From NCBI GenBank assembly GCA_951828235.1, contig OX639965.1:515191-579190 (forward strand): a stretch of DNA of 64,000 nucleotides, read 5' to 3'. Of this stretch, positions 1 to 64,000 are shown piece after piece; position 1 is the stretch's first letter, and the number at the start of each line of letters is the position of its first letter. This stretch comes from an uncultured Gammaproteobacteria bacterium (lineage in GTDB: Bacteria; Pseudomonadota; Gammaproteobacteria; Steroidobacterales; Foliamicaceae). A program made the position numbers and the translations under genes. The notes beneath the pieces were generated by a model. It did no database searches. It worked only from the letters and a program-made list of their open reading frames with translations, and was not told where the DNA came from.

Positions 1-483
1 ATCGCAGACCGACATGGCCTGAAAGGTGTCGCCGTAGTAGCCTCGCCGTATGGTCAGCAGCCGGGTCCGGCCCTTGATGCCGCGGGCGCGCCAGTACTGG
101 AGGGCCATCTTGATCGCTACTTCCACCGCCACCGAGCCGGAATCGGAGAAAAACACCCGGTCGAGGTCGCCGGGAGTCATATCGACCAGCCGTTGCGCAA
201 GACGAATCCCCGGGGCATGCGTAAGCCCCCCGAACATCACGTGCGGCATAAGCGATATCTGCTCGCGCGCGGCGCGGTTCAGCACCGGATGGTTGTAGCC
301 GTGGATTACCGACCACCACGACGACATCCCGTCGATCAACTCCCGCCCGTCCGCAAGCGTCAGGCGCACGCCGCGGGCGGAGGCCACCGGATAGACCGGC
401 GTCGGTTTCCGCATGGATTCGTATGGATGCCAGATGTGCTGCCGGTCGAATTCCAGGTCAAGGTCAGACGGGCCGCTGCTCAA
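1..483 (-). CDS. bioA: Adenosylmethionine-8-amino-7-oxononanoate aminotransferase, 5' part (runs off the window)
   Basis: Manual minus-strand translation (absent from the ORF track): [10 protein letters not shown]...[15 protein letters not shown]...[22 protein letters not shown]...GYYGDT. TTG start overlaps the bioD stop (TTGA). Confidence 0.93.
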
Positions 484-1091
484 AGCGCGATCCTCGCGGC
501 CTGAATCCTGACCTGTTTGCGCGAAACCGGCCGCGGCAGCGCCGGCAGATCCAGCAGGCACGAAAGACCGGTCACTTCAAGAATAACGCTGCGGCTGTCC
601 GGATTGGGTTCGCCGCTGAAAACGATCCCGGCCAGCGGCAGTCCCCGTGCCCGAAGCGCTTCGACGGTCAGTAGGGTGTGATTGATGCTGCCCAGGTAAT
701 AGCTCGCAACGACAACCACCGGCAGGCCCCAGTCTTCCATGAGATCGGTGTTCAGCACATCCTTCGCCACCGGCACATGCACACCGCCCGCCGACTCCAC
801 AACCAATGGCCGGTCGATGCCGGGAAGCTGAAGCCGCGCCCGCTTCAGCGTCCTGCCTTCTCTTGCGGCGGCCGCATGAGGTGACATGGCCGCCTGCAGC
901 CGATAGGCCTCGGGCAGGATCCGGACGCGCTCATTCGTGACCAGCCGCCGCGCCTCCATGGCGTCGGTATGCGCCAGCCCGCCCGCCTGCACCGGCTTCC
1001 AGTACGCCGCCCCCAGCCGCTCCGCAAAAAGCGCGGCGACCAGCGTCTTGCCGACGCCCGTCCCAATCCCCGCAATCGCGTATCCCCGCAT
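480..1091 (-). CDS. bioD: Dethiobiotin synthase
   Basis: P-loop [35 protein letters not shown]; bio operon context. Confidence 0.95.
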
Positions 1092-1177
1092 CTATCCGGA
1101 AGAACAGTGGCGGACCATTAGTGCCGCAATGCACCAGGCCCGCCGGGACCGGGAACGGCCGCCCCGGCGAATGCGCT

Positions 1178-1726
1178 TTAGCGGCCCGGTGAAGAAACGG
1201 GCGCGCCGCGCTTCGCTACGCTCAGGCTCTCAAGCATCGCAACGATGTCCTCCGCGGCGGTGTCGGCGTTCACTTCCCGGTCAACGGCAAGTATCATCCC
1301 GTCCGTTCCGATGTAGAACGTCTCGCGTCTGGTGAAGCCGAAGCTGCTCATCACTTGATAGGCTTCGGCGACCTCTTTGGTCTCGTCGGACAGGATCGGG
1401 AAATCCGCGCCGTACTTGTTTGAGAACGCCGTGTTGTCCTCGACTGAGTCCACGCTGGCCATGAAGTAGCTGACCTTGAATTCGCGGATCCTGTCGCCGT
1501 TCTCCGTCAGGGACTTGCATTCCCTAGTGCATCCCGGCGTATCGGCCTTCGGAAACCAGGCGAGCACGACCGGGCCGTCCTTCAGGAGTTCCGACAGCGA
1601 ATGGTCGTTTCCGTCCGAGCCGGGGAGCGTCCAGTCCGGCGCCGGAGAGCCGACGTCGAGTGAGCCGACGGCGGCACAGGCAGCGCCCGCAAAGGCAAGC
1701 GCGCAAACAGCCAGGATCTTTTTCAT
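1178..1726 (-). CDS. Peroxiredoxin (BCP/PrxQ-like) with N-terminal signal peptide
   Basis: WFPKADTPGCTREC (PxxxTxxC); hydrophobic leader MKKILAVCALAFAGAACA; ATGA overlap with the bioF stop. Confidence 0.88.
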   Translation of the reverse strand: MKKILAVCALAFAGAACAAVGSLDVGSPAPDWTLPGSDGNDHSLSELLKDGPVVLAWFPKADTPGCTRECKSLTENGDRIREFKVSYFMASVDSVEDNTAFSNKYGADFPILSDETKEVAEAYQVMSSFGFTRRETFYIGTDGMILAVDREVNADTAAEDIVAMLESLSVAKRGAPVSSPGR

Positions 1727-2904
1727 GAGTGGTTACCGTTTGTTGGCAAGGGAGGGACGCCGATTATATCGGGCATCGCTTCGTCCACCGCCGCGAACAG
1801 GAGGTCGATTTCCGCCTTGGTGTTATGCGCGTGCAGACACACGCGAATTCGCTCCTCGCCCGCAGGAATAGTGGGTGCGCGGATCGGCAGGGCGGCAAGT
1901 CCCCGGCTGCGAAGAAGGCCGGCTACCCGAGTTGCACGGCGGGCGCCGGGCACCCGCAAACACTGAATCCAGGACTCGCTCGGCAGCCAGGGCCACGGCG
2001 ATTCCGCCACGCGCTCCCGAAAATAGGACACGTTGCCCCGCAATTGCTCCCGTTCCGCATTCATCTGCGGAAGCAGTTCGTATGCGGCTTGCACGCTTGC
2101 CGCCCAGAGGGGGGAAACGCCGGTGGAGAACACAAACGAACGGGCAAAATTCACCAGGTAGTCGCGCAGGTCCTTCGAACACAGCACGGCGCCGCCCTGC
2201 AAACCCAGCGCCTTGCCGAAAGTCACCACCCGGGCCAGCACCTGTTCCTGGAGTCCGGCGGCCGCCACGCCGCCACGCCCCGCAGGTCCCAGCACCCCGT
2301 TGGCATGCGCCTCGTCCACCACGACGGCCGCGTCATGCCGTTTTGCGAGAACCGCGATTTCGTCCAGCGGCGCGAAGTCGCCATCCATCGAATAGACCGT
2401 TTCCACTACGATCGCGGTGCTTGCTCCGGTTTCCAGCGCCCCGAGCCTGGCTCCGAGATCGCGCATGTCGTTGTGTGCGAAGATGACCCGTTTCACTCCG
2501 CTCAGGCGGCCGCCGTCGATGGCGCTGGCGTGTAGCAGACGATCGCAGACCAGCGTGCTCACCACTCCGCCCAGGCTAGCCAGCAGGCCCAGGTTGGCGG
2601 CGAAGCCGCTGGAAAAAACCAGCACGGCCCCGGACGAGTAGAACTCGGCGAGCCGGGCCTCCAGCTTCGCGATCCCGGCGTGGTTCCCGGAAATCAGCCG
2701 GGACCCGGTGGCGCCCTGCGGCACGTCGCCGTCGGCGGCGAGCGCGGCTATTCTGCGGCGCAGGCGCCGGTCGCGGGCCAGACCCAGGTAGTCGTTGGAA
2801 CAGAAGTCCACGCCGTTGGGCGCCGGCTCCAGGCTACGCCGCAGGCCGGCCATTTCACGCTCCCTGAGCGCCTCCCGTATGGCGCGCAGTGCCGCAGCGC
2901 TCAT
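1723..2904 (-). CDS. bioF: 8-amino-7-oxononanoate synthase
   Basis: FCSNDYLGLA, TGSRLISGNH, SSGFAAN, YSMDGD, DEAH, TFGKALG; start moved to ATG 2904, which overlaps the bioB stop. Confidence 0.95.
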   Translation of the reverse strand: MSAAALRAIREALREREMAGLRRSLEPAPNGVDFCSNDYLGLARDRRLRRRIAALAADGDVPQGATGSRLISGNHAGIAKLEARLAEFYSSGAVLVFSSGFAANLGLLASLGGVVSTLVCDRLLHASAIDGGRLSGVKRVIFAHNDMRDLGARLGALETGASTAIVVETVYSMDGDFAPLDEIAVLAKRHDAAVVVDEAHANGVLGPAGRGGVAAAGLQEQVLARVVTFGKALGLQGGAVLCSKDLRDYLVNFARSFVFSTGVSPLWAASVQAAYELLPQMNAEREQLRGNVSYFRERVAESPWPWLPSESWIQCLRVPGARRATRVAGLLRSRGLAALPIRAPTIPAGEERIRVCLHAHNTKAEIDLLFAAVDEAMPDIIGVPPLPTNGNHS

Positions 2905-3872
2905 TGAGGTATGTGCGTGTCCTGCTGCCGGTACGGCTCTCTCGCGGTAAGGCCCAGAAGCTCGAGCAATCCCTCGTCGCTGTCGAACGAGGGGTTTGGC
3001 GTGGTAAGCAGTTTTTCGCCGGTGAATATCGAATTGGCGCCGGCCAGGAAACACAGGGCCTGCTGCTCGGGGCTCATACGCGAGCGCCCGGCGGACAAAC
3101 GCACCATGGCATTCGGCATGAGCACGCGCGCGGTGGCGATCATCCGGACCATTTCCCAGGTCGAGACCGGCGGGCAGTCCTCCAGGGGCGTTCCGGGCGC
3201 CGGGACCAGCGCGTTGACCGGAACCGACTCCGGAGGACTGGGCAGCGTTGCAAGGGTGTGCAGCAGGTCGATGCGCTGATTTACTGTTTCGCCCATCCCG
3301 ATAATGCCCCCGCAGCACACGGAAATGCCGGCCTTGTGTACGTTGGCAACCGTCTCCAGGCGGTCGTCATAGACGCGCGTGCCGATGATCTCGGGATAGA
3401 ACTCGCGGCTGGAATCGAGGTTGTGGTTATACGCATACAGGCCCGCTTCCTTGAGGCGCTGCGCCTGCGACTCGGTGAGCATGCCGAGGGTGCAGCAGAC
3501 TTCAAGCCCCAGGTCGCGGACGCCGGAAACCATCTCCAGCACCTCGTCGAAGTGGCGATTGTCGCGCACTTCGCGCCAGGCGGCGCCCATGCAGAACCGG
3601 GTGCTTCCCGCCGCCTTGGCTTCCCGCGCGGCTTCGAGCACCGCGTCAAGTTTCAGCAGGCCGTGCCGGTCGATGCCGGTGTGGTAACGGGCCGCCTGCG
3701 GGCAATAGGCGCAATCCTCGGGGCAGCCGCCGGTCTTGACCGACAGCAGCGTGCAGAGCTGTACTTCGCCCGGAGCGTGATGCTCACGGTGCACCGTGGC
3801 TGCCCTGTACACCAGGTCCAGCAGCGGCGAATGGTAGATCGCCGCGACGTCCGCCCTTGCCAAGTCCGACAT
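2901..3872 (-). CDS. bioB: Biotin synthase (radical SAM)
   Basis: KTGGCPEDCAYCPQ (CxxxCxxC), RFCMGAAW, YNHNLD, CCGGIIGMGE, SVPVN, VRLSAGR; GGAGG RBS. Confidence 0.97.
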   Translation of the reverse strand: MSDLARADVAAIYHSPLLDLVYRAATVHREHHAPGEVQLCTLLSVKTGGCPEDCAYCPQAARYHTGIDRHGLLKLDAVLEAAREAKAAGSTRFCMGAAWREVRDNRHFDEVLEMVSGVRDLGLEVCCTLGMLTESQAQRLKEAGLYAYNHNLDSSREFYPEIIGTRVYDDRLETVANVHKAGISVCCGGIIGMGETVNQRIDLLHTLATLPSPPESVPVNALVPAPGTPLEDCPPVSTWEMVRMIATARVLMPNAMVRLSAGRSRMSPEQQALCFLAGANSIFTGEKLLTTPNPSFDSDEGLLELLGLTAREPYRQQDTHIPQ

Positions 3873-3881
3873 GTTCGCCTC

Positions 3882-5450
3882 CTAGTGCCGTATCACAGGT
3901 GTATCCCGCCGCCCGAGGACGGATGGCGCCAGCAGTTCATCGTACCGGCCTCGTCCAATCATCGCGCCGGGACTGCGGTCTGCAAGCGATACTACAACGA
4001 TTACCAGGGCCGCGGCCGGAATCGAGAACAGCCCCGGATAAATCCACGGGAAGGGCGCGTTCTCAAGCCCCAGGGCACCTTCCCAGACGGCCGGACTCAG
4101 CGCCAGCAACACCACCGAAACGACCATGCCCACCCAGCCGCCGATGATCAGCCCGCGTGCGCTGGCGCCGCGCCAGAACAGCGCAGCAACCAGCGCCGGC
4201 GTGTTCACGCTGGCGGCCACGGTAAAGGCGAGCGCGGTCAGATAGGCGACGTTCTGTCCCCGAAACTGAATCCCCAGCGCCACGGCCACCACGCCCAGTC
4301 CCACGACGCTGATGCGCGACGCCCGGACTTCCGTCCTGTCGTCGGCACGGCCACGCTTGAGCACGCCAGTATAGAGATCGTGCGCCAGGGCCGCAGCGGC
4401 GGCCAGCACCAATCCGCAAACCACCGCCAGCAGCGTGGCGAAGGCCACCGAAGCCATGAATCCCAGAAGCAGGTTGCCGCCGATGATCCGCGCCGCATGC
4501 ATGATCGCCATATTGGTACTGCCGATCATTCCGCCCTGCTCGTTCAGGATCTCCGTATTCCCGGCCAGCAGTACGATGATTCCGAGCCCGGTAATCCAGA
4601 GCAGCAGCGAAAAAGTCACGATGTAGCCGGTGGCGTACACCGCGGAGCGGCGGGCCTGTCTGGCGTCGGGCACCGTAAAGAAGCGCATCAACAGATGCGG
4701 CAGCCCCACCATGCCGACCAGCCCGGTCAGGACAAACGCGAAGATCGAGATCCTGTCGGGCAGGAACTGACCCGGGCTCAGCCACTCCTCGCCCCGCTGA
4801 TGCACGCGCGCCGCCGACTCCAGCAACGATAACGGACCCTCGCCCAGGTTCAGCATGAGCAGGGCAAGCAGCACCAGGATCGACATCATGAGCAATACGG
4901 CCTTGGTCATCTGCACCCAGGTGGTCGCCAGCATTCCGCCGACGCTTACATAGAGCACGGTCAGGCCACCCACCATGGCGACGGCATAGGGATAGCGGAT
5001 TCCGAACAGCACCTCGAACAGCGCGCCGCCCGCCACCATCTGCGATATCAGGTACAGGACCGCGGCCACCAGCGTCCCGGTGGCCGCCAGCACGCGGATC
5101 GAGGTTTCGCGAAAGCGTGCCGACAACACGTCCACAAAGGTATAGCTGCCCAGGTTCCGCAGCCGTTCCGCGAGCAGGCACATCAGCAGCGGGTAGCCGA
5201 CTGCCCCGCCCGTCATGTATATGAGGCCATCGTATCCGTCCGTGTAGATGACGGCGGTCACGCCCAGCAGCGTTCCGGCGGAAAGATGGTCCCCCGCGAT
5301 CGCCAGCCCGTTGCTGAAGCCGCCGATCGAGTGCGAAGCCGCATAGAACTCCGAAGATGAACGCGTCCGCCGACCCGCCTGCCAGGTGATCAACAGCGAG
5401 GCCCCGAGGATCAGGACAAACGTGAGGATGGAAGCCAGGTTAGGCGCCAT
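3882..5450 (-). CDS. Sodium:solute symporter, ActP-like
   Basis: NGLAIAGD, GGMLATTWVQ, GLPHLLMRFFTVPDARQARRS, AFATLLAVVCGL; many TM segments; preceded by DUF485. Confidence 0.88.
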   Translation of the reverse strand: MAPNLASILTFVLILGASLLITWQAGRRTRSSSEFYAASHSIGGFSNGLAIAGDHLSAGTLLGVTAVIYTDGYDGLIYMTGGAVGYPLLMCLLAERLRNLGSYTFVDVLSARFRETSIRVLAATGTLVAAVLYLISQMVAGGALFEVLFGIRYPYAVAMVGGLTVLYVSVGGMLATTWVQMTKAVLLMMSILVLLALLMLNLGEGPLSLLESAARVHQRGEEWLSPGQFLPDRISIFAFVLTGLVGMVGLPHLLMRFFTVPDARQARRSAVYATGYIVTFSLLLWITGLGIIVLLAGNTEILNEQGGMIGSTNMAIMHAARIIGGNLLLGFMASVAFATLLAVVCGLVLAAAAALAHDLYTGVLKRGRADDRTEVRASRISVVGLGVVAVALGIQFRGQNVAYLTALAFTVAASVNTPALVAALFWRGASARGLIIGGWVGMVVSVVLLALSPAVWEGALGLENAPFPWIYPGLFSIPAAALVIVVVSLADRSPGAMIGRGRYDELLAPSVLGRRDTPVIRH

Positions 5451-5763
5451 CGGGACTGTTCCAGTCGTGGCGCTGCCTGATTTGTGCGCGCAAGGGCGTC
5501 AGCCGGCGGGTACTGAGCGCAGCATAGGTGGCCGTGGCGGCGAACCAGCCGATCAGGCCCAGCACGTTCCAGACCAGCCCGACAGTAACCCAGCGGCCAG
5601 GCACAAGGCGAATGTCGAGCACTGCCGGCCAGTAGGCCATCACCACGCCCAGGCTTACGTAAAACGCCACCACGCTGCCGGCAATGGCAAAGGCATAGCG
5701 CCGCTGAAGACGGCGCAGCCGGATGAAGTCCGGGTCCTGAACGAGTTCCGCTACGGTATTCAC
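5440..5763 (-). CDS. DUF485 (YjcH-like) small membrane protein
   Basis: 107 aa with two TM segments and PDFIRLRRLQRR N-terminus; overlaps the symporter start, the usual DUF485-actP arrangement. Confidence 0.8.
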   Translation of the reverse strand: MNTVAELVQDPDFIRLRRLQRRYAFAIAGSVVAFYVSLGVVMAYWPAVLDIRLVPGRWVTVGLVWNVLGLIGWFAATATYAALSTRRLTPLRAQIRQRHDWNSPDGA

Positions 5764-5768
5764 CGTTC

Positions 5769-5820
5769 CTGGGAGAGAGGGCGTCTCGCCCTCTGGAGGT
5801 CGGGACGACCTCCCTCCCGG
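5769..5820. repeat. REP-like palindromic element, copy 1 (intergenic)
   Basis: ctgggagagagggcgtctcgccctctggaggtcgggacgacctccctcccgg; homologous to the copies at 27310, 28883 and 52245. Confidence 0.8.
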
Positions 5821-5821
5821 A

Positions 5822-6274
5822 CTACGCTTCGAGGATGCAATACAGCACGATCAGGTGGCCGTCGTGATCGAGCATGCCGATCTCGCGGCCCACGCGACCG
5901 TCGTGCGTACGCAGCGTTTCCTCCGGAAAGACATGCAGGCCTTCGGCGCGCGCGCCCTCCACGACGGCGTCGATATCGTCCACTTCCAGCACCAGCGCGT
6001 GGCTGCTCGGCAGGTTGGGCTCGGGCAGTTCCACGCCCTTGATCTCGGTCAGCGCCAGGCTGCGAACCTGATCTTTGGAACTGAGCGCGGCGAACCCGGT
6101 CGTGGCTTCCCGAGGGATCTGGAACACCGTAAACGAATACGATTCAGGGCGGTGCCCCAGGGTGAAATCCAGCTTAAAGCCAAGAATGTCGCGGTAGACG
6201 CGATAAGCGCGTTCCAGGTCGGCGACAACGAGATTGGTGCGTTGCACGCGCACCGGAAGATCACTGGTCATCAA
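5822..6274 (-). CDS. VOC/glyoxalase family protein
   Basis: RTNLVVADLERAYRVYRDILG, LVLEVDDID, MLDHDGHLIVL. Confidence 0.8.
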   Translation of the reverse strand: MMTSDLPVRVQRTNLVVADLERAYRVYRDILGFKLDFTLGHRPESYSFTVFQIPREATTGFAALSSKDQVRSLALTEIKGVELPEPNLPSSHALVLEVDDIDAVVEGARAEGLHVFPEETLRTHDGRVGREIGMLDHDGHLIVLYCILEA

Positions 6275-7771
6275 TCATTTCCCCATCTTGAGCATCGGAA
6301 AATCGGTGAGCGGGATGCTCACCGTCTTGGGTTCGGTGAAGAACTCCAGGCTGCCCCTGGCGCCGTCCCGGCCGATGCCGGACTGCTTGTAGCCGCCGAA
6401 GGGCGCCCGCAACTCGCGGTAGATCGGCGTGTTCACCCAAATCGTGCCGGCGCGAAGCTCGCGCGCCGCCCGCATGGTTACGTTGAGGTCCTGCGACCAT
6501 AGGTAGGCCACCAGGCCGAACTCCGAGTCGTTGGCGATGCGGAGCGCCTCGTCCAGGTCTTCGTACACCAGGAAAGTCGCAAACGGGCCGAAGATCTCTT
6601 CCTGGCAGATGCGTGCTGAGTTGTCGTCGGCGAGAACGGCCGTCGGTTCCACGAACCAGCCCTGCTCCATGCCCTCGGGCCGACCCCCGCCGGTCAGCAA
6701 CTTCGCGCCTTCCTCGCGCGCCAGGTCCGCGTACGACAACACGCGGTTCATGTGGTTCTCGTAGCACAGCGGTCCGATTTCGGTCTCCGCCTTGAGCGGG
6801 TCGCCGATGCGAAGCTTGCGGGACCGTTCCACGAAACGCTCGATGAACTCGCCGGCAATCGACTTCTGCACCAGGATGCGCGAACCCGCCAGGCATTGCT
6901 GGCCGTTGCCGGAGAAGATGCCGATCAGCGAGCCGTCCAGCGCGCGGTCGAGATCGGCGCTCTCGTGCACGATGTTGGCGGACTTGCCGCCCAGTTCCAG
7001 CAGCACCGGCTTGAGCGACTTGCCGGCCTCCGACATGATGATCTTTCCGGTCTCCGATCCCCCGGTGAATCCCACCATGTCCACCTCGGGATGCGTGACC
7101 AGGGCCGTGCCGGTAACCGGCCCCCGGCCGTTGACGAGGTTAACGACGCCCGGCGGCAGGCCGGCCTCGTGAAAAATCTCGACCATCCGCTGCATCGAGT
7201 GCGGAGTGTATTCGGACGGCTTCAGCACGCAGGTGTTGCCGAAGGCGATGCAGGTGGCCACTCGCATCGAAGCCAGCGGTATCGGGGCGTTCCACGGCGC
7301 CATCATGGCGCCCACGCCGACCGGCTCGCGGGTCACGTAGGTCAGGTAGTTGGGATTCTGCGTATAGACCTCTCCGGATTCCTGGCTCAGGACCTCGCCG
7401 AAGAACTCGAAGTTGTAGGCGGCGCGCGCCACGTGCATGGCGCGGACCTGGCTGATGGGCACTCCGGTGTTGAGGCTGTCCAAAAACTCCAGTTCCTCGC
7501 GGTGCCTGTGCAGCGCCTCGTGCATCGAGCGGAATATCGCCTTGCGCTCGTCGGCGCCCATGCGCGGCCAGGGGCCCGTCTCGAAGGCCTTGCGCGCCGA
7601 GCGCACGGCGGCATCGACTTCCTGGGCATCGGCCTCGCGCAGAACGCCGTTGGGTTCCTCGCTGGCCGGGTTGACGATCGGAAAGTCCACCCCGCGCCGC
7701 GACACACCCACGGATTCGCCGTCGATGATGCTGGTTACGCGCTCGCGCACGTCAAATGCCACGTCAGTCAT
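6275..7771 (-). CDS. Aldehyde dehydrogenase (resembles hydroxymuconic-semialdehyde dehydrogenase type)
   Basis: PWNAP, LKPSE, FTGGSETG, LELGGKS, GQQCLAGSR, EEIFGP, PFGGYKQSG. Confidence 0.92.
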   Translation of the reverse strand: MTDVAFDVRERVTSIIDGESVGVSRRGVDFPIVNPASEEPNGVLREADAQEVDAAVRSARKAFETGPWPRMGADERKAIFRSMHEALHRHREELEFLDSLNTGVPISQVRAMHVARAAYNFEFFGEVLSQESGEVYTQNPNYLTYVTREPVGVGAMMAPWNAPIPLASMRVATCIAFGNTCVLKPSEYTPHSMQRMVEIFHEAGLPPGVVNLVNGRGPVTGTALVTHPEVDMVGFTGGSETGKIIMSEAGKSLKPVLLELGGKSANIVHESADLDRALDGSLIGIFSGNGQQCLAGSRILVQKSIAGEFIERFVERSRKLRIGDPLKAETEIGPLCYENHMNRVLSYADLAREEGAKLLTGGGRPEGMEQGWFVEPTAVLADDNSARICQEEIFGPFATFLVYEDLDEALRIANDSEFGLVAYLWSQDLNVTMRAARELRAGTIWVNTPIYRELRAPFGGYKQSGIGRDGARGSLEFFTEPKTVSIPLTDFPMLKMGK

Positions 7772-7779
7772 GGCGGGCG

Positions 7780-7785
7780 AGCATA
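7780..7785 (-). promoter_or_regulatory. Putative -10 box TATGCT (leaderless start of the aldehyde dehydrogenase operon)
   Basis: TATGCT-N8-ATG with no SD. Confidence 0.45.
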
Positions 7786-7917
7786 AAGAATCCAGGCCGC
7801 CTAATCAATTCACGCGATTGCACGGAGCTTGACAATACAGCCCCGTCAGCAGTAAGAATGCGCTTCAGAAGGATCGGTCACAGGGACTGTCCGGGTAGAT
7901 ATTCAAGGAGGATCAAA

Positions 7918-8466
7918 ATGACCGGGGAATCGTTTGATACGCATGAGGCGATACAGACACTTGAAAGGGCCGGCTGCCCCGCCGAACAAGCGGAGGCCAT
8001 GGTTGCCGTCGTGACTCAGGCCACCGCACCCACTGCACAGGTAATCAAGGATCTGGAACGCATCCGGCTCGTGGTGGAGACCAAAATGGCCACCAGGGAA
8101 GACGTAGCGGAACTGCGAACGGAGATGCACGAGGGCCTGGCGGGCCTGCGAACGGAAATGCACGAGGGCCTGGCGGGCCTGCGAACGGAAATGCACGGGG
8201 GCCTGGCGGGCCTGCGCGCCGAAAATAAGGGAGATGCGGCTGAGCTTCGGGCTGACTGGAGGATTGATCTGGCAGAGCTTCGAACGGAAACGCAGACCGG
8301 ATTTGCGGATCTCAGTGCGCGCCTGAACAGGGTCACTGAGAGCATGATTACGCGGGGCGAGCTGTATCGCGCCCTGTGGATACAGGGTGGCGTGCTGGCC
8401 ACGCTCATTCTTTCGCTTGCGGCCATTACGCTGGGATTCGCGCTATTCGTTTTGACGGGGTCCTGA
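7918..8466 (+). CDS. DUF1640/CCDC90-like coiled-coil protein with C-terminal membrane anchor
   Basis: FDTHEAIQTLERAGCPAEQAEA head, MATREDV neck, hendecad coiled coil, hydrophobic C-terminus; AGGAGG RBS before ATG 7918. Confidence 0.8.
   Translation: MTGESFDTHEAIQTLERAGCPAEQAEAMVAVVTQATAPTAQVIKDLERIRLVVETKMATREDVAELRTEMHEGLAGLRTEMHEGLAGLRTEMHGGLAGLRAENKGDAAELRADWRIDLAELRTETQTGFADLSARLNRVTESMITRGELYRALWIQGGVLATLILSLAAITLGFALFVLTGS
8113..8217 (+). repeat. 33-bp in-frame tandem repeat, 3 copies plus a partial
   Basis: ctgcgaacgga(g/a)atgcacg(a/g)gggcctggcgggc x3, encoding LRTEMH(E/G)GLAG. Confidence 0.95.
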
Positions 8467-8526
8467 AGACTCAAGCGAACACAAGCTCCGGGTCGGACGG
8501 TCGCCCCGTTGCCCGGCCATGAGAAC

Positions 8527-9309
8527 TCATGCCATTGCCGTACGGGCCGCCGCCTCCCACAGAAGGCGTAGATCTTCATAGCCATCCACCAGGTGGCCGA
8601 GGGCGCGCCAATCCAAAAGATGCGCGCGGCCCCGGGCTGAGGCGAGCAGAGTTCGGGCCTCGCGTTCGTTGAGACTGTTGTGGCCCACTACCACCGCCAG
8701 GTCGAACAGCGGGTCGCCGGGCGCGGCAAATTCCCAGTCGATCAGCCGCAACGCCGGTCCGCACAAGACGTTTTGAGCCACCGGGTCGTTGTGGCACAGC
8801 GCCGGCCTGCGGCGCTCTCCCGCAGCCGCCTTGATGGATCGCAAGGCGGCGCGCGCCGTTCTCCGCGCCCACGCGCCGCCCAAGATGGAAGCGTAAAGTG
8901 CCAGGGCGCGCCTCAGGTCGAGCGGCTCCGTCACCGAGGGCGGCGCCGCGGTCCGGTGCAGCCGGCGCAGCAATTCCCCCAACGCGCGTAACCTGCGTGG
9001 GTGACGCAGCATGGCCGGAGTGCATGTGCGTCCCTCCAGCAGGCTCGTTACCAGCACGCCCCGGGTGGCATCGGAGTAAACCAGTTTCGGACCGAGCCCG
9101 CGGCCCGCGATCGAGCGCAACACGGCGGTCTCGGCGCCGCGGTCCAGGCCTAGCGCGCGAACCGCGGGCGTGTCCAGCCGAACGACAAGCCGCTCCTCAC
9201 CCCGCGCGGCCAGCCAGGTCTCGTTCCATCCTCCGCCGCCGGACAGCCGGCTCATGAATCGGATGTCCCCGAGATCGGGATGTTCGGGGAGCCGAGGCGC
9301 CGGGTTCAC
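8527..9309 (-). CDS. Choline/aminoglycoside-kinase-fold phosphotransferase, probable thiamine kinase
   Basis: CHNDPVAQNV and LIDWEFA motifs; GTG start overlaps the PnuC stop; last gene of a TPP-riboswitch operon. Confidence 0.8.
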   Translation of the reverse strand: MNPAPRLPEHPDLGDIRFMSRLSGGGGWNETWLAARGEERLVVRLDTPAVRALGLDRGAETAVLRSIAGRGLGPKLVYSDATRGVLVTSLLEGRTCTPAMLRHPRRLRALGELLRRLHRTAAPPSVTEPLDLRRALALYASILGGAWARRTARAALRSIKAAAGERRRPALCHNDPVAQNVLCGPALRLIDWEFAAPGDPLFDLAVVVGHNSLNEREARTLLASARGRAHLLDWRALGHLVDGYEDLRLLWEAAARTAMA

Positions 9310-9866
9310 GCCGGCAGGGCCTTGCGCCAGGACCGGTAGCCCAGCCACGCCAGGACCAGGTAGCTTGCATACAGCACGGCGGTGAAATAAAGGCCGCGTT
9401 CCAGGTACAGCGCCACGTAGATCGAGTCCAGCACGATCCACCAGATCCAGTTGCCGATGTACTTGCGCGCCTGCATGAATGTGGCCAGCGGCGCCGCCAG
9501 CGCGGTGACCACGTCGACAAAGAACAGGGACGATTCGCTGTATTGCGCGCCGAAGATCGTGATCGGGATCGAGACCGCGAGCAGCGCGGCCACCGCGATC
9601 ACGTTGTTGCGCCAGCCCCAGAATCCCAGCTTCGCCGGCTTCTTCGCTCCCTTGCGCCACTTGCGGTAGCCGTAGACAGCCATGATCATGTAGAAGACCT
9701 GCAGCCAGGGCTGGAATATCAGGCCGGCGTCGAGAAACACCACCACGAACAGTCCGGAAGCGAGGTACGACGCCGGCCAGCAGGCGATATGGCGGCGTAT
9801 GGCCAGCACCACGTAGACGAAACCGAGCGCGACGCCCACGATCTCCAGGACCGTCATGATTTCCAT
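9306..9866 (-). CDS. pnuT: PnuC-family transporter, probable thiamine specificity (PnuT)
   Basis: QVFYMIMAVYGYRKW, QARKYIGNWIWWIVLD; TPP regulon context. Confidence 0.85.
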   Translation of the reverse strand: MEIMTVLEIVGVALGFVYVVLAIRRHIACWPASYLASGLFVVVFLDAGLIFQPWLQVFYMIMAVYGYRKWRKGAKKPAKLGFWGWRNNVIAVAALLAVSIPITIFGAQYSESSLFFVDVVTALAAPLATFMQARKYIGNWIWWIVLDSIYVALYLERGLYFTAVLYASYLVLAWLGYRSWRKALPA

Positions 9867-9907
9867 TCGCCGCTCTCAGGGCAGGTTCGAGCTGAACGGC
9901 CCGCCGC

Positions 9908-10177
9908 CTAAATCTCGGGGGGCGATTGGATGGGCAGGTCCGCGTTCAGGTACTTTGCAACCAGCACTACCCGGTCGCCGGACTCCATGACCGCCTTCAT
10001 GCACGCATCCACGGCCCGCTGGACGTCCGCCATTTCGCCCCGCAGTTGCGTGCTCATCTGGTTGATCAGCACTTCAATGCCCGGTTGTTCGCGCAGATCG
10101 CGGATGAATCCGGTGATTCGCGCAATGGGCTCCTCGCTGGCCAGCGGATACAGGCTGAGTTCGGCGGTGATGCGCAT
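9908..10177 (-). CDS. YkoF/thiamine-binding-like small protein
   Basis: MRITAELSLYPL..., NQMSTQLRGE; lies between the TonB receptor and PnuC. Confidence 0.75.
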   Translation of the reverse strand: MRITAELSLYPLASEEPIARITGFIRDLREQPGIEVLINQMSTQLRGEMADVQRAVDACMKAVMESGDRVVLVAKYLNADLPIQSPPEI

Positions 10178-10181
10178 AGAT

Positions 10182-12341
10182 CTAGAAATACCGGCGAATG
10201 GTAACGCCGAAGTGCCGCGGGTCCCCCTGCTGGCGGAACTCCTGTTGGGGCCAGTCCGGGGGCACATTCGAGAAATAGAACCCGCGGACCGCGTAATACT
10301 CGTCAAGAAGATTGCGCACCCAGGCGTATGCTTCCCAGCCATTCCAGGCTCGGCCGGCCCGCACGTTCAACAGCGAATAGGCATCCGACTTTCGGTCGTG
10401 GCTGCTGGAGAAGTAGAAGCCGTCCTTTCCGGTCAGCTCGCCGGCCGCGAACCAGCCCCGCGGGCGCCCCCAGCGGACCCCGAGCGCGTAGCCGTAGCCC
10501 GGCGCGTGCGGCTGCTCGCGGCCTTCCAGTTCCGGGCGGCCCGGGAAGCGCGTGATTTCCGTGTCCAGCAATCCAATGGCGGCGCTCATGCGCCAGGCCT
10601 CGTTAGGCGCGTAGTCCAGGGTCAATTCGATGCCGCGGTTATAGCCGCGGCCGACATTCCGGGTGAAGAAGACGAAGGTATTGGGGTCCTGCGGGTCAAG
10701 CTGCCGCGAGGTGTCCACCTGCACGTCGGCGCGCTGCGAATGGAAGACGGCCAGCTCGCCGCGCAGCCGGCCGTCCAGCCACAGCCCCTTTGCGCCCACT
10801 TCGTAGTTCCAGAGAAACTCCGGCTGATAGACCAGTTCCGCGGAAGTCAGCCCCTGGCCCGCCAGACCCAGGTTGAACCCGCCGGCCTTGTAGCCGCGCG
10901 CTGCGCGAGCGTAAACGCTTGTTTCATCGCCGAGCCGACGCGAAACGCTGACATGCCCGCCCGTCATGCCGTCCGTCGGCGAGAACCGCTCGCCGTTGGA
11001 ATCATCGTAGTCGGCGTCGCGCTGTTCCCGGCGCAGGCCAACGGTTACCCGCCATTCATCGGCGAACGCGCGCGAAAGTTCGCCGAACAGCGCCAGGCTG
11101 TCGGCGCCGTAGCTGGAACGGAAGCGGTCCTCGCTGGGGCCGGGCGCGTAACCCGGCTCGGCGTACAGGCCCCGGTCGACGCGATCATTGTCCTCGTCGA
11201 GATTCAGGAACCACACCCCCAACACGTAGTCCAGCCCGGCGTCCGCGGGCGACAGCAGGCGCAATTCCTGGCTCAAGCCGCTGCGCTCGCGCAGGGTGCG
11301 CGAGCTGTAGTCGTACTGCATGGCAAAGCCGGCGATTTCCGACCAGTAGGCGTCTTCTCCCCAGTCGGCGTCATAGCTGTGTTCGATATCGGAGCTCGCC
11401 CCGCCGGTGATGCTCACCAGCCGGTGGCCACCGCCCAGTTCCAGCTCGGCGCGCAGCGAAGCTCCGGTGGACGCCTGCGAATCGCGCCCGGGACGGTCCG
11501 AGAAGGTGGTCAGCCGGTTGTCGATCGACCAGCCGTCATAGCCGTTGTCGAGGTCGACATGCAGCAGCGTCAATCGCAAGGCCAGACCCGGCGCCGGATC
11601 GAAATTGAGCCTGGTCCTGAGGCTCAACTCCTCCCGGCCGTTGGTGTCGTCGCGATCCAGCGTGGCATTGCGCCGAAAGCCGTTGGCCCGGTACCGGTGC
11701 ACGGCCAGGCGCCCGGCGGCCTTTTCGCCCAGAGGCCCGCTGACGGCCAGTCCGAAAGCCCGCATATCGTCGTTGCCGAAGGAAAGCTCGGCTTCGGCTT
11801 CCGCGTCCCGGCCCGGCTCGCGGGAGCGCGCATAGATCAGTCCGGCCAGCGCGTTGGCGCCGTAGCGCGTGCCCTGCGGCCCGCGCAGGACCTCCACGCT
11901 GCCCAGGTCGAAACGCGTGGCGACGCCGCCGATGGCGGAGAAGTCGATGTCGTCCAGCAGGAAACCCACCGAGGGGTTCGGCGCGCCTTCGTACTGCGAG
12001 CGTTCGCCGATTCCGCGCACCTGAAAATAACGCGCCCGGGACGATCCGCCGGACCAGTGCAGGTTGGGCGTGAGCTGCACCAGTTCCTCGAAGTGTTGGA
12101 CCGACGAGCTCCGGATTGTCTCAGCGTTATGCACCGTAACGCTGGTCGGCAGGTCCAGGCTGCGCACCTCCTTCAACGAGGCCGTGACCACCAGTTCCTC
12201 CAGCACGCCGCCGGGCGCTTCCTCCGGCGAGGCTTGTTGCGGCTGCGCCGCGGAAACGGCAGCGGTAGCGCTGGCGAGCAGCACGCAAAGCGAGTCTGCG
12301 GCGAATCGGCCAATGAAGTTGCGGTTGCGGAAAAGCTTCAT
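10182..12341 (-). CDS. TonB-dependent receptor, probable thiamine receptor
   Basis: Signal peptide, LEELVVTAS TonB box, VEVLRGPQGTRYGANALAG plug, terminal Phe; ATG 12341 directly follows the riboswitch. Confidence 0.93.
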   Translation of the reverse strand: MKLFRNRNFIGRFAADSLCVLLASATAAVSAAQPQQASPEEAPGGVLEELVVTASLKEVRSLDLPTSVTVHNAETIRSSSVQHFEELVQLTPNLHWSGGSSRARYFQVRGIGERSQYEGAPNPSVGFLLDDIDFSAIGGVATRFDLGSVEVLRGPQGTRYGANALAGLIYARSREPGRDAEAEAELSFGNDDMRAFGLAVSGPLGEKAAGRLAVHRYRANGFRRNATLDRDDTNGREELSLRTRLNFDPAPGLALRLTLLHVDLDNGYDGWSIDNRLTTFSDRPGRDSQASTGASLRAELELGGGHRLVSITGGASSDIEHSYDADWGEDAYWSEIAGFAMQYDYSSRTLRERSGLSQELRLLSPADAGLDYVLGVWFLNLDEDNDRVDRGLYAEPGYAPGPSEDRFRSSYGADSLALFGELSRAFADEWRVTVGLRREQRDADYDDSNGERFSPTDGMTGGHVSVSRRLGDETSVYARAARGYKAGGFNLGLAGQGLTSAELVYQPEFLWNYEVGAKGLWLDGRLRGELAVFHSQRADVQVDTSRQLDPQDPNTFVFFTRNVGRGYNRGIELTLDYAPNEAWRMSAAIGLLDTEITRFPGRPELEGREQPHAPGYGYALGVRWGRPRGWFAAGELTGKDGFYFSSSHDRKSDAYSLLNVRAGRAWNGWEAYAWVRNLLDEYYAVRGFYFSNVPPDWPQQEFRQQGDPRHFGVTIRRYF

Positions 12342-12432
12342 ACCTCGTTCCTCCGCCGGTACTAACCGGATCAGGTTCAAGGGGTCCCCGTTGACAGGGT
12401 CTCAGGCCGAAGGGCCGCCCCCCAGGTGAGTG
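12342..12432 (-). promoter_or_regulatory. TPP riboswitch
   Basis: Minus strand reads GGGGGGCGGCCCTTCGGCCTGAGACCC...CCCTTGAACCTGATCCGGTTAGTACCGGCGGAGGAA, with the CTGAGA and GAACCTGAT TPP signatures. Confidence 0.93.
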
Positions 12433-12435
12433 AAG

Positions 12436-12441
12436 AGTATA
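12436..12441 (-). promoter_or_regulatory. Putative -10 box TATACT for the thiamine operon
   Basis: TATACT a few nt upstream of the riboswitch 5' end. Confidence 0.5.
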
Positions 12442-12517
12442 AAGCCCGCGCCGCCAGCTACCCTGCGAGCGGAACGCGATTGGAGGATAATTGCCGCCGA
12501 ATGAACGGAGGCGGCGC

Positions 12518-13390
12518 ATGAGCGAACCCAATCACGATTACCGCGCGATCGACGCGGTCGTCAACATCTGGACGCCCGAGGCCCTGTCGCACCGGCCCGG
12601 CTGGCAGGGCGATTTCTTCGTGGGCAAGATGAAAGCGGAAAGCCCGCTGATGAGCGGACTCTCGCTGGAACAGATGATTGAGCGGCTGGACGCCGCCGGC
12701 ATCGAGCGGGCGTTCCTGATCGCGCCGCATACCGGCCAGGTGGGCCTGCCGGGCTGTTATCACCTGCCGTATGAGGTTGTGGCTCGCGCCTGCGAGAAGC
12801 ACCCCGACCGCTTCTCCGGCCTGGCGGGGATCGACCCCACCCAGGGCATGGAAGGTGTGCGCATGTTCGAGGATGCGGTGAAGAACATGGGCTTTATCGG
12901 CGCGCACCTTTACCCGCACTGGTTCGAACTCGCCCCGGACCATGCCCGCTACTACCCGTTCTACGCCAAGTGCTGCGAGCTGAACGTGCCGATACAGATG
13001 CAGGTCGGCCAGTCGATGATTTACGCCAAGGACGCGCCGCGCCGCAGCGTCGGCCGGCCGATCGCGCTGGACGCCGTGGCCTGCGACTTCCCCGAACTCA
13101 AGCTGATCGGCATTCACGTAGGCATTCCCTGGCACGAAGAGATGATCGCCATGTCGTGGAAGCACGACAATGTGTTCATCGGCTGCGACGCGCACCGGCC
13201 GAAGTACTGGCCGGACAGCTTCCGGCATTACATCAATTCGTTCGGCCAGGACAAGGTCATCTTCGGCACCGACTTTCCGGTGCTGGACTTCGAGCGCACG
13301 GTGCAGGACATCGACGCGCTCGAACTACGCCCGCGGGCGCGCCGCAAGCTGATGCGCGACAACGTCCTGCGCATCTACGGAATGGAGTGA
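12518..13390 (+). CDS. Amidohydrolase family 2 protein (paralog 1)
   Basis: RFSGLAGIDP, HLYPHW, YAKCCEL, DFPELKLIGIH, VIFGTDFP; GGAGG RBS before ATG 12518. Confidence 0.88.
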   Translation: MSEPNHDYRAIDAVVNIWTPEALSHRPGWQGDFFVGKMKAESPLMSGLSLEQMIERLDAAGIERAFLIAPHTGQVGLPGCYHLPYEVVARACEKHPDRFSGLAGIDPTQGMEGVRMFEDAVKNMGFIGAHLYPHWFELAPDHARYYPFYAKCCELNVPIQMQVGQSMIYAKDAPRRSVGRPIALDAVACDFPELKLIGIHVGIPWHEEMIAMSWKHDNVFIGCDAHRPKYWPDSFRHYINSFGQDKVIFGTDFPVLDFERTVQDIDALELRPRARRKLMRDNVLRIYGME

Positions 13391-13448
13391 TCTTCATCTA
13401 ACTTCCTCTATCTCTCAGCGATATTGCAGCTATCTCGCCGTTCCCGGC

Positions 13449-14735
13449 CTATCCACGACGCCCCTGAAGCCACGCCCGCGCCGGCCCGGCGGTATTGAAC
13501 GACCCCGTCACCACGACACGATGATCGGCGCCCGCCAGCGCCGCCGCCTGCTGGCAGGCTTCCGCCACCGACTCGCGCAGCCATAGCTTCGCAAGCGGAT
13601 GCCGCGCCAGCGCCTCGGCCAGTTCATCCGGGGAACACGCCTTCGGCCAGTCCGCCCGGGTAACGATCACCTGGTCACCCGCATCCAGCGGCAAGGCGGA
13701 CAAAAACCCGCTCACGTCCTTGTCGCCGTGCATGCCCAGCACCCAGATGACCGGACACGGCGGCAAGGCATTGAGGCTCTTTGCCAGACAGGCCCCCGCA
13801 TCGGGGTTGTGCGCGACATCCAGGATCCATTCCGTGCCGGCGCATTCCAGTCGCTCGAACCGGCCCGGCAACCGCCCGATGCGCAGGATCTGCAGGTAAT
13901 CGCCGGAATCGGGGACCCAATCCGGGGCGAGGCGTTCCAGCACCGCGAACGCCAGGCTGGCGTTGGGCAGCTCGGCCGCGTTGGCGGGATCGGCGAGCGC
14001 CAGGCCGTTGCGGCGGACGGCCCGGCCGCGCCAGTCCCAGCGCTCGCCTTGCCGTTCGAAATCGAAATCGACGCCTGCCTGGTATAGCGGCGCTTTCAGT
14101 TCCGCCGCGCGGTCGGCAATCGGCGCCGGCGCGATTCCCGCTCCATAGAACGCCGGCCGCCCGGCGCGCAGGATTCCCGCCTTCTCGGCCGCCACCGAGT
14201 CCAGCGTGTCGCCGAGCCAGTCCTCGTGATCCATGGCGATCCGCGTGATCACGCTCACGTCCGGGTCGATCGCATTGACCGCGTCCAGCCTGCCGCCGAG
14301 CCCCACCTCCAGCACCCAGGCGTCGCAGCCCTCCCGGCTGAACAGGCTGAAGGCCGCCAGGGTGACGAACTCGAACTCGGTAAGCCGGATATCGCCTCGC
14401 GCCGCCTCGACCCGCTCGAACTCGCGGCTCAAACTGGCCAGGTCGGCCTGCGCGCCGCCGATCTGCACCCGCTCACCGAAATCCTGCAGGTAGGGCGAGA
14501 GATACAGCGCAGTGCGCAATCCTCCCCTCACGCGCAACGCCGCGTCGATCAGCGCCGCGGTGCTGCCCTTACCGTTGGTGCCGGCCACGGTAACCACCCG
14601 CCCGGGAGGCGACGTCAGATCCAGCCTGCCGATCACCTGTGCGATCCTCTCAAGCCCCAGGTCGATCTCGCTGGGGTGTAGCCGGGCCGCATGGCGCAGC
14701 CACTCATCCAGATGCCTCAGGGTCGCGCTCGCCAT
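13449..14735 (-). CDS. folC: Dihydrofolate synthase/folylpolyglutamate synthase
   Basis: VAGTNGKGS, LEVGLGGRLDAVN, DHEDWLG, GRFE, LDVAHNP; ATG 14735 preferred because TAAAAT-N8-ATG precedes it. Confidence 0.93.
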   Translation of the reverse strand: MASATLRHLDEWLRHAARLHPSEIDLGLERIAQVIGRLDLTSPPGRVVTVAGTNGKGSTAALIDAALRVRGGLRTALYLSPYLQDFGERVQIGGAQADLASLSREFERVEAARGDIRLTEFEFVTLAAFSLFSREGCDAWVLEVGLGGRLDAVNAIDPDVSVITRIAMDHEDWLGDTLDSVAAEKAGILRAGRPAFYGAGIAPAPIADRAAELKAPLYQAGVDFDFERQGERWDWRGRAVRRNGLALADPANAAELPNASLAFAVLERLAPDWVPDSGDYLQILRIGRLPGRFERLECAGTEWILDVAHNPDAGACLAKSLNALPPCPVIWVLGMHGDKDVSGFLSALPLDAGDQVIVTRADWPKACSPDELAEALARHPLAKLWLRESVAEACQQAAALAGADHRVVVTGSFNTAGPARAWLQGRRG

Positions 14736-14793
14736 GGCCACGAATTTTATTGGGACACAGCCTTACAATGCGCGCACGAACCGGAGACATGAC

Positions 14794-15456
14794 ATGCGCA
14801 TCAAGCAATCCCAGGCTCTTCTCGCCCTGACTATCAGCTTGCTTCTATGCACAAGCGCCGCGCGAGCGGAAATCGCGGCCAGCGCCGAGGAGACCTCGCC
14901 CCTGCCCGCCGGCGCCGCGTCGCCCGCATTCACTGCCCGCAATGCCGACGGCAGCGAATTCGCCTTCGATCCGTCCGCGCTCGAACGCCCGGCAATGCTC
15001 ATCTTCTACCGTGGCGGCTGGTGTCCCTATTGCAACGCACATCTGGCCGAACTGCGGCATGTCGTCCCCGAACTGGAACAACGCGGCATGGACGTGTACT
15101 TCCTGAGCGCCGACAGCCCGGAGAATCTGGCCTCGGCTCTGCACGGCGACGCCGAGGGCCTGGATTACACCCTCCTGTCCGACGCCCGCTTAAGCGCTGC
15201 CGAAGCGTTCGGACTCGCCTTCCGCATTTCCGACGCCTACTACCGCCAGGCAAAAGAATACGGCGTGGACCTTGAGGAGGCCTCCGGCGAAACCCACCAC
15301 GCCCTGCCCATTCCGGCCGCCTACCTTATCGACAGCGAAGGCATGATCCGCTACGGCCACACCAACACCGACTACACGCAGCGGCTCAGCGCCGACGAAC
15401 TCCGCGAGGGCGTTGACAGCGTGCTGACAGCAAGCTCAGGCGCCGGCGATGCTTAG
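14794..15456 (+). CDS. Exported peroxiredoxin-like (AhpC/TSA) protein
   Basis: FYRGGWCPYC, LLSD, HALPIPAAYLID; signal peptide; GGAG RBS and TACAAT upstream. Confidence 0.88.
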   Translation: MRIKQSQALLALTISLLLCTSAARAEIAASAEETSPLPAGAASPAFTARNADGSEFAFDPSALERPAMLIFYRGGWCPYCNAHLAELRHVVPELEQRGMDVYFLSADSPENLASALHGDAEGLDYTLLSDARLSAAEAFGLAFRISDAYYRQAKEYGVDLEEASGETHHALPIPAAYLIDSEGMIRYGHTNTDYTQRLSADELREGVDSVLTASSGAGDA

Positions 15457-16755
15457 GTCCTGGATCAGGATCGAACCGGTGTAGATCCCGCCGCGCCGGT
15501 CCACGTCGGAGCCGATGGCGGCGATGTTGCGGAACATTTCCTTTAAGTTGCCGGCCACGGTGATTTCGTGGGCGGCGTGCGCGATGGCGCCGCCGCGCAC
15601 CCAGTATCCGGCCGCGCCGCGCGAATAGTCGCCGGTTACGGTGTTGGCGCCCTGCCCCATCATTTCGGTCACCACGAGGCCCTCGTCCATTTCCGCGAGC
15701 AGTTCCTCGTACGACTGGCCGGTGCTTTCCAGCAGGAGGTTATGGGCGCCACCGGCGTTTCCGGTGGTTGCCATGCCGAGTTTGCGCGCCGAGTAGCTGC
15801 CCAGGAAGTAGCCCTTCACGACACCCCCGCACACCAGCTCGCGATCGGCGGTGGCCACGCCCTCGCCATCGTAGGCGCGGCTGGCCAGCCCGCGGGGAAT
15901 ATGCGGACGCTCGGCCAGGTTGACGCAGTCCGCGAAGACCGGCTTGTCCAGGCTGTCGAGCAGGAAGCTGGCCCGGTTGTACAGCGCCCGCCCGCTGACC
16001 GCCGCGCAAAAGTGTCCGATCAGGCTGCGGGCGACCCTCGGCGAGAACAGCACCGGCGCCCGCGTGCTCCTGATCTTGCGCGCACCCAGGCGCTTGATGG
16101 TCCGTTCGGCGGCGCTCTCTCCCACCTTTTTCACCGGTGTCAGTTCCTCGGGCGCCCGCGCAACGCTGAAATCGTAGTCGCGCTCCATCTGCCCGTCCTG
16201 CTCGCTCAGCACCACGCAAGACACCGAGTGATTGCTCGACCGTCCGCTGCGCAGAAAGCCGTGCGAGTTGCCGTAGGCGAAACTCGACTCGCCTGTATCC
16301 ACGCCGGCCCCTTCCGAATTGCCGATCCTGGGGTCCGCGTCCAGCGCTGCCGCTTCGCATTCCAGCGCCAGTTCCATAGCCTGTTCCGCATCCAGGTCCC
16401 AGGGATGGTAAAGATCGAGGTCCGGGAATTCCGTGGCCAGTCGCTCCGCGTCGGCAAGGCCCGCATATTTGTCCTTGGCGGCGAACCGGGCCAGGCTCAA
16501 GGCCTTGTCGACGGTTTCCCGAACAGCCCCGGCAGACAGGTCGGATGTGCTGGCCGAGCCGCGCCGCTTGCCGCGATACACCGTTACGCCCAGCGAATGG
16601 TCCTGGTGGCTCTCCAGCGTTTCCACCTCGCGCATGCGCACGCGCAAGGTCAGTCCCGTGTTGTTGGAGGCCGAGGCTTCCGCCTGACTGGCGCCCCGCT
16701 TGCGGGCGCAGCTCAGGGCGTCGGCAACGCGCTCGCTGAGTTCATTGGGTGACAT
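15436..16755 (-). CDS. pmbA: Metalloprotease PmbA/TldE
   Basis: MERDYDFS, APVLFSP, YDGEGV, GQGANTVTGDYSRGAAG, EITVAGNL. Confidence 0.95.
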   Translation of the reverse strand: MSPNELSERVADALSCARKRGASQAEASASNNTGLTLRVRMREVETLESHQDHSLGVTVYRGKRRGSASTSDLSAGAVRETVDKALSLARFAAKDKYAGLADAERLATEFPDLDLYHPWDLDAEQAMELALECEAAALDADPRIGNSEGAGVDTGESSFAYGNSHGFLRSGRSSNHSVSCVVLSEQDGQMERDYDFSVARAPEELTPVKKVGESAAERTIKRLGARKIRSTRAPVLFSPRVARSLIGHFCAAVSGRALYNRASFLLDSLDKPVFADCVNLAERPHIPRGLASRAYDGEGVATADRELVCGGVVKGYFLGSYSARKLGMATTGNAGGAHNLLLESTGQSYEELLAEMDEGLVVTEMMGQGANTVTGDYSRGAAGYWVRGGAIAHAAHEITVAGNLKEMFRNIAAIGSDVDRRGGIYTGSILIQDLSIAGA

Positions 16756-17227
16756 CGCTGCCCCGGACCGCCTCCGCCGTTTGAGCGGCCCTGAAGGCCG
16801 TGAGCGCGGCGCGGATGTCGGCATCTCCCAGGGCCAGAATGGCGGTCGCCATCAGGGCGGCATTCACGGCGCCGTGACGGCCGACTCCCAGCGTTCCCAC
16901 CGGCACGCCGGCCGGCATCTGCGCCATCGAGAGCATTGCGTCGGCGCCCCCGAAAGCCGCGGTCGCCATCGGCACGCCCAGCACCGGCAGAGAGGTGAGC
17001 GCCGCCACGGTACCAGGAAGGGCTGCGGCCAGGCCGGCGCCCGCTATGACCACCTTGATCCCGCGCTCCTCGGCCTGCTCGCAGTACTCGGCAAGTTCCC
17101 TGGGTGCGCGGTGCGCCGAAAGCGCCCGCGCTTCCCAGCTTATGCCCAGCGAATCCAGCGTATTGGCCGCGTTCTCCATGATTTTCCAGTCCGAACGCGA
17201 ACCCATGAGTATGGCTACTTGTGTCAT
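16742..17227 (-). CDS. purE: N5-CAIR mutase / AIR carboxylase catalytic subunit
   Basis: MGSRSD, SAHR, IAGAG, PVLGVP, QMPAGVPV. Confidence 0.93.
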   Translation of the reverse strand: MTQVAILMGSRSDWKIMENAANTLDSLGISWEARALSAHRAPRELAEYCEQAEERGIKVVIAGAGLAAALPGTVAALTSLPVLGVPMATAAFGGADAMLSMAQMPAGVPVGTLGVGRHGAVNAALMATAILALGDADIRAALTAFRAAQTAEAVRGSDVTQ

Positions 17228-17274
17228 TTGCGTTTCCTAGATTGTGTGAGATTCTGAGATCTATTGATTCCCGG

Positions 17275-18746
<1,472 letters not shown>

Positions 18747-18750
<4 letters not shown>

Positions 18751-19574
18751 TTCAGGCCGGACGTCAGCTGGCGATGATCGAGCGCCGGAAAACCGCTGCG
18801 CAGCCGGTCAAGGTTGTCCAGCGCCACATCATGGCACAGCACGCCGTCGCCCTGCTTGCATTCCGCAACAACCTGCCCCCAGGGTTCGATCAGCATCGAA
18901 TGCCCGTAGCTCTCGCGCCCGCCGGGATGGATTCCATGTTGAGCCGATGCCAGCATGTAGCAAAGGTTCTCGACGGCGCGGGCGCGCACCAGGACGTACC
19001 AGTGCGCTTCCCCGGTCGGACGGGTAAAGGCGGCCGGCAGGGCAACCATTTCCGCGCCCTTTTCGCCCATGGCCCGAAACAGCTCGGGGAAGCGAAGGTC
19101 GTAGCACACCGCCAGTCCCAGCCGGCCGAAGGGCGTTTCGGCCACGACCGGCTCGCTTCCCGCCGTGGTCGTGGCCGACTCGCGAAAGGACTCCTTGCGC
19201 CCAGGCAGGGACACGTCGAAAAGGTGCATCTTGTCGTATCGCGCCGCCAGGGTTCCGGAGCCGTCAAACAGGCAGCAGGCCGAAGCCGGGCGCCGCGGAT
19301 CTTCGGCGAGCATGGGAATAGTCCCGGCCACGATCCACATCCCCAGCCGCTGGGCCTGCTCGGCCGCAAACTCCTGCCAGGGCCCGTCCCCCGGGCGCTC
19401 GGCATGCTCGGCGCGCATACGTTCGGCGTCCTTGGACATCAAGGCGAAGTTCTCCGGCAGGACGGCCAGCGCCGCTCCCTGGTCGGCGGCCCGGCGAAGC
19501 AACGCCGCCGCGCGCCCCAGGTTTTCGCCGGGCTCGTCGCCCGAACACATCTGTATGACCGCCACCTTGCTCAT
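18747..19574 (-). CDS. Carbon-nitrogen hydrolase (Nit1-like, probable deaminated glutathione amidase)
   Basis: LPENF, YDKMHLFDV, VCYDLRFPE triad; yhdP-nit-tldD synteny. Confidence 0.92.
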
Positions 19575-22500
19575 GGCGCGTCTTCGCCCTGCTGCGGCAC
19601 GGCTGCGTCCTCCGCCGTGCTCAGCAACGCTTCCCAGTCCACTACAGGCATATCGGTCAACTGCTCCTCCAGGTAGCGGGCGCAGTCTTCAAATGCACCC
19701 AGATCAATTTCTTCCCGCAGCACACGCTCAACCAGCGGTTCATCCCAACTGCCGCCGACCCGGTAATAGTTCGCCGAGATCGCCTGCAGGGGTTCGCGGA
19801 AGGCCTGTGACAGCAACAGCATTGTTGCGCCCAGACCGGTCCCGCCGACAATCACCCCGCCCAGCGAAAGCAAATCCGGCAGATTGGGGGATACTACGGC
19901 AACTTGGTCGTAACTGCGATCCTGCAAGCCGGTGCGGCCGAACAATGCGAGGCCGGCCACGGCGCCCTGCAGGCCCATGTTGCAGGTGTAGGCCTGCCCT
20001 TCGCGAAGACTGAAATCGCCGGCCAGCCGGTCAAACGGCAGGCCCTCCTCCGTCACCTCGCGGAAATCCAGCGCTAGGCGGCGCGGCAACCGCGCCAGGC
20101 TGAGCACGCCCAGCATACGTCCGCTGCCGGGATCCAGGGCCGCTACTTCGCCACGCTCCACTTCCAGGTTGACCGTTCCGTTGGACCGCGCCAGGAAGTC
20201 CCCCGCAGGCGGTCCGTCCCAGTTCGCCGACAGGGTCATTTCGCCCCGGTCGCCGGAAATGCCGCGCGCGTATCCCAACTGTTCCAGGGCCGCCCCGACA
20301 TCGGAACTTTCCAGGACCATGTCGAGCCGGCCCAGTTGCTCCGCGCCCTCATCGTCGGCCACCAGCCAGGCCGCGCTGCCCTCCGAGGAGAAGGCCGGCG
20401 ACTCGGTGCGAAACCAGTTCACCGCCAGTCCGCCCGTGGTCTTCTCGTAGCGGGCGCGAACTTCTCCCAGGCGCATCTGACCGATCGTGAGATCGCCCAG
20501 CAGCACCTTGCCGGCAGGCAGGCTCCTCGGATTCGCCGGCGGCTGCGGGTCCGGATCCGGCAGCGTCAGCCTGAGCCGGTTCAGTTCCGCCAGCAACTGC
20601 CCATTCCCGTCGCCCGCGCGCGGCCAGAAAAGGCGCCCGTCGGCGAACTCGCCCTGAAGCTCGACCAGCCATCCGTCGGAGCGCGGCCGGGCGCGAATCG
20701 ACTGGTCCCGCAGGGTGCTGCCCATGCTGTAGACCTCGCCCGCGATGAGATCCAGCTCCCAGGGCAGGTCAAGCGAGTTGGCCTGATCCGCCAGCACGCG
20801 CGCCCAGTCGGCGGGACGCAGCGAATCGACCCGCCCGTCCACCACCAGTCCCGCGCCCTGCGGAAGGCGCGGCAATGTATCGCCGAAGTGCAGGCTCCCG
20901 CGCGCGATGCGCCACCCGCCGCCGTCGGCAAACTCCAGCGCGACGCCCGGCCCCAAACCCAGCCTGCCGGCCAGGCGCGGCGGGGCCCCGGACCCCCATC
21001 GAAGCTCCAGACGCGTGGGCCCGGGCTCGTCGGCCGGCTTGTTCATCGGGTACGGCAGGTCGCTGCCCAATCCCAGCAGGTCGGTCTCCAGGCGCAACCG
21101 GATGGGACTCCGGCCCGCTTCCACCGTTGGCAGGAGCACACTGCCCTGCCACGCGAATTGTCCATTGAGCCGGTCAAGGGCGCAGCAGGCAAACAGTGTC
21201 TTAAGCTCTTCGGCGGCCGCCGCTCCGTCCAGGTCCACCCGGTACGCATACCCGGCGGTCCCGGCCGGCGCCCTGTCCACTTCGATGACCAGCGGCTGGT
21301 CCAGAAAACGCCCTTGCAATTCCCGCGCGCGCACTCCGGCCCGGCTGAAGCGGACGCTGCCCAGCAGGTTGGTCACCGCGGGTATCAGGGCATTCAGTCT
21401 CAATTCCGCGCCGCCCAGTACTGTTTCGGTATGGATTTCCCAGGCGCTCCTGTCCTCGACGGGCAGCCTGAACTCCACGCGCGTGCCCGCCTCGCCGGAG
21501 GTTTCGGCATCGAGCAGCATGGGGTGAATCCGATCGGCCATGGGAATGCGCGCCAGGCCGGCAATCAGCGCCGGCACGGGATCGTCGCTTTCGCCGTTCA
21601 CTTCCACGACCGGGCTGGTGAGGTCGCGGACGTCGGTGCGCACGTCGCGCCAGCGCACGCCGGCAAGCTCGCCCGCGGCGTCGAGAATGACCAGGGAGGA
21701 CCCGTTCAGCACCAGCGTGCCCGACAGGTCCGCCACGTCCGGCCACGCGTCGTGCACCGTCAGCACCCCGTCACTCAGGGCCATCTCCACCCGCAGGACC
21801 GCGCCGCCGAACGGAAATGAATCCAGCGGCCCGCTGAGCTGCATGTTCCAGCCGCCGGCGCGGCCGGCGTGCAGGGCCCGGCTGAGCCAGCCGAAGGGAA
21901 GTCCGCGCGTGTTCTTCCAGGGCAGAAGCCTGAGCGCCGCCGGCAGGTCCCCGATACTGTCGCCGCCCCCGCTCAGCTCAAGCACGGGAGAGCTGCCGAC
22001 TTCGGGCAGGGCGAGGGAAAACCGGCCGGCGAACTCCATCCCCTCGGAGCCGATTCTGAGATTGTTGCCTTCGATCGACCAGCTCTCCGGGCCTGTCCTC
22101 CAGCTCAACTCCGCCTGCGCCCCGGTCAGATTGACGGACCCGTCCAGCCAGGACGCAGCGAAACCGCCGTCCCCCGAAATCGAAAGATCGGCGTTGCCGG
22201 CGCCGGATTCGTGCCGCAGGCTGCCGTCCACTCCCGCCAGCGTCAGGCCGCGGTCCTGCCAATCCACCGACAATCCGGAAAAGTCGGCCCGGATTTCCGG
22301 CAGGGCCGGGTCGCCGGAGTCCCAGCTCAAACTCAGGTCGTTGACGTCGCCGGCAAGCGGCACCAGCGCAGGCGACACTCCCAGGCGCCCGGCAATCCCG
22401 AGCAGCGGCGGGATCGCGTCTTCCAGACGCACAAAGCCGGCTTCGAGTTGCAGTGCGGCGAGGTCTCCCCCGGTCGCCAGCGTCCAGCTTGCGCTGACTT

Positions 22501-23485
22501 CCGTGTCCGGCCAGTCCTGTCCGTTTCGCGCTGCCTCGAGCCGGGCGGCGGTCAGTACGGCGGCGTTTCCCTCCCGCTGCCATTCGAACTGACCGGCGAG
22601 GCGGTCAAAAACATGGTCGCCGGTTCCTCCTGCAACCCACAAGTCCTCGAAGTCAAGTTCTCCGAAAAGCTGCTCGATTTCGGCACCGTTGAGGTCCACG
22701 AAGACGTTGAAATCGCCGGAGCCGATAAAGGGCAGCCCGGCCACCTCGGTGACCAGGTCCGCCATCTTCGCGAGGTCGACGGACCTGCCCTCCAGGTGAA
22801 GGCGCCAGCGCCCGGCCGGCAGAAAGGGGCGGGTCCATTGCGCAAGCTCGATGTCCGCCCCGACCCCCAGCCAGTCCCCGTATTCCTCCGGCAGGACCAT
22901 GCGTCCGTCCAGCACGATTCGACCGTCCGCAATGGTCATGGACAGACGCTCAAGCCACAGGTTCTCGCTCACATTGCGGCCCGGCTCTTCGAAATCGACC
23001 CAGACATCCCGCAGCTGCATCTCGGGCGGGGCAAACGCCAGCATGCGCGCCGGACCGCCCGGATAGTAGGCGGGATCGCGCCCCTGCAGGGAGAAGGTTT
23101 CCGGCCCCAGCCGCCGCAATGACAGCCTGGCGCCGACAATCGACATGCGGTCCAGGTTGAGGCCCGCGCCCGGCAAAAGCGTCCACAGGTTGATTCCCAC
23201 CAGGATCTCGTCGGCCAGCAACAGCGGGCCGCCGCCGCGCTCGGACATGACCCGCACCCCACGCAAACGGAATTCCGGCCCGGTAAGACCCCAGGACGGT
23301 TCGATCCGGGCGAACTCCACCGGATACCCCAGGCTGTTGCTGGTCCACTCGGCAATCTCCTCCTGGAACGTCGGAACGAGAGGCATGAGCACGCGCAGCA
23401 CGCCCAGCAGCAGGGCCACGACCAGCAACGCCGCGCAGACGGTGCCGATCGCCCAGCGCAGGGCCTTCTTCAATAGGGGGGGCAT
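19571..23485 (-). CDS. yhdP: YhdP (AsmA/TamB-like phospholipid bridge protein)
   Basis: 1304 aa with N-terminal TM; LPRRLALDFRE and C-terminal YRVGGSWDEP; located upstream of nit-tldD. Confidence 0.88.
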   Translation of the reverse strand: MPPLLKKALRWAIGTVCAALLVVALLLGVLRVLMPLVPTFQEEIAEWTSNSLGYPVEFARIEPSWGLTGPEFRLRGVRVMSERGGGPLLLADEILVGINLWTLLPGAGLNLDRMSIVGARLSLRRLGPETFSLQGRDPAYYPGGPARMLAFAPPEMQLRDVWVDFEEPGRNVSENLWLERLSMTIADGRIVLDGRMVLPEEYGDWLGVGADIELAQWTRPFLPAGRWRLHLEGRSVDLAKMADLVTEVAGLPFIGSGDFNVFVDLNGAEIEQLFGELDFEDLWVAGGTGDHVFDRLAGQFEWQREGNAAVLTAARLEAARNGQDWPDTEVSASWTLATGGDLAALQLEAGFVRLEDAIPPLLGIAGRLGVSPALVPLAGDVNDLSLSWDSGDPALPEIRADFSGLSVDWQDRGLTLAGVDGSLRHESGAGNADLSISGDGGFAASWLDGSVNLTGAQAELSWRTGPESWSIEGNNLRIGSEGMEFAGRFSLALPEVGSSPVLELSGGGDSIGDLPAALRLLPWKNTRGLPFGWLSRALHAGRAGGWNMQLSGPLDSFPFGGAVLRVEMALSDGVLTVHDAWPDVADLSGTLVLNGSSLVILDAAGELAGVRWRDVRTDVRDLTSPVVEVNGESDDPVPALIAGLARIPMADRIHPMLLDAETSGEAGTRVEFRLPVEDRSAWEIHTETVLGGAELRLNALIPAVTNLLGSVRFSRAGVRARELQGRFLDQPLVIEVDRAPAGTAGYAYRVDLDGAAAAEELKTLFACCALDRLNGQFAWQGSVLLPTVEAGRSPIRLRLETDLLGLGSDLPYPMNKPADEPGPTRLELRWGSGAPPRLAGRLGLGPGVALEFADGGGWRIARGSLHFGDTLPRLPQGAGLVVDGRVDSLRPADWARVLADQANSLDLPWELDLIAGEVYSMGSTLRDQSIRARPRSDGWLVELQGEFADGRLFWPRAGDGNGQLLAELNRLRLTLPDPDPQPPANPRSLPAGKVLLGDLTIGQMRLGEVRARYEKTTGGLAVNWFRTESPAFSSEGSAAWLVADDEGAEQLGRLDMVLESSDVGAALEQLGYARGISGDRGEMTLSANWDGPPAGDFLARSNGTVNLEVERGEVAALDPGSGRMLGVLSLARLPRRLALDFREVTEEGLPFDRLAGDFSLREGQAYTCNMGLQGAVAGLALFGRTGLQDRSYDQVAVVSPNLPDLLSLGGVIVGGTGLGATMLLLSQAFREPLQAISANYYRVGGSWDEPLVERVLREEIDLGAFEDCARYLEEQLTDMPVVDWEALLSTAEDAAVPQQGEDAP

Positions 23486-23512
23486 GGCTTGATCGGGCCC
23501 GGGCTTCGCCTG

Positions 23513-23854
23513 CTAGGTGCCCGCGGCCGCGCTGTCAAACTCCCACAAGTCCTCCAGCTTGTAGAAGTCCCGCGTATCCCGCCGCATGAGGTGAACGACA
23601 AGGTCCCCCAGATCGATCAGCACCCACTCGCACCACTGCAGGCCCTCCACGCCCAGCACGCGGTGCCCGTCCTTCTTGCTTCGCTCAACCAGGCGATCGG
23701 CCAGGGCCTTGATGTGACGCGGGTTGCGGCCGGTGGCGACCAGCATGAAATCGGTCATCCCCGTTTGCGAGCGCACGTCCATAAGGCGCACTTCGGATGC
23801 CTGCAACTCGTCCAGGATGCCTTCGGCCAGGCTTACCAGGGGATGGTCGTTCAA
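23513..23854 (-). CDS. rsfS: Ribosome silencing factor
   Basis: TDFMLVATG, EWVLIDLGDLVVHLM, FYKLEDLW. Confidence 0.95.
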   Translation of the reverse strand: MNDHPLVSLAEGILDELQASEVRLMDVRSQTGMTDFMLVATGRNPRHIKALADRLVERSKKDGHRVLGVEGLQWCEWVLIDLGDLVVHLMRRDTRDFYKLEDLWEFDSAAAGT

Positions 23855-24504
23855 TTCTCACCCCCGGCATAGGCGCCGGAATCCGAGATGATTCGCGCTA
23901 CAGAAGCCGGAATCAGGTCATGTGCGAGGTCCCCCGATCGGGCGGCGCGCCGCACGCTGCTGGAGGAAACCGCCGCCACGGGCTTCCGGCAGATCATGAT
24001 GCGGCCAGCGGGCGAGGACTCCAGCTCCCGGCGGTCGGTAACCGAGCGCGATTCGATTTCCGCCTCGAGAGCCGCGGGCAGCCGGCCCTGATGGCCGGCG
24101 CGCGCTCCCACCAGCAGGTGCGCCAGGCCAAATATCGACTTCCAGCGCCGCCAGGTCGGCAGGGTAAGGAACGAATCGAAGCCCATCATCCAGCAGAGCG
24201 TGCGCCCGGGATTCGCGCGTTTCAAGGCCTTGAGAGTGTCCGCCGTATAGCCTGTGGCCGACGGACCCAGCTCGCACTTTTCCACCGAGAATCCGGGGAT
24301 TCCCTCAACGGCCGCCTTGAGCATCCGCAGCCTGAGCGGCGCGGAAGCCACCAGGGCGGACCGGTGCGGCGGGGAGGACGCAAGCACGAAGCGCACCTCG
24401 GACAGCCTTGCCGCGTCGGCAAGCTGGCGCGCCAGGGCGATATGCCCCGTATGCACCGGATCGAAACTGCCCCCGAGCAGACCGAGTCCCTGCCACCCGT
24501 TCAT
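23851..24504 (-). CDS. nadD: Nicotinate-nucleotide adenylyltransferase
   Basis: GGSFDPVHTGH, PPHR, MGFDSF, VSSSSVR. Confidence 0.93.
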   Translation of the reverse strand: MNGWQGLGLLGGSFDPVHTGHIALARQLADAARLSEVRFVLASSPPHRSALVASAPLRLRMLKAAVEGIPGFSVEKCELGPSATGYTADTLKALKRANPGRTLCWMMGFDSFLTLPTWRRWKSIFGLAHLLVGARAGHQGRLPAALEAEIESRSVTDRRELESSPAGRIMICRKPVAAVSSSSVRRAARSGDLAHDLIPASVARIISDSGAYAGGEN

Positions 24505-25526
24505 GATTCCGCGCCCATGCGATGCGGCTCCGCCAGACCGAAGGCCAGCAACTGAAGCTCCGCCCAGGGCTCGCCGGCACGGGCGCCCTTGATGACCTGG
24601 TCGGCCCTGGCCGAACGCTTGAGCAGCCAGTCGATCGAACGGGCGCCGTGGCGCTTCAGCGCCGAGCGGAACTCGGCCTTGCGGCTCGACCAGACCGACA
24701 ACGCCCCCATGGCCGACGGCAGGCTGTCTCCCCGCGCCGTACGCCAGTAAAGGTCCGCCAAAGTAGTGATGTCGCGAACCAGGACCCAGAGGATCAGGGT
24801 CAGCGGCGCGCGTTCGCGCTTCAGCCCGGCAAGAATGCGGGCGGTTCGGCGCAGGTCCTGGCCCAAAGCGGCCGATCCGAGCTGAAACACGTCAAACCGG
24901 CTGGCATCGGCAATGGCCTCCATCACCGCGTCCACCGACAGCGGTCCGAAGTCATGGGCGAGCGCCAGCTTGTCGATCTGCTGCCGCGCGGACAGCAGAT
25001 TGCCCTCGGTTCGTTCGGCCAGCAGCATGACGGCCGCCTCGTCGGGCTGGAAGCCCTCTCCGGCCAGACGGTCTTTGATCCAGCCGCGCTGCTCCCGGGC
25101 GGACAGCCGGGGAGCGTCGATCCAGGCGCCGGCCTTCTCCAGCGCGACCACCCAGGCACTCCTGCGGGCGCTGCGATCCAGCGGTCCGGTAACGACCATG
25201 ATCAGGGTGTCCTGGGGAATGGCGCCGGCCAGGTCCTTGAGCACCCTGGCGCCCGCGGCTCCCGGCTTGCCGCTCCCCAGGCGGACCTCAAGCAGCCGCC
25301 GGCTGGCGAACAGCGATTGGCTGCAGGCGTCGGCGTACAGGTCGTTCCACTTGTAACGCGCGTCGGCGACGTGAAGCGCGCGCTCCGAAAAGCCGCCGTC
25401 GCGCGCCGCCGCCCGGACCCGGTCAACCGCTTCGTCCAGCAACAGCGGCTCCGCGCCGGACAGCAGGTACAGGCTCTCCAGGCCTCGCTCGAGGGCCCCC
25501 GGCAGTTCCTTGGGAGTCAGGCGCAC
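24501..25526 (-). CDS. holA: DNA polymerase III delta subunit
   Basis: YLLSGAEPLL, QSLFASRRLLEV, TEGNLLSARQ, SRFDVF. Confidence 0.93.
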   Translation of the reverse strand: MRLTPKELPGALERGLESLYLLSGAEPLLLDEAVDRVRAAARDGGFSERALHVADARYKWNDLYADACSQSLFASRRLLEVRLGSGKPGAAGARVLKDLAGAIPQDTLIMVVTGPLDRSARRSAWVVALEKAGAWIDAPRLSAREQRGWIKDRLAGEGFQPDEAAVMLLAERTEGNLLSARQQIDKLALAHDFGPLSVDAVMEAIADASRFDVFQLGSAALGQDLRRTARILAGLKRERAPLTLILWVLVRDITTLADLYWRTARGDSLPSAMGALSVWSSRKAEFRSALKRHGARSIDWLLKRSARADQVIKGARAGEPWAELQLLAFGLAEPHRMGAES

Positions 25527-25774
25527 GTATCGACGAGCGGTACGGCTTCCTCAACCAGGAGGACCGGAATGCCTTCATGAACCGGATAGAGCCAGCGGCC
25601 GCATTCGGACACCAGCGCGCCTTCCATCGCCTGCTCGAGCTTCTTGCCGGCGGCATTGCTCAGCTTCCCCTCCCCCAGGGCCTCGTTGTAGGCCGACAGC
25701 TCCTCCGCCCCGGCAAGGCGAATTTCGCCGCCGGTCCTGGGGCAGCGCAAGAGCGAAAGAAAGGACTGGTCCAC
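25517..25774 (-). CDS. Trm112/YcaR family protein (long form)
   Basis: LLRCP...YPVHEGIPVLLVEEA. Confidence 0.85.
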   Translation of the reverse strand: MDQSFLSLLRCPRTGGEIRLAGAEELSAYNEALGEGKLSNAAGKKLEQAMEGALVSECGRWLYPVHEGIPVLLVEEAVPLVDTCA

Positions 25775-25779
25775 GTGCT

Positions 25780-26025
25780 TTACTTGTCCACCTTGACGGG
25801 CGGCACGGGATCCCAGCCCGAGGGGCCCAGCGGGTGGCAGCGCAGCAATCGGCGCAGGGACATCCCGAACCCGCGCAGCAGCCCATGAGTATCAATTGCT
25901 TCCCTGGCATATTCGGAACAGGTCGGCAGGAAGCGGCAGCGAGGACCCAGGAAAGGCGACACGCAAAGCTGGTACGCGCGGATCAGCCCGATGGCCATGG
26001 CCTTCATGAGTGACACTAGAGACAT
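25780..26025 (-). CDS. yidD: Membrane protein insertion efficiency factor
   Basis: [30 protein letters not shown]. Confidence 0.92.
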
Positions 26026-26450
26026 TTTACGGCCCGCTGCCGGATTTCGTTGACCATGGAATGCAGGCCGTTGCTGCGCGTCGGACTCAGGTGCCGGTCG
26101 AGTCCGGCGCCGGCGATGAAGTCGGGCGAAGTTTCGAGTATCTCGCCGGGCCGCCGCCCGCTGTAGATTCGAGTCAGCATGGCCGCCAGCCCGGAAACGA
26201 TCGCGGAATCGCTCACCGCGACAAAGAACAGGCGCCCCTCCTCCTGCCAGGACTTCAGCCACACCTGGGACTGGCAGCCACGCAGGCGGTTGTCCTCAAT
26301 CCGCCACTCGTCGGGAAACTCCGGCGCATTGCGGCCCAGTTCGATAATGTGCTGATAGCGCTCCATCCAACTGTCGAAGAAGCCCAGTTCTTCGAGCAAC
26401 TCTTCCTGGGCGTCCCGCAATGTACCCGGGGACGGCAGTTCGACGCTCAC
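26016..26450 (-). CDS. sufE: SufE family sulfur acceptor
   Basis: [38 protein letters not shown]; GTG start overlaps the hisI stop. Confidence 0.92.
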
Positions 26451-26917
26451 AAGCGGGTGGGGTTTTCCTGCCCGGCGTAGACCTGCTCCGGGTCGAACAC
26501 CTTGTCGCTCTCGATGAATTCGAGCTCGACCGCGCCGCCGCCGGAACTCAGCGGGACCCGCCGATAAAAGCAGGACCGGTAGCCCACATGACAGCTTGCG
26601 CCGCCGGTCAGCTCCACCCGCAGCCAGACGCAATCCTGATCGTCGTCGATCAGCAACTCGCGCACCTGCTGCCTGAGCCCGCTGGTCTCGCCCTTCCGCC
26701 AGAGTTTGTTGCGGCTGCGGCTGAAATAGTGCGCCTCACCCGTGGTGATGGTGAGTTCAAGCGCCTCCCTGTTCATGTAGGCGTGCATCAGCAGTTCGCC
26801 GCTGCCATGGTCCGTGACCACGGCCGGGATAAGGCCGCTGGCGTCGAATTTCGGCGCCAGCTCGGCGCTCTCCTCCACCTGGGCCACGGTCCGCCGGCGT
26901 GCAAACAAGTCGCTCAT
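26447..26917 (-). CDS. hisI: Phosphoribosyl-AMP cyclohydrolase
   Basis: [30 protein letters not shown]. Confidence 0.95.
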
Positions 26918-26924
26918 AAGCCAA

Positions 26925-28346
26925 TCATAGCGCCGTCCGGCGCCAGGTCGTACCCCCGGGGCCGTCTTCCAGGATCACGCCGCGGTCCTTGAGGACTTCG
27001 CGTATGCGGTCGGCAGCGGCATAGTCGCCGTTCGCGCGCGCGCTGGCCCGCTCGCCGATGCGTTTCTCGATTTCCCCGGCGCTCAAATCCAGCGCCGCCG
27101 CCGTAAACCACTCTTTGGGATCGCTCTGAAGAATACCCAGCAGGTAGCCGCCCGCCTGCAACGAGGCCGCGCCCGCACTGGGCTCGAGTTCGCCTGAGCG
27201 GAGTTTGCGGGCCTGAGCGGCCAGCACGCTTAGTGCCGCGGGCGTGTTGAGATCGTCCTCCAGCGCGCGGACCAGTTCCTGTGGCGGATCCGCCGCGCGA
27301 GAACGGACTCCCGGGGGCGAAGGCGTCCCGCCTTCGTGGAGGGCGGGACGCCCTCCCTCCCGGGCTTCCGCGGCGCAATCGAGCAATACGCGATACAGGC
27401 GGTCCAGCCGCTTCCGGGAGGCGGCGATCAGCTCATCGCTCCACTCCAGCGGGTCGCGGTAACGCGCGCTGAGAAGGGCCAACCGCAACACTTCGCCCGG
27501 AACTTTCTCCCGCAACTCGCGGATCGTCAGGATATTCCCCCGGGACTTGGCCATCTTCGACTTGCCCATGCGGATCATGCCGTTGTGCACCCAGTAACGG
27601 GCCAGAGGTGCGCCGTGGGCACAGCGGCTCTGGGCAATCTCGTTTTCGTGGTGCGGAAAAATCAGGTCCTGGCCGCCGCCATGAATGTCGATCGTTTCTC
27701 CCAGGTGTTCCCGCGCCATGGCCGAGCACTCCAGGTGCCAGCCGGGACGCCCGCGCCCCCAGGGGCTCTCCCAGCCGGGAAGCTCGCCGGAAGAGGGCTT
27801 CCAAAGCACGAAATCGGCCGGGTCCTCCTTGTACGGCGCAACGTCGACCCGGGCGCCGGCAAGCTGCTCGTCGCGATTACGCCCGGAAAGCTCTCCGTAC
27901 CACGCAAAAGCGCCCACCCGGAACAGCACGTGACCCTCCGCCTCGTAGGCGTGTCCCGACTCCAGCAGTTTCCCGACCAGGGCGATCATCTGCGGCACAT
28001 GTTCGGTCGCCTGCGGTTGCCGGTCCGGCGCAAGCACGCCCAGCGCGCCTGCATCTTCCCGCCAGACCCGCGTCCAGCGCTGCGCGACGGTTGCGATCGG
28101 CACGCCCTCGTCAGCGGCCGCCTGGTTGATCTTGTCGTCCACGTCCGTGATGTTGCTGGCGTAAACCAGCTCGAAGCGCCGGCGCAACAGGCGGGCCAGC
28201 ACGTCGAAGACCACTGCCGGGCGGGCGTTGCCGATATGCGCAGGCCCATAGACCGTCGGTCCGCAAACGTACATGGTTACCCGGTCCGGGTTTCCGGGAA
28301 CGAAGGGCTGGCGTTTGCCGCCCAGGGTGTTGTAGAGGCTGATCAC
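26925..28346 (-). CDS. cysS: Cysteine--tRNA ligase
   Basis: [43 protein letters not shown]; GTG start overlaps the lptE stop. Confidence 0.96.
27310..27364. repeat. REP-like palindromic element, copy 2 (in frame inside cysS)
   Basis: cccgggggcgaaggcgtcccgccttcgtggagggcgggacgccctccctcccggg; reverse complement nearly identical to the 52245 copy. Confidence 0.88.
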
Positions 28347-28935
28347 GGACCGCCGCCTGCCGCGGGAGCGGGCAGCGAGGCCAGGTCGCGCAGAATCTGC
28401 CAGGCCAGGTCTTCCGCCAGGGCATCGCGCAGGACCTCGGTCTCGCGCTCCATTCCCAGCACCCGGAACTCGTCCTGTACGCGCGTGTGGTCCACTTCCC
28501 ACTCGCGCTCGTCAATCAGCCGCTCGCCGCCCAGCCTGAGCGTGTACTTCACGCGGTAGCTGATTTCCGTGACCGTGGGCAGGTTGTTCGCGGAGATGGC
28601 CACAAGGCTTTCCTCGCTCTCGTCTTCCAGCAGGCGCAAAATCGCCACGCCTTCGCCCGGCTCGTCGTGCACGGTGACCTCGGCCAGGCGCAACTGCTCG
28701 TCCAGGGCGCGCCGAAGAGGCGTCGAACCCTGGGCGCTTTGCACCCATACGCCCGCGGCCAGCGCCGGAAAATCAAGTCGCCCCTGGAACTGAAAGCCGC
28801 AGGCTGCGAGCATGAACGACAACGCGCAGGCTACGGCGACGCGGCCTGCCAGGCAAGGCGAAGGATGGCTGATCCTGGTTTCGAGGGCGGGACGCCCTCG
28901 CTCCCGGTCGGCGATGAATGGCGCGTGATTCAGGT

Positions 28936-28939
<4 letters not shown>
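28343..28939 (-). CDS. lptE: LPS assembly lipoprotein LptE
   Basis: Lipobox LAAC-GF; follows leuS; start uncertain (GTG overlapping the leuS stop gives a long leader). Confidence 0.85.
28883..28907. repeat. REP-like element, half copy 3 (5' region of lptE)
   Basis: gagggcgggacgccctcgctcccgg matches one arm of the other copies. Confidence 0.7.
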
Positions 28940-31542
<2,603 letters not shown>

Positions 31543-31597
31543 GGCGGTGAATTGTACGGGCGCGCGCGTCGCCCGGCGGCGCGATAACCGGCTGCAA

Positions 31598-32386
31598 TCA
31601 GGCGGTAATGGCCGCCCAGGCCGCCGCCGGACCGGCGGCGATGGCGCGCCTGCCGACAGCCTCGGCCCAATCGGTGTCCCGGCCATACTCGGCTCGCCAG
31701 CTCCACAGCGGCAGGCTGAAATACTGCAGGCCCATTTCCTCGGTAAAACCGATCGCGCCATGCACGCCGTGCGCGATCTGCGTCACCGGGTGCACCAGTT
31801 CCGAACAGCGGCACTTGGCGACGGCGATGGCCAGCCAGGCGGGACTGTCCGCGGACTCCGGCATGCCGTGCTTCTGAACCGCCGCAAATGCCTGCTGCGA
31901 CGCCGCCTGCATGCACGCCGCGTATCCTGCCAGTTCGGCCAATTGCTGCTGCACGGCCTGAAATTTGGCAATTGGGCGTCCGAACTGCTCTCTTTCTCCG
32001 CAATACGCGACGGAGCGTTCCACAAGACCCTGCGCCGCGCCCGCCATCTGCGCCGAGCGAAGCAGCGCTCCGGCCAGCCTCGGCAGCGCGGCGGAACCGC
32101 CTTCTTCAACGGCGGCGCCAAGCGCAGGCCAAATCATGATCTCGGGCAAGTCCCCCGGGGCGGCGTAGCGCCCGCATGCCTCGGCAATCACAAACGCGTC
32201 CGGCCATCCGCCGCCATAGCCTCCCTGTTCCTGCGGAACCATTACCGCGTCCAGGCCCATCTCGCGCGCCAGCGCCATGAACTGCTCGCCGCCGTTGCGA
32301 TGCGCTTCGTCAAGCATGTCGGGCGCAAGGTTCTCGGCGAACATGCGCTCCACTGTTTCCACCAGCAGCGGGTCGGCGCGCATCAT
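31598..32386 (-). CDS. Short acyl-CoA dehydrogenase-like subunit
   Basis: REQFGRPIAKFQAVQQQLAE, HGVHGAIGFTEE; only 262 aa; ATGA-coupled to the upstream ACAD. Confidence 0.85.
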   Translation of the reverse strand: MMRADPLLVETVERMFAENLAPDMLDEAHRNGGEQFMALAREMGLDAVMVPQEQGGYGGGWPDAFVIAEACGRYAAPGDLPEIMIWPALGAAVEEGGSAALPRLAGALLRSAQMAGAAQGLVERSVAYCGEREQFGRPIAKFQAVQQQLAELAGYAACMQAASQQAFAAVQKHGMPESADSPAWLAIAVAKCRCSELVHPVTQIAHGVHGAIGFTEEMGLQYFSLPLWSWRAEYGRDTDWAEAVGRRAIAAGPAAAWAAITA

Positions 32387-33546
32387 CGAAGCCCCAGTCC
32401 GCGCGCGATGATTCCGCGCAAAATCTCTCCGCTGCCGCCGCGAAGAGAGAACGACGGCGCCAGGAGCGTCGTCAGGTGCAGCACCTGCTGATACGGCAGG
32501 GCGTCGTCCCCGCCCAGGGGCGGCAAGTCGATAAGCTCCTGGGCCAGCCGGGGAAGCGACTGCTCGAAGCGGGTGCCCATGTCCTTGACCATGGCCGCCT
32601 CCAGAGCCGGTGACCCGCCGCTCTCAAGCATCGCCGCAACCGAAAGCGACATGGCGCGCAAGGCCCCCAGTTGCGCCACGATGCGGCCGACCGCCACGGC
32701 GGCCGCACCGTCGGCCCCGCGTTCGCCAAGCAGCCGCAGGAGCTCGTTGAACAGGGCCTGGCAGGAGAGATACCGCTCGGGGCCGGAGCGCTCCAGGCCC
32801 AGCTCCTCGGTCACCTGCGCCCAACCGTTGTTCTCGACGCCGATCAGCGCGTCTTCGGCCAGCAAGGCGTCTTCGAAATGAACCTCGTTGAAGTGTTCGC
32901 GCCCGGCGATGTCCCGGATCGGAGCAATGCGTATGCCGGGCGTGTTGCGCAGGTCCACCAGAAATTGCGACAGGCCTTCATGCCGGCGCTGGCCTTCGCC
33001 GGTGCGAAACAGCGCGATCATGTAGTGCGCGCGGTGCGCGTTGGTGGTCCAGATCTTGGTTCCGTTGACCCGCCAGCCCGATGAAGTCCTGGTGGCCCGG
33101 GTGCGCAGCGAGGCAAGGTCCGAGCCCGAATCCGGCTCGCTCATGCCGATGCAGAAACAAAGCTCGCCGCGGCAGATGCCCGGAATAATTCTCCGCTTGA
33201 GGTCTTCGCTGCCGTAACGCAGGATCAGCGGGCCGCTCTGACGGTCGGCGAACCAGTGAAAACCGGTGGGCGCGCCGGCGGCCAGGCACTCTTCCAGAAT
33301 CACGAATCGCTCCAGCTGGGAGCGTCCGCCGCCACCGTATTCCACCGGAAAACTCAGGCCTATGAACCCGGCTTCGCCCATGCGGCGGCTGAAATCCGGG
33401 TTGCAGGCATCCCAGGAGAGGGCCCGCTCGCTGATCGGCACGTTACGCAATGCTTCGTCGAGAAATTCACGCACGGCCTCGCGCAGGGCCGCGGTCCCCT
33501 CTGGCATTTCCGGCGGAGGAAGATTAGCCCGAATATTGCGCATCAT
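32383..33546 (-). CDS. Acyl-CoA dehydrogenase
   Basis: GMSEPDSGSDLASL, GTKIWT, HFNEVHF, LERSG, SLRGGSGEILRGIIARGLG. Confidence 0.92.
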   Translation of the reverse strand: MMRNIRANLPPPEMPEGTAALREAVREFLDEALRNVPISERALSWDACNPDFSRRMGEAGFIGLSFPVEYGGGGRSQLERFVILEECLAAGAPTGFHWFADRQSGPLILRYGSEDLKRRIIPGICRGELCFCIGMSEPDSGSDLASLRTRATRTSSGWRVNGTKIWTTNAHRAHYMIALFRTGEGQRRHEGLSQFLVDLRNTPGIRIAPIRDIAGREHFNEVHFEDALLAEDALIGVENNGWAQVTEELGLERSGPERYLSCQALFNELLRLLGERGADGAAAVAVGRIVAQLGALRAMSLSVAAMLESGGSPALEAAMVKDMGTRFEQSLPRLAQELIDLPPLGGDDALPYQQVLHLTTLLAPSFSLRGGSGEILRGIIARGLGLR

Positions 33547-33569
33547 CGCGGCGCAAGCCGGCGGATCCC

Positions 33570-33884
33570 TTACTCTTCGGGAGCGATGGTGAGGGTAAGC
33601 CCGTCCAGTTCTTCGGTAAATCTGAGCTGGCAGGTCAGCCGCGAGTTCTCCCTGAAGTAATCCAGTTCGGACAGCAACTCTTCCTCCTCGGGAGACCTGG
33701 GCGGCAACTTGTCCCACCAGGAGGGATCGACATAGCTGTGGCAGGTGGCGCAGGAGCACATGCCGCCGCACAGCGCTTCGACGCCGTTGTCCAGTTCACG
33801 CAAGGTCTCCATTACGCTCACGCCGGTGTGGCCTTCGACAACCTGAGACTCGCCCAACCGGTCCGTTACGTGAATCCGCGCCAT
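33570..33884 (-). CDS. 2Fe-2S ferredoxin (adrenodoxin/putidaredoxin type)
   Basis: CGGMCSCATCH...SRLTCQ. Confidence 0.93.
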   Translation of the reverse strand: MARIHVTDRLGESQVVEGHTGVSVMETLRELDNGVEALCGGMCSCATCHSYVDPSWWDKLPPRSPEEEELLSELDYFRENSRLTCQLRFTEELDGLTLTIAPEE

Positions 33885-33907
33885 TGACGATCTCGCAGGC
33901 CGCCTGC

Positions 33908-34249
33908 TCAGGCCGTGCCGGCGTTACGGTCCAGGGGCGTATGGAAGTACTCGCTTTCCTCGCAATGCTGCTTGACTTCCTCCATCAGGCGAGCGAGGCG
34001 CTGCTCGGCGGTCGCAACGGAGGCGCAGGTCTCGCACAGCGGATCGTTGCAGGGCTGGCGCGAAAACAGCCAGAAATGGACTGCGCCGGCCAGCAGTCCC
34101 GAAGCGACGTCCCAGGCGTCCGGTTCATCGTTGGATTCCAGCAGCTTGTTGCCGCCGTTGATCACGGCGTCTATCGCTTCCTGGAAACCTTCGGGATACT
34201 CTTCTTCGCCGGCGAAATAGTCGTCCGGCAGCAAATTATCGGTACTCAT
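33908..34249 (-). CDS. Acidic hypothetical protein with a CxxxxCxxC motif
   Basis: Coherent 113-aa ORF filling the gap upstream of the ferredoxin; QPCNDPLCETC. Confidence 0.7.
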   Translation of the reverse strand: MSTDNLLPDDYFAGEEEYPEGFQEAIDAVINGGNKLLESNDEPDAWDVASGLLAGAVHFWLFSRQPCNDPLCETCASVATAEQRLARLMEEVKQHCEESEYFHTPLDRNAGTA

Positions 34250-34326
34250 GCGCTTACCCGTAAATTCGCTTACGCGGCCCTTATATGGTACCACCTACGC
34301 CGCTCCCGCTAAAGGGCCGATCGCCC

Positions 34327-35640
34327 TCAGGACGCGGTCTGCGGAATCCCGTACTCGCGCAGCGTGCCCTCCAGCGTGGGGCGCCCCAGCCGTATCCGGC
34401 TGTCGTTCAGCAGGTACGAGAACACGTAGCCGGCCGCCAGCATTATTACGCCGATCAGGAAACAGTAAAGGACCGCCCGGTCCGGGTAGACGTCCTTCAG
34501 GTAACCCACGTAGACCGGGCCGGCGATGCCGGCCGCAGCCCAGGCGGTCAGGATGCTGCCGTATATCGCCGACATCTTCCTGGGACCGAATACGTCAAGC
34601 ACGAACGAAGGCATGGTGGCGAATCCGCCGCCGAAGCAAAGCAGCACGTAGCACACCAGCGCCGAGAACACCCAGGGGTTGGTCTCGGTCATAAGGATGC
34701 CGAACACGACCATCTGGCTGGCCAGCAGGATCCGGAACACCGCGACGCGTCCGATTCGGTCCGACAGCAAACCCCAAAAGAGGCGTCCCACGCCGTTGCA
34801 CAGGGAACTTACGGCTATAAGCGTTGCGCCATACTCCGCAAGAACGGCCGGCTCAAGGGAGGAATCGGAAAGTCCCCAGACTTCCTGCAGCAGTTCCGAC
34901 TGAAAGCTGATCACGGAAATTCCCGCGGCGATATTGAAAAAGAACACGATCCAGAGAACCACGAAGGACCGCGACCTCAGGTACGGCAACAACGAGTCCG
35001 GATCGGCGCCGGGGCTGACAGGCTGTGGCGTTGGAGCGGCCGGCGCCTGTTCGGGTTCGGGCGGATTGCTCAGGAACAGACTGCAGGGAATCAGCACGCA
35101 GGCGAAAATCACTCCCAGCCAGACGAAGACCAGCGACAGGTCCTGGCCGGCCTGCAGCACCAGCAGCGGCGCCAGCCCCTTGCTGAGCAGAAAGGCGCCC
35201 ACCCCGAATCCCATGACCACGATCCCGGTAACCAGGCCCTTGTGGTCGGGAAACCACTTGGCCACGGTAGCCACGGGAGTGACGTAACCCATGCCGATGC
35301 CCGCTCCCCCGACGACGCCGTAAAACAGGTAAAAGAGCGGGATCGAATCCAGGTGCAGCGCCCATCCTGCAAGCAGGTAGCCGACGGAGAACAGGGAGGA
35401 ACCGATCAGCGCGAGCCGCCGGGGGCCATGCCTGGGCAGCGCCTGGCCGGCCCAGGCCGCCGAAACCCCGAGCGAGAAGATCGTGATGCTGAAGGCCCAG
35501 GCCGTCTGCGTAAAGGTCCAGCCGGATTGTCTCACCAGAATCGTCTGGAAAAAACTCCAGGCGTACACCGTGCCCAGGCACACCTGCAGCGTCGTGCAGA
35601 AGAGCGCGATGACGGTGCGCGGCAGGCGTATGGTTCTCAT
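34327..35640 (-). CDS. OFA (oxalate/formate antiporter) family MFS transporter
   Basis: GTVYAWS, GYVTPVATVAKWFPDHKGLVTG, SDRIGR, FGGGFATMP. Confidence 0.9.
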   Translation of the reverse strand: MRTIRLPRTVIALFCTTLQVCLGTVYAWSFFQTILVRQSGWTFTQTAWAFSITIFSLGVSAAWAGQALPRHGPRRLALIGSSLFSVGYLLAGWALHLDSIPLFYLFYGVVGGAGIGMGYVTPVATVAKWFPDHKGLVTGIVVMGFGVGAFLLSKGLAPLLVLQAGQDLSLVFVWLGVIFACVLIPCSLFLSNPPEPEQAPAAPTPQPVSPGADPDSLLPYLRSRSFVVLWIVFFFNIAAGISVISFQSELLQEVWGLSDSSLEPAVLAEYGATLIAVSSLCNGVGRLFWGLLSDRIGRVAVFRILLASQMVVFGILMTETNPWVFSALVCYVLLCFGGGFATMPSFVLDVFGPRKMSAIYGSILTAWAAAGIAGPVYVGYLKDVYPDRAVLYCFLIGVIMLAAGYVFSYLLNDSRIRLGRPTLEGTLREYGIPQTAS

Positions 35641-35654
35641 TGACAGTGCCCTGA

Positions 35655-36392
35655 CTAGCCCTGCTGCACGGCCTTCAGCGTTTCGGGCCTGGGACCGTTT
35701 CGGGCCACGTACAGGAACAGGCGCGCCAGGTGGCCCACTTCGTCATCCCGGGCAAGCACGGCCCGTTCCGACACCGATTCCTCGTCCTCGTCCCGGGCCA
35801 GTTCGACCGCATAGGCAAGCAGTTCGCCAAGCGGCTTGGCCGCGAGGTTCACCAGCCAGATCGAAGCCAGCACGCCGATGACCAGGATGATGGAAACCAG
35901 GTAGACCTGCTGGCCTATCGCCCTCGTGATCTTCAGCGAGACCACGTCCAGGTCCATGCCGACGTGCACGGTTCCGGCCACTCCCGCGAGAATCGGGCTG
36001 CCGACCTCGACAAAATTGCCCAGACCCGGGAGTTCCCGGTCGATGGGCTCGGTACTGCGGTGATCGCTTTGCAGGATTTCGTCGGGAATACCCGGCACGA
36101 AGGTATGCGCGAGGTACTCCCCGGTCTCGCTGGTGATATAGATGTAGCGGATGCCCTGAATCTCGACGAACTGGTCCACCAGCGACTGCAGCGTGGCCAG
36201 GTCGCGGTTCAGCAGGATGTCCACGCTGGAGTCCGCCACGGTCTTGGCGATGTTCTTGCTGTTGATCTCGTACTCCGCCGATAACTGCGTATCCACCGTA
36301 TACAGGCAAAGGGCCGAGGTGGAAAGCACGATTCCGCCGAATACGGCGAATATGCCGAAGCGCGTTCGCTGAAAAAGTTTCTGAATCTTCAT
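35655..36392 (-). CDS. Two-TM periplasmic-sensor (Cache-like) plus HAMP protein with no output domain
   Basis: TM1, periplasmic domain, TM2, then KPLGEL...RDDEVGHLARLF (HAMP) and a stop about 15 aa later. Confidence 0.8.
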   Translation of the reverse strand: MKIQKLFQRTRFGIFAVFGGIVLSTSALCLYTVDTQLSAEYEINSKNIAKTVADSSVDILLNRDLATLQSLVDQFVEIQGIRYIYITSETGEYLAHTFVPGIPDEILQSDHRSTEPIDRELPGLGNFVEVGSPILAGVAGTVHVGMDLDVVSLKITRAIGQQVYLVSIILVIGVLASIWLVNLAAKPLGELLAYAVELARDEDEESVSERAVLARDDEVGHLARLFLYVARNGPRPETLKAVQQG

Positions 36393-36393
36393 A

Positions 36394-37698
36394 TCATCCA
36401 AACTTGGCTTGCCAGTCCTCCAGGGGAACGAAACGGCCATCCTCAACGACCGTGTAGTAAACAGTCTGCAATCCCTGGCGCCGGTCCGGCCCGAACGAAA
36501 CCCGCTCGCCGACGCCCAGATCGAAATCCCGCACCGAGAAGACCGCTTCTTCCAGCCTGGCGCGATCCACCTGGCCCTCAAGCCGGCGAATTATTTCCGC
36601 CAGGAGCTTGGCGTTGAGGAACCCTTCCAGGCTGCCGAAACTGTTGGGGAAGGGCGCATACTCCTCCTTGACCAGTTTGGGCGGAACCTGCGGATCGTAG
36701 TGAGCCATCAGTTCGCGGTATTCGCGCACGGCCGGCAGCGACAGGTCCTCGTAACTGGGCACGACCTGCGAGTTGACCAGCAGCCGGGTGTAGGCCTCGC
36801 CGTCCTCGCGCCCCTCGACCAGCAGCTTGAGCATGTTTTCGCTGCCCACGAAGGACAGGTTGGCGATCGGCACCTCGAGTCCGAGATCGACAGCGTCGCG
36901 CGCAAAGGCGGCGCAGGCCGCGTAGGCCCCGATGCAGATGACCGCGTCCGGCGCGGACGCCTTGAGGATTTCGACCTGGCGGCGCATGGTGCCGGTGAAC
37001 GGCGCGCCGCGGCTGTAGGTGGCCTCTCCGGCGATCCGCAGTCCGTGCGGCCTGAGAGCCGCCCTCACTCCAGCCCAGCCGCTACGGCCGTAGGCGTCGG
37101 CCTGGTAGAAAACGGCAATGCGCTCCTTGCCGATGCGCACGAAGTTGTTCACCAGGCCAGCGGTCTCCTGCGCGTAGGAAGCCCTCAGGTTGAAGGCGAA
37201 ATCACCGTACGGCGGCTGCCTCTGCGGCTGCGCGCCGGTGAACGGGAAGAACATGAAGATGTTCTCGTCCTGAAATTTCTTGAGCAGCGGCAGCACGCGG
37301 GTGACGGTGGGCGTGCCCACGTAACCGAACAAGAGGAAAACCTGGTCCTCCAGCATCAGCTTCATGGTGTTTTCCACGCAGGGGTCAGGCTGGTAGCCGT
37401 CGTCGTACATCTTCAGCGCGATCCTGCGGCCGTTGATGCCACCGGATTCGTTCACCCGGCTGAAAAAGGCGCTTGCTCCCCGGTACAGTTCGGTTCCCAG
37501 TCCCCGCGAAGGCCCGGAAAACGCCGCTGACACGCCCAGCACGATCTCGCCGTCGAAGGAGGCGCCGTCCAGGTTCGATTCAGCCGCGCCGGAGTCCGCC
37601 TGCCGGAAATAGCTTTCCGCTCCGCCCAGCGCCCGCTCCAGCGGCGCCAGCACAATGGCCGCAAGTGCGTACCGGATAAGGTCCTTTCTCGTCAGCAT
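36394..37698 (-). CDS. Periplasmic binding protein (LivK/type I fold)
   Basis: LGVSAAFSG, GGINGRRI, DDGYQP, GYVGTPT, NLRASY, DAYGRSG; Tat-like leader TRKDLI. Confidence 0.9.
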   Translation of the reverse strand: MLTRKDLIRYALAAIVLAPLERALGGAESYFRQADSGAAESNLDGASFDGEIVLGVSAAFSGPSRGLGTELYRGASAFFSRVNESGGINGRRIALKMYDDGYQPDPCVENTMKLMLEDQVFLLFGYVGTPTVTRVLPLLKKFQDENIFMFFPFTGAQPQRQPPYGDFAFNLRASYAQETAGLVNNFVRIGKERIAVFYQADAYGRSGWAGVRAALRPHGLRIAGEATYSRGAPFTGTMRRQVEILKASAPDAVICIGAYAACAAFARDAVDLGLEVPIANLSFVGSENMLKLLVEGREDGEAYTRLLVNSQVVPSYEDLSLPAVREYRELMAHYDPQVPPKLVKEEYAPFPNSFGSLEGFLNAKLLAEIIRRLEGQVDRARLEEAVFSVRDFDLGVGERVSFGPDRRQGLQTVYYTVVEDGRFVPLEDWQAKFG

Positions 37699-37764
37699 GA
37701 CCGGGCGGGGCGTTGGATCGTGGGTCAACGCTAGCGGAAGACTACCGGTTTCCCGATGCGGCCA

Positions 37765-38277
37765 TCAACGTGGTTTCGAGCTTTGGTCGAGCGCCGCTCT
37801 GCGCATATTCAGGAATTCCTCCGCTTCCCTGAGCCGCTTTGCGTCGGGGTTAATGCGCTTGCCGCGTTCGATATCCTCGGCCGCCTTGCTAACGCTCCCG
37901 GTGAGGGCGTGCAGCACGGCACGATTGGAATATGCATGCCAGTTGTTTGGCTTCAGCCGCAACGCCTCGTTGCAGTGCTCGAGCGCCAGCTCGAATTTTC
38001 CCGACATCACATAGCCCGCGCAAAGGTTGTTATGCGCGGAGGACCGGGTGCGAATGCTGTGGGCCGTTCCCGCCGGCGCCCGCAAGCCTTCCAGGGTCAG
38101 CCGGATGCCCTCCTCGAAGTCGCCCAGGCGCAGCGCCAAAGCCCCGTCGGAAAGGTTCGGGTCGGCCCCGAAAACCGACTGGGAACGGGAACTCTGCGCC
38201 GCAGCCGGCCCCGAGGCAAGCAGCATGGCGCCCATCAGGCAGGCGAGGCATGCGCGTATCGATCCCGTCATGCCCAT
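37765..38277 (-). CDS. Exported TPR-repeat protein
   Basis: Signal peptide; AHNNLCAGY, AYSNRAVLH TPR-like helices. Confidence 0.8.
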   Translation of the reverse strand: MGMTGSIRACLACLMGAMLLASGPAAAQSSRSQSVFGADPNLSDGALALRLGDFEEGIRLTLEGLRAPAGTAHSIRTRSSAHNNLCAGYVMSGKFELALEHCNEALRLKPNNWHAYSNRAVLHALTGSVSKAAEDIERGKRINPDAKRLREAEEFLNMRRAALDQSSKPR

Positions 38278-38280
38278 ATC

Positions 38281-39762
38281 TTACGCGGCCCTCGGATAAA
38301 TCTCCGACAACAGCCGGCTGCTGCCGTCCGGCTGAACGATGCGGCAATGCTCGCGGCGCAGCAGGCGCGGATCGACGACTCCGCAGGAATGCGCGATGAT
38401 CTTCAGCTCTTCCTCAATGCGGCGCTGGTAATTGGCCACGCTCACCGCCTTGGTCGGCGGATCGAGGCCGCGCTGCAGGCGCCGGTTGTGGGTGGTGATG
38501 CCCGTGGGGCAGGTGTTCTTGTTGCAGCGCATCGCCTGAATGCAGCCCAGCGCGAACATGAAACCCCTCGCGGACACCGCAAAGTCCGCCCCGGCGCACA
38601 GCGCCCAGGCCGCTTCGGTCGGGGTGATGAGCTTGCCGCTGGCCACCACCCGCACGCGTTCGCGAAGACCGTGGTTTTCCAGGGCGTCCACCAGCATGAT
38701 CAGGCTCTCCCTCAGCACCATGCCCACATTGTCCATGAGCGGCATCGGGGCCGCGCCCGTGCCGCCGTCGCCGGAATCCACGGTGACGAAGTCGGGTGCG
38801 CTGTCCGGCCCGCGACGGTTGATCAGTTCGAAAAGTTCATCCAGCCAATGCGGGTTGCCGATCACAGCCTTGTATCCGGTGGGCTTGCCGCCGACGTCAC
38901 GCACGCGGTTGATCAGGTCCAGCAACTCCCCGTTGTTGCTCACCTCCCTGTGGCGGTTCGGGCTTACCGCGTCCTCGCCCGGGCGGATGCCCCGAATGCC
39001 GGCGATCTCCTCGGTCACCTTCGCTCCCGGCAGGATCCCGCCCTTGCCCGGCTTGGCTCCCTGGCTCAGCTTGATCTCGATCATCTTCACCTGCGGGTTA
39101 GAGCCCACCTCCCTCAGGCGCTCCTCGCTCAGGGCGCCTTCGGGCGTGCGCACGCCGTTCTTGGCCGTTCCGAACTGGAACACCACGTCGTTGCCCGATT
39201 CGAGATGCCAGGGCGAAAGTCCGCCCTCGCCCGTGTTCATCCAGCATCCGGCCATCGCGGCGCCCTTTCCCAGCGCCGTCACCGCGGGCTTTGAAATGGC
39301 CCCGAAGCTCATTCCGGAAATATGGAAGATCCGGTTGGTGGTGTACGGATTCGGGCCGTCCTTGCCGATCGTCACTTCGGACGTGTCCCGGTATTCCTCC
39401 TCAAGCAGGCTGAAGGGCGCGTTGGCGAAGATGGCTGTGCCCGGCCAGCGCGTCTCGCGGGTCGAACCGAAGGCCACGGTCATGGAGCCGGCGCTGGAGG
39501 CCCGGTCCACCCAGTTGCGCTGGGCCCGATTGAACGGCATTTCCTCGCGGTCCATGGCGAACATGTACTGCCGCATGAACTCGCCCAGGCCCTCGAAGAC
39601 ACGGCGGAAGCGGCCGATGACCGGGTAGTTGCGGCGAACGGCGTTGGCGGTCTGCGCGAGGTCCACCATCAGCAGGAAAAGCAGGACCAGCAGCGTGGTC
39701 CCGACCGCCAGAAGGAACAGGCTGGCCAGGATGTGCAAGGCTTGATCAACAAAGTCCGTCAT
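38281..39762 (-). CDS. FMN-binding glutamate synthase family protein (stand-alone, N-terminal TM)
   Basis: SGMSFG, NTGEGG, KLSQGAKPGKGG, GCIQAMRCNKNTCPTGITT. Confidence 0.9.
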   Translation of the reverse strand: MTDFVDQALHILASLFLLAVGTTLLVLLFLLMVDLAQTANAVRRNYPVIGRFRRVFEGLGEFMRQYMFAMDREEMPFNRAQRNWVDRASSAGSMTVAFGSTRETRWPGTAIFANAPFSLLEEEYRDTSEVTIGKDGPNPYTTNRIFHISGMSFGAISKPAVTALGKGAAMAGCWMNTGEGGLSPWHLESGNDVVFQFGTAKNGVRTPEGALSEERLREVGSNPQVKMIEIKLSQGAKPGKGGILPGAKVTEEIAGIRGIRPGEDAVSPNRHREVSNNGELLDLINRVRDVGGKPTGYKAVIGNPHWLDELFELINRRGPDSAPDFVTVDSGDGGTGAAPMPLMDNVGMVLRESLIMLVDALENHGLRERVRVVASGKLITPTEAAWALCAGADFAVSARGFMFALGCIQAMRCNKNTCPTGITTHNRRLQRGLDPPTKAVSVANYQRRIEEELKIIAHSCGVVDPRLLRREHCRIVQPDGSSRLLSEIYPRAA

Positions 39763-39805
39763 GCTCAACCCCCGGCTGATGATGCATTGCTTGCGGACGG
39801 CTGCC

Positions 39806-39881
39806 TGGTGGGCCTGGCAGGACTCGAACCTGCGACCAAGTGGTTATGAGCCACCTGCTCTTACCACTGAGCTACAGGCCC
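39806..39881 (-). tRNA. tRNA-Ile2 (CAT anticodon, lysidine type)
   Basis: GGGCCTGTAGCTCAGTGGTAAGAGCAGGTGGCTCATAACCACTTGGTCGCAGGTTCGAGTCCTGCCAGGCCCACCA; 76-nt cloverleaf with encoded CCA; C4:G69 and C5:G68 pairs as in TilS substrates; TATACT upstream at 39895-39900. Confidence 0.9.
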
Positions 39882-39935
39882 TCCGAGGGCCTAGAGTATA
39901 GCTGGTTTGCGGTTTTCCCCGGCGCTCCCGGAGAC

Positions 39936-40556
39936 TCAGCGGCGGCGTTTGCGCCAGGGACCGGGAGCGGTCTTTTCCCCGGCGGGGTGGGAATGCGGAA
40001 GTATGGCCAGGCGGGCAAGAAGCTGGCGCTTCGGATCATCGGATTGCGCAGCCCGCAGCAGTTCGCTCCATAAGTCGGGACGGTCGGCAAAGCGTGCCTT
40101 GAGGATGCTTGCGGAGTGGGCGGCGAGACTCTGGATTTCACCGAAATTCAGGTTCCCTACGGGCTCGCCCTCCTGGCGGGCCGTGCCCAGCCAAAGCGAC
40201 GAGAGCGTGTGGTTCTGCTGCGCATCCTGGGTCAGCCAGGTCATCAGCGCCGCGCCGAACACCTGCTCCGCGGCATCTTTTCCGCGAAAACTCCGCCGCT
40301 CCCCGTCTTCGCTGTCACGCACCGTCCCTGCCCTCTCGACGTCACCACGGGTAACGGTAACCAGCAGCAAAGGCACGCTGGCAACCGCGTCGCGTTGCGA
40401 GTCCGTCAGTGCCCTGATTTGGCCGCACAGCTCATCGGGAAGCCCGTACCTGCCGCCCTCCGCATCGCCCTCATGCCGAGCGATCAAATCGACAAAGCGA
40501 CGATTGATTGCGAAGATCTCGTCCAGCCGTTTTCGTTCTTCCGACCCGCCTGCCAT
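39936..40556 (-). CDS. Protein with two tandem FlhD-like repeats
   Basis: LDEIFAIN...GLPDELCGQIRALTDSQRDAVAS and LWLG...LNFGEIQSLA...ARFAD resemble FlhD helices (by-eye comparison); AGGAGG RBS. Confidence 0.6.
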   Translation of the reverse strand: MAGGSEERKRLDEIFAINRRFVDLIARHEGDAEGGRYGLPDELCGQIRALTDSQRDAVASVPLLLVTVTRGDVERAGTVRDSEDGERRSFRGKDAAEQVFGAALMTWLTQDAQQNHTLSSLWLGTARQEGEPVGNLNFGEIQSLAAHSASILKARFADRPDLWSELLRAAQSDDPKRQLLARLAILPHSHPAGEKTAPGPWRKRRR

Positions 40557-40729
40557 CCGTTCCTCCTTCCGGCCGCGGCCGTGCTGAAGCAGTTTTGGAT
40601 TCCCGTTCAGACAAAGCGGCATTTTCGCCGGTTCATGTGATAGTTGCTGTTTTTGTTCGTTTACTATTAAGACAAGCAGCATGGTTTTGATCAACCCGGA
40701 AAAAGTGGCCGAATTGCCCAATTTTTGAA

Positions 40730-40758
40730 TTGCAATCTTAGTCCGAATTCGCTAGAAC
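40730..40758 (+). promoter_or_regulatory. Putative sigma70 promoter of the flhC-like gene
   Basis: TTGCAA-N17-TAGAAC, ending 9 nt before an ATG with no SD. Confidence 0.45.
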
Positions 40759-40767
40759 ACCTGCGCC

Positions 40768-41352
40768 ATGCGAGTTACCCAAAGCCGTTACGAGGGAGAA
40801 CTGGACCGGTTCCACCTCGCCATCCGCATGCTCGGCCTGCAGGCCCGCACGAGCACAATCGGACGCTACACGGGGCTTTCCAGCGACCGTATACGCAAGG
40901 CCTATGTCAGCTACGTGGCCGAGCACGGCAAAAACAGGCTGCCCCGCCGCAAGCGCGGGCGGCCGCCCAGCCGCGTGGCCCATTTTTTCAAGAGCCGCGA
41001 TCGGCACTGCGAATCCACCGTTTTGGTGTCCCTTTTCATGCATGCCGGACTGCTGGTGCCGGACGGTTCGTTCGGATGCATGCTGCCGGGCAGGCTGAGC
41101 CTGCTTTCGCAGGGGCGCCGCCTGTGCGATGCCTACGAAATGCACCGCCACATGGTGCCCGGCGGAGAAATGTCCCTGGAACTCGCCGCCACCCTGCTGC
41201 GCGCCCTGGCGGAGACGCAGGAACTGGCTCTTGCCGAATGCGAGTCCTGCGGCGCGCTATACGTCCACGACGCCTACGCCCTCGACTACGGGCGCGGCCC
41301 CTTCTGCGAACAACCGGTGCCGGGCGGCCCGGCGCGAATCACCTGCCGCTAG
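40768..41352 (+). CDS. FlhC-like transcriptional regulator
   Basis: LAIRMLGLQAR...TGLSSDRIRKAY, RGRPP, CDAYEMH, ELALAECESCGALY...PFC, matching FlhC architecture. Confidence 0.72.
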   Translation: MRVTQSRYEGELDRFHLAIRMLGLQARTSTIGRYTGLSSDRIRKAYVSYVAEHGKNRLPRRKRGRPPSRVAHFFKSRDRHCESTVLVSLFMHAGLLVPDGSFGCMLPGRLSLLSQGRRLCDAYEMHRHMVPGGEMSLELAATLLRALAETQELALAECESCGALYVHDAYALDYGRGPFCEQPVPGGPARITCR

Positions 41353-41368
41353 TGTCGTGCGCCGGCGA

Positions 41369-42220
41369 TTACCCGGCCAGTTCGGCCACGAAAGCGTCGA
41401 AAGTGCGCAGCGGGTGGCCGACGGCCATGCGCGACGCGGCCACCTCGCCTTCGCTGGCGGCCGGGCCGTGCGCCTGCTGGGCCAGGAACATCTTCTTCAG
41501 CGATTCCAGCAGCCAGGGCGGGATAAACGCCTTGACGGACTCGCCCCATTTCTCCACATCATCGCCGCCGTAGAAGACCTCGCGCCCGAAGTGCTTCGCG
41601 TAAACCGCCGCGGCGCCGGGACCGCTGACCGTGTCCGGCCCGTGCAGATCGTATTCCGCCCCTGAATGCCCGTCTTCGGTCAATGCGCGCGCGGCGCAAT
41701 CGGCGATGTCCCGGGTGTCCACGCGGTTCTGGCCGATCGTCCCGATGGGCATCGGATAGACGCCGAAGTCCTTGACGACGCGGACCACGGAGAGATCGGT
41801 CTGGTTGAAATAACTCGGGCGCAGAATCGTGTACTCCGCGCCGCTTTCCCGGATCGCCGCCTCGATGGGCAATTTGCTCCGGCTGTGCGGAATCGGGGGC
41901 TCCTGGTCGGGGTTATGCACCGACAGGTAGACAATCCTCTCGACTCCGGCCGACTTCGCGGCGTTAACGGCGTTCAGGCCGCGCTGAGTTTCCGTTTCCC
42001 CGTTGGCGGTGATCAGAAAGAAACGATCCACCCCGTCGAGAGCCGCGTCCAGGCCGCTGCCGGTTTCGAGGTCCGCGATGGCCCCTTCGGCGCCTTCGGG
42101 AAGGGCGCTGAACTTGTCTTCCGAGCGGCTCAGCGCGCGTACCGCTTCGCCCCGGGAAAGCAGGGCCGCAACCGTCGGGCGGCCGACATTGCCGGTTGCG
42201 CCGGCTACGAGAATGGTCAT
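41369..42220 (-). CDS. NmrA-like/atypical SDR NAD(P)-binding protein
   Basis: ILVAGATGNVG, IVYLS, TILRP, VDTRDIA. Confidence 0.88.
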   Translation of the reverse strand: MTILVAGATGNVGRPTVAALLSRGEAVRALSRSEDKFSALPEGAEGAIADLETGSGLDAALDGVDRFFLITANGETETQRGLNAVNAAKSAGVERIVYLSVHNPDQEPPIPHSRSKLPIEAAIRESGAEYTILRPSYFNQTDLSVVRVVKDFGVYPMPIGTIGQNRVDTRDIADCAARALTEDGHSGAEYDLHGPDTVSGPGAAAVYAKHFGREVFYGGDDVEKWGESVKAFIPPWLLESLKKMFLAQQAHGPAASEGEVAASRMAVGHPLRTFDAFVAELAG

Positions 42221-42330
42221 GTGAAATCGTTCCTTTTGACTGCGGGAAAGCGCCCTGTACATGTTATACGAGTGCGCGGTTTCCGCCGCTTCGGAAACCT
42301 GGCCGTGCGGGCCATTTGCGTTAACAGGCT

Positions 42331-42596
42331 AGTGTGCTGTCCCATAAGTTCGTTGCCTTTCAGAGCGGGCCTGAAGCGTCAATGCAAGGCGCCGTCCGCA
42401 GGGAATACTGCCCGTATTACCCAGGGCGGCAACGCCGCAGTGGCGCTTCAGGCCCGCTCCCGTAGGGCGTGTCCCCTGCGGCGTGTGGCCGCGTTGCGGC
42501 CCTTGGCAATGGGGGCTACCATTCCCGGCGGACCGCGCCTTGCCACACGCCGCAGGGGACACGCTGAAAGGCAACGAACTTATGGGACAGCACACT
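42331..42596. mobile_element. MITE-like element with perfect 33-bp terminal inverted repeats and two internal hairpins
   Basis: agtgtgctgtcccataagttcgttgcctttcag (42331-42363) is the exact reverse complement of 42564-42596; internal IRs 42364-42378/42444-42458 and 42468-42489/42542-42563; no transposase. Confidence 0.85.
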
Positions 42597-42611
42597 GAGA
42601 TATCGGGCGCA

Positions 42612-43532
42612 ATGACCAACCTGACCGAAGTCGAAAACCGGGCCGGCATTGCCCGAATCACCTGCGGCTGGAAAAAGCCGGAACTGCCGCTGACCTGGGT
42701 TCGCCGCTACTGGCGGGACGTCCACAGCCCCGCCATTTCCCGCCGCGCAGGGATTTACGACTACCGGCACTACCAGTACGACGATGTCGACCCCGCCCTG
42801 TTGGGCGGAGTGGGAGGCGTGCAGCTCGAATGCTCCCGGGGCGAGCAACTCATGTGGACATCGGACGTTCGCTACCGGGATGATGCCGGCCTGGCGGCCT
42901 TCGACGCCACGCCGCCGCCTGACGTAAAGCCGCACTTGCTCGGCGACATCGAACTCATCGTGGACAGGAGCACGACCTACCGCGCCGTGGGTGCGAACAC
43001 CCGCACCTATGCCGACCGCACGGGCGACGCCACGCCCCAGGGTCCGCCCACCGCACCGGCTTACGCCCTGTTCATGCGCCGCCGTAGGGACGAACCCTCG
43101 TTCCGGGAATGCGTCAGGGCCCTGGCCCGGCGCTGGGCGGGCCTCGACGGCGTGCTGCGGGTGCGGATGAGCCTGTTCGACGCCCCGGACATGGAGGCCG
43201 AGCGCAAGGCGGGTTACCCGATCAAGACTCATCCGCCCGAACAGCAATACCAGGCCACGGTTGAAATCGTGCTGGGCGGGCGCGACACGGGCCGCGAACT
43301 GCTCGGTGACCGGGTCGCCGTGGATTGGGCGAGGTCCATCCGCACGATTCACGCGTACCCGGTGGCGGCCTGCTACACCAGCGTTTACGCCGGCCGGCCA
43401 ACTCTCGTGGGGCTGCGCGGGTATGCGGCGAATCAGGCGATCAGCGCGCTTGGCGCGCAAAACCAGGAGGAACCCGGCCTGCTGGAGTGGATGTACGGCG
43501 CCGCGGCGCGGGACGGCGTTTCCGGAGAATGA
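42612..43532 (+). CDS. EthD-domain protein (two domains)
   Basis: WVRRYWRDVHSP motif; the longer ORF-track start lies inside the MITE. Confidence 0.7.
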   Translation: MTNLTEVENRAGIARITCGWKKPELPLTWVRRYWRDVHSPAISRRAGIYDYRHYQYDDVDPALLGGVGGVQLECSRGEQLMWTSDVRYRDDAGLAAFDATPPPDVKPHLLGDIELIVDRSTTYRAVGANTRTYADRTGDATPQGPPTAPAYALFMRRRRDEPSFRECVRALARRWAGLDGVLRVRMSLFDAPDMEAERKAGYPIKTHPPEQQYQATVEIVLGGRDTGRELLGDRVAVDWARSIRTIHAYPVAACYTSVYAGRPTLVGLRGYAANQAISALGAQNQEEPGLLEWMYGAAARDGVSGE

Positions 43533-44896
43533 GCGTGAACCGGACCGTTGCCGAACGCCTGGTGGCCTTTGCCGGGGACCGTGCCGACAGCGGCGTCCCC
43601 GACGACGTGCGCCACGAGGCGAAACGGCTGTTGCTGAACCAGCTCAAGGCTTCGGTGGGCGCGACCGGTCACGAGGTCGTTCGCATCCTCCACGAGTGGG
43701 GCGGCGCGACCGGCGGCGAAGGCAACGCGCGGGTCCTGTGGCTGGGCACCCGGATGGAACCGGGCCGCGCGGCGATGGTGAACGGCGCGCTGTTCGAAGT
43801 GCTTGATTTCCATGACACCTACATTCCCTGCTACATGCACGCCACGTCCGCTGTCCTGCCCGCCGTCCTGGCGGCCGCCGAGTCCCGCGCGAACAGCGCC
43901 CGCGAGATGGTGGAGGCGCTGGCGCTGGGCATCGAAGTGGAACTGGCCTGCGCCCGGGCGCTGATGCCCACCGGCTACTACCGCGGCTTCGTACCGGCCG
44001 GCCTGACCGGCGGGGTAGGCGCCGCCGCCGCCTGCTCGCTGCTGGCGGGCCTGGACAGCGAGCGCATGCGCAACGCCCTGGCGATTGCCATGTGCACGGC
44101 CTTCGGCACCTACGAGTCGGTGGGAAGCATGACCCTCTCCTACATTACCGGCGCCACCGCCATGTCGGGGCTTAACGCGGCCGACTTGGCCGGGCGCGGA
44201 ATGGACGCGCCCGGCACCGCCTTCGAAGGCGACAAGGGAATGCGCGAGTCGTATTCCGACGAACCGGCGGAGAAGATCGAAGAAATCCTCGATTCGCTGG
44301 GAGACCCCTGGTGCATACACGGCCAGAGCTACAAGTCGGTGCCCACCGAAACCATTACGCACGCGCCCATCGAGTGCGCACTTGAGCTGCTGCCGCGCGC
44401 CGGGGGCCGGAAGGTGGAGCGGGTGCGCATCATGGTCGAGCCCATCGTGGTGGACATCTGCGACGAACGCATGGAACGCTTCGGCGATCCGCACAGCGAG
44501 CTCACCGCACGGTTCGACCTGTGTTTCTGCGTCGCGGCGGCCTGGCGGCGCGGACGTTTCACGCTGGACGAGATGCGCGAGCCCGCCTACACCGACCCTG
44601 ACATCCTGGCGCTGCGCTCACGCGTGGAGCTGGTCCGCGACGAGGGCCGCGAGAGTTTTGACGGCTGCTCGATGGAAATCGAGTTCAGCGACGGCACCAC
44701 CGAGTCCACTTCGGTGGACGCGTTCCTCGGCAGCCCCGGCCGGCGGATGAGCGACGAGGAACTTGCCGGGATTTTTCGTGCCGCGGCGGAACCCGTATTG
44801 CCCGCGGGACGGGCGGAAGAGATTCTTGCCGCCGTGTGGGACCTCGAATCGGCGCCGGACATTGACGGCCTGATGCGGCTTTGCCGCGTTGGCTGA
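43529..44896 (+). CDS. MmgE/PrpD family protein
   Basis: AAMVNG..LDFHDT, HATSAVLPAVLAAAE, AFEGDKG, YKSVPTETITHAPIE. Confidence 0.88.
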   Translation: MSVNRTVAERLVAFAGDRADSGVPDDVRHEAKRLLLNQLKASVGATGHEVVRILHEWGGATGGEGNARVLWLGTRMEPGRAAMVNGALFEVLDFHDTYIPCYMHATSAVLPAVLAAAESRANSAREMVEALALGIEVELACARALMPTGYYRGFVPAGLTGGVGAAAACSLLAGLDSERMRNALAIAMCTAFGTYESVGSMTLSYITGATAMSGLNAADLAGRGMDAPGTAFEGDKGMRESYSDEPAEKIEEILDSLGDPWCIHGQSYKSVPTETITHAPIECALELLPRAGGRKVERVRIMVEPIVVDICDERMERFGDPHSELTARFDLCFCVAAAWRRGRFTLDEMREPAYTDPDILALRSRVELVRDEGRESFDGCSMEIEFSDGTTESTSVDAFLGSPGRRMSDEELAGIFRAAAEPVLPAGRAEEILAAVWDLESAPDIDGLMRLCRVG

Positions 44897-45746
44897 GTTG
44901 CCGGCCGTGACGACTGTTTCACTGCCCCGCGGAGAGACGATCTGGTACCAACGCGTCGGCAACGGCGTGCCGGTGCTGCACATTCACGGCTCGGCATTCG
45001 GACACCGGAATTTCGAGCGCCTGACGCCGTTGGTCGCCGCCGACTTCGAGGTGATCGATTTCGACCTTCCCGGCTACGGGCAAAGCGCCGGCGCCCCCCG
45101 GGAAGGCGGCCTGGAAGGCATTGCCGACCAGGTGCATGAGTTCATCGGCGTGCTTGATACGGCGCCGATGCATGTGCATGGAACGTCCTTCGGCGCCATG
45201 GTGGCCCTGATCCTGGCGGCAAAGTACCCGCAGTCGGTCAACCGCCTGGTCCTGAGCTGCTTCCTCGCCCGCTACGACGGCGCGGCCCGCATGATGCGCG
45301 CCACATGGAGACGGGCGGCGCGCGACAGCGGCATGGCGGCCGTATCGGACCTGACGGCCGTGGCCGGTTTCGGCAGGGCGTTCTACGAACGTGAGGAGGC
45401 CGAAGAGCAGCTTGCCTCGATGCGCGAGGCGTTCAGCCGGACCGATCCCGAGGCCTTTGTGCGCGGCACGAAAATGCTGGAGCAGGTGGACTTGAGTCCC
45501 TGGGCCCGGCGCATCAAGGCGCCGACGCTGCTGATCGCGGGGGAAGAAGACAACATGACGCCCTTCGCCCCGGCCGACAGCGGGATCGGATTCTCCAGGA
45601 TCCAACACATGATCCCCGGCTGCGAACTCGCCACGGTGCCCGACAGCGGCCACTACCTGGTGATCGAACAACCGGAAGCCTCGGCGGCCCAGGTCAGGGA
45701 ATTCCTTCGGGCCGGCCCCACGTTCATGTCGGCCGGTCGCCCTTGA
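44889..45746 (+). CDS. Alpha/beta hydrolase
   Basis: HIHG, DLPGYG, GTSFG nucleophile elbow, GEED, SGHY. Confidence 0.88.
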   Translation: MAELPAVTTVSLPRGETIWYQRVGNGVPVLHIHGSAFGHRNFERLTPLVAADFEVIDFDLPGYGQSAGAPREGGLEGIADQVHEFIGVLDTAPMHVHGTSFGAMVALILAAKYPQSVNRLVLSCFLARYDGAARMMRATWRRAARDSGMAAVSDLTAVAGFGRAFYEREEAEEQLASMREAFSRTDPEAFVRGTKMLEQVDLSPWARRIKAPTLLIAGEEDNMTPFAPADSGIGFSRIQHMIPGCELATVPDSGHYLVIEQPEASAAQVREFLRAGPTFMSAGRP

Positions 45747-46608
45747 TCGTGACGCGCCGCCCCTTGCGCCGTTCGGGCCAGTAGTCCCAGATCGCCCGGT
45801 GCATCGCGCAGCGGTTGTCCCAGAAGGCGACGTCGTTGCGTTCCCAGCGATACCTGATCTGAAAGTCGATGCCTTCGCAGTGATCGAAGAGGAATCCGAG
45901 CAGCGCTTCGCTCTCGGCCGCTTCGAGTTCTTTGATCCGGGTCGTGAACGTGCGGTTTACAAAAAGCGTCTTTCGGCCGGTCTCCGGGTGCGTACGGACG
46001 ACGGGGTGAATCGCGCTTGGATATTCCCTGGCGATGTCGTCTACGCCGCGATCGGAGTAGCGCTCGCGGTAGACGTGCTCGGATTCGTGCAGGGCACTCA
46101 GTCCTTCGAGCATCCGCTTCATCGGCTCCGATAGAGCGTCATAGGCCGCGTACATGTTGGCGAATAGCGTGTCGCCGCCTACCGGAGGGAGGATGTGCAG
46201 TTGCAGGATCGTGCCGAGCGGCGGCACTTCGTCGCAGGACACGTCGGAGTGCCAGAATTCGCCGTTGGCGATCTTCGAGTTCCTGCCCACGTAGATTTCG
46301 AAGATTTCGGGGTAGCCCGCCATCTGAGGGGCGGCGGGGTGCATGTGAAGCTCGCCGAACATCCTGCCAATCTCGATTTGAGTTCGCGGGGAAATCTCCG
46401 TCTGGTCCTTGAAGAACAGCACCTGGTGCGCGAGCAGGGCCGCGCGAACCTGCTCGTACGTCGCGAGATCAAGGCCGCCCGCGAGATCGACGCCCCTGAC
46501 TTCGGCGCCGAGCGCGGGCGCGTAGCGCCTGATGTCGAGTGCGGACCCGGCACCATCACGGGTTGTTCGCGCGTTCAAAAGCGTTTCGGCATCTTCGATC
46601 GAACCCAT
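45724..46608 (-). CDS. TauD/TfdA family Fe(II)/2-oxoglutarate dioxygenase
   Basis: WHSDVS, GGDTLFA, HPVVRTHPETGRK, FWDNRCAMHRA; start codon uncertain. Confidence 0.92.
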   Translation of the reverse strand: MGSIEDAETLLNARTTRDGAGSALDIRRYAPALGAEVRGVDLAGGLDLATYEQVRAALLAHQVLFFKDQTEISPRTQIEIGRMFGELHMHPAAPQMAGYPEIFEIYVGRNSKIANGEFWHSDVSCDEVPPLGTILQLHILPPVGGDTLFANMYAAYDALSEPMKRMLEGLSALHESEHVYRERYSDRGVDDIAREYPSAIHPVVRTHPETGRKTLFVNRTFTTRIKELEAAESEALLGFLFDHCEGIDFQIRYRWERNDVAFWDNRCAMHRAIWDYWPERRKGRRVTIKGDRPT

Positions 46609-46681
46609 GGTACAACCGGGAAGCGTCGCCAACCGCGGCCCTTATCATGGAAAGCCTTCAGCGTCATGCCGGGGAGGAAAC

Positions 46682-48673
46682 GTGAAGCCCGACAACCAGC
46701 CCCACCCAGCTCCATCCGACCGGGAGGAACCGGCGCGCGTCAACCGCAGGGATTTCCTTTCGTCCGCAATGGCGGCCGGGCTGGCCGCCACAGGCGCCGG
46801 CGCCGCGGGCAAGGCTTCGGCGCGGCAGGCGGCCGACAATGCGCAGGCGCCCGGCGCCTTGCCGCCCACAGCCGCCCAGGAGGCGATGGAATCGGAAATA
46901 CCCCACGGCTACAGCGCCGATCAGGCGCGCGAGTATTTCGTCCGCAATCCGGGTTCCGATTTCATGCTGGACGTCATCCGGCGGCTCGGTCTCGAATACA
47001 TCGCCACCAATCCGGGTTCCAGCTTCCGCGGACTACAGGAATCCATCGTCAACTACGGCGGCAACCAGGCGCCCGAACTGCTGACCTGCGTGCACGAGGA
47101 ACAGGCGGCGGCCATGGCCCATGGCTACTACAAGGTCAGCGGCAAGCCCATGGGCGTGCTCTGCCACGGCACCGTGGGACTGCAGCACGCTTCCATGGCG
47201 GTCTACAACGCCTGGTGCGACCGGGCGCCGATGATTCTGCTCGCGGGCAACCACCTGGAGGCGACGGAGCGCCGGGCGGGCGTGGAGTGGTCGCATTCCG
47301 CGCAGGACTGCGTGCGGGTCATACGCGATTACATCAAGTGGGACGACATGCCGCTTTCCCTGCAGCACTACGCCGAGTCCATGGCCCGCGCCCTAAAGAT
47401 CGCGATGACGCCGCCGGCGGGACCCGTGGCCGTGGTGCTGGACGGCCATCTGCAGGAGGCCGAGGCGGGCAATCAGCGCCTGAGCCTGTTTTCCGTTTCC
47501 GTCAATCAGCCGCCCACCGGCAACGAGGCCGCGGTCGCCGAGGCGGCGCGCTGGCTGCTGGAAGCGGAATCGCCCGTGATCGTGGCGGACCTGATGGCCC
47601 GCGACCAGGAAGGCGTGGAGCGGCTCGTCGCCCTCGCCGAGGCCTTGCAGGCGCCGGTGGTCAACCAGTTCGGACGCATGAACTTCCCGAACACGCACTA
47701 CCTCTCGCAGGGTTCGACCGCGGTGGCCCAGGCCGACGTGGTGCTCGGGCTGGAACTCTTCGATGTCTGGGGCGTGATCAACACCGTGCGCGACCGGGTC
47801 CACCGCGACAGCGTGCGCAAGGCGCGGCCGGACGCCCGCGTGATCAGCATCGGCTCCAACGACCTGTTCACGAAGTCCAACTACCAGAATTTCCAGCGTT
47901 TCTATCCGTCGGACCTCTCCATCGCCGGGGACGCGCAGGCCACGTTGCCGATGTTGACCGATGCCGTGCTCTCGGGGATGCGGCCTGCGAGACGCGCGAC
48001 CAACGCCGCCAGGGAAGCACGCTGGAGGGAGGCCCACTCGCTCGCCCGCGCGCAGGCCCTGGACGAGGCGCGCTACGGCTGGAACGCCAGTCCGGTGAGC
48101 ACGGCCCGCCTCTACGCCGAACTGTGGAACGTGGTGAAGGACCGGGACTGGGCGCTGGTCTCGGACGACGGTGCGCAAAGCCGCTGGGCCCGCCGGCTAT
48201 GGCCCATCGACAGGCACTATCAGTACATCGGCCGTTCGGGCGGCGCCGGACTCGGCTATGGGGCGCCGGCGGCCATCGGCGCGGCGCTGGCCCACCGCGC
48301 CGAGGGGCGGTTCGCGGTCAACGTGCAGAAGGACGGAGACCTGATGTACACACCGGGCGCATTCTGGACCGCCGCGTATCACCGCATTCCGCTGTTGACG
48401 GTAACCCACAACAACCAGGGATATCACCAGGAATTCATGCACCTGCAGCGCATGGCGGCGCGGCGGCAGCGTGGGATCGACAGCAGTTGGCGGGTGGGCA
48501 ACGAATTGCGCAATCCCGACATCGACTTTTCCCGCATGGCCGGCGCCATGGGCGTGTGGGGGGAAGGCCCGATTACCGACCCGGACGACCTGGGCCCGGC
48601 CCTGGCCCGCGCCGCGGAGGTCGTCGACGGCGGAGAACCGGCCTTCGTCGACGTTCGCTGCCAGCCGAGATGA
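46682..48673 (+). CDS. ThDP-binding enzyme with Tat signal
   Basis: NRRDFL leader; NPGSSFRGLQES, HEE catalytic Glu, KDG-X24-NN ThDP motif; GGAGG before the GTG. Confidence 0.88.
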   Translation: MKPDNQPHPAPSDREEPARVNRRDFLSSAMAAGLAATGAGAAGKASARQAADNAQAPGALPPTAAQEAMESEIPHGYSADQAREYFVRNPGSDFMLDVIRRLGLEYIATNPGSSFRGLQESIVNYGGNQAPELLTCVHEEQAAAMAHGYYKVSGKPMGVLCHGTVGLQHASMAVYNAWCDRAPMILLAGNHLEATERRAGVEWSHSAQDCVRVIRDYIKWDDMPLSLQHYAESMARALKIAMTPPAGPVAVVLDGHLQEAEAGNQRLSLFSVSVNQPPTGNEAAVAEAARWLLEAESPVIVADLMARDQEGVERLVALAEALQAPVVNQFGRMNFPNTHYLSQGSTAVAQADVVLGLELFDVWGVINTVRDRVHRDSVRKARPDARVISIGSNDLFTKSNYQNFQRFYPSDLSIAGDAQATLPMLTDAVLSGMRPARRATNAAREARWREAHSLARAQALDEARYGWNASPVSTARLYAELWNVVKDRDWALVSDDGAQSRWARRLWPIDRHYQYIGRSGGAGLGYGAPAAIGAALAHRAEGRFAVNVQKDGDLMYTPGAFWTAAYHRIPLLTVTHNNQGYHQEFMHLQRMAARRQRGIDSSWRVGNELRNPDIDFSRMAGAMGVWGEGPITDPDDLGPALARAAEVVDGGEPAFVDVRCQPR

Positions 48674-49044
48674 GCGCGTTTTCGCGAATCGCCCAGTCAC
48701 CGGGCCTCGCTGTTCCGGTCCTGCTGTTATGGACGCTTGGTTGGGCGCTTGCGTCGGCTGAGGAGCCCGCGGACGACGTCCGGAAGGGCCGAGCGCTGTA
48801 TGTGAGCCAGCAGTGCTGGCAGTGTCACGGCCATGAAGGACAGGGAGGCGTAGCCGGCAATCGCATCGCTCCGACGCGGTATCCCTATGAAGCGTTTGCG
48901 CGGCTGGTGCGGTTTACGAACCTGATGCCGGCCTATTCGCCGAAGGTGCTCAGCGACGAGCAGCTCCGGCTGATCTATGCCTACGTGCGTTCCATGCCGG
49001 AACCGCCGCCGCTGGAAGAGATCCCCGAACTGGATTTCGACTAA
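48670..49044 (+). CDS. Monoheme class I cytochrome c
   Basis: Signal peptide, CWQCH, distal LMPAY Met; ATGA overlap with the ThDP gene. Confidence 0.88.
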   Translation: MSAFSRIAQSPGLAVPVLLLWTLGWALASAEEPADDVRKGRALYVSQQCWQCHGHEGQGGVAGNRIAPTRYPYEAFARLVRFTNLMPAYSPKVLSDEQLRLIYAYVRSMPEPPPLEEIPELDFD

Positions 49045-50201
49045 ATCGCGCAGTTCGTCGCGTCGAAACCGTAGACCCAGTCGGTGCTGGCGGCGCGCTG
49101 GCGCTTCTTGTCGCCGCTCAGGCGCTGATACAGGCTGGTCTGCGCCCTGGATTGCAGGATGACGCGGGCCGTGCGCTCGCGGCGCACCGCCTGGTAGCGT
49201 GACAGCGCCACCTCGAGATCGTCGTAGGCTTCAACGCACCGCGCCAGGATCACGGCATCCTCTATCGCCATGGCCGAGCCCTGCGCCATGAAGGGCAGCA
49301 TGGGATGAGCCGCGTCGCCCAGCAGCGCGATCCGTCCGTAAACCCATTGCTCCAGCGGGTCCCGGTCGAACAGGCCCCACTTGTAGAGCGCGCCTGCGGG
49401 AGTCGCCTCAAGCAGGGACTGCACGTCTTCATGCCAGCCGGCGAACCCGGCGCGCAGTTCACTGCGCTTCGCCGGGCGCGTCCAGCCCTCCCCGGTCCAG
49501 CGGTCCTGGACCGCGATGGCCACGTAGTTGACCAGCGAGCCGCCGCGCAGCACGTACTGCACGATGTGGCGATCGCGGCCGATCCACACTACCGATTCTC
49601 TTGCGGTCACGCGCTCCGGCAGGCCGTCCGCCGGCACCAGCGAGCGCCACGCCACCTGGCCGCGAAAACGGGGTTCCGCGCCCGCAAGAAGCCGGCCGCG
49701 CAGGGTCGACCGAATTCCGTCGCAGGCCAGCAGCAGATCGCCCACGGCGGCATCACCGTTTCTGAACTGCACGGTGACCTCCCCGCCCTCCTGTGAACAG
49801 TCCCTCGCCATGCGGCCGGCACTCAATTCGGCAGCGCCCTGCGCCCGCACGGCGGCCAGCAGCACATCCAGAAGGTCGCTGCGATGGATGTGGAAATACG
49901 GGGCGCCGTAGGCCGTTTCCATCGCTTCCGCCAGTGGCGCGTCGCCGATCACGCTGGCGTCGTCGAAGCGCCGGTACACGGAGGCGGACGGACGCAGGGC
50001 GGCGCGATCAAGGGCCGCCTCCAGGCCGAGATGGCGCAGCACGCGGGTGGCATTGGGTGTCAGCATGATGCCGGCGCCGATCTCGCTGAATTCCGGCGCC
50101 TGTTCGTACACCGCCACCCGGTACCCCGCCCGGCCCAGGGCCAGCGCGGCGGTCAGGCCCCCGATGCCGCCGCCGACGATGAGTACGCGCTCCGGCTTCA
50201 T
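49041..50201 (-). CDS. FAD-dependent monooxygenase (salicylate hydroxylase-like, group A)
   Basis: GGGIGG, DGIRS, LLGDAAHPMLPFMAQG. Confidence 0.92.
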   Translation of the reverse strand: MKPERVLIVGGGIGGLTAALALGRAGYRVAVYEQAPEFSEIGAGIMLTPNATRVLRHLGLEAALDRAALRPSASVYRRFDDASVIGDAPLAEAMETAYGAPYFHIHRSDLLDVLLAAVRAQGAAELSAGRMARDCSQEGGEVTVQFRNGDAAVGDLLLACDGIRSTLRGRLLAGAEPRFRGQVAWRSLVPADGLPERVTARESVVWIGRDRHIVQYVLRGGSLVNYVAIAVQDRWTGEGWTRPAKRSELRAGFAGWHEDVQSLLEATPAGALYKWGLFDRDPLEQWVYGRIALLGDAAHPMLPFMAQGSAMAIEDAVILARCVEAYDDLEVALSRYQAVRRERTARVILQSRAQTSLYQRLSGDKKRQRAASTDWVYGFDATNCAI

Positions 50202-50219
50202 GCTCGGGCCCCGACGCCC

Positions 50220-51074
50220 CTAGTCTTTCAGCAGGAAATCGGCGATTGCGGCCCGAATTCGCCCCCGTGCGGGCTGCAGATGAGCGTAGTCGCCGCCGCC
50301 CGGCACCACCACCAGGGCCTTGTCCTCCGTCGGCAGCCGCTCGAAGTACTCGGCCCGCTGTATCCCCCCGTGCATGTAGGCGGCCTTGCCGGCGCCGCTG
50401 CCGTAGATCATCAACACCGGGCAGGTCAGCGCTTCGGGATCGGCGGGAATGCTGCCTCTGGCGTTTTCCCGCCGAATGCCGTTGGGCGAGCGCGGCTCAT
50501 GCGCGGCCACGTAGTCCGCCAGCGCGCGGCGCATTTTCTCCGACCCGTACTGCGCTTCGCGCTCGAAGAAGTACTCCCAGCCGCCGCTCCACCACGGCTC
50601 CTCGGGGTCGAAGGGAATCAGGTTGCCGCCCCCGAGCGCCGGATCCAGCAGGACCATGCGCGCCACCCGCTCCGGGTGCTGTTCGCCGTACCGGGCGACG
50701 ATGCGCCCGCCCCATGACCAGCCCAGAAGATGGGGACGGGAGTGACCTTCGGCCGCCAGCCAGTCCATGACGCCCGCAAGGTCCTCGATCGCCACGTCGG
50801 TATCGACCGTGAGCGGGTCTTCGGGCGCATCGGACCGAGCGTAGCCGCGCAGGGCAAAAGTCACGGCAGCCAGTCCGCGGACCGCCAGGGCGTCCATCAG
50901 CGAATAGTCCTCGCCGCCGGGGAAATTGAGGTCGAATCCCGCCTGGCCGCTCAAATTTGCGCCCTGCACCAGCACCACGACATGGCCGCACCCCGGCGCA
51001 AGGCCCTTGCTGCGGGCCGCCAGCTTCCCGACCGGCCCCGGCACGAAGAAATCACGGCTTTCGGTCATGGTCAT
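50220..51074 (-). CDS. Alpha/beta hydrolase fold protein
   Basis: ALRGYARS, GWSWGG elbow, LMIYG. Confidence 0.82.
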   Translation of the reverse strand: MTMTESRDFFVPGPVGKLAARSKGLAPGCGHVVVLVQGANLSGQAGFDLNFPGGEDYSLMDALAVRGLAAVTFALRGYARSDAPEDPLTVDTDVAIEDLAGVMDWLAAEGHSRPHLLGWSWGGRIVARYGEQHPERVARMVLLDPALGGGNLIPFDPEEPWWSGGWEYFFEREAQYGSEKMRRALADYVAAHEPRSPNGIRRENARGSIPADPEALTCPVLMIYGSGAGKAAYMHGGIQRAEYFERLPTEDKALVVVPGGGDYAHLQPARGRIRAAIADFLLKD

Positions 51075-51133
51075 CGCTGCACGGCGAGCCCGCATGATAC
51101 ATTCGCAGTCCACGCGGGCACCGGGTGCGGGAG

Positions 51134-52231
51134 ATGAACAGAAGAGATGTTTTGCATGCGTCGGCGATGGCGGTTTCCGCCGGCATACTCGGGAGCACGT
51201 CCAGCGAGAAGGCCGCCGCCGAAGAGGCCGGCGCGGGCAACGCCGCGCAGGACGCACCCCGTGTCCAGTCCGGCCAGGCGCTTGCGTCTCCGGAAGAATC
51301 CAACCCCCTTCAAGCGAAGATCGTCGTGTTCACGACGGTCTCGCCGGACGTGGATGCCAGCATCCGCTTCTACACTGAGGTGATCGGCATGACCCTCGCC
51401 GACGAGGGCACGCTGACGGCGGCTGCCGGCAATGCGCCCGGCGTCGGAAATGCCGGAAGGCGCTACGCGATATTGCATATGCCGGAGCCCTCCGACAGCG
51501 CGCAGGTACGGGTGCTCGAATCGCCGAGGGGGGCGGCGGCCAATCGCCCGCGGCCCGACTCCGGTCCCGGAGACCCCGGGCTGCTGGTCATGGAAGGCGT
51601 TACGCGGGACCCGGCCGAGTCCTACCATCGACTCGCGTCGGCGAACACCCCGGTCATTACGCCGCCGCGCTATTACTTTTTCCGCAACACGACCTGGCGC
51701 CGTGACATCGACGTGATGAGCTATGCCGCTTTCGGGCCGGGCGGAGAGCAGATGTTCATTACCGCCCACGTGCGCAGCGACCGGCCGGAATGGACGCTGC
51801 CGGGGCTGCATTCCGGGTTTCACAACGCCGCCATCACCAGTCTCGACCAGCGCCCGGTGGACGCGTTCTACGAGCAGGCCTTGGGACTCAGGCGCAGCTC
51901 GCAGCTGGAATGTTTCCAGCGCAACACCAACGAGCTGATCGGCGCGCCGGACGACAGCTATTTCCTGTGGGGGAACGTGGGCATCGGGGTCAGCATCGAG
52001 GTGTGGGAGTTCAAGGCGGCCAGCGGCACCCTGTATCCCACATCGCTGGACCGGACCGGGCTGGCGATGATGACTATGCGCGTCAACGATCTCGGCAAGG
52101 TCCGCGAAATGTGCGAGGCCAGCGGTATTACGCCCGTGGGCGATGGCGCCCTGCCCCTGCTCGGCAATGCCCAACCCGAGGGATTCACGCTGCGCGGCGC
52201 CGTCGGCGAACTGATCGAAGTGATCGCCTGA
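51134..52231 (+). CDS. Tat-signal VOC family protein (multi-domain)
   Basis: MNRRDVL leader; DVDASIRFYTEVIG, FYEQALG, GPGGE, GAVGELIEV. Confidence 0.8.
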   Translation: MNRRDVLHASAMAVSAGILGSTSSEKAAAEEAGAGNAAQDAPRVQSGQALASPEESNPLQAKIVVFTTVSPDVDASIRFYTEVIGMTLADEGTLTAAAGNAPGVGNAGRRYAILHMPEPSDSAQVRVLESPRGAAANRPRPDSGPGDPGLLVMEGVTRDPAESYHRLASANTPVITPPRYYFFRNTTWRRDIDVMSYAAFGPGGEQMFITAHVRSDRPEWTLPGLHSGFHNAAITSLDQRPVDAFYEQALGLRRSSQLECFQRNTNELIGAPDDSYFLWGNVGIGVSIEVWEFKAASGTLYPTSLDRTGLAMMTMRVNDLGKVREMCEASGITPVGDGALPLLGNAQPEGFTLRGAVGELIEVIA

Positions 52232-52244
52232 ACATGCATCCCAT

Positions 52245-52302
52245 CCCCGGGGAGGGAAGGCGTCCCGCCTTCCACGAGGGCGGGACGCCTTCCCTTCCGG
52301 GG
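52245..52302. repeat. REP-like palindromic element, copy 4 (intergenic)
   Basis: 16-bp perfect stem gggaaggcgtcccgcc / ggcgggacgccttccc. Confidence 0.88.
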
Positions 52303-52322
52303 GCACGTCCCGGGATCCGGCG

Positions 52323-53624
52323 GTGACTGAATCAACGTTTGCCGCGTCGCAACGCTATCGGCGCTACGTCCTGGGGCTGCTGCTGGCGGTGATGACGCTG
52401 AACTACGCCGATCGCTACGTGATCGGCATCCTGCTGCCGCAGATCAAGTCCGACCTGGCGTTGACCGACACCCAGATCGGCTTCATCACCGGCGCCGCTT
52501 TCACGGTTTTCTACGCGCTGCTGGGGGTCCCGATCGCAAGCCTTGCGGACCGCCGCTCTCGCCGGAAGATCATTGCCGGGGCGCTGGCGCTTTGGAGCCT
52601 GATGACCTGCCTGTGCGGGCTGGCCCGGTCGTTTGTGCAACTGGCCGTGTTCCGTGTGCTTGTGGGCGTTGGCGAAGCAGGCTGCACGCCGCCGTCCCAT
52701 TCGCTCATATCCGACTATTTCGCTCCCCGCGAGCGTGCCATGGCCATGGCCGTGCTCGGCCTGGGCTCGTCTCTGGGGGTGTTCCTGGCTTTCCTGATCG
52801 GCGGCTGGATCACCGACGCCTATGGCTGGCGGGTCACGCTGGTGTCCTTCGGCGCCCCGGGGGTATTCATTGCGCTGGTCGTGTATTTCACACTGCGCGA
52901 CCCGCCGCGCGGCCACAGCGACGGCCTGGAAGTGGCGGAAGAGGCCCCGCGGATGTACCCGGCTTTCCGCGGCCTGTGGGCAAAGGGAACGTTCCGCTAC
53001 ATGGTCCTGGGCGGCAGCCTCTACGGCATGGTCAGCACCGCCCTGCTTGCCTGGTTGCCTTCGTTCTATACCCGCACCCACGGACTCGAAGTCGCCGCCG
53101 TCGGCACCTGGCTGGCGTTTACGAAGGCGCTGCCTCACGCCGCCGGCACCCTGCTGGGCGGCCTGCTGGCCAGCCGGCTTGCAAAGTTCGGAACAAAGCC
53201 GCCGATCTATCTTTGCGCCGGCGTACAGCTTGTGGCCGCGCCGTTCTACGCACTGGTTCTGCTGGTTCCCGATCCCACGGCTGCGCTGCTTTGGCTCATC
53301 GTGCCGGCCTGCGTGGGCGTGATGCAGGGGCCGGTGCTGTTCGCCACCATACAGGGCGTCGCCGACGTTCGCACCCGGGCCGTCGCCTCGGCGCTCATGA
53401 TCCTGATCATCAACCTGATCGCGGGCGTGATCGGACCGCAGGCGGTAGGCGTAGCCAGCGATTATCTGGCGGGATCACTGGGCGTGGATTCCCTGGGCGT
53501 AGCGCTGCTGATCGTGTGCGTGGCATGCAGCCTCGGCTCGGCCGGCCTGTTCTACCTGGCTTCCCGCAGCATCGAGCAGGACCTGCAGTATTCGCGGCCA
53601 ACGGGCATCAGAAAAGTGCTTTGA
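52323..53624 (+). CDS. MFS transporter (spinster-like)
   Basis: LNYADRY, LADRRSRRK, GVGEAGCTPPSHSLISDYF. Confidence 0.9.
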   Translation: MTESTFAASQRYRRYVLGLLLAVMTLNYADRYVIGILLPQIKSDLALTDTQIGFITGAAFTVFYALLGVPIASLADRRSRRKIIAGALALWSLMTCLCGLARSFVQLAVFRVLVGVGEAGCTPPSHSLISDYFAPRERAMAMAVLGLGSSLGVFLAFLIGGWITDAYGWRVTLVSFGAPGVFIALVVYFTLRDPPRGHSDGLEVAEEAPRMYPAFRGLWAKGTFRYMVLGGSLYGMVSTALLAWLPSFYTRTHGLEVAAVGTWLAFTKALPHAAGTLLGGLLASRLAKFGTKPPIYLCAGVQLVAAPFYALVLLVPDPTAALLWLIVPACVGVMQGPVLFATIQGVADVRTRAVASALMILIINLIAGVIGPQAVGVASDYLAGSLGVDSLGVALLIVCVACSLGSAGLFYLASRSIEQDLQYSRPTGIRKVL

Positions 53625-53648
53625 TGCTTCCCATAATGATGCTATTAT
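53605..53648 (+). promoter_or_regulatory. Putative vapBC promoter/operator
   Basis: TTGATG-N16-TATTAT overlapped by GCATCA (53605) and TGATGC (53622, 53637). Confidence 0.45.
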
Positions 53649-53676
53649 GCCGACCACGCGTGTTCGGGAGCGCAGG

Positions 53677-53946
53677 ATGAGAACCACCCTGACTATCGAG
53701 GATGAAATCGCCAGAAGGCTGAAGGAAATTGCCTACCGCACCGGCAAGTCCTTCAAGTCGGTGGTGAACGATTCGCTGCGCGCCGGTATTTCGCGCGGAA
53801 AGGACGTGCCGGCCGCCAGGCCTTATCGCATAAGACCCGTGTCAATGGGACAGGTAGCCGGACCCTACAACCTCGACAAGGCCTTGCTTCTGGCGGATCG
53901 AATTGAAGACGAGGAAATCGCCCGCAAGCTGCAAATGCGGAAATGA
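53677..53946 (+). CDS. vapB: VapB-type ribbon-helix-helix antitoxin
   Basis: MRTTLTIEDEIA...SFKSVVNDSLRAG; overlaps the PIN gene start. Confidence 0.88.
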   Translation: MRTTLTIEDEIARRLKEIAYRTGKSFKSVVNDSLRAGISRGKDVPAARPYRIRPVSMGQVAGPYNLDKALLLADRIEDEEIARKLQMRK

Positions 53947-54383
53947 TCCTTGTCGACGCCAACCTGTTGATTTACGCCGTCAACAGGGACGCCCCCCACC
54001 ATGAAGCTGCGAGAAAGTGGCTTGAGCGGACGCTTTCCGGTGAAGAACGGGTCGGACTGCCATGGGTGTGTCTGCTGGGATTTCTGAGACTGACAACTCG
54101 CCCCGGCATCCTCGCCAATCCGCTCACAGTCGAGCACGCAACGGAATTTGTCGAGGATTGGCTGGAGCAGCCGTTCGCGGAACCTGTTGCGCCCGGGCCG
54201 GGACATTGGCCGATTCTGCGTCATCTTCTACTCGCCGCAGGCACCGGCGGCAACCTGACTTCAGACCTGCATCTGGTGGCCATGGCCATTGAGCAAGGCG
54301 CCGCCATCTACTCGGCTGACCACGATTTTCAGCGTTTCGCCGGAATCGATCATGTCAATCCGCTTGGAGAAGTGGGAACATAG
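53943..54383 (+). CDS. vapC: VapC PIN-domain toxin
   Basis: MILVDANLLIYA, GNLTSDLHL, SADHDFQRF. Confidence 0.92.
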   Translation: MILVDANLLIYAVNRDAPHHEAARKWLERTLSGEERVGLPWVCLLGFLRLTTRPGILANPLTVEHATEFVEDWLEQPFAEPVAPGPGHWPILRHLLLAAGTGGNLTSDLHLVAMAIEQGAAIYSADHDFQRFAGIDHVNPLGEVGT

Positions 54384-54434
54384 GAAGGGTCCGGCGCAGA
54401 CGCCGGACTCAGACTACCGACACGGGAACCAACC

Positions 54435-55862
54435 ATGAGCGAAAACTACGATGTCATCATCATCGGCGCGGGTTCGACCGGAATGCCGACCGGCATTCTT
54501 GCGGCCGAACGCGGCGCCAGGGTGCTGCAGATCGAGGCGGACAACCGCATCGGTGGAACGCTGTACTGGTCATCGGGGCAGATGAGCGCGGCCGGCACGC
54601 GGCTGCAGGAGGCCGCTGGGATCGACGACAGCCCCGAGGAGCACTATCGAGATGCCATGCGCATCTGCAACGGCACCATGGATCCGGCGCTCGGGCGCAA
54701 GGCGATCGACAACGCGAGCGAAACGCTTGACTGGCTGACGGACCTGGGTTTCGAGCCGCTGCCCGGCCATCCGGTCGCCGGCAGCGCCCATGAGCCCTAC
54801 CGCACGCGGCGCTATTGCTGGGGCGAAAAATTGGGCGTGAGCGTTCTCGAGGCGATGACGCCTCCGTTCGAGGAACTGGTTTCGGACGGCCGGATCGATC
54901 TCAGGCTTGAGACGAAATTCACGCGCCTTGTCCAGGACGATTCGGGCGCGGTGACCGGGGTAGAAGTCGAAACGCCGGCGGGAGAAACGGAAACCCATTA
55001 CGGACAAAACGTCGTTCTGGCCAGCGGGGGCTACGCGGCGAACCTCGAAATGTGGGCGGAAATCACGCCGCAGTTCACGCTGACCTCGTACTGCAATCCG
55101 TTCTCGCGCGGCGACGGCATCCGCGCGGCGCAGGAGCTGGGCGCCTCGGTGACCGGGGGCGAGGCGTTTCTGACCACCGTGGCCGGCTTCCGCGAAGTTG
55201 CCGAAGACCCGCTGTCCGGCGCCCATCTGCGTCTGAATCCGGCCATCCGCAAACCCTGGGAGTTCTACGTGGACGGCGAGGGCAAACGGTTCGTGCGCGA
55301 GGACCACCCCAGTATCGACCACATCGAAAGGGCGGTGCTGTCGCTGCCGGACTTCACCCTCTACGTGATATTCGACGAGCCCATGCGCCAGAACACGCCG
55401 GTGATCACGCTGGAGACCCGCGAGGAAATGGCGGCGCGGTTCGGCAAGCATGCGCATTTTCTGAAGGCCGACAGCCTCGCCGGACTCGCCGCGCAGATCG
55501 GTGCGGACCCGGAAACGCTGGAGCGGAGCACAGAACAATTCAACCAGGCGGTGGAGTCGCGGCACGACCCGGAGTTCGGCCGCGAGCACATGATCCGGCC
55601 GATCGGCACGCCGCCGTTCTACGCGGTCAAGGCAGTCGGCTTTACCGTGATCAGCCCCGCCGGCATCGACGTGGATGCCGACTTGAGGGTCCTGCGCGAA
55701 GACGGCTCGGCGATCCCGAACCTGTACGCCGCGGGCGAGGCGCTGGGCTTCGCCAAACTCAGCGGGAACGCCTTCGTCGGGGGCATGTCCCTGACGCCCG
55801 CGATCACCTTCGGACGCCTGCTGGGCCGGGACATTCTCAGTTGGGAGAACGGCGGGGGATAG
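54435..55862 (+). CDS. FAD-binding oxidoreductase (fumarate reductase / 3-ketosteroid dehydrogenase superfamily)
   Basis: IIIGAGSTG, SSGQMSAAGT, VVLASGGY, IPNLYAAGE, TFGRLLG. Confidence 0.88.
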   Translation: MSENYDVIIIGAGSTGMPTGILAAERGARVLQIEADNRIGGTLYWSSGQMSAAGTRLQEAAGIDDSPEEHYRDAMRICNGTMDPALGRKAIDNASETLDWLTDLGFEPLPGHPVAGSAHEPYRTRRYCWGEKLGVSVLEAMTPPFEELVSDGRIDLRLETKFTRLVQDDSGAVTGVEVETPAGETETHYGQNVVLASGGYAANLEMWAEITPQFTLTSYCNPFSRGDGIRAAQELGASVTGGEAFLTTVAGFREVAEDPLSGAHLRLNPAIRKPWEFYVDGEGKRFVREDHPSIDHIERAVLSLPDFTLYVIFDEPMRQNTPVITLETREEMAARFGKHAHFLKADSLAGLAAQIGADPETLERSTEQFNQAVESRHDPEFGREHMIRPIGTPPFYAVKAVGFTVISPAGIDVDADLRVLREDGSAIPNLYAAGEALGFAKLSGNAFVGGMSLTPAITFGRLLGRDILSWENGGG

Positions 55863-55879
55863 ACGCGAGCGTTCGACGC

Positions 55880-56740
55880 ATGTCCGGCATCATCGACATC
55901 GTCTGCAATCTCTATACGCCGCAGACGGTGGCCGAGGGCCGCACCGGCCTGGACGACACATTCAGCGACCAGGTGCGCATGCCCGAGGACATGCGCGGCG
56001 GGGTTTCCATCGCCGACTACCTCGGCCGCATGGACCGCGCCGGCATCGAGCGGTCGCTGCTGGTTGCCGTGCGGGCCGGGCAGATGGGCCTGCAGGACTC
56101 TTTCGAGGTGCCGTACGAATACGTCAGCGAGGTGTGCGAGAAGTATCCGGCGCGCTTCTCGGGGCTGGCGGGGATCGACCCCACGCGCGGCATGGCGGGG
56201 CTGAAGGACCTCCAATACGCCGTTAACGAACTGGGTTTCGTCGGCGCGCACTTCTACCCCCACTGGTTCGCGATGCCGCCCGACGCGGCCCGGATGTATC
56301 CCTATTACGCCAAGTGCTGCGAACTCGATATTCCGATCATGATGCAGGTCGGTCAGAACCTCGTCTACACGCGCTCGCGGCGCCTGCCTTCGGTGGGCCG
56401 GCCGATCGCCCTTGACCCGGTCGCCATCGATTTTCCCGATCTCAAGCTGATCGGCATTCACATCGGCGTGCCGTGGACCGAGGAAATGATCGCCATGTGC
56501 TGGAAGCACGACAACGTGTATACCGCCGGCGACGCTTACGCGCCCCGCTACTGGCCTGCGCCTTTCGTCCACTACCTGAATTCCTACGGGCGCGACAAGG
56601 TGATGTTCGGCACCGACTGGCCGGTCATCGACCCCGAGCGGGCGGTGGCCGAAGTCGACGAACTTGGGCTCAAGCCGGAATCCAGACAGCGGCTGCTGCG
56701 CGACAACGCGCTCGGCGTCTTCGGGCTCGCCACTCAATGA
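55880..56740 (+). CDS. Amidohydrolase family 2 protein (paralog 2)
   Basis: RFSGLAGIDP, HFYPHWF, YAKCCEL, VMFGTDWP; closely resembles 12518-13390. Confidence 0.88.
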   Translation: MSGIIDIVCNLYTPQTVAEGRTGLDDTFSDQVRMPEDMRGGVSIADYLGRMDRAGIERSLLVAVRAGQMGLQDSFEVPYEYVSEVCEKYPARFSGLAGIDPTRGMAGLKDLQYAVNELGFVGAHFYPHWFAMPPDAARMYPYYAKCCELDIPIMMQVGQNLVYTRSRRLPSVGRPIALDPVAIDFPDLKLIGIHIGVPWTEEMIAMCWKHDNVYTAGDAYAPRYWPAPFVHYLNSYGRDKVMFGTDWPVIDPERAVAEVDELGLKPESRQRLLRDNALGVFGLATQ

Positions 56741-58281
56741 CGGGATCGAACGGCGCACCGGGCCTGCCGGCCTCGTACCGGCCCCTGTCCGTGGCCGGCG
56801 GCATCCGCGCCGCAATGGGCCGCGATCCCGGAAAGATCGCCGTTCGCCATGGCCGGCAGGAGCGGACCTATCGCGACCTGGTGTCCCGCATCGACAGGGT
56901 CAGCGCCTGGATGGTTGAAGAGCTCGGACTTGAACCGGGAACCCACGGCGCGATTCTGGCCGGGAACTGCATCGAGTACCTGGAGATCGTGGCGGGCGCG
57001 GCCCAGGCCGGGATTCCGCTGGCGACCATAAACCCCGCCCTGGGCCCGCGGGAAGTGACCGGCATCTGCGACGACGCCGGTGCGCGGGTGCTGTTCGTCG
57101 ATGCCGAACGGGCCGAGCTGGCGCACGACACCGCCTTCGCCTCGGTCGAGCAGGTGTTTGTCATCGGCGACGATCTCGAGCGGCGGCTGGCCGGCGCCCG
57201 GGCGCCGGCCGAACTGGCGCCGGTGCAGGAATGGGAGGTCTTCACGATTCCCTACACGTCGGGCACCACCGGCAAGCCCAAAGGCGTGCTGGTTTCGCAC
57301 CGGTCACGGATCCTGCAGTTCTACGGCATGGCGTCCGAATACGGCTGCTATTCGCCCGACGACCGGTTTCTGGGAATCACGCCCCTGTGCCACGGCGGCG
57401 GACTGGCCTTCAGCATTGCGGCGGTTTTCCTGGGCGGGCAGCTGGACCTCCTGTCACGCTTCGACCCGGAGGAAGTTCTCCGCCGGCTGGACCGGGGCGC
57501 CACCGGCGTGTTCATGGTGCCCACCCACTTCCACGCTATCTTCGCGCTCGGAGAAAGCGTGCTGGCGAAGTATTCCGCGCCGGCGCTGAAGTCCATCATC
57601 TCCAACGCGGCCGCGCTGCCGCAGGCCACCAAGGAGCGCATCGTCGGCCACTTCGGCGACGGAATACTCCACGAAACCTACGGCTCCACCGAGGCCGGCA
57701 TCGTCTGCAACCTGCGCCCCGCCGATCAGCTTCGCAAGCAGCGCTGCGTGGGACAGCCGTTCACGACCACCGAAGTGAAGCTGCTGGACGAAGAGGGCGA
57801 GGTCGGCCCCGGACAAGTCGGCGAACTCTTCTCCTTAAGCCCGTTCCTGTTCAACGGCTACTGGCGCAAGCCGCGCGAAACCGCCGAGGCCTTTCGCGAC
57901 GGCTGGGTATCGGTGGGCGACCTGGCCCGGCGAGACGAAGAGGGTTACATCTATATCGTGGACCGCAAGAAGGACATGGTCATCAGCGGCGGCGTCAACA
58001 TATTCCCGCGCGAAGTCGAGGAAGAACTCCTGCGCCATCCCGACGTCCGCGATGCCGCCGTGGTGGGCGTGCCGGACAAGCGCTGGGGAGAACGGCTGAA
58101 GGCGTTCGTGGTACTGCGTCCCGGCGCGTCGCTTGACGCCGGGGGGCTATCCGCTTTCTGCGAGGGACGCCTGGCGCGCTTCAAGGTTCCCCGGCTGGTC
58201 GAGACCCTGCCCGAATTGCCCCGCAATGTCTACGGGAAAGTGCTGAAGGGCGAACTCAGGAGCCATCGGTCAGCGACGTAG
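56737..58281 (+). CDS. AMP-dependent acyl-CoA synthetase
   Basis: YTSGTTGKPKG, YGSTEAG, VGDLA, RKKDMVISGG, YGK. Confidence 0.93.
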   Translation: MTGSNGAPGLPASYRPLSVAGGIRAAMGRDPGKIAVRHGRQERTYRDLVSRIDRVSAWMVEELGLEPGTHGAILAGNCIEYLEIVAGAAQAGIPLATINPALGPREVTGICDDAGARVLFVDAERAELAHDTAFASVEQVFVIGDDLERRLAGARAPAELAPVQEWEVFTIPYTSGTTGKPKGVLVSHRSRILQFYGMASEYGCYSPDDRFLGITPLCHGGGLAFSIAAVFLGGQLDLLSRFDPEEVLRRLDRGATGVFMVPTHFHAIFALGESVLAKYSAPALKSIISNAAALPQATKERIVGHFGDGILHETYGSTEAGIVCNLRPADQLRKQRCVGQPFTTTEVKLLDEEGEVGPGQVGELFSLSPFLFNGYWRKPRETAEAFRDGWVSVGDLARRDEEGYIYIVDRKKDMVISGGVNIFPREVEEELLRHPDVRDAAVVGVPDKRWGERLKAFVVLRPGASLDAGGLSAFCEGRLARFKVPRLVETLPELPRNVYGKVLKGELRSHRSAT

Positions 58282-59614
58282 CGCCGCGCAGGTCGGCGAG
58301 CTGCTTCTCCGTTAGCCGGTAGGACACCAGCCAGAAGAGCGCCAGCGCCTGCAGGGTGGCGGGGATCCAGGCCTTGCCGAAGATGATGGCGGTAATCGCG
58401 CTGTCCGGCTGCTCGACGGCGCCCAGCGTGGTCTCCACAAGGCCCGCGGCGGAAAAGTAAAAGCCCATGAGCAGCGGCCCCAGCGCAAAGCCGGTTTTCT
58501 CGACAAAACCCAGGACTCCCGTGTAGAGCGCGGTGCGGACCTTCCCGGTGCGGATGCGGTCGTACTCGATGGTGTCCGGCAACATCGAGAATCCTATCGT
58601 CAGGCCCCCCGCGCTGAAAATGCCGATAAAGCAGGACCTTATGACAAACACCAGGTCGCTTTCGGCCGGCGTGGCCAGCGACCATGAGACGAGCATGAGG
58701 CCGGAGCCGATGATGGCGACCATGTAAACCCAGCGCTTGTCCTTGCCGCGGCTGAAAAAGGCCCAAAGCGGCACCGTGCAAAGGCCGGCGATGTTGCCCG
58801 CCAGGGTGGACAGGGCCACGCCCATTTCGCCCCGCTCGATGACATAGGTCATGAAGAACAGCAGGGCGCTGCCGTTGACGCCCACGCCCAGGTACAGCGT
58901 GCCCTTGAGCGCGGCGAGAGTGAGGAAGGGCCGGTTGTTCCCCAGCGCCCGGAAATACTCGCGGATCGAATAGCGGTCTGACTGAGAACTCGGCAACTCG
59001 CGGGCGCGGCTCGTGAACAGCACCGTCATCATCATGGTGGCGGCAATCAGGATGCCCACCAGTATCGCGACGATCCCGTAGGCCCTGCGGTCGGCGCCCA
59101 GGACGTCGATCAGCGCCGGCATGCCGGCGGCGATGAGGATCCCGGCGAAATTGGAATACCCCACCCGCCACGACATGATCGACGTGCGTTCGTTGTAGTC
59201 GTCGGTCATTTCGGCGGGCATCGCCATGAACGGCACGTAGAACAGCGTGTAGCCGCTGAAATAGGCAATCAGTACGACGAGCTGGTAGATCGCCAGCGCA
59301 TTCATTGACGCCAGCGCCGGGACATTGAACGTGAAGATCAGCGCCAGGCCGGACACGAAAGCGCCCAGGGCCATCCACGGGCGCCGCCGGCCCCAGCGGC
59401 TGCGCGTTGTGTCGCTCAGAAACCCGATCATGGGGTCGCTGAATACGTCGTATATCCGGGTGATGAAGAGGATGAGTCCGGCCATGCCCGGTTCCATTCC
59501 CAGGTGATTGACCAGGAAGAACAGGACGAAGACGTTGACGATGAACAGCATGCCCAGGCAACCCATCGAGCCCACCCCCCAGCCCGCCTTGAGCGACAGG
59601 GGCAGCCGGCCCAC
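58256..59614 (-). CDS. GPH (MelB-like) MFS transporter
   Basis: DPMIGFLSD, RWGRRRPW, YVPFMAMPAEMT, MLPDTIEYD. Confidence 0.9.
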   Translation of the reverse strand: MGRLPLSLKAGWGVGSMGCLGMLFIVNVFVLFFLVNHLGMEPGMAGLILFITRIYDVFSDPMIGFLSDTTRSRWGRRRPWMALGAFVSGLALIFTFNVPALASMNALAIYQLVVLIAYFSGYTLFYVPFMAMPAEMTDDYNERTSIMSWRVGYSNFAGILIAAGMPALIDVLGADRRAYGIVAILVGILIAATMMMTVLFTSRARELPSSQSDRYSIREYFRALGNNRPFLTLAALKGTLYLGVGVNGSALLFFMTYVIERGEMGVALSTLAGNIAGLCTVPLWAFFSRGKDKRWVYMVAIIGSGLMLVSWSLATPAESDLVFVIRSCFIGIFSAGGLTIGFSMLPDTIEYDRIRTGKVRTALYTGVLGFVEKTGFALGPLLMGFYFSAAGLVETTLGAVEQPDSAITAIIFGKAWIPATLQALALFWLVSYRLTEKQLADLRGATSLTDGS

Positions 59615-59652
59615 GTAGCCGGGCTCATGCTGTTGGGGAGGAGCGGCGATAT

Positions 59653-60831
59653 TCAGTCCTCGGCGGCCAGTTCCCGCAGGCGCGGAAACACCTCTTCGCC
59701 GAGAAGCTCCAGGTTGCGCCGGGTGCGGCCATAGTCTTCCACCGCGAAGTGGGACACGCCCAGGTGCCCCACCCCGAACCTCAGGCGCAGTTCGTTCAGT
59801 TGCCGCACGACGGTGTCCGGGCTGCCGATAATCATCTGGCGCGTCTCAAGCGCCTTCTCGTAGCCCTGGGTGAAGAAGGCATAGGGCGTTCCGCCCATGT
59901 ATCTGCGCCGGGCAATGGCCGCCTCGCGACTCACGTAGCCCGGGGGCGCCATCCAGGCGGCCACGTCGGGATGAATCTTCATGTCCACCATGCTGGTGAT
60001 CTGGGCCACGCGGCCTCCGAACTGTTCCCTGCCCTCTTCAAGCGCCTGCTCGTCGGTGGGCGCCACGTGCACGCGGGTGAAGTAACCGCGGTGGCCCGGC
60101 GTCGGAACATGTCCGGCCTGTTCGGCGATCTCGTTGTAGTCGGCGAACAGTTGGTCGGTGGCCTCCAGGCGGGTGGCCAGCGCCACGTACGGGTAGCCCC
60201 GCTCGGCGGCGAACTCCACGGTCTCGCGGCTGGTGGACCCCGGAATCATGATCTGCGGATGCGGCTTCTGCATGGGCAGCGCCCAGGGATTGACGCAACG
60301 GTAGTGATAGTGCTTCCCCTCCCACACGAAGGGGCCGGGTTCGGTCCAGGTCTTCAGGATCAGGTCGTGCGCTTCGGCGAAGATCTCCCGGTTGTGCAGA
60401 GTATTGACCGACATGGCCAGAGACTCCACCGCCCCGCCCCGGACGAATCCGGAAATAAGCCGGCCCTTCGAGAACAGGTCGATCAACGCCAATTCCTCGG
60501 CCAGGCGAACCGGGTTGCCGTTCACCGGCAGGATGTTTCCGGCGATAAAAATTTTCACCCGTGACGTGACCTTCGCCAGCACCGTCGCGAATATGTTGGG
60601 CGAGGGAGACATGGCCGCCGGCGCGCTGTGATGCTCGTTGACCACGATGGAGTCGAAGCCCACCTGTTCGGCCACCACGTACTCCTCGTGGTAGCGCTCG
60701 AACAGCTCGGCGGCGCGCTCGCCGTCGAAGTGGCGATTGGAGAACTTGAGCATCACGGCGCCGAATTCGGCCGCCGCTTCATGCGGATAACCCAGATAGG
60801 GGTGGTTCACGAAGTAGTGCAGCTGGAACAT
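59653..60831 (-). CDS. Luciferase-like (LLM) flavin-dependent oxidoreductase
   Basis: VNEHH, PVRLAEELALID, GRLISGFVRG, QKPHP. Confidence 0.92.
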   Translation of the reverse strand: MFQLHYFVNHPYLGYPHEAAAEFGAVMLKFSNRHFDGERAAELFERYHEEYVVAEQVGFDSIVVNEHHSAPAAMSPSPNIFATVLAKVTSRVKIFIAGNILPVNGNPVRLAEELALIDLFSKGRLISGFVRGGAVESLAMSVNTLHNREIFAEAHDLILKTWTEPGPFVWEGKHYHYRCVNPWALPMQKPHPQIMIPGSTSRETVEFAAERGYPYVALATRLEATDQLFADYNEIAEQAGHVPTPGHRGYFTRVHVAPTDEQALEEGREQFGGRVAQITSMVDMKIHPDVAAWMAPPGYVSREAAIARRRYMGGTPYAFFTQGYEKALETRQMIIGSPDTVVRQLNELRLRFGVGHLGVSHFAVEDYGRTRRNLELLGEEVFPRLRELAAED

Positions 60832-60834
60832 GTT

Positions 60835-61635
60835 TCAGTCCGTCCCCAGTTTCGCGCCGAACTGAATGACGGCGTCGGCGAATGCCCCGGCCCGCTCCAG
60901 GTGCGCGTAGTGTCCGGCGTCCGCGATCGTGGCCAGTTCGGACGCGGGCAATGCGTCCAGGAAACGCTCGGCGACCGCCGGCGGCGTAATGACATCGTTC
61001 GCGCCCCACACCAGCAGGGCAGGATTCGAATAGCGCGCCAGCGCCGGCAGCAGGGACCGGTCGTGCATGTACGGCTTGAAGCCGAGCAGGGCCGACAGTT
61101 CCATCACTTCCAGGTCCTGGGTCACGGCGTCATCGTCGAATTCGCCTGCCCAAAGGTCCTGAAATACCCCGGAGCGGGCGTCGTTGTAACCGAAGGAAAT
61201 GTATCGGCGGTACGGCATCAGGAACAGGTCCGGCGTATTCATGTCCCCGGTGGCCGTGCCCTGCGAACCGGCCAGTACCAGCCCTGCGAACCGGGCGGGC
61301 TCCATCGAAGCCATTTCCGCCGCGATCCACCCGCCCATGGAAACCCCGCCCAGGATGCACTCGCGAACGCCGCCGTCGTCGAGAGCGGCCAGCAGGACCT
61401 TCGCCATGTCGGGAACCCCGTTCACCCAATCGGGCAACTCCGACGCGCCGATGCCGGGCAGGGTCGGCGCCATTACCGTGAAGCGCTCCGCCAGGCGCGC
61501 ATGGTGCGGCAGCCAGCCGCGCTGGCCCTCTTCGCCGTGCAGCCAGACGAGCGTCGGACCGTTCCCTCCCCGGAGGACTTCCAGCGGAGCAAGGCCCGTC
61601 AGCGTGACGCGTGCATGCTGGTCGGAATCGTTCAT
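60835..61635 (-). CDS. Alpha/beta hydrolase
   Basis: WLHGEEG, PTLPGIG, GVSMGG, WGAND, AGHY; start uncertain. Confidence 0.87.
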   Translation of the reverse strand: MNDSDQHARVTLTGLAPLEVLRGGNGPTLVWLHGEEGQRGWLPHHARLAERFTVMAPTLPGIGASELPDWVNGVPDMAKVLLAALDDGGVRECILGGVSMGGWIAAEMASMEPARFAGLVLAGSQGTATGDMNTPDLFLMPYRRYISFGYNDARSGVFQDLWAGEFDDDAVTQDLEVMELSALLGFKPYMHDRSLLPALARYSNPALLVWGANDVITPPAVAERFLDALPASELATIADAGHYAHLERAGAFADAVIQFGAKLGTD

Positions 61636-61752
61636 GAATGGATGCCAAAACCCCTCCGCCGCGTAATGTAGCCCTTTTGACCGGCTGAACGCCACTTTGT
61701 CGGCTGCATCGGCAAGGGGCCGGGGTGGACGGCGGTGTAAAATATTCGGCTT

Positions 61753-62049
61753 ATGACTGATGACACCAGCGTCATGCCGGCAGCCCGGCCTTTTGAGATC
61801 GTCGCCCTGGAACAGACCGCATCTCCGGATGGCTCCGACGCCGATGACTGGTATCGCTACGAGTTGACCCAGGGAACAACCACCATTACGGGCTACAAGC
61901 AGGGCGACGCCGACGAGGTGCGCGAAGAAGTCACCAGTCTTGTCTCAAGATTGAACGAGCGGCGCGCCGGCAAGACCAGCCGCGTGCACCTGACTCGGAT
62001 CGGCCGCAAGAGCCAGGCCCGGGCGCAGGCGACCAGCCGCAAGAACTGA
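61753..62049 (+). CDS. Hypothetical protein (98 aa)
   Basis: Fills the intergenic gap; TAAAAT-N9-ATG; DWYRYEL.Q, RLNERRAG; basic tail. Confidence 0.65.
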   Translation: MTDDTSVMPAARPFEIVALEQTASPDGSDADDWYRYELTQGTTTITGYKQGDADEVREEVTSLVSRLNERRAGKTSRVHLTRIGRKSQARAQATSRKN

Positions 62050-62074
62050 AAATCGCCAGGGAGCAGCGCTCGGC

Positions 62075-63013
62075 ATGTCCGTTGATATTCTCGTAAGCGA
62101 AGTGGGGCCGCGCGACGGCCTGCAGAGCCTCGACTTGATCATGTCCACCGAGGCCAAGAAAGCCTGGATCAGGGCCGAGGCCGCCGCGGGCGTGCCCGAA
62201 ATCGAAGTGGGTTCCTTCGTTCCGCCCAAGCTCCTGCCCCAGATGGCCGACTGCGAGGAACTGGTGCGCTACGCCGTGACCATCCCCGGCCTGCACGTCA
62301 CCACGCTGGCGCCGAACCTCAAGGGCGTGGAGCGGGCGGTCGCCGCCGGTACGCACAAGGTGAGCATTCCGGTCTCCGCCAGCGAGACGCACAGCAAGGC
62401 GAACGTGCGCAAGAACCACGCGGAAATGCTGGAGGAGGTCCGGCGCATCAACGAGATGCTCGACGAACTTCCCGAGGAGCGCCGCCCGATCTTCGAGGCC
62501 GGAATCGCCACCGCCTTCGGCTGCACCATGGAAGGCCCCGTCCCCGAGAGCAAGGTGCTGGAGCTGGCCCATGCGCTGGTCGAGGCGGGTTGCCGGGAAG
62601 TCGGGCTGTCCGACACCACCGGCTACGCGAACCCCGCGCAGATCCGGCGGCTGGTGCGCATGGTGCGGTCCGAGATCGGCGAGGAGAAGCTCACCGGCGT
62701 GCATCTTCACAACACGCGCGGCCTGGGACTGGCCAACGCCATGGCGGCGCTGGAAGAAGGCATCACCACGCTGGACAGCTCGCTGGGCGGCATCGGCGGT
62801 TGTCCGTTCGCCCCCGGCGCCAGCGGCAACATCGTCACCGAGGACCTGGTGTTCATGCTGGAGTCCATGGGACTGAAAACCGGCATCGACCTCGACCGGC
62901 TGCTGAAGGTGCGCGACGTGGTCAACGAAGCGCTGCCGAGCACCGAGATGTATGGCTTTACTCCGGAAGCCGGCCTGCCCCTGGGCTTTCGCCCCGGCTG
63001 GGGAACCGCCTAG
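62075..63013 (+). CDS. Hydroxymethylglutaryl-CoA lyase family protein
   Basis: EVGPRDGLQ, LSDTTG, HLHNTRG, GGCPFAPGASGN. Confidence 0.93.
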   Translation: MSVDILVSEVGPRDGLQSLDLIMSTEAKKAWIRAEAAAGVPEIEVGSFVPPKLLPQMADCEELVRYAVTIPGLHVTTLAPNLKGVERAVAAGTHKVSIPVSASETHSKANVRKNHAEMLEEVRRINEMLDELPEERRPIFEAGIATAFGCTMEGPVPESKVLELAHALVEAGCREVGLSDTTGYANPAQIRRLVRMVRSEIGEEKLTGVHLHNTRGLGLANAMAALEEGITTLDSSLGGIGGCPFAPGASGNIVTEDLVFMLESMGLKTGIDLDRLLKVRDVVNEALPSTEMYGFTPEAGLPLGFRPGWGTA

Positions 63014-63035
63014 GCGCGTATATCCGGCCGCCGGG

Positions 63036-64000
63036 TTACGGGAGTTCGGTTGATCCCATGAGGTAGCGGTCGATTTCGCGGGCGGCCTCGCGGCCTTCGT
63101 TGATCGCGTTCACCACCAGCGATTGACCCCGGCGGCAGTCGCCGGCGGCGAATATGTTTTCCACGCTGGTCTGGTACTTCCCATAGTCGGCCCGGTAGTT
63201 GCCGCGCGCGTCATAGGCCAGGTCCAGCGGATCGGAGACGGCGTGTTCCGGGCGCAGAAAACCCATGGCCAGGAACACAAGATCGGCCGGCCATTCCCGT
63301 TCGCTGCCGGGCACGTTCTCGAACTTGCCGTCCTTCAATTGGACGTCGACGGTGCGGATACCGGAAACCCGCCCATTCGCATTCGCCACGAATTCCGTTG
63401 ACGAAATCAGGTAAACGCGCGGGTCCTTGCCGAACTTGACCGCGGATTCCTCGTGGCCGTATTCGGTGCGAAAGATCACCGGCCAGGTGGGCCAGGGATT
63501 GTTCGACGCCCGCGACGCCGGCGGCTGCGGGAGCAATTCAAAGTTGACCAGGCTACTGCAGTCGTGGCGAAGCGCCGTGCCGATGCAGTCGGTACCCGTG
63601 TCGCCGCCGCCGATCACGATCACGTCCTTGTCTTTCGCGGAAATGTAGTTGCCGTCGGCGAGATTGGAGTCCAGCAGGCTGCGGGTGTTCTGCGTCAGGA
63701 AGTCCATGGCGAAGTGCACGCCATCGAGCTCGCGCCCGGGGATCGGCAGGTCGCGTGGAACGGTGGCCCCGGTCGCCAGCAGCACGGCGTCGAATTCCTT
63801 CGCCAGGCCGCGGACGTCGATGGAGCCGCCGCTGCCGTCGCCGACGGCCGCATTGACAAGGAACTCCACGCCCTCCTGCCGCATGATGTCGAGGCGCCGA
63901 TCGACGATTTCCGTCTTGTCGAGCTTCATGTTGGGGATGCCGTAGGTCAAAAGGCCGCCGATGCGGTCGGCGCGCTCATGCACTACGGCTATGTGGCCGG
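63036..64000 (-). CDS. gltD: Glutamate synthase small subunit, 3' part (5' end outside the window)
   Basis: [32 protein letters not shown]. Confidence 0.95.

Follow-up and report, generated by a model that had tools for sequence, protein, structure and literature searches.

The locus at the start of the window, by which we denote the whole 64,000-nucleotide stretch of DNA analysed here, raises the question whether genes placed directly upstream of the biotin genes bioB, bioF, bioD and bioA supply the pimelate moiety of the vitamin. In the first-pass annotation, this upstream module was proposed to import or produce a pimelate precursor, giving a scavenging route to biotin. The host belongs to Candidatus Foliamicus, a sponge-associated genus; a literature search for Foliamicus or Foliamicales returned no papers. 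The genome carrying the window (G000) was compared with 21 congeners, yielding a set of 22 Foliamicus genomes, while the unpublished genome G078 is the basis of no claim.

Nine minus-strand genes are present, as identified by HMM searches: an aldehyde dehydrogenase (ALDH; 6275..7771) of the hydroxy/amino-muconate semialdehyde dehydrogenase (HpaE/AMSDH) group, a VOC/glyoxalase-fold protein (5822..6271; PF00903), the DUF485 (YjcH-like) small subunit of an ActP-type transporter (5440..5763; PF04341), a divergent ActP-like SSS cation/carboxylate symporter (3882..5450; NF006903, 580 bits vs a cut-off of 750), bioB (2901..3872; TIGR00433, above cut-off), bioF (1723..2904; TIGR00858, 353 bits), a BCP/PrxQ-type peroxiredoxin (Prx; 1178..1726) with a signal-peptide-like N-terminus, bioD (480..1091; TIGR00347, above cut-off) and the 5' part of bioA (1..483), which has a TTG start at 483 and runs on to G000:C1:514372. 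The junctions from ALDH to bioA measure +3, +58, -11, +9, -4, -4, +86 and -4 bp, and both gene identities and junction lengths bear out the co-oriented arrangement first described. DUF485 overlaps the SSS permease gene, which is the layout of ActP/YjcH transporters. The 58-bp VOC-DUF485 gap is indeed occupied by a REP-like palindromic repeat of no assigned strand (5764..5821; folding z = -4.4; 48 loci in the genome), a late insertion, since the same gap comprises only 0-3 bp and holds no repeat in G006, G012 and G014. Beyond the window edge, the end of bioA at G000:514372 is followed by an enoyl-CoA hydratase (ECH) gene and by neither bioC nor bioH; ECH follows bioA in 20 of 21 congeners. All four genes of the late biotin pathway (BioF, A, D and B) are intact and would appear to be active. 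Although BioF falls short of the cut-off for TIGR00858, motifs and context are in keeping with a BioF, and the catalytic motifs are conserved in all congeners.

Gene order is conserved across the genus, and with it the adjacency of ALDH-VOC-DUF485-actP to bioB; bioD is relocated ~20 kb away in G020. The DUF485-actP pair has been deleted at least twice and is gone from 4 of the 21 congeners (G010, G015, G017 and G019), where neither the contiguous locus nor the rest of the genome contains it; two of these genomes are single contigs of 95-96% completeness. A 3' scar of actP remains in three of them, which marks the absence as deletion, and two trees place G017 apart from the other three. ALDH was lost once, by an in-frame internal deletion in G015, which lacks the transporter as well, and VOC was lost once or twice. 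In lineages with such losses bioB, bioF, bioD and bioA are intact and under purifying selection, with dN/dS values far below 1 in pairs with actP-less genomes (bioB 0.09-0.17, bioF 0.23-0.27, bioD 0.14-0.20, bioA 0.12-0.15). Moreover, unrelated neighbours, namely a thiamine-uptake block and ECH, are conserved in 20 of 21 congeners and are as well or better retained than actP (17 of 21). Retention of the module wherever bioF is kept, together with the co-occurrence with bio genes across lineages that pimelate scavenging would entail, was not observed, and outside the genus the relatives of ALDH and VOC and those of the bio cassette are found apart. These comparisons argue against a precursor supply, as does the failure to find a known pimeloyl-CoA ligase (BioW, PimA) that would activate imported pimelate; pimelate probably comes from somewhere other than the upstream module.

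The affinities of the module point elsewhere, relatives of ALDH and VOC being found in catabolic clusters of ring-cleavage type that hold no bio genes. ALDH finds its best family in TIGR02299 (518 bits, cut-off 638) and its best PDB match in 2d4e, and it retains arginines aligning with R464 of AMSDH and the corresponding N-terminal arginine of HpcC, residues that bind a carboxylate in the HpaE/AMSDH family; a literature search on AMSDH R464 returned no papers. While these matches and arginines are shared with the HpaE/AMSDH/XylG dehydrogenases, ALDH stays under all cut-offs, and its clade is uncharacterised and is accompanied by genes for FAD monooxygenase, maleate-isomerase-like and DUF1838 proteins. 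Its relatives (65-69% identity) are surrounded by genes for FAD monooxygenase, maleate-isomerase-like protein, UbiD and hydrolases; neither bio genes nor actP occur at any of five loci. The nearest relatives of VOC (50-54%) adjoin a zinc-binding oxidoreductase in catabolic clusters, and in G031, which has no bioB or bioD match, ALDH and VOC relatives are 4 kb apart. For the DUF485 family, cofitness evidence is available (bioRxiv 10.1101/072470). The overlapping DUF485-permease pair resembles YjcH-ActP/MctBC, and the symporter is 46-48% identical to other ActPs, but it is placed on a long branch and below family cut-offs, so that its substrate may have shifted. The characterised transporters ActP, MctC and MctP take short monocarboxylates as substrates (PMC7918813). 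The module probably serves carbon catabolism and would be dispensable for biotin synthesis.

A facultative form of scavenging would reconcile these losses with a role in biotin synthesis: ActP would import a host-derived dicarboxylate or omega-oxo-acid, ALDH would oxidise the semialdehyde, and a generic acyl-CoA ligase together with beta-oxidation (ECH) would yield pimeloyl-CoA for BioF, redundant enzymes standing in wherever parts of the module have been lost. The probable co-transcription, the failure to find an intact known early pathway, the arginines of ALDH, ECH behind bioA, the divergence of ActP, a second ActP-bio adjacency elsewhere (L251, see below) and several acyl-CoA ligases in the genome, generic members of which might activate pimelate, are consistent with such a route. 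It is distinctly unlikely, given the independent losses of transporter, ALDH and VOC with bio genes kept, G015 in particular, the short monocarboxylates transported by characterised carriers, the failure to find BioW or PimA/PimC, and a promoter-like site of its own before ECH in G012 and G013. For exogenous pimelate there is a precedent in the BioW route of Bacillus subtilis, which converts free pimelate to pimeloyl-CoA (PMC7645780, PMC12704756); in Foliamicus no BioW was found, and carriage of pimelate by the transporter is conjecture. Very improbable, too, is a supply from sponge-derived fatty-acid oxidation fragments, imported by ActP as an omega-oxo- or dicarboxylic acid, oxidised by ALDH and shortened to C7 by beta-oxidation, which would constitute an undescribed host-fed route replacing BioC-BioH, likewise with redundant enzymes covering the losses.

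Genome-wide searches were directed at the early pathway. A full-length bioC orthologue is located near comF (G000:1255073-1255918) and occurs in 22 of 22 genomes, in synteny with the order's canonical BioCs, and shows a dN/dS of 0.10-0.36; it reaches 130 bits against a cut-off of 185 and drew no hit in the PDB. The residue positions were assigned from the motif spacing in PMC11661456, with AbBioC itself left out of the alignment. The orthologue carries F20/H27/H113 in 21 of 22 genomes and F/Y/Q in G004, instead of the Y/Q/Q seen in the E. coli enzyme and in almost every BioH-linked BioC, that is, the essential tyrosine and two malonyl-site glutamines; in tested BioCs, Y19A, Y19F and Q26A/Q116A abolish activity (PMC11661456). 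Following this residue check, the orthologue was downgraded as a refutation of the premise that no pimelate gene exists. Homologues of bioC furthermore persist in members of the order without a bioB match, which points to another role.

As to other routes, no BioH esterase was found in the 22 genomes, nor was there a BioG, BioW (PF03744), PimC or BioY match, and for PimA the top score with TIGR03205 was 205 (cut-off 706). Searches for BioZ or a dedicated ketosynthase yielded a single FabH gene, next to plsX, and a single FabF gene, next to acpP, but no further KAS III or KAS I/II gene. The search for BioI gave three P450s without linkage to the bio genes and no match in G009 or G020, and a motif scan for BioE (ferritin-like, E-ExxH-E-ExxH diiron spacing, PMC12704756) left only a COQ7-like protein as plausible. 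The premise that no intact known pimelate pathway exists largely holds genome-wide. The first-pass statement that no bioC, bioH or bioW is visible stands insofar as BioH, BioG, BioW and BioZ were not found and bioC does not follow bioA, and has to be amended for the diverged full-length orthologue elsewhere. Likewise, a canonical bioC/bioH with unconserved adjacency, considered beforehand as contrary evidence, is matched only by the presence of that orthologue, since its key residues are non-canonical, BioH was not found and the adjacency is conserved.

It is possible, though rather doubtful, that a conventional route persists, in which the comF-linked BioC would retain its methyltransferase activity on malonyl-ACP, with an unrecognised alpha/beta-hydrolase in place of BioH. 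The ubiquity, synteny and selection of the orthologue agree with this, replacement of BioH is common (PMC4751477, PMC3494674), and the genome holds more than 30 alpha/beta-hydrolase matches; the substituted residues, the low score and the homologues kept without bioB speak against it. Compared with the BioC-BioH route of E. coli, or of the comF-bioBFHCD locus in G024 and G025, Foliamicus shares the position of bioC near comF but differs in the missing BioH and the altered residues. A conventional route concerns the pimeloyl source alone and is compatible with operon accretion, the reading preferred here, according to which this source quite probably does not depend on ALDH, VOC or ActP.

Transcription probably links the two gene groups. 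A sigma-70-type promoter (7780..7808, minus strand; TTGATT, 17-nt spacer, TATGCT) lies 8 nt before the ALDH start and occupies the same place in 20 of 20 congeners with ALDH; even G015 retained it, along with the start codon, despite the internal deletion. With a score of 8/12 it is below the detection of the default scan, which found nothing relevant, and it emerged only by congener comparison. In none of the 21 congeners is a consensus promoter conserved within 200 nt of bioB, so that the separate bioB promoter envisaged as counter-evidence did not materialise. Co-transcription from ALDH to the bio genes is likely because of this conserved promoter directly before ALDH and none conserved before bioB, and the ALDH promoter probably drives the whole unit. 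Two units, with a bioB promoter within the 3' part of actP and a merely positional adjacency, are improbable: ~50 nt of this end were kept in three deletion lineages and a MITE-like insert of ~270 bp is tolerated before bioB in G012, but besides the lack of a conserved promoter before bioB and the preservation of the ALDH promoter in G015, the actP-bioB gap spans only 9 bp, with no terminator-like site found in it.

The cassette itself looks horizontally imported, judged from unrooted sequence affinities. BioB is 72-73% identical to proteins outside the genus, including those of Bacteroidota-like contigs, and 53-59% to its own order, while bioF finds nothing at E<=1e-70 among 399 other gammaproteobacterial genomes. 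The nearest relatives of the cassette are preceded by other genes; L131, the most similar whole cassette, follows a Na/alanine symporter (BioB 73%, BioF 52%, BioD 50%, BioA 68% identity), and ALDH or VOC occurs at none of 83 related bioF loci. Prx does not occur in the cassettes related to this one (L124, L131 and L132) and is a probable bystander insertion. In order, overlaps, sequence type and the lack of early-pathway genes, the cassette resembles late-only bioBFDA/bioFDA cassettes of alphaproteobacterial and Bacteroidota type (L131, L124, Sphingomonas plasmid NZ_CP155751), but it resides in a gammaproteobacterium, contains Prx and follows a catabolic promoter. Plasmid searches gave BioB matches of 57-61% at best, and no donor is named. 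Long N-termini of related BioFs, considered as a fused domain, look like upstream start calls.

With reasonable confidence in the explanation as a whole, we thus favour operon accretion: the Foliamicus ancestor would have acquired a self-contained bioB-bioF-bioD-bioA cassette, later joined by Prx, which replaced ancestral comF-linked bioB(FH)C(D) genes and landed behind a catabolic module of semialdehyde dehydrogenase, VOC protein and a carboxylate uptake pair of ActP type. The biotin genes would use the promoter before ALDH, free of BirA repression, since BirA begins at the ligase domain and lacks the N-terminal HTH, and the pimeloyl thioester would come from elsewhere in metabolism. On this most likely reading, the locus clearly exemplifies the adoption of a resident promoter by imported vitamin genes, with natural deletions to show which part matters, and cautions against taking tight co-orientation and genus-level synteny as proof of a shared pathway. 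A lasting lead, other than the one raised in the first-pass annotation, is that a whole sponge-associated genus keeps bioF under selection without a recognisable working pimeloyl route; its annotated BioC has lost residues known as essential, so that vitamin-provision claims from symbiont genome annotation may rest on a mis-annotated gene.

Some observations run counter to accretion. Genome searches identified no alternative pimelate source, ActP is divergent, and most members of the genus keep the module before the bio genes, with strong purifying selection acting on it (dN/dS 0.05-0.11 each for ActP and ALDH). On L251, an unrelated sphingomonad-like contig, DUF485-actP adjoins bioFDA (1 of 83 bioF loci); this was treated as an independent juxtaposition owing to its reverse order, downstream of bioFDA, its 158-bp gap and its unrelated ActP branch. 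The arrangement is not repeated on sphingomonad plasmids, and none of 35 other ActP loci, mostly with 1.5-kb flanks, has a bio gene. Lastly, the dN/dS of bioF rises slightly where actP is gone (0.23-0.27 vs 0.15-0.20), although bioC and Prx show elevated values in that lineage too.

The nine genes ALDH, VOC, DUF485, actP (an ActP-like symporter), bioB, bioF, Prx, bioD and bioA lie on the minus strand of the window (G000:C1:515191-579190), C1 being the single 3.1-Mb contig (94.7% complete) of the host genome G000. Gene calls and junction lengths bear out the co-oriented arrangement of the first-pass annotation, with junctions of +3, +58, -11, +9, -4, -4, +86 and -4 bp from ALDH to bioA, and beyond the window edge the end of bioA is followed by an enoyl-CoA hydratase gene (ECH). 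The 58-bp gap consists of a stable palindrome, present in 48 copies across the genome, which constitutes a late insertion because three congeners have only 0-3 bp there. The same repeat occurs in frame within birA (G000:C1:1227444-1227494; L125), so that the ligase HMM matches birA as two separate segments; this resembles the repeat insertions known from coding regions of Rickettsia.

Among the 21 congeners of Ca. Foliamicus, which we take to be sponge-associated, the bio block invariably stands behind ALDH/VOC or remnants of these (21/21), with two unrelated neighbours also conserved, ECH downstream of bioA in 20 of 21 and a thiamine-uptake block upstream of the unit, likewise in 20 of 21. 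In G000 this block (window 8527-12432, minus strand) comprises a TPP riboswitch (12330-12432), a TonB receptor, a YkoF-like protein, a PnuC-like transporter and a kinase; it is inverted in genome G018. A gene (window 7918-8466, plus strand) that encodes a CCDC90-like coiled-coil protein and contains 21-nt tandem repeats occupies its site only in G000, G021 and G004, and four further copies exist in the genome.

The least conserved part of the unit is DUF485-actP (17/21 congeners), which is absent from G010, G015, G017 and G019 both at the contiguous locus and genome-wide. Since three of these four genomes keep some 50 nt from the 3' end of actP, the pair was deleted, and the separate position of G017 from the other three in the BioC and BioB trees points to at least two losses. 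Moreover, ALDH is also gone from G015, where no paralogue was found at E<=1e-150, while only 30 residues of VOC are left in G002 and its reading frame is shifted in G011, the shift possibly being an assembly error. In the actP-less genomes, bioB, bioF, bioD and bioA are devoid of internal stops and keep their motifs. As descriptive figures from few and mutually related pairs, dN/dS values in actP-less genomes versus carriers were 0.09-0.17 versus 0.04-0.13 for bioB, 0.23-0.27 versus 0.15-0.20 for bioF, 0.14-0.20 versus 0.06-0.19 for bioD and 0.12-0.15 versus 0.10-0.16 for bioA; bioF stands slightly higher, and within the lineage of G010, G015 and G019 the same holds for bioC and Prx. Congener identities of Prx (window 1178-1726; 64-87%), whose signal-peptide-like N-terminus is conserved, are out of step with the BioB and BioC trees, which suggests recombination. 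In G012 (L042), the actP-bioB gap harbours a MITE-like element of ~270 bp with terminal inverted repeats, and in G000 and its close relatives the C-terminus of ActP is made up by short footprints of similar kind.

A sigma-70-type site (TTGATT, 17 nt, TATGCT; window 7808-7780) precedes the ALDH start by 8-12 nt in G000 and recurs with small variations in all 20 ALDH-bearing congeners, while congener comparison revealed no conserved promoter-like site before any other gene of the unit, which as judged from sequence would be co-transcribed from the ALDH promoter. In G015, ALDH was lost through an internal in-frame deletion that left its promoter and start codon intact along with the final 45 codons, a pattern suggesting that the promoter has been retained for the sake of the downstream genes. 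Repression by BirA is not expected, since the protein is devoid of the N-terminal DNA-binding domain. We consider it fairly likely that an imported late-biotin cassette was placed behind a resident catabolic and carboxylate-uptake module, whose promoter the bio genes would use and which biotin synthesis would not need.

By family affinity the ALDH is a member of the HpaE/AMSDH group, though below every family cut-off, and its closest relatives outside the genus (65-69% identity) reside among genes for FAD monooxygenase, maleate-isomerase-like protein, UbiD, hydrolase and GST, with neither bio nor actP genes beside them (0/5 loci). In G031, a member of the same order without a bioB or bioD match, one such catabolic cluster contains a relative of the ALDH together with the nearest relative of the VOC protein. 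A recurrent catabolic cluster (G000:C1:238000-257000; L087-L090, L133) combines FAD monooxygenase, maleate-isomerase-like protein, ALDH, a 375-aa methyltransferase, DUF1838, VOC, UbiD and Rieske oxygenases. Characterised ActP-type pairs transport short monocarboxylates (PMC7918813; bioRxiv 10.1101/072470). The first-pass annotation had proposed that the module imports a precursor of the pimelate moiety; a facultative scavenging role would accord with the divergence of Foliamicus ActP, the action of the ALDH family on carboxylated semialdehydes and the position of ECH next after bioA, but appears improbable, as the repeated loss of DUF485-actP left the bio genes intact. That proposal hence stands only in part: the module is probably unneeded, while the underlying gap in pimeloyl supply is probably real.

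This gap is indicated by searches for known pimelate-route genes together with altered BioC residues. None of the 22 genomes yielded a BioH, and G000 yielded no BioW, BioG, PimA/PimC, extra FabH or FabF, or BioY, the esterase search having covered BioH and BioG; a motif scan for BioE gave a COQ7-like protein as its one plausible hit and no BioE-like candidate otherwise, and P450s are patchy across the genus. One P450 adjoins sterol-reductase-like and other lipid genes (G000:C1:941133-951091), by sequence appearance possibly a sterol or triterpenoid cluster. Of the comF-bioB(FH)C(D) locus typical of the order, a bioC orthologue persists as a remnant near comF in 22/22 genomes (G000:C1:1255073-1255918). 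Placement of the essential positions by motif spacing revealed F20/H27/H113 (F/Y/Q in G004), as opposed to the Y/Q/Q that E. coli shares with nearly every BioH-linked homologue; in tested BioCs, Y19A, Y19F and Q26A/Q116A were inactive (PMC11661456). Similar changes mark order members having bioC but no BioH. That the variant BioC still works with an unrecognised esterase (PMC4751477, PMC3494674) is a tentative alternative, somewhat doubtful in view of these residues. In BioH-less lineages of the order (the G000 orthologue and L113, L115, L116, L119), BioC-like proteins have lost Tyr/Gln/Gln and remain under purifying selection, even without a bioB match; a second function linked to comF is possible. 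The pimeloyl source of Foliamicus would be independent of the module.

The bio genes themselves look foreign to the genus: BioB shares 72-73% identity with non-genus proteins versus only 53-59% with BioB of its own order, and one of these non-genus relatives lies on a contig whose faint Por-secretion-tail match suggests Bacteroidota. A search of 399 other gammaproteobacterial genomes turned up no BioF of the Foliamicus type. The closest whole bioB-F-D-A cassette (L131) is preceded by a Na/alanine symporter, and at 83 related bioF loci neither ALDH nor VOC occurred (0/83), with DUF485-actP at a single locus. At that locus, on a sphingomonad-like contig (L251:126-5271), DUF485-actP lies downstream of bioF-bioD-bioA and its ActP comes from another branch, an independent adjacency. 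Another metagenome contig (L121:9001-9960) carries a lone bioB after addAB-like genes, 84% identical and nested within the Foliamicus BioB clade, a possible onward transfer. In addition, Bacteroidota-like bioF-D-A-(FabF-like)-bioB clusters (L210, L219) embed a divergent ketosynthase.

Follow-up and report, generated by a model that had tools for sequence, protein, structure and literature searches.

A REP doublet carried in frame within the cysteinyl-tRNA synthetase gene of a Foliamicaceae bacterium

The locus described here raises the question of how a REP palindrome, from a family that lies mostly between genes, comes to sit in frame within an essential tRNA synthetase gene, and what becomes of it there. 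It is part of a 64,000-nucleotide stretch of DNA from an uncultured gammaproteobacterium of the Foliamicaceae (the window; assembly GCA_951828235.1, contig OX639965.1, positions 515,191 to 579,190). The genome of the window (G000) is a single contig of 3.1 Mb, 94.7% complete. The host genus is represented here by metagenome-assembled genomes only, and several of its members carry the name Candidatus Foliamicus. A first-pass annotation, made from the letters of the window, had proposed that a full copy of an intergenic REP, spanning 27310-27364, encodes about 18 residues inside cysS, much as Rickettsia palindromic elements (RPEs) create new protein sequence.

The REP copy and its host gene

The host of the REP copy is a minus-strand ORF (26925..28502) in which cysS occupies 26925..28346, with a likely GTG start at 28346, and encodes a cysteine--tRNA ligase of 473 aa. 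This assignment draws on Pfam, structure and genome matches. The protein matches tRNA-synt_1e (E = 1.1e-110) as well as DALR_2 and CysS_C, it aligns with E. coli CysRS 1LI5 (E = 6.5e-115), and its AF2 model compares with 1U0B at TM 0.78/0.80. The genome contains one strong cysS match, so this is its sole cysS copy.

Within the gene, a REPIN-like REP doublet of 57 nt occupies 27311..27367 on the minus strand, delimited by its palindromic sequence and by the exact gap that opens opposite it in the empty alleles of three relatives (L031, L032 and L033). It lies in frame and without a stop, spans 19 codons (CysS residues 327-345), and would form a Gly/Pro-rich segment of the protein. The first-pass annotation thus had the place and the reading frame right, and its boundaries and residue count are refined here. 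The edge of the element is ambiguous by 3 nt, with CCG/CCG microhomology at 27311-27313 and 27368-27370. The copy comprises two inverted units of ∼25 nt that together make a palindrome of 55-57 nt, and the palindrome arms, 27304-27335 and 27339-27370, are 81% complementary around a 3-nt loop. At the core of the doublet (27322..27352, located by pattern search and the family consensus) are two 14-nt inverted units, GGCGTCCCGCCTTC and GAGGGCGGGACGCC, with the 3-nt loop between them, each of which folds as a small hairpin of its own. On the mRNA strand, the copy as a whole folds at -54 kcal/mol (z = -6.6). Ranked by hairpin stability against 42 full-length intergenic copies (median -36.6), it comes fourth, and a copy in ychF comes second.

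The linker that holds the REP sits directly N-terminal of the ALEDDLNTP helix, where the first-pass annotation had placed it and where the minus-strand translation puts it. In the AlphaFold model of CysS, pLDDT falls below 50 exactly at residues 331-350 and the remaining model is confident. This low-pLDDT loop is flanked by helices 304-330 and 356-364 and lies at a domain junction, and the alignment with E. coli CysRS has two gaps here, one of 14 and one of 4 residues. Mapping onto structure, proposed as a check in the first-pass annotation, therefore places the insert in a predicted disordered loop between two helices.

The REP family, other host genes and a candidate mobiliser

The 31-nt core pattern, searched with up to 3 mismatches, occurs in the window at 27322-27352 and 52259-52289 only, with 0.00 matches expected (100 shuffles). 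The second match belongs to an intergenic doublet at 52247..52301, whose arms are 89% complementary and whose flanking ORFs end at 52231 and start at 52323. This is the non-coding copy to which the cysS copy had first been likened, and the likeness is borne out: identity between the cysS copy and that at 52247-52301/52308 reaches 85% in direct orientation and 84% as the reverse complement. A more diverged doublet at 5767..5821 (family D4) is 64% identical over 55 nt, with 92% identity in its right half, and is the best nhmmer match, at 54 bits. It is probably intergenic, lying between the minus-strand ORFs 5440..5763 and 5822..6274; in a plus-strand ORF that spans it, the codon-position GC signature does not continue downstream of the element. 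Finally, a single REP unit, or half copy, is found at the leuS-lptE junction (28883..28907, family D7, 96% identical). This unit is inside the longest lptE ORF, upstream of the lipoprotein signal peptide, and in the relative L034 the called lptE begins downstream of the matching REP.

Across the 3.1 Mb genome, nhmmer identifies 74 loci of this family, 46 of them at least 49 nt long, with the consensus CCCGGGAGCGAAGGCGTCTCGCCTTC-GTG-GAGGGCGGGACGCCCTCCCTCCCGGG. Full copies are inverted unit pairs that fold into one long hairpin. The 17-mer GAGGGCGGGACGCCCTC, allowing up to 1 mismatch, has 77 matches in this genome (reversed control, 0), 17-575 per genome in 14 of 21 congeners, and 0-1 per genome in 19 genomes from other genera of the same order. 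By these counts, the family is restricted to this genus. Five of the 74 loci (∼7%) are intragenic, in ORFs whose GC signature is that of coding sequence to either side of the repeat and that have Pfam domains; the remaining 69 were classed by codon-position GC and not by annotation.

The four intragenic copies other than that in cysS came from a scan of coding sequences for REP peptides, another check proposed in the first-pass annotation, and lie in frame in the housekeeping genes ychF, birA, tsaB and that of an E2 acyltransferase. In each of these proteins, the insert falls between or just past matched Pfam regions. Comparison with congeners shows indels in BirA and TsaB, and a YchF site that varies in length and is rich in REPs across the genus. 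The BirA and YchF loops were each colonized repeatedly, at positions that differ slightly. The birA insert, of 72 nt, is bounded by an imperfect 8-nt repeat (CCTCCACG / GTTCCTCG). Across genes, the REP would be translated in more than one reading frame, giving two peptides and possibly, as GLPPWEG, a third, which argues against selection for one particular peptide.

Genes matching PF01797 (Y1 transposase) are present in 5 of 22 genomes of the genus, with one match in each (G001, G002, G011, G014 and G020), and the two REP-richest genomes, G002 and G020, are both among them. The ORF at locus L036 scores 32.8 bits against Y1_Tnp (cut-off 23), carries HVHV and YIHHNP motifs, and is flanked by inverted tandem REP arrays of 11 and 6 units, 17 in all, in opposite orientation. 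REP units also cluster at the transposase loci L035, L037 and L038, such that all four loci examined are REP-flanked, and around the RAYT gene of G002 the REPs form tandem arrays with a 29-nt period. REPs and RAYT-type genes are thus physically associated in these relatives, and the mobilizer of the family is likely a single-copy Y1 HUH transposase of the RAYT type. A PF01797 profile search of the G000 contig gave no match, and a tblastn search of G000 with the G002 protein gave nothing better than E = 0.004, with no RAYT gene or remnant. Nor was a PF01797 transposase found in most genomes of the 53-row CysS clade to which G000 belongs. The RAYT-type gene has been kept in some relatives and lost from G000; since G000 has neither gene nor remnant, mobilization by such a transposase is deduced from the relatives alone.

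Alleles of the cysS linker across the genus

In the three independent assemblies L031, L032 and L033, the cysS site is empty. The CysS they encode is 96% identical to that of the window, with exactly 57 nt, or 19 aa, missing, and alignment of close homologs thus yields the clean gap that the first-pass annotation had anticipated. The deletion junction displays CGG/CGG microhomology and no clear target-site duplication. The empty allele is nested, with support 99, in a clade of six rows of which the other five are filled, and this nesting indicates that it is a secondary deletion. We considered this allele (P0006) as an ancestral empty site and rejected that reading on account of its nesting, of the microhomology at its junction, and of a linker that falls 4 codons short of that in the 17-aa alleles of REP-free length described below.

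The linker measures 10-18 aa in outgroups, 12-17 aa in REP-free basal members of the genus and 32 aa in the CysS of the window. Because the linkers of REP-free relatives are short, and are unrelated in sequence, these homologs do not hold a similar segment of equal length, the finding that the first-pass annotation had said would count against a REP insertion. Linker variants within the genus range from 18 to 43 aa, always with the frame kept, and linker length varies even in CysS proteins without REPs. Among more than 50 alleles, no length variant at the cysS site contains a stop or departs from a multiple of three. The site is polymorphic throughout the genus, with full, half, 1.5-copy, tandem-array, remnant and cleanly deleted states, and there is a gradation between the half, 1.5-copy and remnant forms. 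In the 53-row clade, all full copies have identical junctions, orientation and frame.

It is unlikely, though well short of negligible, that the filled alleles arose by several independent insertions into a preferred cysS target, with the 17-aa alleles as true empty sites. Such a history would suit G020 (L012), which carries at the cysS site a full doublet of a different variant, in which an extra base shifts the frame midway (PRERGRPRPRRGRDALVPS), and whose sister lineages have REP-free linkers of 16 aa; this looks like a separate insertion, partly read in another frame. It would also suit the repeated colonization of the BirA and YchF loops, the 17-aa linker, which is of basal length, and the closeness of the cysS copies to the family consensus. 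Because of this closeness, the sequence shared by the cysS copies is no proof of common descent. We had considered a loop/arm variant common to these copies as proof of a single origin and rejected it, as that variant is the family consensus and is found in the birA copy as well. Repeated insertion is harder to reconcile, however, with the uniform junctions, orientation and frame of the full copies in the 53-row clade, with the intergrading half, 1.5-copy and remnant forms, and with the lack of a transposase in most genomes of that clade, G000 included. Moreover, the 17-aa alleles, classed as having no REP, still contain CCCGGGAGGAAGGG, a 14-nt string that resembles a REP terminus. These alleles may represent either remnants or an ancestral target that was REP-like, so that a single insertion followed by many deletions is not fully separable from repeated insertion.

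Within the window's own clade, protein identity is 68-79% for the insert versus 94-96% for the remainder of CysS. G021 is the closest relative of the window's genome by BirA, YchF and TsaB, but not by CysS, and cysS may have been exchanged between lineages, as judged from these comparisons.

Passenger, hairpin and precedent

Very probably, the cysS insert is a copy of the REP doublet that is read through as a selfish or neutral passenger and was later remodeled in frame. A REP copy would have inserted, in frame and stop-free, in the variable CysS linker that runs from the last helix of the catalytic/stem-contact part to the first helix of the helical-bundle (DALR) domain, with a RAYT-type transposase as the putative agent. 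The ribosome would read through the REP, adding a disordered, Gly/Pro-rich surface loop of ∼19 residues to CysS. The enzyme would tolerate the added loop, and the insert would therefore be no adaptation but a passenger, selfish or neutral. The hairpin-prone DNA may then have been reshaped by in-frame slippage, producing half deletions, 1.5-copy duplications and a short remnant, and one very close lineage would have lost the entire element together with four codons. One point against the passenger reading is the cost that so stable a hairpin (-54 kcal/mol) might be supposed to impose midway through an essential ORF.

Between lineages whose cysS genes diverge by 14-17% over all sites, 2-3 of 45 nt of the REP core have changed, including 0-2 of 15 third codon positions, versus ∼30% third-position divergence elsewhere in cysS. 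Such conservation would run counter to the prediction of strict neutrality, weakly so, as the pairwise tests give P ∼0.01-0.09 on non-independent pairs. In the nearest relatives, L034 and L121, the element has 2-5 substitutions. We found no compensatory changes among orthologous cysS copies, with pairing assessed by hand on the predicted fold, and the changes in L034 are unpaired. As the rates of the insert relative to the gene are mixed and the signal weak, we do not claim constraint.

These observations bear on a reading in which the hairpin itself is kept in cysS and ychF for a function, such as ribosome pausing, mRNA half-life or recognition by a REP-binding factor, and the peptide is a by-product. 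The stability and z score of the cysS mRNA fold, the high ranks of the cysS and ychF copies relative to intergenic ones, the sparse changes in the core and the position of the insert at a domain junction are all in keeping with such a role. However, the L034 changes weaken the stem, the relatives L034 and L121 have both accumulated substitutions, half or all of the element has been deleted in many lineages (with none of it left in P0006), and the family is found in unrelated genes and in differing reading frames. The pairwise comparisons give weak, non-independent tests, and high GC3 bias alone reduces change at G/C third positions. We therefore consider a function of the hairpin improbable. 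The broader proposal that REP hairpins in the essential genes of this symbiont lineage are kept at the nucleotide level, through a role in mRNA or DNA such as programmed pausing of ribosomes at domain boundaries or the binding of a REP-recognizing factor, and that repeated colonization of the cysS, ychF and birA loops was selected, strikes us as improbable too.

Translation of the REP segment into CysS is itself a prediction from the gene sequence, and its negation, through a decaying cysS, translational bypass or removal of the 57 nt from the RNA, is very improbable. The great stability of the hairpin would favor such a failure of expression, but cysS is single-copy with an intact ORF, the HIGH/KMSKS-region and zinc-ligand columns are invariant in an alignment of 101 homologs, and the length variants of this naturally variable linker are without exception stop-free multiples of three. 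We know of no mechanism that removes a bare 57-nt hairpin from RNA. Least credible, to the point of being negligible, is an assembly artefact, a risk raised in the first-pass annotation for which nothing speaks except that palindromes can in principle cause misassembly, or a chance likeness of a Gly/Pro-rich linker to a REP: the same insert, with lineage-specific substitutions, is present in independent NCBI and ENA assemblies from short and long reads, confirming it as genuine sequence, and DNA identity of 85% over 55 nt to another copy contrasts with zero core matches expected by chance.

The passenger reading can be set beside several known systems. REPINs, as described by Bertels and Rainey, reportedly consist of two inverted REP units that form a hairpin-forming doublet. 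They are described as extragenic, number tens to hundreds of copies per genome, and accompany a single-copy Y1 transposase gene (RAYT) that is flanked by its own REPs. The family described here shares with them the repeated palindrome, the inverted doublet, a mostly extragenic distribution and, in relatives, the REP-flanked Y1 gene. It differs in that five copies lie within coding genes and in that G000 has the repeats without a RAYT. MITEs, in contrast, are usually longer elements of IS origin, with terminal inverted repeats and duplicated target sites; here, there is only the 3-nt microhomology at cysS and the imperfect 8-nt repeat at birA. Intragenic copies of ERIC, Correia and similar MITEs, which are small and non-autonomous, occasionally fuse in frame with host ORFs (PMC10969869).

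The same review describes RPEs as selfish palindromes that lie in frame in unrelated housekeeping genes, at positions that suit the protein fold, and that some relatives have and others lack. RPEs are ∼150 bp long and fall into ten Rickettsia-specific families, for three of which nearly half of the copies are in ORFs (PMC10969869). The elements described here resemble them in being in-frame, stop-free palindromes in unrelated genes, with a loop in the CysS model that appears compatible with the fold. They differ in their length of 55-57 nt, their gammaproteobacterial host genus, their intragenic fraction (5/74, 7%) and the cognate transposase in relatives. The likeness to RPEs drawn in the first-pass annotation thus appears sound as regards behavior, as an analogy, and does not extend to family membership.

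A precedent also exists among REPs. Di Nocera, De Gregorio and Rocco (2013; PMC3733652) described REP palindromes, often dimers coding for 20-30 amino acids, that lie wholly within ORFs of known proteins, including tRNA synthetase ORFs in Xanthomonas oryzae, “E. lithoralis” (as printed) and “S. alaskensis.” They proposed that the inserts may be neutral and lie in linkers or loops that are flexible, and they classified the REPs by a GTAG or CGTC tetranucleotide at one end of the unit (PMC3733652). Those intragenic REPs are like the cysS case in size, dimer form, type of host gene and interpretation. They belong to another REP family and other taxa: the unit described here has no GTAG, terminal or otherwise, and CGTC occurs on one strand (GGCGTCCC) but within the stem-loop rather than at the unit end. 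Relative to that work, what is added here is an allele-level history and a structure-based placement of the insert.

The REP in cysS is therefore a well-documented further example of a known phenomenon, not new in kind. With it, Rickettsia-style behavior extends to REP doublets of the classical, RAYT-associated kind in an unrelated genus, one of the Gammaproteobacteria. The series of alleles at this one site is unusually complete and so documents the gain, remodeling and loss of such inserts with the frame kept. For annotation, REPs are not to be taken as strictly extragenic, and alignments of housekeeping proteins from these genomes hold repeat-derived segments by which phylogeny and domain calls can be misled. 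The paired filled and empty cysS alleles constitute a natural experiment on what a -54 kcal/mol hairpin and a predicted 19-residue loop cost an aminoacyl-tRNA synthetase.

The REP palindrome in cysS

The REP element in cysS is a near-perfect palindrome (27304-27370), with 32-nt arms that are 81% complementary and a 3-nt loop. It lies entirely within the minus-strand ORF 26925..28502, which encodes a cysteine-tRNA ligase (Pfam tRNA-synt_1e, E = 1.1e-110, together with DALR_2 and CysS_C) and is matched by E. coli CysRS (1LI5, E = 6.5e-115). The in-frame position reported in the first-pass annotation is correct. The start codon is likely GTG at 28346, giving a protein of 473 aa; from this start, the gene overlaps the stop of lptE by 4 nt, an overlap also found in annotated relatives. 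The gene is single-copy in the genome, and the catalytic and zinc-ligand columns of CysS are invariant among homologues.

A 31-nt core pattern (≤3 mismatches) matches the window only at this palindrome and at 52259-52289, with 0.00 matches expected from shuffles. The second copy (52247-52301) sits in the gap between two ORFs, of which one ends at 52231 and the other starts at 52323. As previously noted, the cysS element resembles this non-coding copy in reverse complement (84% identity); the direct comparison gives 85%, as expected of a palindrome. A more diverged copy occupies 5767-5821, and a single unit (28883-28907) falls within the longest lptE ORF, where it encodes RERGRPALE ahead of the lipoprotein signal peptide. 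Translation of lptE probably begins beyond this unit, as in the gene call of the relative at locus L034, so that this copy would be extragenic.

The window contains other repeats. A 266-bp element at 42331-42596 has perfect 33-bp terminal inverted repeats (AGTGTGCTGTCCCATAAGTTCGTTGCCTTTCAG); genome-wide, this terminus has 11 forward and 13 reverse matches (≤4 mismatches), nine of which make pairs ∼233 bp apart. The element represents a second repeat family, which is MITE-like and has no relation to the REP. A 33-nt unit, GAGGGCCTGGCGGGCCTGCGAACGGAAATGCAC, is present at 8098-8224 in three to four tandem copies that are 82-100% identical. The segments 12687-13316 and 56031-56660, separated by 43,344 nt, share several blocks of 71-84% identity, the longest of 268 nt, and are probably paralogous genes.

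A REP doublet family and its probable transposase

The whole genome is a single contig of 3.11 Mb (63.5% G+C), on which the window spans C1:515191-579190. An HMM built from three window copies gave 126 strand-hits in it, which merge into 74 loci. The consensus, CCCGGGAGCGAAGGCGTCTCGCCTTC-GTG-GAGGGCGGGACGCCCTCCCTCCCGGG, comprises two inverted units of ∼25 nt, each a small stem-loop alone and jointly one long hairpin, and its architecture is that of a REP doublet (REPIN). The 17-mer core (≤1 mismatch) occurs 77 times in this genome, 17-575 times in 14 of 21 congeners and 0-3 times in the remaining seven; across 19 genomes from other genera of the same order it occurs 0-1 times, and the reversed 17-mer, used as a control, essentially never.

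No Y1 transposase (PF01797) was found in the window's genome. Five congeners have one match each, including the two richest in REP repeats (G002 and G020). The G002 gene (32.8 bits, with HVHV and YIHHNP motifs; locus L036, C1, around 2460129-2460359) is of the RAYT type and lies between tandem REP arrays of 11 and 6 units, with a 29-nt period and opposite orientation on the two sides; its longest ORF begins within an array, such that REP-encoded GRPALE stands at its start. REP clusters are also present on transposase loci from three further congeners (G014, G011 and G020). The repeat is therefore a RAYT-associated family, orphaned in the window's genome, and the earlier label "REP" is upheld in the strict sense.

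Allele states of the CysS linker

Among 8000 CysS homologues, the cluster P0006 (454 aa, 96% identical in alignment) lacks exactly the 19 REP-encoded residues. Aligned with the window, its DNA from one NCBI assembly and two ENA assemblies shows a single clean gap of 57 nt at 27311-27367, with coding-strand CGG...CGG microhomology at its edges; this bears out the clean indel against close homologues. In a tree of 101 CysS sequences from which the linker columns were left out, P0006 falls within a six-row clade (support 99) in which the other five rows are filled; its sister there is the pair that includes the window (support 90). Alleles without a recognizable REP have 17-aa linkers, four codons longer than the 13 aa of P0006. 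Given this nested position and short linker, we read P0006 as a secondary hairpin deletion rather than an ancestral empty site.

The linker is polymorphic across the genus. In outgroups it has 10-18 aa of unrelated sequence. Basal members of the genus, in whose genomes the REP family is missing, have linkers of 15-16 aa that show no trace of a REP. In the 53-row clade of the window, full doublets give linkers of 32 aa, right halves (a 10-residue peptide) 18-24 aa and 1.5-copy forms 38-43 aa; the others are degenerate forms and the 17-aa alleles, whose junction DNA is still CCCGGGAGGAAGGG. The frame is kept in every variant, and half or whole of the element has been lost in many lineages. A full doublet also occupies this site in the cysS of G020, which belongs to a different clade. 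It looks like a separate insertion: the doublet is a different sequence variant and has one extra base that puts half of it in another frame, and the sisters of G020 in the tree are REP-free. In our reading, the site received at least one insertion long ago, which was then remodelled repeatedly while the frame was kept, and it was hit at least once more; additional gains may have occurred, given how near the cysS copies lie to the family consensus. G021 is the species closest to this genome when judged by BirA (95%), YchF (89%) and TsaB (83%), but its CysS has just 85% identity, carries no REP in the linker and falls with a different clade, a hint that lineages have exchanged cysS.

An AlphaFold2 model of CysS, built on the 101-sequence alignment (mean pLDDT 81, pTM 0.77), superposes on the E. 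coli CysRS-tRNA complex (1U0B) with TM 0.78/0.80. Only three segments have pLDDT <50; one, residues 331-350, is flanked by helices 304-330 and 356-364, so that the insert is predicted to lie in a disordered loop. In the alignment with E. coli CysRS the site is marked by gaps of 14 and 4 residues, and it coincides with what we take to be the junction of the stem-contact fold and the helical-bundle domain. Within the window's own clade, protein identity is 68-79% in the insert versus 94-96% in the rest of CysS, a faster change that fits relaxed constraint.

CysS also varies in length elsewhere. At residues ∼417-420 (window ∼27087-27098, minus strand), 20-35 extra residues are present in the clade with G001, G002, G020 and G021 (homologues P0049, P0055, P0057, P0060, P0065 and others) and none in the window's protein. 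Homologue P0011 has a 14-residue tandem duplication, AADRIRDVRRRAEQ, close to the C terminus.

Parallel insertions and proposed origin of the insert

Screening all 74 REP loci for spanning ORFs whose coding GC signature continues on either side of the repeat, followed by Pfam, yielded four in-frame copies besides cysS (5/74 loci in genes, 7%); the scan of coding sequences for REP-encoded peptides is thus positive. They are an 18-residue peptide in ychF, between the GTPase and C-terminal domains; 21 residues in birA, between the ligase and C-terminal domains; at least 13 residues in tsaB, directly past the matched TsaD-family region; and a half copy (PGERASRPQS) in an E2 acyltransferase, in the linker ahead of the catalytic domain. 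The first three are confirmed by comparison with congeners. The birA insert is a clean 24 aa (72 nt) found only in this genome and G021; G012 carries a single unit of 12 aa, inserted separately a few bases away. The tsaB insert is restricted to this genome, G021 and G013. The ychF loop is a REP hot spot throughout the genus: tandem units lie within the frame over 26 residues in G002 (L133), and G011 (L144/L146) has four tandem GLPPWEG units in frame, reading GLPPWEGGLPPWEGGLPPWEGGLPPWEGGLPALHEGKMPSLPGE. The repeat is read in at least two frames, with GLPPWEG possibly from a third, and this use of several frames speaks against selection for a single peptide.

We propose that a RAYT placed the REP in cysS, where the segment would be translated and tolerated rather than useful, and that hairpin-promoted slippage between short direct repeats would remove or duplicate parts of it. 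A function of the hairpin at the nucleotide level seems improbable to us. The cysS mRNA hairpin is very strong (-54 kcal/mol, z = -6.6), and few members of the family are more stable than the copies in cysS and ychF, which are exceeded by three and one, respectively, of 42 full-length intergenic copies (median -36.6 kcal/mol). Only 2-3 of the 45 nt of the REP core have changed between lineages with cysS genes that diverge at 14-17% of sites and ∼30% of third positions (pairwise P 0.014-0.09, for pairs that are not independent). However, the nearest relatives (L034 and L121) have 2-5 substitutions in the element, those in L034 uncompensated when paired by hand on the computed mRNA fold, and half or all of the element is repeatedly lost among lineages.

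REPs inside genes have precedent: REP monomers and dimers encoding 20-30 residues occur inside known genes, including those for tRNA synthetases, and were suggested to be possibly neutral in linkers or loops (Di Nocera et al., 2013, PMC3733652). For intragenic palindromes, the classic extreme is set by the Rickettsia palindromic elements (PMC10969869). The cysS element behaves like both, so the likeness to the Rickettsia elements drawn in the first-pass annotation holds for behavior, but size, taxon and the share of intragenic copies set it outside that family; by structure, it belongs to a REP/REPIN family that has kept its RAYT in relatives alone. The original observation is confirmed and its interpretation supported. 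Intragenic REPs are already described, and cysS is a further instance; its main value lies in the rich series of cysS alleles and in the insertions that several housekeeping genes carry in parallel.

Follow-up and report, generated by a model that had tools for sequence, protein, structure and literature searches.

A binding protein, an output-less receptor stub and an MFS carrier encoded as one cassette: a candidate coupling of a periplasmic binding protein to a secondary transporter

Binding proteins of the Peripla_BP_6 family classically supply LivHMGF-type ABC systems, and the locus described here raises the question of what such a protein does when the genes that follow it encode a short two-transmembrane protein and a carrier of the major facilitator superfamily (MFS). 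The window, that is the whole 64-kb stretch of DNA analysed, comes from an uncultured Gammaproteobacteria bacterium. Its initial annotation proposed that the substrate-binding protein (SBP), the two-TM protein and the MFS carrier form one system, a reading which the sequence comparisons presented here support.

Gene layout and the three encoded proteins

The three genes are minus-strand open reading frames and are as tightly packed as had been claimed: the SBP/stub junction reads tggaTGAtATG, leaving a gap of 1 nt, and the stub/MFS junction consists of TAG, 14 nt and ATG. As this second spacer is only 14 nt long, there is indeed no space for a frameshifted kinase before the MFS gene. A promoter and terminator scan of the locus was uninformative, since every terminator-like match falls within coding sequence. 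The features referred to below are as follows:

37624..37698, minus strand: Tat-like export signal of the SBP (LTRKDLIRYALAAIVLAPL), from orthologue comparison
36394..37698, minus strand: SBP gene, 434 aa, type I (Peripla_BP_6), with an alternative TTG start at 37728
35655..36392, minus strand: middle gene (output-less receptor stub), 245 aa, comprising TM1, sCache_3_2, TM2, a HAMP-like segment and a tail
36294..36359, minus strand: TM1 of the stub, residues ~12-33, a hydrophobic segment
35913..36293, minus strand: periplasmic single-Cache (PDC) domain of the stub, residues 34-160, Pfam sCache_3_2
35841..35912, minus strand: TM2 of the stub, residues 161-184 (hydrophobic ~162-184), within a long helix (148-200) of the AF2 model
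35697..35840, minus strand: HAMP-like segment of the stub, AS1 185-202, connector, AS2 215-232, with P187-L188 and D217-E218-x-G220
34327..35640, minus strand: MFS carrier gene, 437 aa, 12-TM, OFA/SLC16-like group
34783..34797, minus strand: TM8 motif N282-x3-R286 of the carrier, equivalent to the N276/R280 carboxylate-binding pair of SfMCT in the phmmer alignment to 6g9x

The SBP matches Pfam PF13458 (Peripla_BP_6) at 141 bits over residues 52-421, its nearest solved structure is 4kv7 (E 8e-46), and it possesses both the two-lobe PBP1 domain and the export signal that characterize a type-I binding protein. In orthologues from other phyla this signal reads LTRRSLLRRGLAGLLA, in which a hydrophobic stretch comes after a twin-arginine motif; the window SBP has RK, not RR, and the motif is therefore only Tat-like in this copy. 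The initial annotation had remarked that this LivK-fold protein has no ABC permease or ATPase nearby, which is borne out by the lack of any PF00005 match in the 64-kb window, the nearest lying ~44 kb from the trio. The search for BPD_transp_2 (PF02653), the family of LivH/M-type permeases, likewise gave no match in the closed 3.11-Mb host genome (estimated completeness 94.7%), while in a control the family was found in 12 of 14 reference genomes. Membership of a LIV-type ABC importer was rejected on these grounds, and no Liv-type ABC system with which the window SBP could pair is available in the host genome. The other two canonical Peripla_BP_6 SBPs of this genome are also coupled to non-ABC membrane partners, and the genome further encodes a pair made up of an SBP and a kinase with a TorS sensor domain. 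The window SBP itself shares 61% identity with an SBP encoded ahead of an MCP-type Cache-HAMP receptor.

The middle protein had been read as a sensor built from a TM helix, a periplasmic domain, a second TM helix and a HAMP domain, and ending right after the HAMP. This architecture and the early end stand, with the qualification that the HAMP is a HAMP-like segment, which can be seen by homologue alignment and weak NCBIfam matches and is below significance in Pfam, both in the window stub and across the MFS-linked clade, so that the HAMP bundle must be considered divergent. In the alignment, residues 185-232 fall on the Pfam-positive HAMP of long homologues, with P187-L188 and D217-E218 common to both; the weak NCBIfam matches are to kinases (residues 138-225), and AF2 predicts both HAMP-like helices. 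These helices are 74-80% conserved within clades, the connector and tail 31-37% in the sponge-type clade, and the stop follows 13 residues after AS2. Pfam finds neither HisKA/DHp nor HATPase_c in the stub, which is thus not a two-component sensor histidine kinase, nor the MCPsignal domain that is present in the relative P0142.

Between the two TM helices, as in the input module of sCache_3_2-HAMP receptors, lies a periplasmic domain that matches Pfam sCache_3_2 (PF17203) at 44.7 bits (cut-off 28.4). Its fold is that of a single-Cache domain of the CitA/DcuS/WalK kind: an AF2 monomer model, itself only moderate in confidence (pLDDT 68.5), gave Foldseek matches to the sensor domains of these three proteins, and comparison of the stub with PDB sequences gave no meaningful match. 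Residues Q69, Q74, Y83, H96-T97-F98, P103 and H143-V144-G145 of the Cache domain are invariant in the family, in stubs and long receptors alike, and the best-conserved region between stub clades is TM1 (56% identity).

The carrier has a Pfam MFS_1 match and passes the NCBIfam equivalog NF049980 'L-lactate MFS transporter SfMCT' (327.7 bits, cut-off 320); the OFA subfamily model stays below its cut-off. Its best solved relative is SfMCT, the L-lactate/H+ symporter of Syntrophobacter fumaroxidans (PDB 6g9x/6hcl; phmmer E 1e-34 to 6g9x). The carboxylate-binding residues Y119, N276 and R280 of SfMCT correspond to Y119, N282 and R286, none of which varies among 12 trio carriers, and the substrate-site F335 is also kept (residue roles from PMC6573034). 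SfMCT works alone, and the trio carrier differs from it by L28V, L145F and Y331F and by a cytoplasmic C-terminal tail, NDxRIRLGRPTLExTL, conserved among trio carriers. The oxalate:formate antiporter OxlT was considered and rejected as an identity, with TIGR04259 scoring 149.5 bits (cut-off 335) and K355 aligning to W/A. The earlier label of OFA-type carrier holds for the broader OFA/SLC16-like group, though the protein is nearer to the monocarboxylate symporter SfMCT than to the oxalate:formate antiporter. By homology it is an SfMCT-type monocarboxylate carrier with its carboxylate site retained, a classification that does not imply L-lactate/H+ symport.

Conservation of the trio and origin of the stub

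Among the public loci whose contig permits the whole trio to be read, the SBP-stub-MFS order and the tight spacing are kept in 76 out of 76, at 71-98% identity. These loci carry the labels of at least five phyla and lie in at least eight unrelated genomic contexts, meaning that the trio behaves as a mobile cassette. Only the SBP, stub and MFS genes are common to these contexts, the remaining flanks being lineage- or context-specific (glutamate-synthase-like FMN protein, TPR, ACAD, UbiA, biotin carboxylase, ADH, aminotransferase, DXS, cytochrome b) and showing no consistent pathway that could serve as a substrate clue. Across the surveyed contexts, genes for kinases, STAS or PP2C proteins are not conserved next to the trio; certain phyla have the gene of a putative outer-membrane barrel or of a TonB-dependent receptor adjoining it. 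The trio is also found, with 4-nt overlaps, in the distant clades P0127 (46% identical; L082-L084) and P0161 (37%; L085), and P0139 is probably a further such clade. The gene-neighbourhood survey suggested by the initial annotation thus came out in favour of conservation, and these comparisons argue for a conserved, horizontally spread unit. Fusion forms, also suggested, were a different matter: P0238 (sCache + MFS, 638 aa) and P0131 turned out to be frameshifted read-throughs with junk linkers, and no true fusion was found. Judged from MAG names, the hosts appear to be sponge and coral symbionts; a literature search on their Candidatus names and MAG labels returned nothing relevant on habitat.

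The initial annotation had also considered that homologues of the middle gene might always carry kinase or cyclase domains, making the window copy a truncation. Near-full-length stub homologues of 238-251 aa number 826 in one clade and 394 in a second, and in a tree with 72 long receptors the MFS-linked stubs form one monophyletic family (238-256 aa, SH-aLRT 100). All three genes have dN/dS values of 0.06-0.17 and similar dN, indicating purifying selection that includes the HAMP helices. A short stub family of this kind contradicts the idea that homologues always bear outputs, and we conclude from these comparative data that the stub is not a truncated protein.

Over its whole length the stub is homologous to input modules of signalling proteins. 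Where the Cache-HAMP module is joined to MCP, HK, hybrid-HK, SpoIIE or STAS outputs, a Peripla_BP_6 gene overlaps its start in five of six informative cases, with one more probable. As related output-bearing receptors are almost always accompanied in this way by an SBP gene of the same family, translational coupling of SBP and Cache-HAMP genes being the rule, the SBP-Cache pairing is ancestral, and in terms of gene order the MFS gene occupies the position where the output would be. Weak matches in other gammaproteobacterial genomes (L091-L096) belong to distant long sensors, with no SBP in the short loci examined. One stub outside the MFS clade, P0143, adjoins a free-standing STAS gene.

The proposed mechanism and its alternatives

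The best explanation, to which we assign a probability of roughly 0.55, is that the SBP docks on the stub, which in turn regulates the carboxylate carrier or supplies it with ligand. The three genes would then constitute one self-contained envelope module for a small carboxylate. The exported type-I SBP would capture the ligand in the periplasm and dock on the single-Cache domain of a dimeric two-TM stub, as its family would do with relatives that bear a kinase or chemoreceptor output. The stub has no enzymatic output, and its TM helices and HAMP-like bundle would act on the co-encoded SfMCT-like carrier. A loaded SBP may cause the stub to switch the carrier on (allosteric gating), the stub may hold the SBP over the outward-open carrier for ligand hand-over, or both may operate together. 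In each case the carrier, a proton-coupled rocker-switch protein, would take up its ligand with high affinity and conditional on the SBP. The complex itself, the transport direction, the ligand and the choice between gating and hand-over are all inferred. A more specific version, in which the trio would be the first case of binding-protein dependence in a transporter that relies on a rocker-switch MFS, with a Cache-HAMP dimer that reads SBP occupancy and gates or loads the carrier, is put forward tentatively, as possible but on balance doubtful. Points against the proposed mechanism are the divergent HAMP bundle, the lack of true gene fusions and the elevator-type carriers of every SBP-dependent secondary transporter known so far (10.1101/2024.11.27.625746). 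The invariant polar residues H96, H143, Q69 and Q74 of the stub Cache could also bind a small ligand directly, in which case the SBP would be less central.

Of the other explanations, signalling alone survives best. The SBP and stub would in that case signal in trans to a cytoplasmic kinase, STAS or PP2C-type partner encoded elsewhere, the MFS being merely co-expressed or a co-sensor of the DctA/DcuS or UhpC/UhpB type, as would suit a stub homologous to signalling input modules over its full length, the P0143 stub with its neighbouring STAS gene and the existence of output-less Cache-HAMP receptors with trans partners (bioRxiv 10.64898/2026.05.25.727664). We nevertheless regard it as rather unlikely, because just three genes move together over phyla and contexts and each recipient would need to possess the required host partner already, because none of the candidate partner genes is conserved beside the trio, and because the MFS-linked stubs are monophyletic with the MFS always downstream.

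High-affinity SBPs are usually linked to scavenging, which also bears on a second alternative, that of export with feedback, where the MFS would export or exchange a monocarboxylate and the SBP and stub would gauge its external level and throttle the carrier. Carriers of the OFA/SLC16 type are bidirectional and some are antiporters, as the OxlT match recalls, and a sensor-on-carrier architecture suits this direction equally well. Against these points, besides the usual role of such SBPs, stand the outer-membrane barrel or TonB-dependent receptor genes beside the trio in some phyla, which suggest import, and the fact that the nearest carrier of known function takes up its substrate by proton symport (PMC6573034), and we consider export improbable.

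A role of the SBP in an ABC importer with genes at another locus, the stub and MFS being unrelated neighbours, gains something from the classical LivHMGF partnership of its family and from the at least 40 ABC ATPase matches in the host genome, but is scarcely credible for this genome in view of the search of its closed sequence that gave no BPD_transp_2 match and of an SBP stop and stub start placed 1 nt apart in the window and overlapping by 4 nt in distant clades. Equally little weight can be given to a decayed or truncated sensor kinase in a functionally meaningless adjacency with SBP and MFS, since, even if stub relatives at 35-44% identity are mostly kinases and chemoreceptors of 500-1200 aa, the numerous short homologues, the low dN/dS, the monophyletic clade and the invariant trio order all stand against it.

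Known systems and significance

In LuxP-LuxQ, TorT-TorS and ChvE-VirA, an SBP binds to the periplasmic domain of a receptor with two TM helices, which passes the signal across the membrane. LuxP, too, belongs to the type-I SBPs, and the periplasmic domains of LuxQ are PAS/Cache-like; the trio receptor differs in lacking a kinase, MCP or other output and in having an MFS gene downstream instead. In DctA-DcuS, UhpC-UhpB and BceAB-BceS, a transporter is joined with a membrane sensor in a functional complex, and DcuS has the same single-Cache fold as the stub. Information in these complexes runs from transporter to kinase to gene expression, whereas the trio has no kinase and any information flow must therefore end at the carrier. 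A two-TM receptor with a HAMP as its sole cytoplasmic domain, comparable to the HAMP-like segment of the stub, is known in Af1503 of Archaeoglobus fulgidus.

A precedent for the receptor end is the Cache_heme-HAMP (CHH) receptor, composed, much as the stub with its HAMP-like segment, of a periplasmic Cache, two TM helices and a cytoplasmic HAMP without output, which acts through a protein of the same operon that binds its HAMP (bioRxiv 10.64898/2026.05.25.727664). Its Cache contains heme c and binds NO, it has no SBP and its partner is a soluble Ser/Thr kinase, in contrast to the membrane carrier of the trio.

TRAP, TTT and TAXI-GltS systems resemble the trio in that an SBP, a small membrane protein and a 12-TM secondary carrier are encoded together without an ATPase, and the initial annotation had drawn its analogy from the small subunits of TRAP and TTT. 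This analogy is not upheld at the level of the proteins: Pfam detects only Peripla_BP_6, sCache_3_2 and MFS_1 in the trio, with no match to the TRAP (DctP/TAXI, DctQ, DctM) or TTT (TctC, TctB, TctA) families, so that the SBP is not of the DctP, TAXI or TctC kind and the Cache-HAMP stub is unrelated to DctQ and TctB. A better analogy is a receptor that depends on an SBP and in which a transporter has taken the place of the output. The carriers differ also, that of the trio being a rocker-switch MFS and those of TRAP, TTT and GltS being described as elevator-type. We know of no documented way in which a rocker-switch MFS takes its ligand from an SBP, and a literature search for systems combining SBP, MFS and Cache/HAMP found no description. 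The elevator mechanism has been shown for TRAP, and for TTT and GltS it has been deduced from modelling or from similarity of structure; according to the TAXI-GltS preprint, TRAP and TTT were previously the sole secondary transporters known with a soluble SBP, and the same work raises the possibility that SBP coupling needs an elevator mechanism, which new classes would test (10.1101/2024.11.27.625746).

The trio thus looks like an undescribed coupling of a binding protein to a secondary transporter. Pipeline names obscure it as a unit, the SBP being called 'ABC transporter substrate-binding protein', the carrier 'L-lactate MFS transporter' and the stub either 'hypothetical protein' or 'sensor histidine kinase regulating citrate/malate metabolism'. 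If the coupling is true, an SBP-coupled MFS would be a direct test of the elevator requirement and would overturn that idea, the third subunit of a transporter would have been recruited from a signalling receptor, and the output of a HAMP would be a membrane carrier, not an enzyme, extending the Cache-HAMP operon-partner finding (bioRxiv 10.64898/2026.05.25.727664). The cassette is abundant and has spread over at least five phyla; since its bearers appear to be sponge and coral symbionts, it probably gives them access to a host- or community-derived carboxylate of importance in that habitat.

Gene order and conservation of the trio

The window has a G+C content of ~65%, and ORF calling, guided by GC3, placed the three genes, here referred to as the trio, within a minus-strand run that continues past two small ORFs into genes for an acyl-CoA dehydrogenase and LeuRS:

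38281-39768, minus strand: glutamate-synthase-like FMN protein, 495 aa, with only the FMN 'Glu_synthase' region
37765-38277, minus strand: TPR protein, 170 aa
36394-37698, minus strand: binding protein (SBP), Peripla_BP_6
35655-36392, minus strand: middle gene (the stub), sCache_3_2, with weak kinase-family matches over residues 138-225
34327-35640, minus strand: MFS carrier, MFS_1, and NCBIfam SfMCT 'L-lactate MFS transporter' equivalog, barely above cut-off
33908-34294 and 33570-33884, minus strand: two small ORFs, 128 and 104 aa, directly 3' of the MFS gene, without Pfam match

The tight packing described in the initial annotation is confirmed by both junctions, with 1 nt between SBP and stub (tggaTGAtATG) and 14 nt between stub and MFS (TAG-14 nt-ATG). 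With one genome taken per species, a survey yielded 280 loci, and 80 of them were retained; in each of the 80, tblastn placed the genes in the order SBP, stub, MFS on a single strand. The trio proved to be conserved, being complete at 71-98% identity in 76/76 loci not cut by a contig end.

Trio-bearing genomes carry the labels Gammaproteobacteria, Acidobacteriota (two groups), Latescibacterota, Gemmatimonadota, Aminicenantes and Opitutales. Clustering of all flanking genes left only the three trio genes common across lineage labels, in at least 8 distinct contexts made up of unrelated housekeeping genes, and since many loci lie on multi-megabase chromosomes, mis-binning does not explain this spread. 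In the concatenated tree the trio group is shallow (~0.5 substitutions per site vs 3.1 to the outgroup typified by the homologue P0127), the gammaproteobacterial copies form one clade that is sister to Thermoanaerobaculia copies, and copies labelled Latescibacterota, Gemmatimonadota, Opitutales and Aminicenantes are intermixed. The GC3 of the trio is in line with that of each host's flanks and cross-phylum pS is 0.52-0.69, which is under saturation; the transfers are therefore not recent, yet they took place long after the phyla diverged. When 400 genomes were sampled evenly from the window's class, the stub was found in one, the window's own, and three genomes of the same order were without it. 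Judged from these sequence comparisons, the trio is a conserved mobile unit. Distant trios with 4-nt overlaps were found around P0127 (L082-L084) and P0161 (L085), and P0139 is probably a further one. The hosts, as read from MAG labels (SB06xx, COS/CAR/RHO, Plut), appear to be sponge and coral symbionts.

Three pairs of loci (L047/L050, L052/L055, L072/L074) have near-identical trios and common flanks under different phylum labels, with branch lengths of 0.003-0.016. Mis-binning, or taxonomy assigned inconsistently by submitters, is the indicated cause, probably a binning error for L047/L050, and the phylum count should therefore rest on closed chromosomes.

Several neighbours are lineage-specific. 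The FMN and TPR genes (37765-39768), located directly upstream of the trio on the same strand with a 3-nt gap between the two, are kept beside it solely in the gammaproteobacterial lineage; the two small ORFs (33570-34294) are 80-96% conserved and syntenic in that lineage only, which places them outside the mobile trio. In L048, L055, L079 and related loci with Latescibacterota/Gemmatimonadota labels, a ~370-aa protein directly upstream of the SBP (~3400-4600, plus strand), with a signal peptide, a C-terminal ...HFTYNF and no Pfam match, is a putative outer-membrane beta-barrel; on the downstream side, contexts with these labels have genes for a Tsx-like channel and an NCS2 permease. In Opitutales, a TonB-dependent receptor gene comes after the trio.

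The stub and its relatives

The 90%-clustered protein collection contains 826 stub homologues, the best 120 of which are nearly all 235-261 aa long and 73-100% identical, and a second stub clade around P0127 (238 aa, 46% identical) adds 394 more. Searching 1.8 billion representatives exhaustively with HMMER returned 1335 relatives; those at 33-44% identity are mostly proteins of 500-1200 aa that have the same module at the N-terminus and, after it, PAS/GAF-HisKA-HATPase(-REC-Hpt), MCPsignal, SpoIIE or STAS. Stubs and long forms share the invariant periplasmic residues Q69, Q74, Y83, H96-T97-F98, P103 and H143-V144-G145, as well as D217 in the HAMP helix AS2, with P187-L188 and E218 nearly invariant. 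In a tree built from the module common to stubs and long forms, the stubs whose MFS neighbour is verified or probable group in a single clade (SH-aLRT 100), with a kinase as its sister; a further three short proteins lie dispersed among the long ones and are probably either fragments or products of separate fission events. Compared pairwise with loci of other lineages, the window's stub gives dN/dS values of 0.06-0.17, and SBP and MFS fall in the same range. The homologue counts, the monophyly and the dN/dS values bear out the claim that the output-less middle gene is not a truncation: the stub is a real gene, not a wreck, and truncation or coincidence is contradicted.

Within-clade identity is 74-80% for the helices AS1 (185-202) and AS2 (215-232) and 82-84% for the Cache domain, compared with 37% (sponge-type clade) and 59% (second clade) for the HAMP connector and 31% and 32%, respectively, for the C-terminal tail; between clades, conservation is highest in TM1 (56%). 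The Pfam HAMP model gave no significant match in the MFS-linked clade, and the segment is therefore called HAMP-like and divergent. An AF2 model of the stub (pLDDT 68.5) starts with a TM helix and continues with a PDC/Cache fold, a long helix that passes through TM2 into AS1, and then AS2; its Foldseek matches are WalK, CitA, DcuS and a LapD-type periplasmic domain.

Two stubs differ in form or context. P0132 (380 aa), of the MFS-linked clade, has, where others have the short tail, a ~130-aa proline-rich, low-complexity C-terminal extension with NPPS/PPGFSP repeats. P0143 (253 aa, JGI 3300043331), outside that clade, lies in the order STAS - SBP - stub - (cut gene), so that for other stubs the trans output may be a free-standing STAS or a split SpoIIE.

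The partner of the binding protein

Seven long relatives of the stub were checked for an upstream SBP gene, and in 5/7 (MCP P0142, HK P0148, hybrid HK P0151, SpoIIE P0163 and STAS P0221) a Peripla_BP_6 gene ends 4 nt inside the start codon; P0144 has a truncated upstream gene, likewise with a 4-nt overlap, and no upstream SBP gene was found for P0147. The MCP-linked SBP, 61% identical to that of the window, is nearer to it than the SBP of the P0127-type trio (56%). By these overlaps and the closeness of the MCP-linked SBP, SBP and Cache-HAMP make up an ancient sensory module of two genes whose outputs are interchangeable. In the trio lineage the module lacks a cis output, and the place of the next partner is taken by the MFS gene.

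The SBP, which has a Tat-like signal, had been described as lacking an ABC permease or ATPase nearby. This was upheld, with no ABC ATPase within the 64-kb window, and no LivH/M-type permease was found anywhere in the closed genome, a single 3.11-Mb contig with an estimated completeness of 94.7%, so that a distant ABC partner is contradicted for this genome. By sequence, the SBP would belong to the receptor, not to an ABC system. Two more canonical Peripla_BP_6 SBPs are encoded in the genome, both likewise with overlap to a membrane partner that is not of the ABC type. The second (403 aa; L097, G000:C1:695279-697924) has a 4-nt overlap with a 162-aa multi-TM protein without Pfam match, followed by a ZIP-family carrier (289 aa), and this may be another unit of SBP, small membrane protein and secondary carrier. 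The third (398 aa, 35% identical to the window's; L098, G000:C1:2738710-2742086) has a 4-nt overlap with a 727-aa kinase (TorS-type sensor domain, HAMP, HisKA, HATPase), and the SBP gene is flanked, on the side away from the kinase, by genes for an anti-sigma-like ATPase and a REC-PP2C protein.

The carrier and the proposed mechanism

The best solved relative of the carrier is the lactate symporter SfMCT (E 1e-34), followed by OxlT. The SfMCT substrate site comprises Y119, N276, R280, F335, L28, L145 and Y331 (PMC6573034); placed on the trio carrier through a phmmer alignment, the first four are kept as Y119, N282, R286 and F340, invariant in trio carriers, and the last three become V, F and F. 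The second basic residue of OxlT, K355, is missing from the trio carrier. The substrate class is most likely monocarboxylate, perhaps more hydrophobic than lactate. The carrier's cytoplasmic C-terminal tail, NDxRIRLGRPTLExTL, is conserved across phyla and is, speculatively, a candidate contact for the HAMP.

In the most economical reading, the trio is self-sufficient and works by a mechanism that we infer as follows. Ligand-loaded SBP would dock on the Cache dimer of the stub, and through its TM/HAMP part the stub would gate the MFS, hold the SBP in place for hand-over to it, or do both. The HAMP helices are retained under purifying selection, which argues that transmembrane signalling is still used and favours gating over a pure scaffold role. 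Export with feedback is possible. Signalling in trans from the stub to a host protein is hard to reconcile with a three-gene cassette that functions in five phyla. At the level of comparative genomics, the initial interpretation of the trio as a transport/sensing system is supported.

When tested for membership, the trio fell outside ABC, TRAP, TTT, histidine kinase and MCP systems; taken singly, its parts belong to Peripla_BP_6, the sCache_3_2(-HAMP) input module and the SfMCT-type MFS group. According to the TAXI-GltS preprint, TRAP and TTT had until then been the only secondary transporters known as SBP-using; TRAP, TTT and GltS carriers are described there as elevator-type, shown or inferred (10.1101/2024.11.27.625746). 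The literature searched contained no published description of an SBP-stub-MFS trio, which as far as we found is undescribed. For action of an output-less Cache-HAMP on a partner from its own operon, the closest precedent is CHH-STPK (bioRxiv 10.64898/2026.05.25.727664). The architecture is real, widespread and under selection, and by analogy it would be nearest in its working to SBP-dependent receptors of the LuxPQ/TorTS type, with a carrier as the output.

Follow-up and report, generated by a model that had tools for sequence, protein, structure and literature searches.

Can the two FlhD monomers of an FlhDC-type regulator be carried on a single polypeptide, and what would such a regulator control in a bacterium that lacks core flagellar genes? 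Both questions are raised by a locus in a 64,000-nucleotide stretch (the window) of contig OX639965.1 from an uncultured gammaproteobacterium. A sequence-only reading of the window had proposed that one gene encodes a single-chain tandem FlhD-like protein (P0001, the D' subunit below) and that this protein joins the product of a neighbouring gene (P0002) in a D2C2 activator. Few bacterial transcription factors consist of two different subunits, and the FlhDC-type regulators belong to this small group. The master regulator of flagella in Enterobacterales and Burkholderiales is FlhD4C2 (PDB 2AVU, 1G8E and 8J56); FlhD is a single-domain protein of ~116 residues that forms a homodimer, and the flhDC genes form an operon. 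To our knowledge, regulators of this type are known from only two settings, namely the control of flagella in enterics and Burkholderiales and that of transfer on resistance plasmids and ICEs. Both the tandem FlhD-like architecture of P0001 and the FlhC identity of its partner are real and have good support in the evidence described below. We consider it probable that the divergent gene pair encodes the two subunits of an FlhDC-type heteromeric regulator that has a fused D' subunit and is chromosomal and, in this genus, non-flagellar.

The divergent gene pair

The P0001 gene runs from an ATG at 40556 to a stop codon at 39936–39938, with a GGAGG ribosome-binding site 5–9 nucleotides upstream of the start (Table 1). 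A longer alternative start is possible at a TTG at 40721; the ATG at 40556 is taken as the start because 28 aligned homologues, nearly all ~206 residues long, share the same methionine. These close homologues (n = 28) are 52–93% identical to P0001. The P0002 open reading frame is divergent from the P0001 gene across the spacer between them. Within P0001, the linker has no counterpart in the alignment with FlhD, and residues 81–90 reach a pLDDT of 63 in the 83-sequence AF2 model discussed below. The sequencing runs that hold the locus show even coverage and look like DNA metagenomes.

Table 1. Features of the D'–C locus in window coordinates.
Feature	Coordinates	Strand	Basis
P0001 gene (206-residue double-FlhD protein)	39936..40556	-	Open reading frame and translation; stop codon included
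N-terminal FlhD-like domain, residues 8–72	40341..40535	-	hhalign against FlhD profile
Linker, residues 73–92, variable and acidic	40281..40340	-	Poor conservation among close homologues
C-terminal FlhD-like domain, residues 93–188 (profile match 108–186)	39993..40280	-	hhalign against FlhD profile
P0001 tail ending in WRKRRR, residues 189–206	39939..39992	-	6 K/R versus 1 D/E; pLDDT ~65
Divergent control region, 211 bp	40557..40767	.	Spacer alignment, n = 18
Candidate operator, imperfect inverted repeat AAAAAGTGG-N9-CCAATTTTT	40700..40726	.	Weak support; putative role
P0002 gene (194-residue FlhC homologue)	40768..41352	+	hhalign against FlhC profile
tRNA-Met(CAT), 54 bp downstream of the P0001 gene, co-oriented	39806..39881	-	ARAGORN; conserved context only

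The FlhC partner

P0002 had been described as FlhC-like, and profile comparison establishes it as a true FlhC homologue. A C-like profile of 22 proteins from related loci aligns with an FlhC profile, built from E. coli FlhC together with 25 FlhC proteins encoded next to FlhD genes, with 98.3% probability (hhalign, E = 2.5e-14, score 92.9, shuffle maximum 19.8), and the 159 aligned columns amount to full-length FlhC similarity. P0002 itself aligns with E. coli FlhC over residues 15–170 in BLASTP (E = 3e-4) and scores 20.8 bits as a single sequence against PF05280, under the 27-bit cut-off. A divergent C-like gene lies beside the D' gene in each of the 34 related loci examined, down to 25–30% identity, so that the two genes are consistently found together.

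In E. coli FlhC, a four-cysteine zinc site is formed by C137, C140, C157 and C160. C-like proteins of the distant clade carry the same CxxC-x15-CxxC arrangement. In the window's clade, the CxxC is followed by GRGPFC, in which the third cysteine is replaced by glycine, so that three of the four cysteines are left (P0002 residues 158–180, window 41239–41310). Three relatives have GPCC.

Distribution across the order and relation to flagella

Full-length copies of D' are found in 119 of the 151 genomes of the order and in 43 of its 54 genera, nearly always as a single copy. In a 401-genome sample of the phylum, the only full-length match is in the genome described here, and the other 21 matches are ordinary single-domain FlhD. 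The named relatives are uncultured Gammaproteobacteria, some of them labelled Candidatus Foliamicus, and DNA of the locus occurs in sponge metagenomes.

FliG and FlhA are both absent from this genome, so that the flagellar class II regulon which FlhDC would control is lacking here. None of the 14 sampled genomes of the genus has FlhA either, and all 14 keep the pair intact. Across the order, FlhA is present in 60 and absent from 59 of the genomes that carry the pair, and present in 6 and absent from 26 of those that do not. The pair is therefore commoner in genomes with FlhA (60/66) than in those without it (59/85), and an ancestral link to flagella may exist. Together with the absence of any single-domain FlhD among the order's 151 genomes, this association would suit an explanation in which the pair is the order's flagellar master regulator, left over or repurposed in the window's non-flagellated genus. 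Genome reduction and shared ancestry, however, confound this association, and the listed genomes without the pair are mostly small. On nine single contigs that hold both genes, moreover, the pair lies at least 480 kb from flhA on seven and ~50 kb from it on two, which belong to one family. Non-enteric Gammaproteobacteria generally use FleQ/FlrA-type master regulators, a further point against a flagellar role. Given the 59 genomes that keep the pair without FlhA, we regard this explanation as unlikely. The pair clearly persists without flagella and, with no flagellar regulon in the genus, must control something else there.

Two FlhD-like halves in one chain

The FlhD homology of P0001 is visible at the profile–profile level only. 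P0001 alone has no Pfam match (E up to 10) and no NCBIfam match, and falls short of the 27-bit cut-off of the FlhD family PF05247. An exhaustive profile search yields 188 representative clusters of the P0001 family, nearly all of them full-length matches of ~190–220 residues, and the family profile used below comprises 83 diverse members that are 20–32% identical to P0001. The FlhD signal emerged only after this search added relatives of 20–30% identity: a PDB profile search with close homologues only gives chance matches, while the 83-member profile finds FlhD through positions 8–85 (8j56_A, E = 8e-6; 1g8e_A, E = 3.7e-4; 5hxg_B, E = 4e-4). The FlhD profile for direct comparison combines eight enteric FlhD sequences with eight diverse FlhD-like proteins; the latter come from matches in other gammaproteobacterial genomes because a homologue search started from E. 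coli FlhD listed nothing but near-identical sequences from enterics. With these profiles, both halves of the P0001 family match FlhD.

The comparison of residues 1–92 places positions 8–72 on FlhD 5–72 with 96.4% probability (hhalign, E = 1.2e-9, score 50.8), in the very register in which the first half had been aligned with FlhD by eye. When the columns of the FlhD profile are shuffled, 100 control comparisons score 9.0±2.2 (maximum 18.5), and the reversed profile scores 8. Pfam matches among the relatives are consistent with this result: PF05247 is detected in five of the 28 close homologues, at E-values of at least 0.004, and in 24 of the 83 wider members, with a best E-value of 1e-7. In three inspected members (P0056, P0057 and P0058), all of the matches lie below 27 bits, the best at 26.5, and those in P0056 and P0058 fall on the N-terminal half.

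The second half had been said to repeat the helix pattern of the first. Here an alternative has to be weighed in which only the N-terminal half derives from FlhD, and the C-terminal half is an unrelated helical domain, such as a helix-turn-helix, whose likeness stems from composition or periodicity. The missing Pfam match of P0001 would fit this explanation, as would a score of only 27.6 (E = 1.9e-4) between the C-terminal half and the canonical enterobacterial FlhD profile, and a loop modelled at residues 124–135 where FlhD has a helix. A direct comparison of the two halves is also modest (score 22.4, E = 7e-4), although it exceeds its shuffle maximum of 14.7. Against the diverse FlhD profile, however, residues 108–186 align with FlhD 22–98 over 77 columns with 95.2% probability (hhalign, E = 2.4e-8, score 47.4), whereas 100 column shuffles score 9.5±1.8 with a maximum of 14.1, and the reversed profile reaches 12.2. 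In P0057, moreover, PF05247 falls on the C-terminal half in the same register, with model positions 21–72 on residues 109–160 (E = 7.9e-6, 26.5 bits). The three alignments agree with one another throughout: residue 36 of the N-terminal half corresponds to FlhD 35 and to residue 122 of the C-terminal half, with a constant offset of 86 from N to C. Finally, the C-terminal half of AcaD, a plasmid-encoded subunit discussed below, matches FlhD likewise (E = 3.8e-7). An unrelated C-terminal domain is thus very unlikely, and the profile, Pfam and AF2 evidence, the last of which gives both halves a similar helix pattern, bears out the description of P0001 as a single-chain tandem of two FlhD-like domains.

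Short FlhD-like proteins of ~95–105 residues, which carry a WWW motif and adjoin FlhC homologues, are encoded in other gammaproteobacterial genomes (loci L008, L010, L011, L014 and L017). These diverse short proteins are closer to the C-terminal half of D' (score 49.7) than canonical FlhD is (27.6). A different arrangement is present in another gammaproteobacterium (locus L015, genome G153, contig 14), where a 452-residue frame opens with an FlhD-like segment (Pfam E = 0.003), continues with a region resembling the FlhC N-terminus and closes with a hydrophobic stretch of membrane-like character. On these features, it may encode a fused, membrane-anchored FlhDC-like protein.

One element of the sequence-only reading finds no support, namely the likening of the RKRRR tail of P0001 to the RKKRA tail of FlhD. 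A WRKRRR-type basic tail occurs in 26 of the 28 close relatives but in only seven of the 83 wider-family members, and RKKRA is restricted to enterobacterial FlhD among the FlhD proteins compared. Each tail is clade-specific in its own family and so provides no evidence of homology, and the resemblance is probably coincidental.

Structure model

A first AF2 model, based on the 28 close homologues, is poor (pLDDT 59.5), and Foldseek finds no FlhD match for it. The model from the 83-sequence alignment reaches a pLDDT of 86.4 and a pTM of 0.84, with low-confidence parts at the linker (73–92), the loop at 124–135 and the tail. It contains only two strands of three residues each, at 66–68 and 152–154; one lies in each half, on segments aligned with the FlhD strand LVCHFRF. 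In a Foldseek comparison of this model with the PDB, FlhD chains rank first. The top match, 2avu_B, has a probability of 0.95, a target-normalised TM of 0.70 and an rmsd of 2.7 Å over 100 columns; the other FlhD chains reach 0.72–0.73 (8j56_B/E/A) and 0.63 (1g8e_A), while other inspected matches have a TM of at most ~0.36. The Foldseek E-values are weak (0.8–5), and the output leaves the matching half of P0001 unspecified. Weak E-values are usual for a helical domain of ~100 residues. The model is consistent with P0001 being a single-chain pseudo-dimer.

Control region

The ~100 bp of the spacer nearest the P0002 gene are conserved among 18 spacers of the window's clade and include invariant blocks such as ATTGCAA, TTGAT and TGTCTnAATA. 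The candidate operator is an A-tract/T-tract repeat in which 8 of the 9 arm positions are complementary in seven of the 18 spacers, the window's included, and fewer elsewhere; shuffled sequences reach 8/9 complementarity in ~1% of trials. This candidate was found with a script, while the repeat tool reports no inverted repeat in the spacer and a sigma-70 consensus scan reports no promoter. The sister clade has a shorter spacer (~123 bp) with clearer TGG-N10-CCA palindromes, which are absent as such from the window's spacer. Because the promoter and repeat scans are negative and the candidate operator is imperfect and only partly conserved, autoregulation of the pair is a guess, although the conserved spacer block suggests that the pair may also act on its own promoters.

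The P0002 gene has no Shine-Dalgarno sequence, whereas its distant-clade counterpart has a GGAG site. At window 40730–40770, a conserved TTGCAA is separated by 17 nt from TAGAAC, and this second hexamer ends 9 nt before the P0002 ATG. Such an arrangement would suggest that the P0002 mRNA is leaderless or nearly so; the consensus promoter scan made no call there.

Genomic neighbourhood

The pair is flanked by metabolic or housekeeping genes, with synteny within clades. The flanking genes of the window's clade comprise an NmrA-like gene, a PrpD-like gene, a gene for a Glu-synthase-domain protein and tRNA-Met, and those of the distant clade NUDIX, ABC-2 transporter and SRAP genes. The tRNA-Met gene lies downstream of the D' gene in 10/10 loci of the window's clade (52–83% protein identity) and in 0/3 distant-clade loci. 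At one locus (L004), the genes past tRNA-Met differ (sigma-70/FecR/TonB receptor), and the far side of the tRNA gene may thus be an insertion hot spot.

A tRNA gene 54 bp from the D' gene would suit the view of the pair as a mobile-element relic or cargo, namely an AcaCD/SetCD/BisDC-type transfer activator that has lost its element. So would the fused design of AcaD and the fact that the non-flagellar FlhDC-like activators in the literature examined are all borne by plasmids, ICEs or genomic islands (PMC4542580, PMC7423338). Such an origin is highly improbable, however, since the locus and its neighbours are the same in relatives at 52–83% identity, the tRNA adjacency is kept throughout the window's clade, the pair is mostly single-copy across the 119 genomes of the order that carry it, the flanking Pfam assignments include neither integrases and relaxases nor components of type IV secretion, tblastn against plasmids returns chance matches only for P0001 and none for P0002, and the GC content of the locus is unremarkable.

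Two differences between strains are also seen near the pair. Inside the gene for the Glu-synthase-domain protein (38281–39768, minus strand), contigs of four sponge-associated runs skip 318 bp (window 39037–39360; from 39037/39041 to 39356/39360), which points to related strains without an in-frame segment of 106 codons that is present in this genome. In contigs of three runs, 42329 (or 42298) is followed directly by 42598, which means that related strains lack an element of ~268 bp. Sequencing depth over this element is 3–6 times higher, with numerous loose ends that indicate many copies elsewhere; it fits a putative MITE at 42331–42596.

Proposed mode of action and significance

Taken together, the pair would act as a vertically inherited, single-copy chromosomal regulator of the order, located outside mobile elements. 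Its C subunit is an FlhC homologue of the usual kind and has a putative zinc-ribbon region. The D' chain, with its two FlhD-like domains joined by a variable linker of ~20 residues, would probably fold back on itself into the shape of an FlhD2 dimer. With one D' chain in place of each FlhD dimer, the predicted complex of P0001 and P0002 is D'2C2, not D4C2. The two proteins may associate with each other, bind DNA and regulate their own genes.

A more far-reaching version of this proposal is plausible but somewhat doubtful as a whole. It holds that the pseudo-dimer sets a D'2C2 stoichiometry, that the pair is an old, order-wide, non-flagellar global regulator in a sponge symbiont, and that D' and AcaD share an ancestral tandem. 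If true, the transfer activators of plasmids and ICEs and this host regulator would together form a single branch of the FlhDC superfamily, separated from single-domain FlhD before the activators of mobile elements appeared.

The picture of FlhDC-type regulation would be widened by a branch that is chromosomal and order-wide and neither flagellar nor mobile. With "monomers" that are free to diverge, a natural single-chain FlhD2 could also help to address which face of the FlhD dimer contacts FlhC and which contacts DNA. A further prediction concerns AcaD, a subunit of the master switch that governs the spread of IncA/C multidrug-resistance plasmids: if AcaD is a double-domain protein, the expected stoichiometry of its complex is altered. 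For the sponge-associated gammaproteobacterium itself, the P0001/P0002 pair marks a conserved candidate regulator.

Comparison with known systems

FlhD4C2 shares with the window pair the homology of both subunits: both domains of P0001 are FlhD homologues and P0002 is an FlhC homologue. P0001 differs from the single-domain FlhD homodimer in having 206 residues with two FlhD-like domains fused in one chain, and its N-terminal domain lacks an equivalent of FlhD residues ~73–98. The P0001 gene lies beside that of its FlhC partner; unlike flhDC, however, the two genes are divergent and do not form an operon, the genome lacks flagellar genes, and the Pfam scores are below the gathering cut-offs.

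BisDC of ICEclc is a non-flagellar heteromeric activator. Its C subunit (DUF2857) is FlhC-like by fold prediction; in the other subunit, the ParB-domain protein BisD, no FlhD domain is detectable (PMC7423338). Unlike the window pair, BisDC is ICE-borne and acts in a feedback loop for transfer competence. In the D' family, DUF2857 matches are found in three of the 83 members and are faint, with E-values of at least 0.0017.

In IncA/IncC conjugative plasmids, the master activator is AcaCD, to which SgaCD (SGI1) and SetCD (SXT/R391 ICEs) are related. AcaD (vcrx148) has 202 residues and AcaC 183 (PMC3915882). AcaC and AcaD co-purify, and activation of transfer genes requires both (PMC4207636); their genes are co-directional and overlap within an operon that is carried by a conjugative plasmid and repressed by Acr1/Acr2 (PMC4207636, PMC4542580). 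Published accounts call AcaD weakly FlhD-like and assume FlhD4C2-like hexamers, with no mention of a double domain (PMC4207636, PMC4542580, PMC8373056). In profile comparisons with the pAR060302 copies, AcaD residues 18–84 align with FlhD 3–71 (E = 5e-5) and residues 107–179 with FlhD 10–82, the match cited above. The P0001 family profile is colinear with AcaD over 158 columns (score 32.3; shuffled AcaD 12.0±2.3, maximum 20.4), and AcaC matches the C-like profile (E = 1.5e-6). A fused double-FlhD subunit is therefore already present in a characterised activator, and the design of P0001 is not unique. Like the window pair, AcaCD consists of two subunits, a double-FlhD D protein of ~200 residues and an FlhC-like C protein of ~185 residues, and is non-flagellar. 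The two systems are similar in sequence at the profile level only. Unlike AcaCD, and in place of carriage on a plasmid, ICE or genomic island, the window pair is divergent, has a syntenic chromosomal context with no transfer genes nearby, and is single-copy and order-wide.
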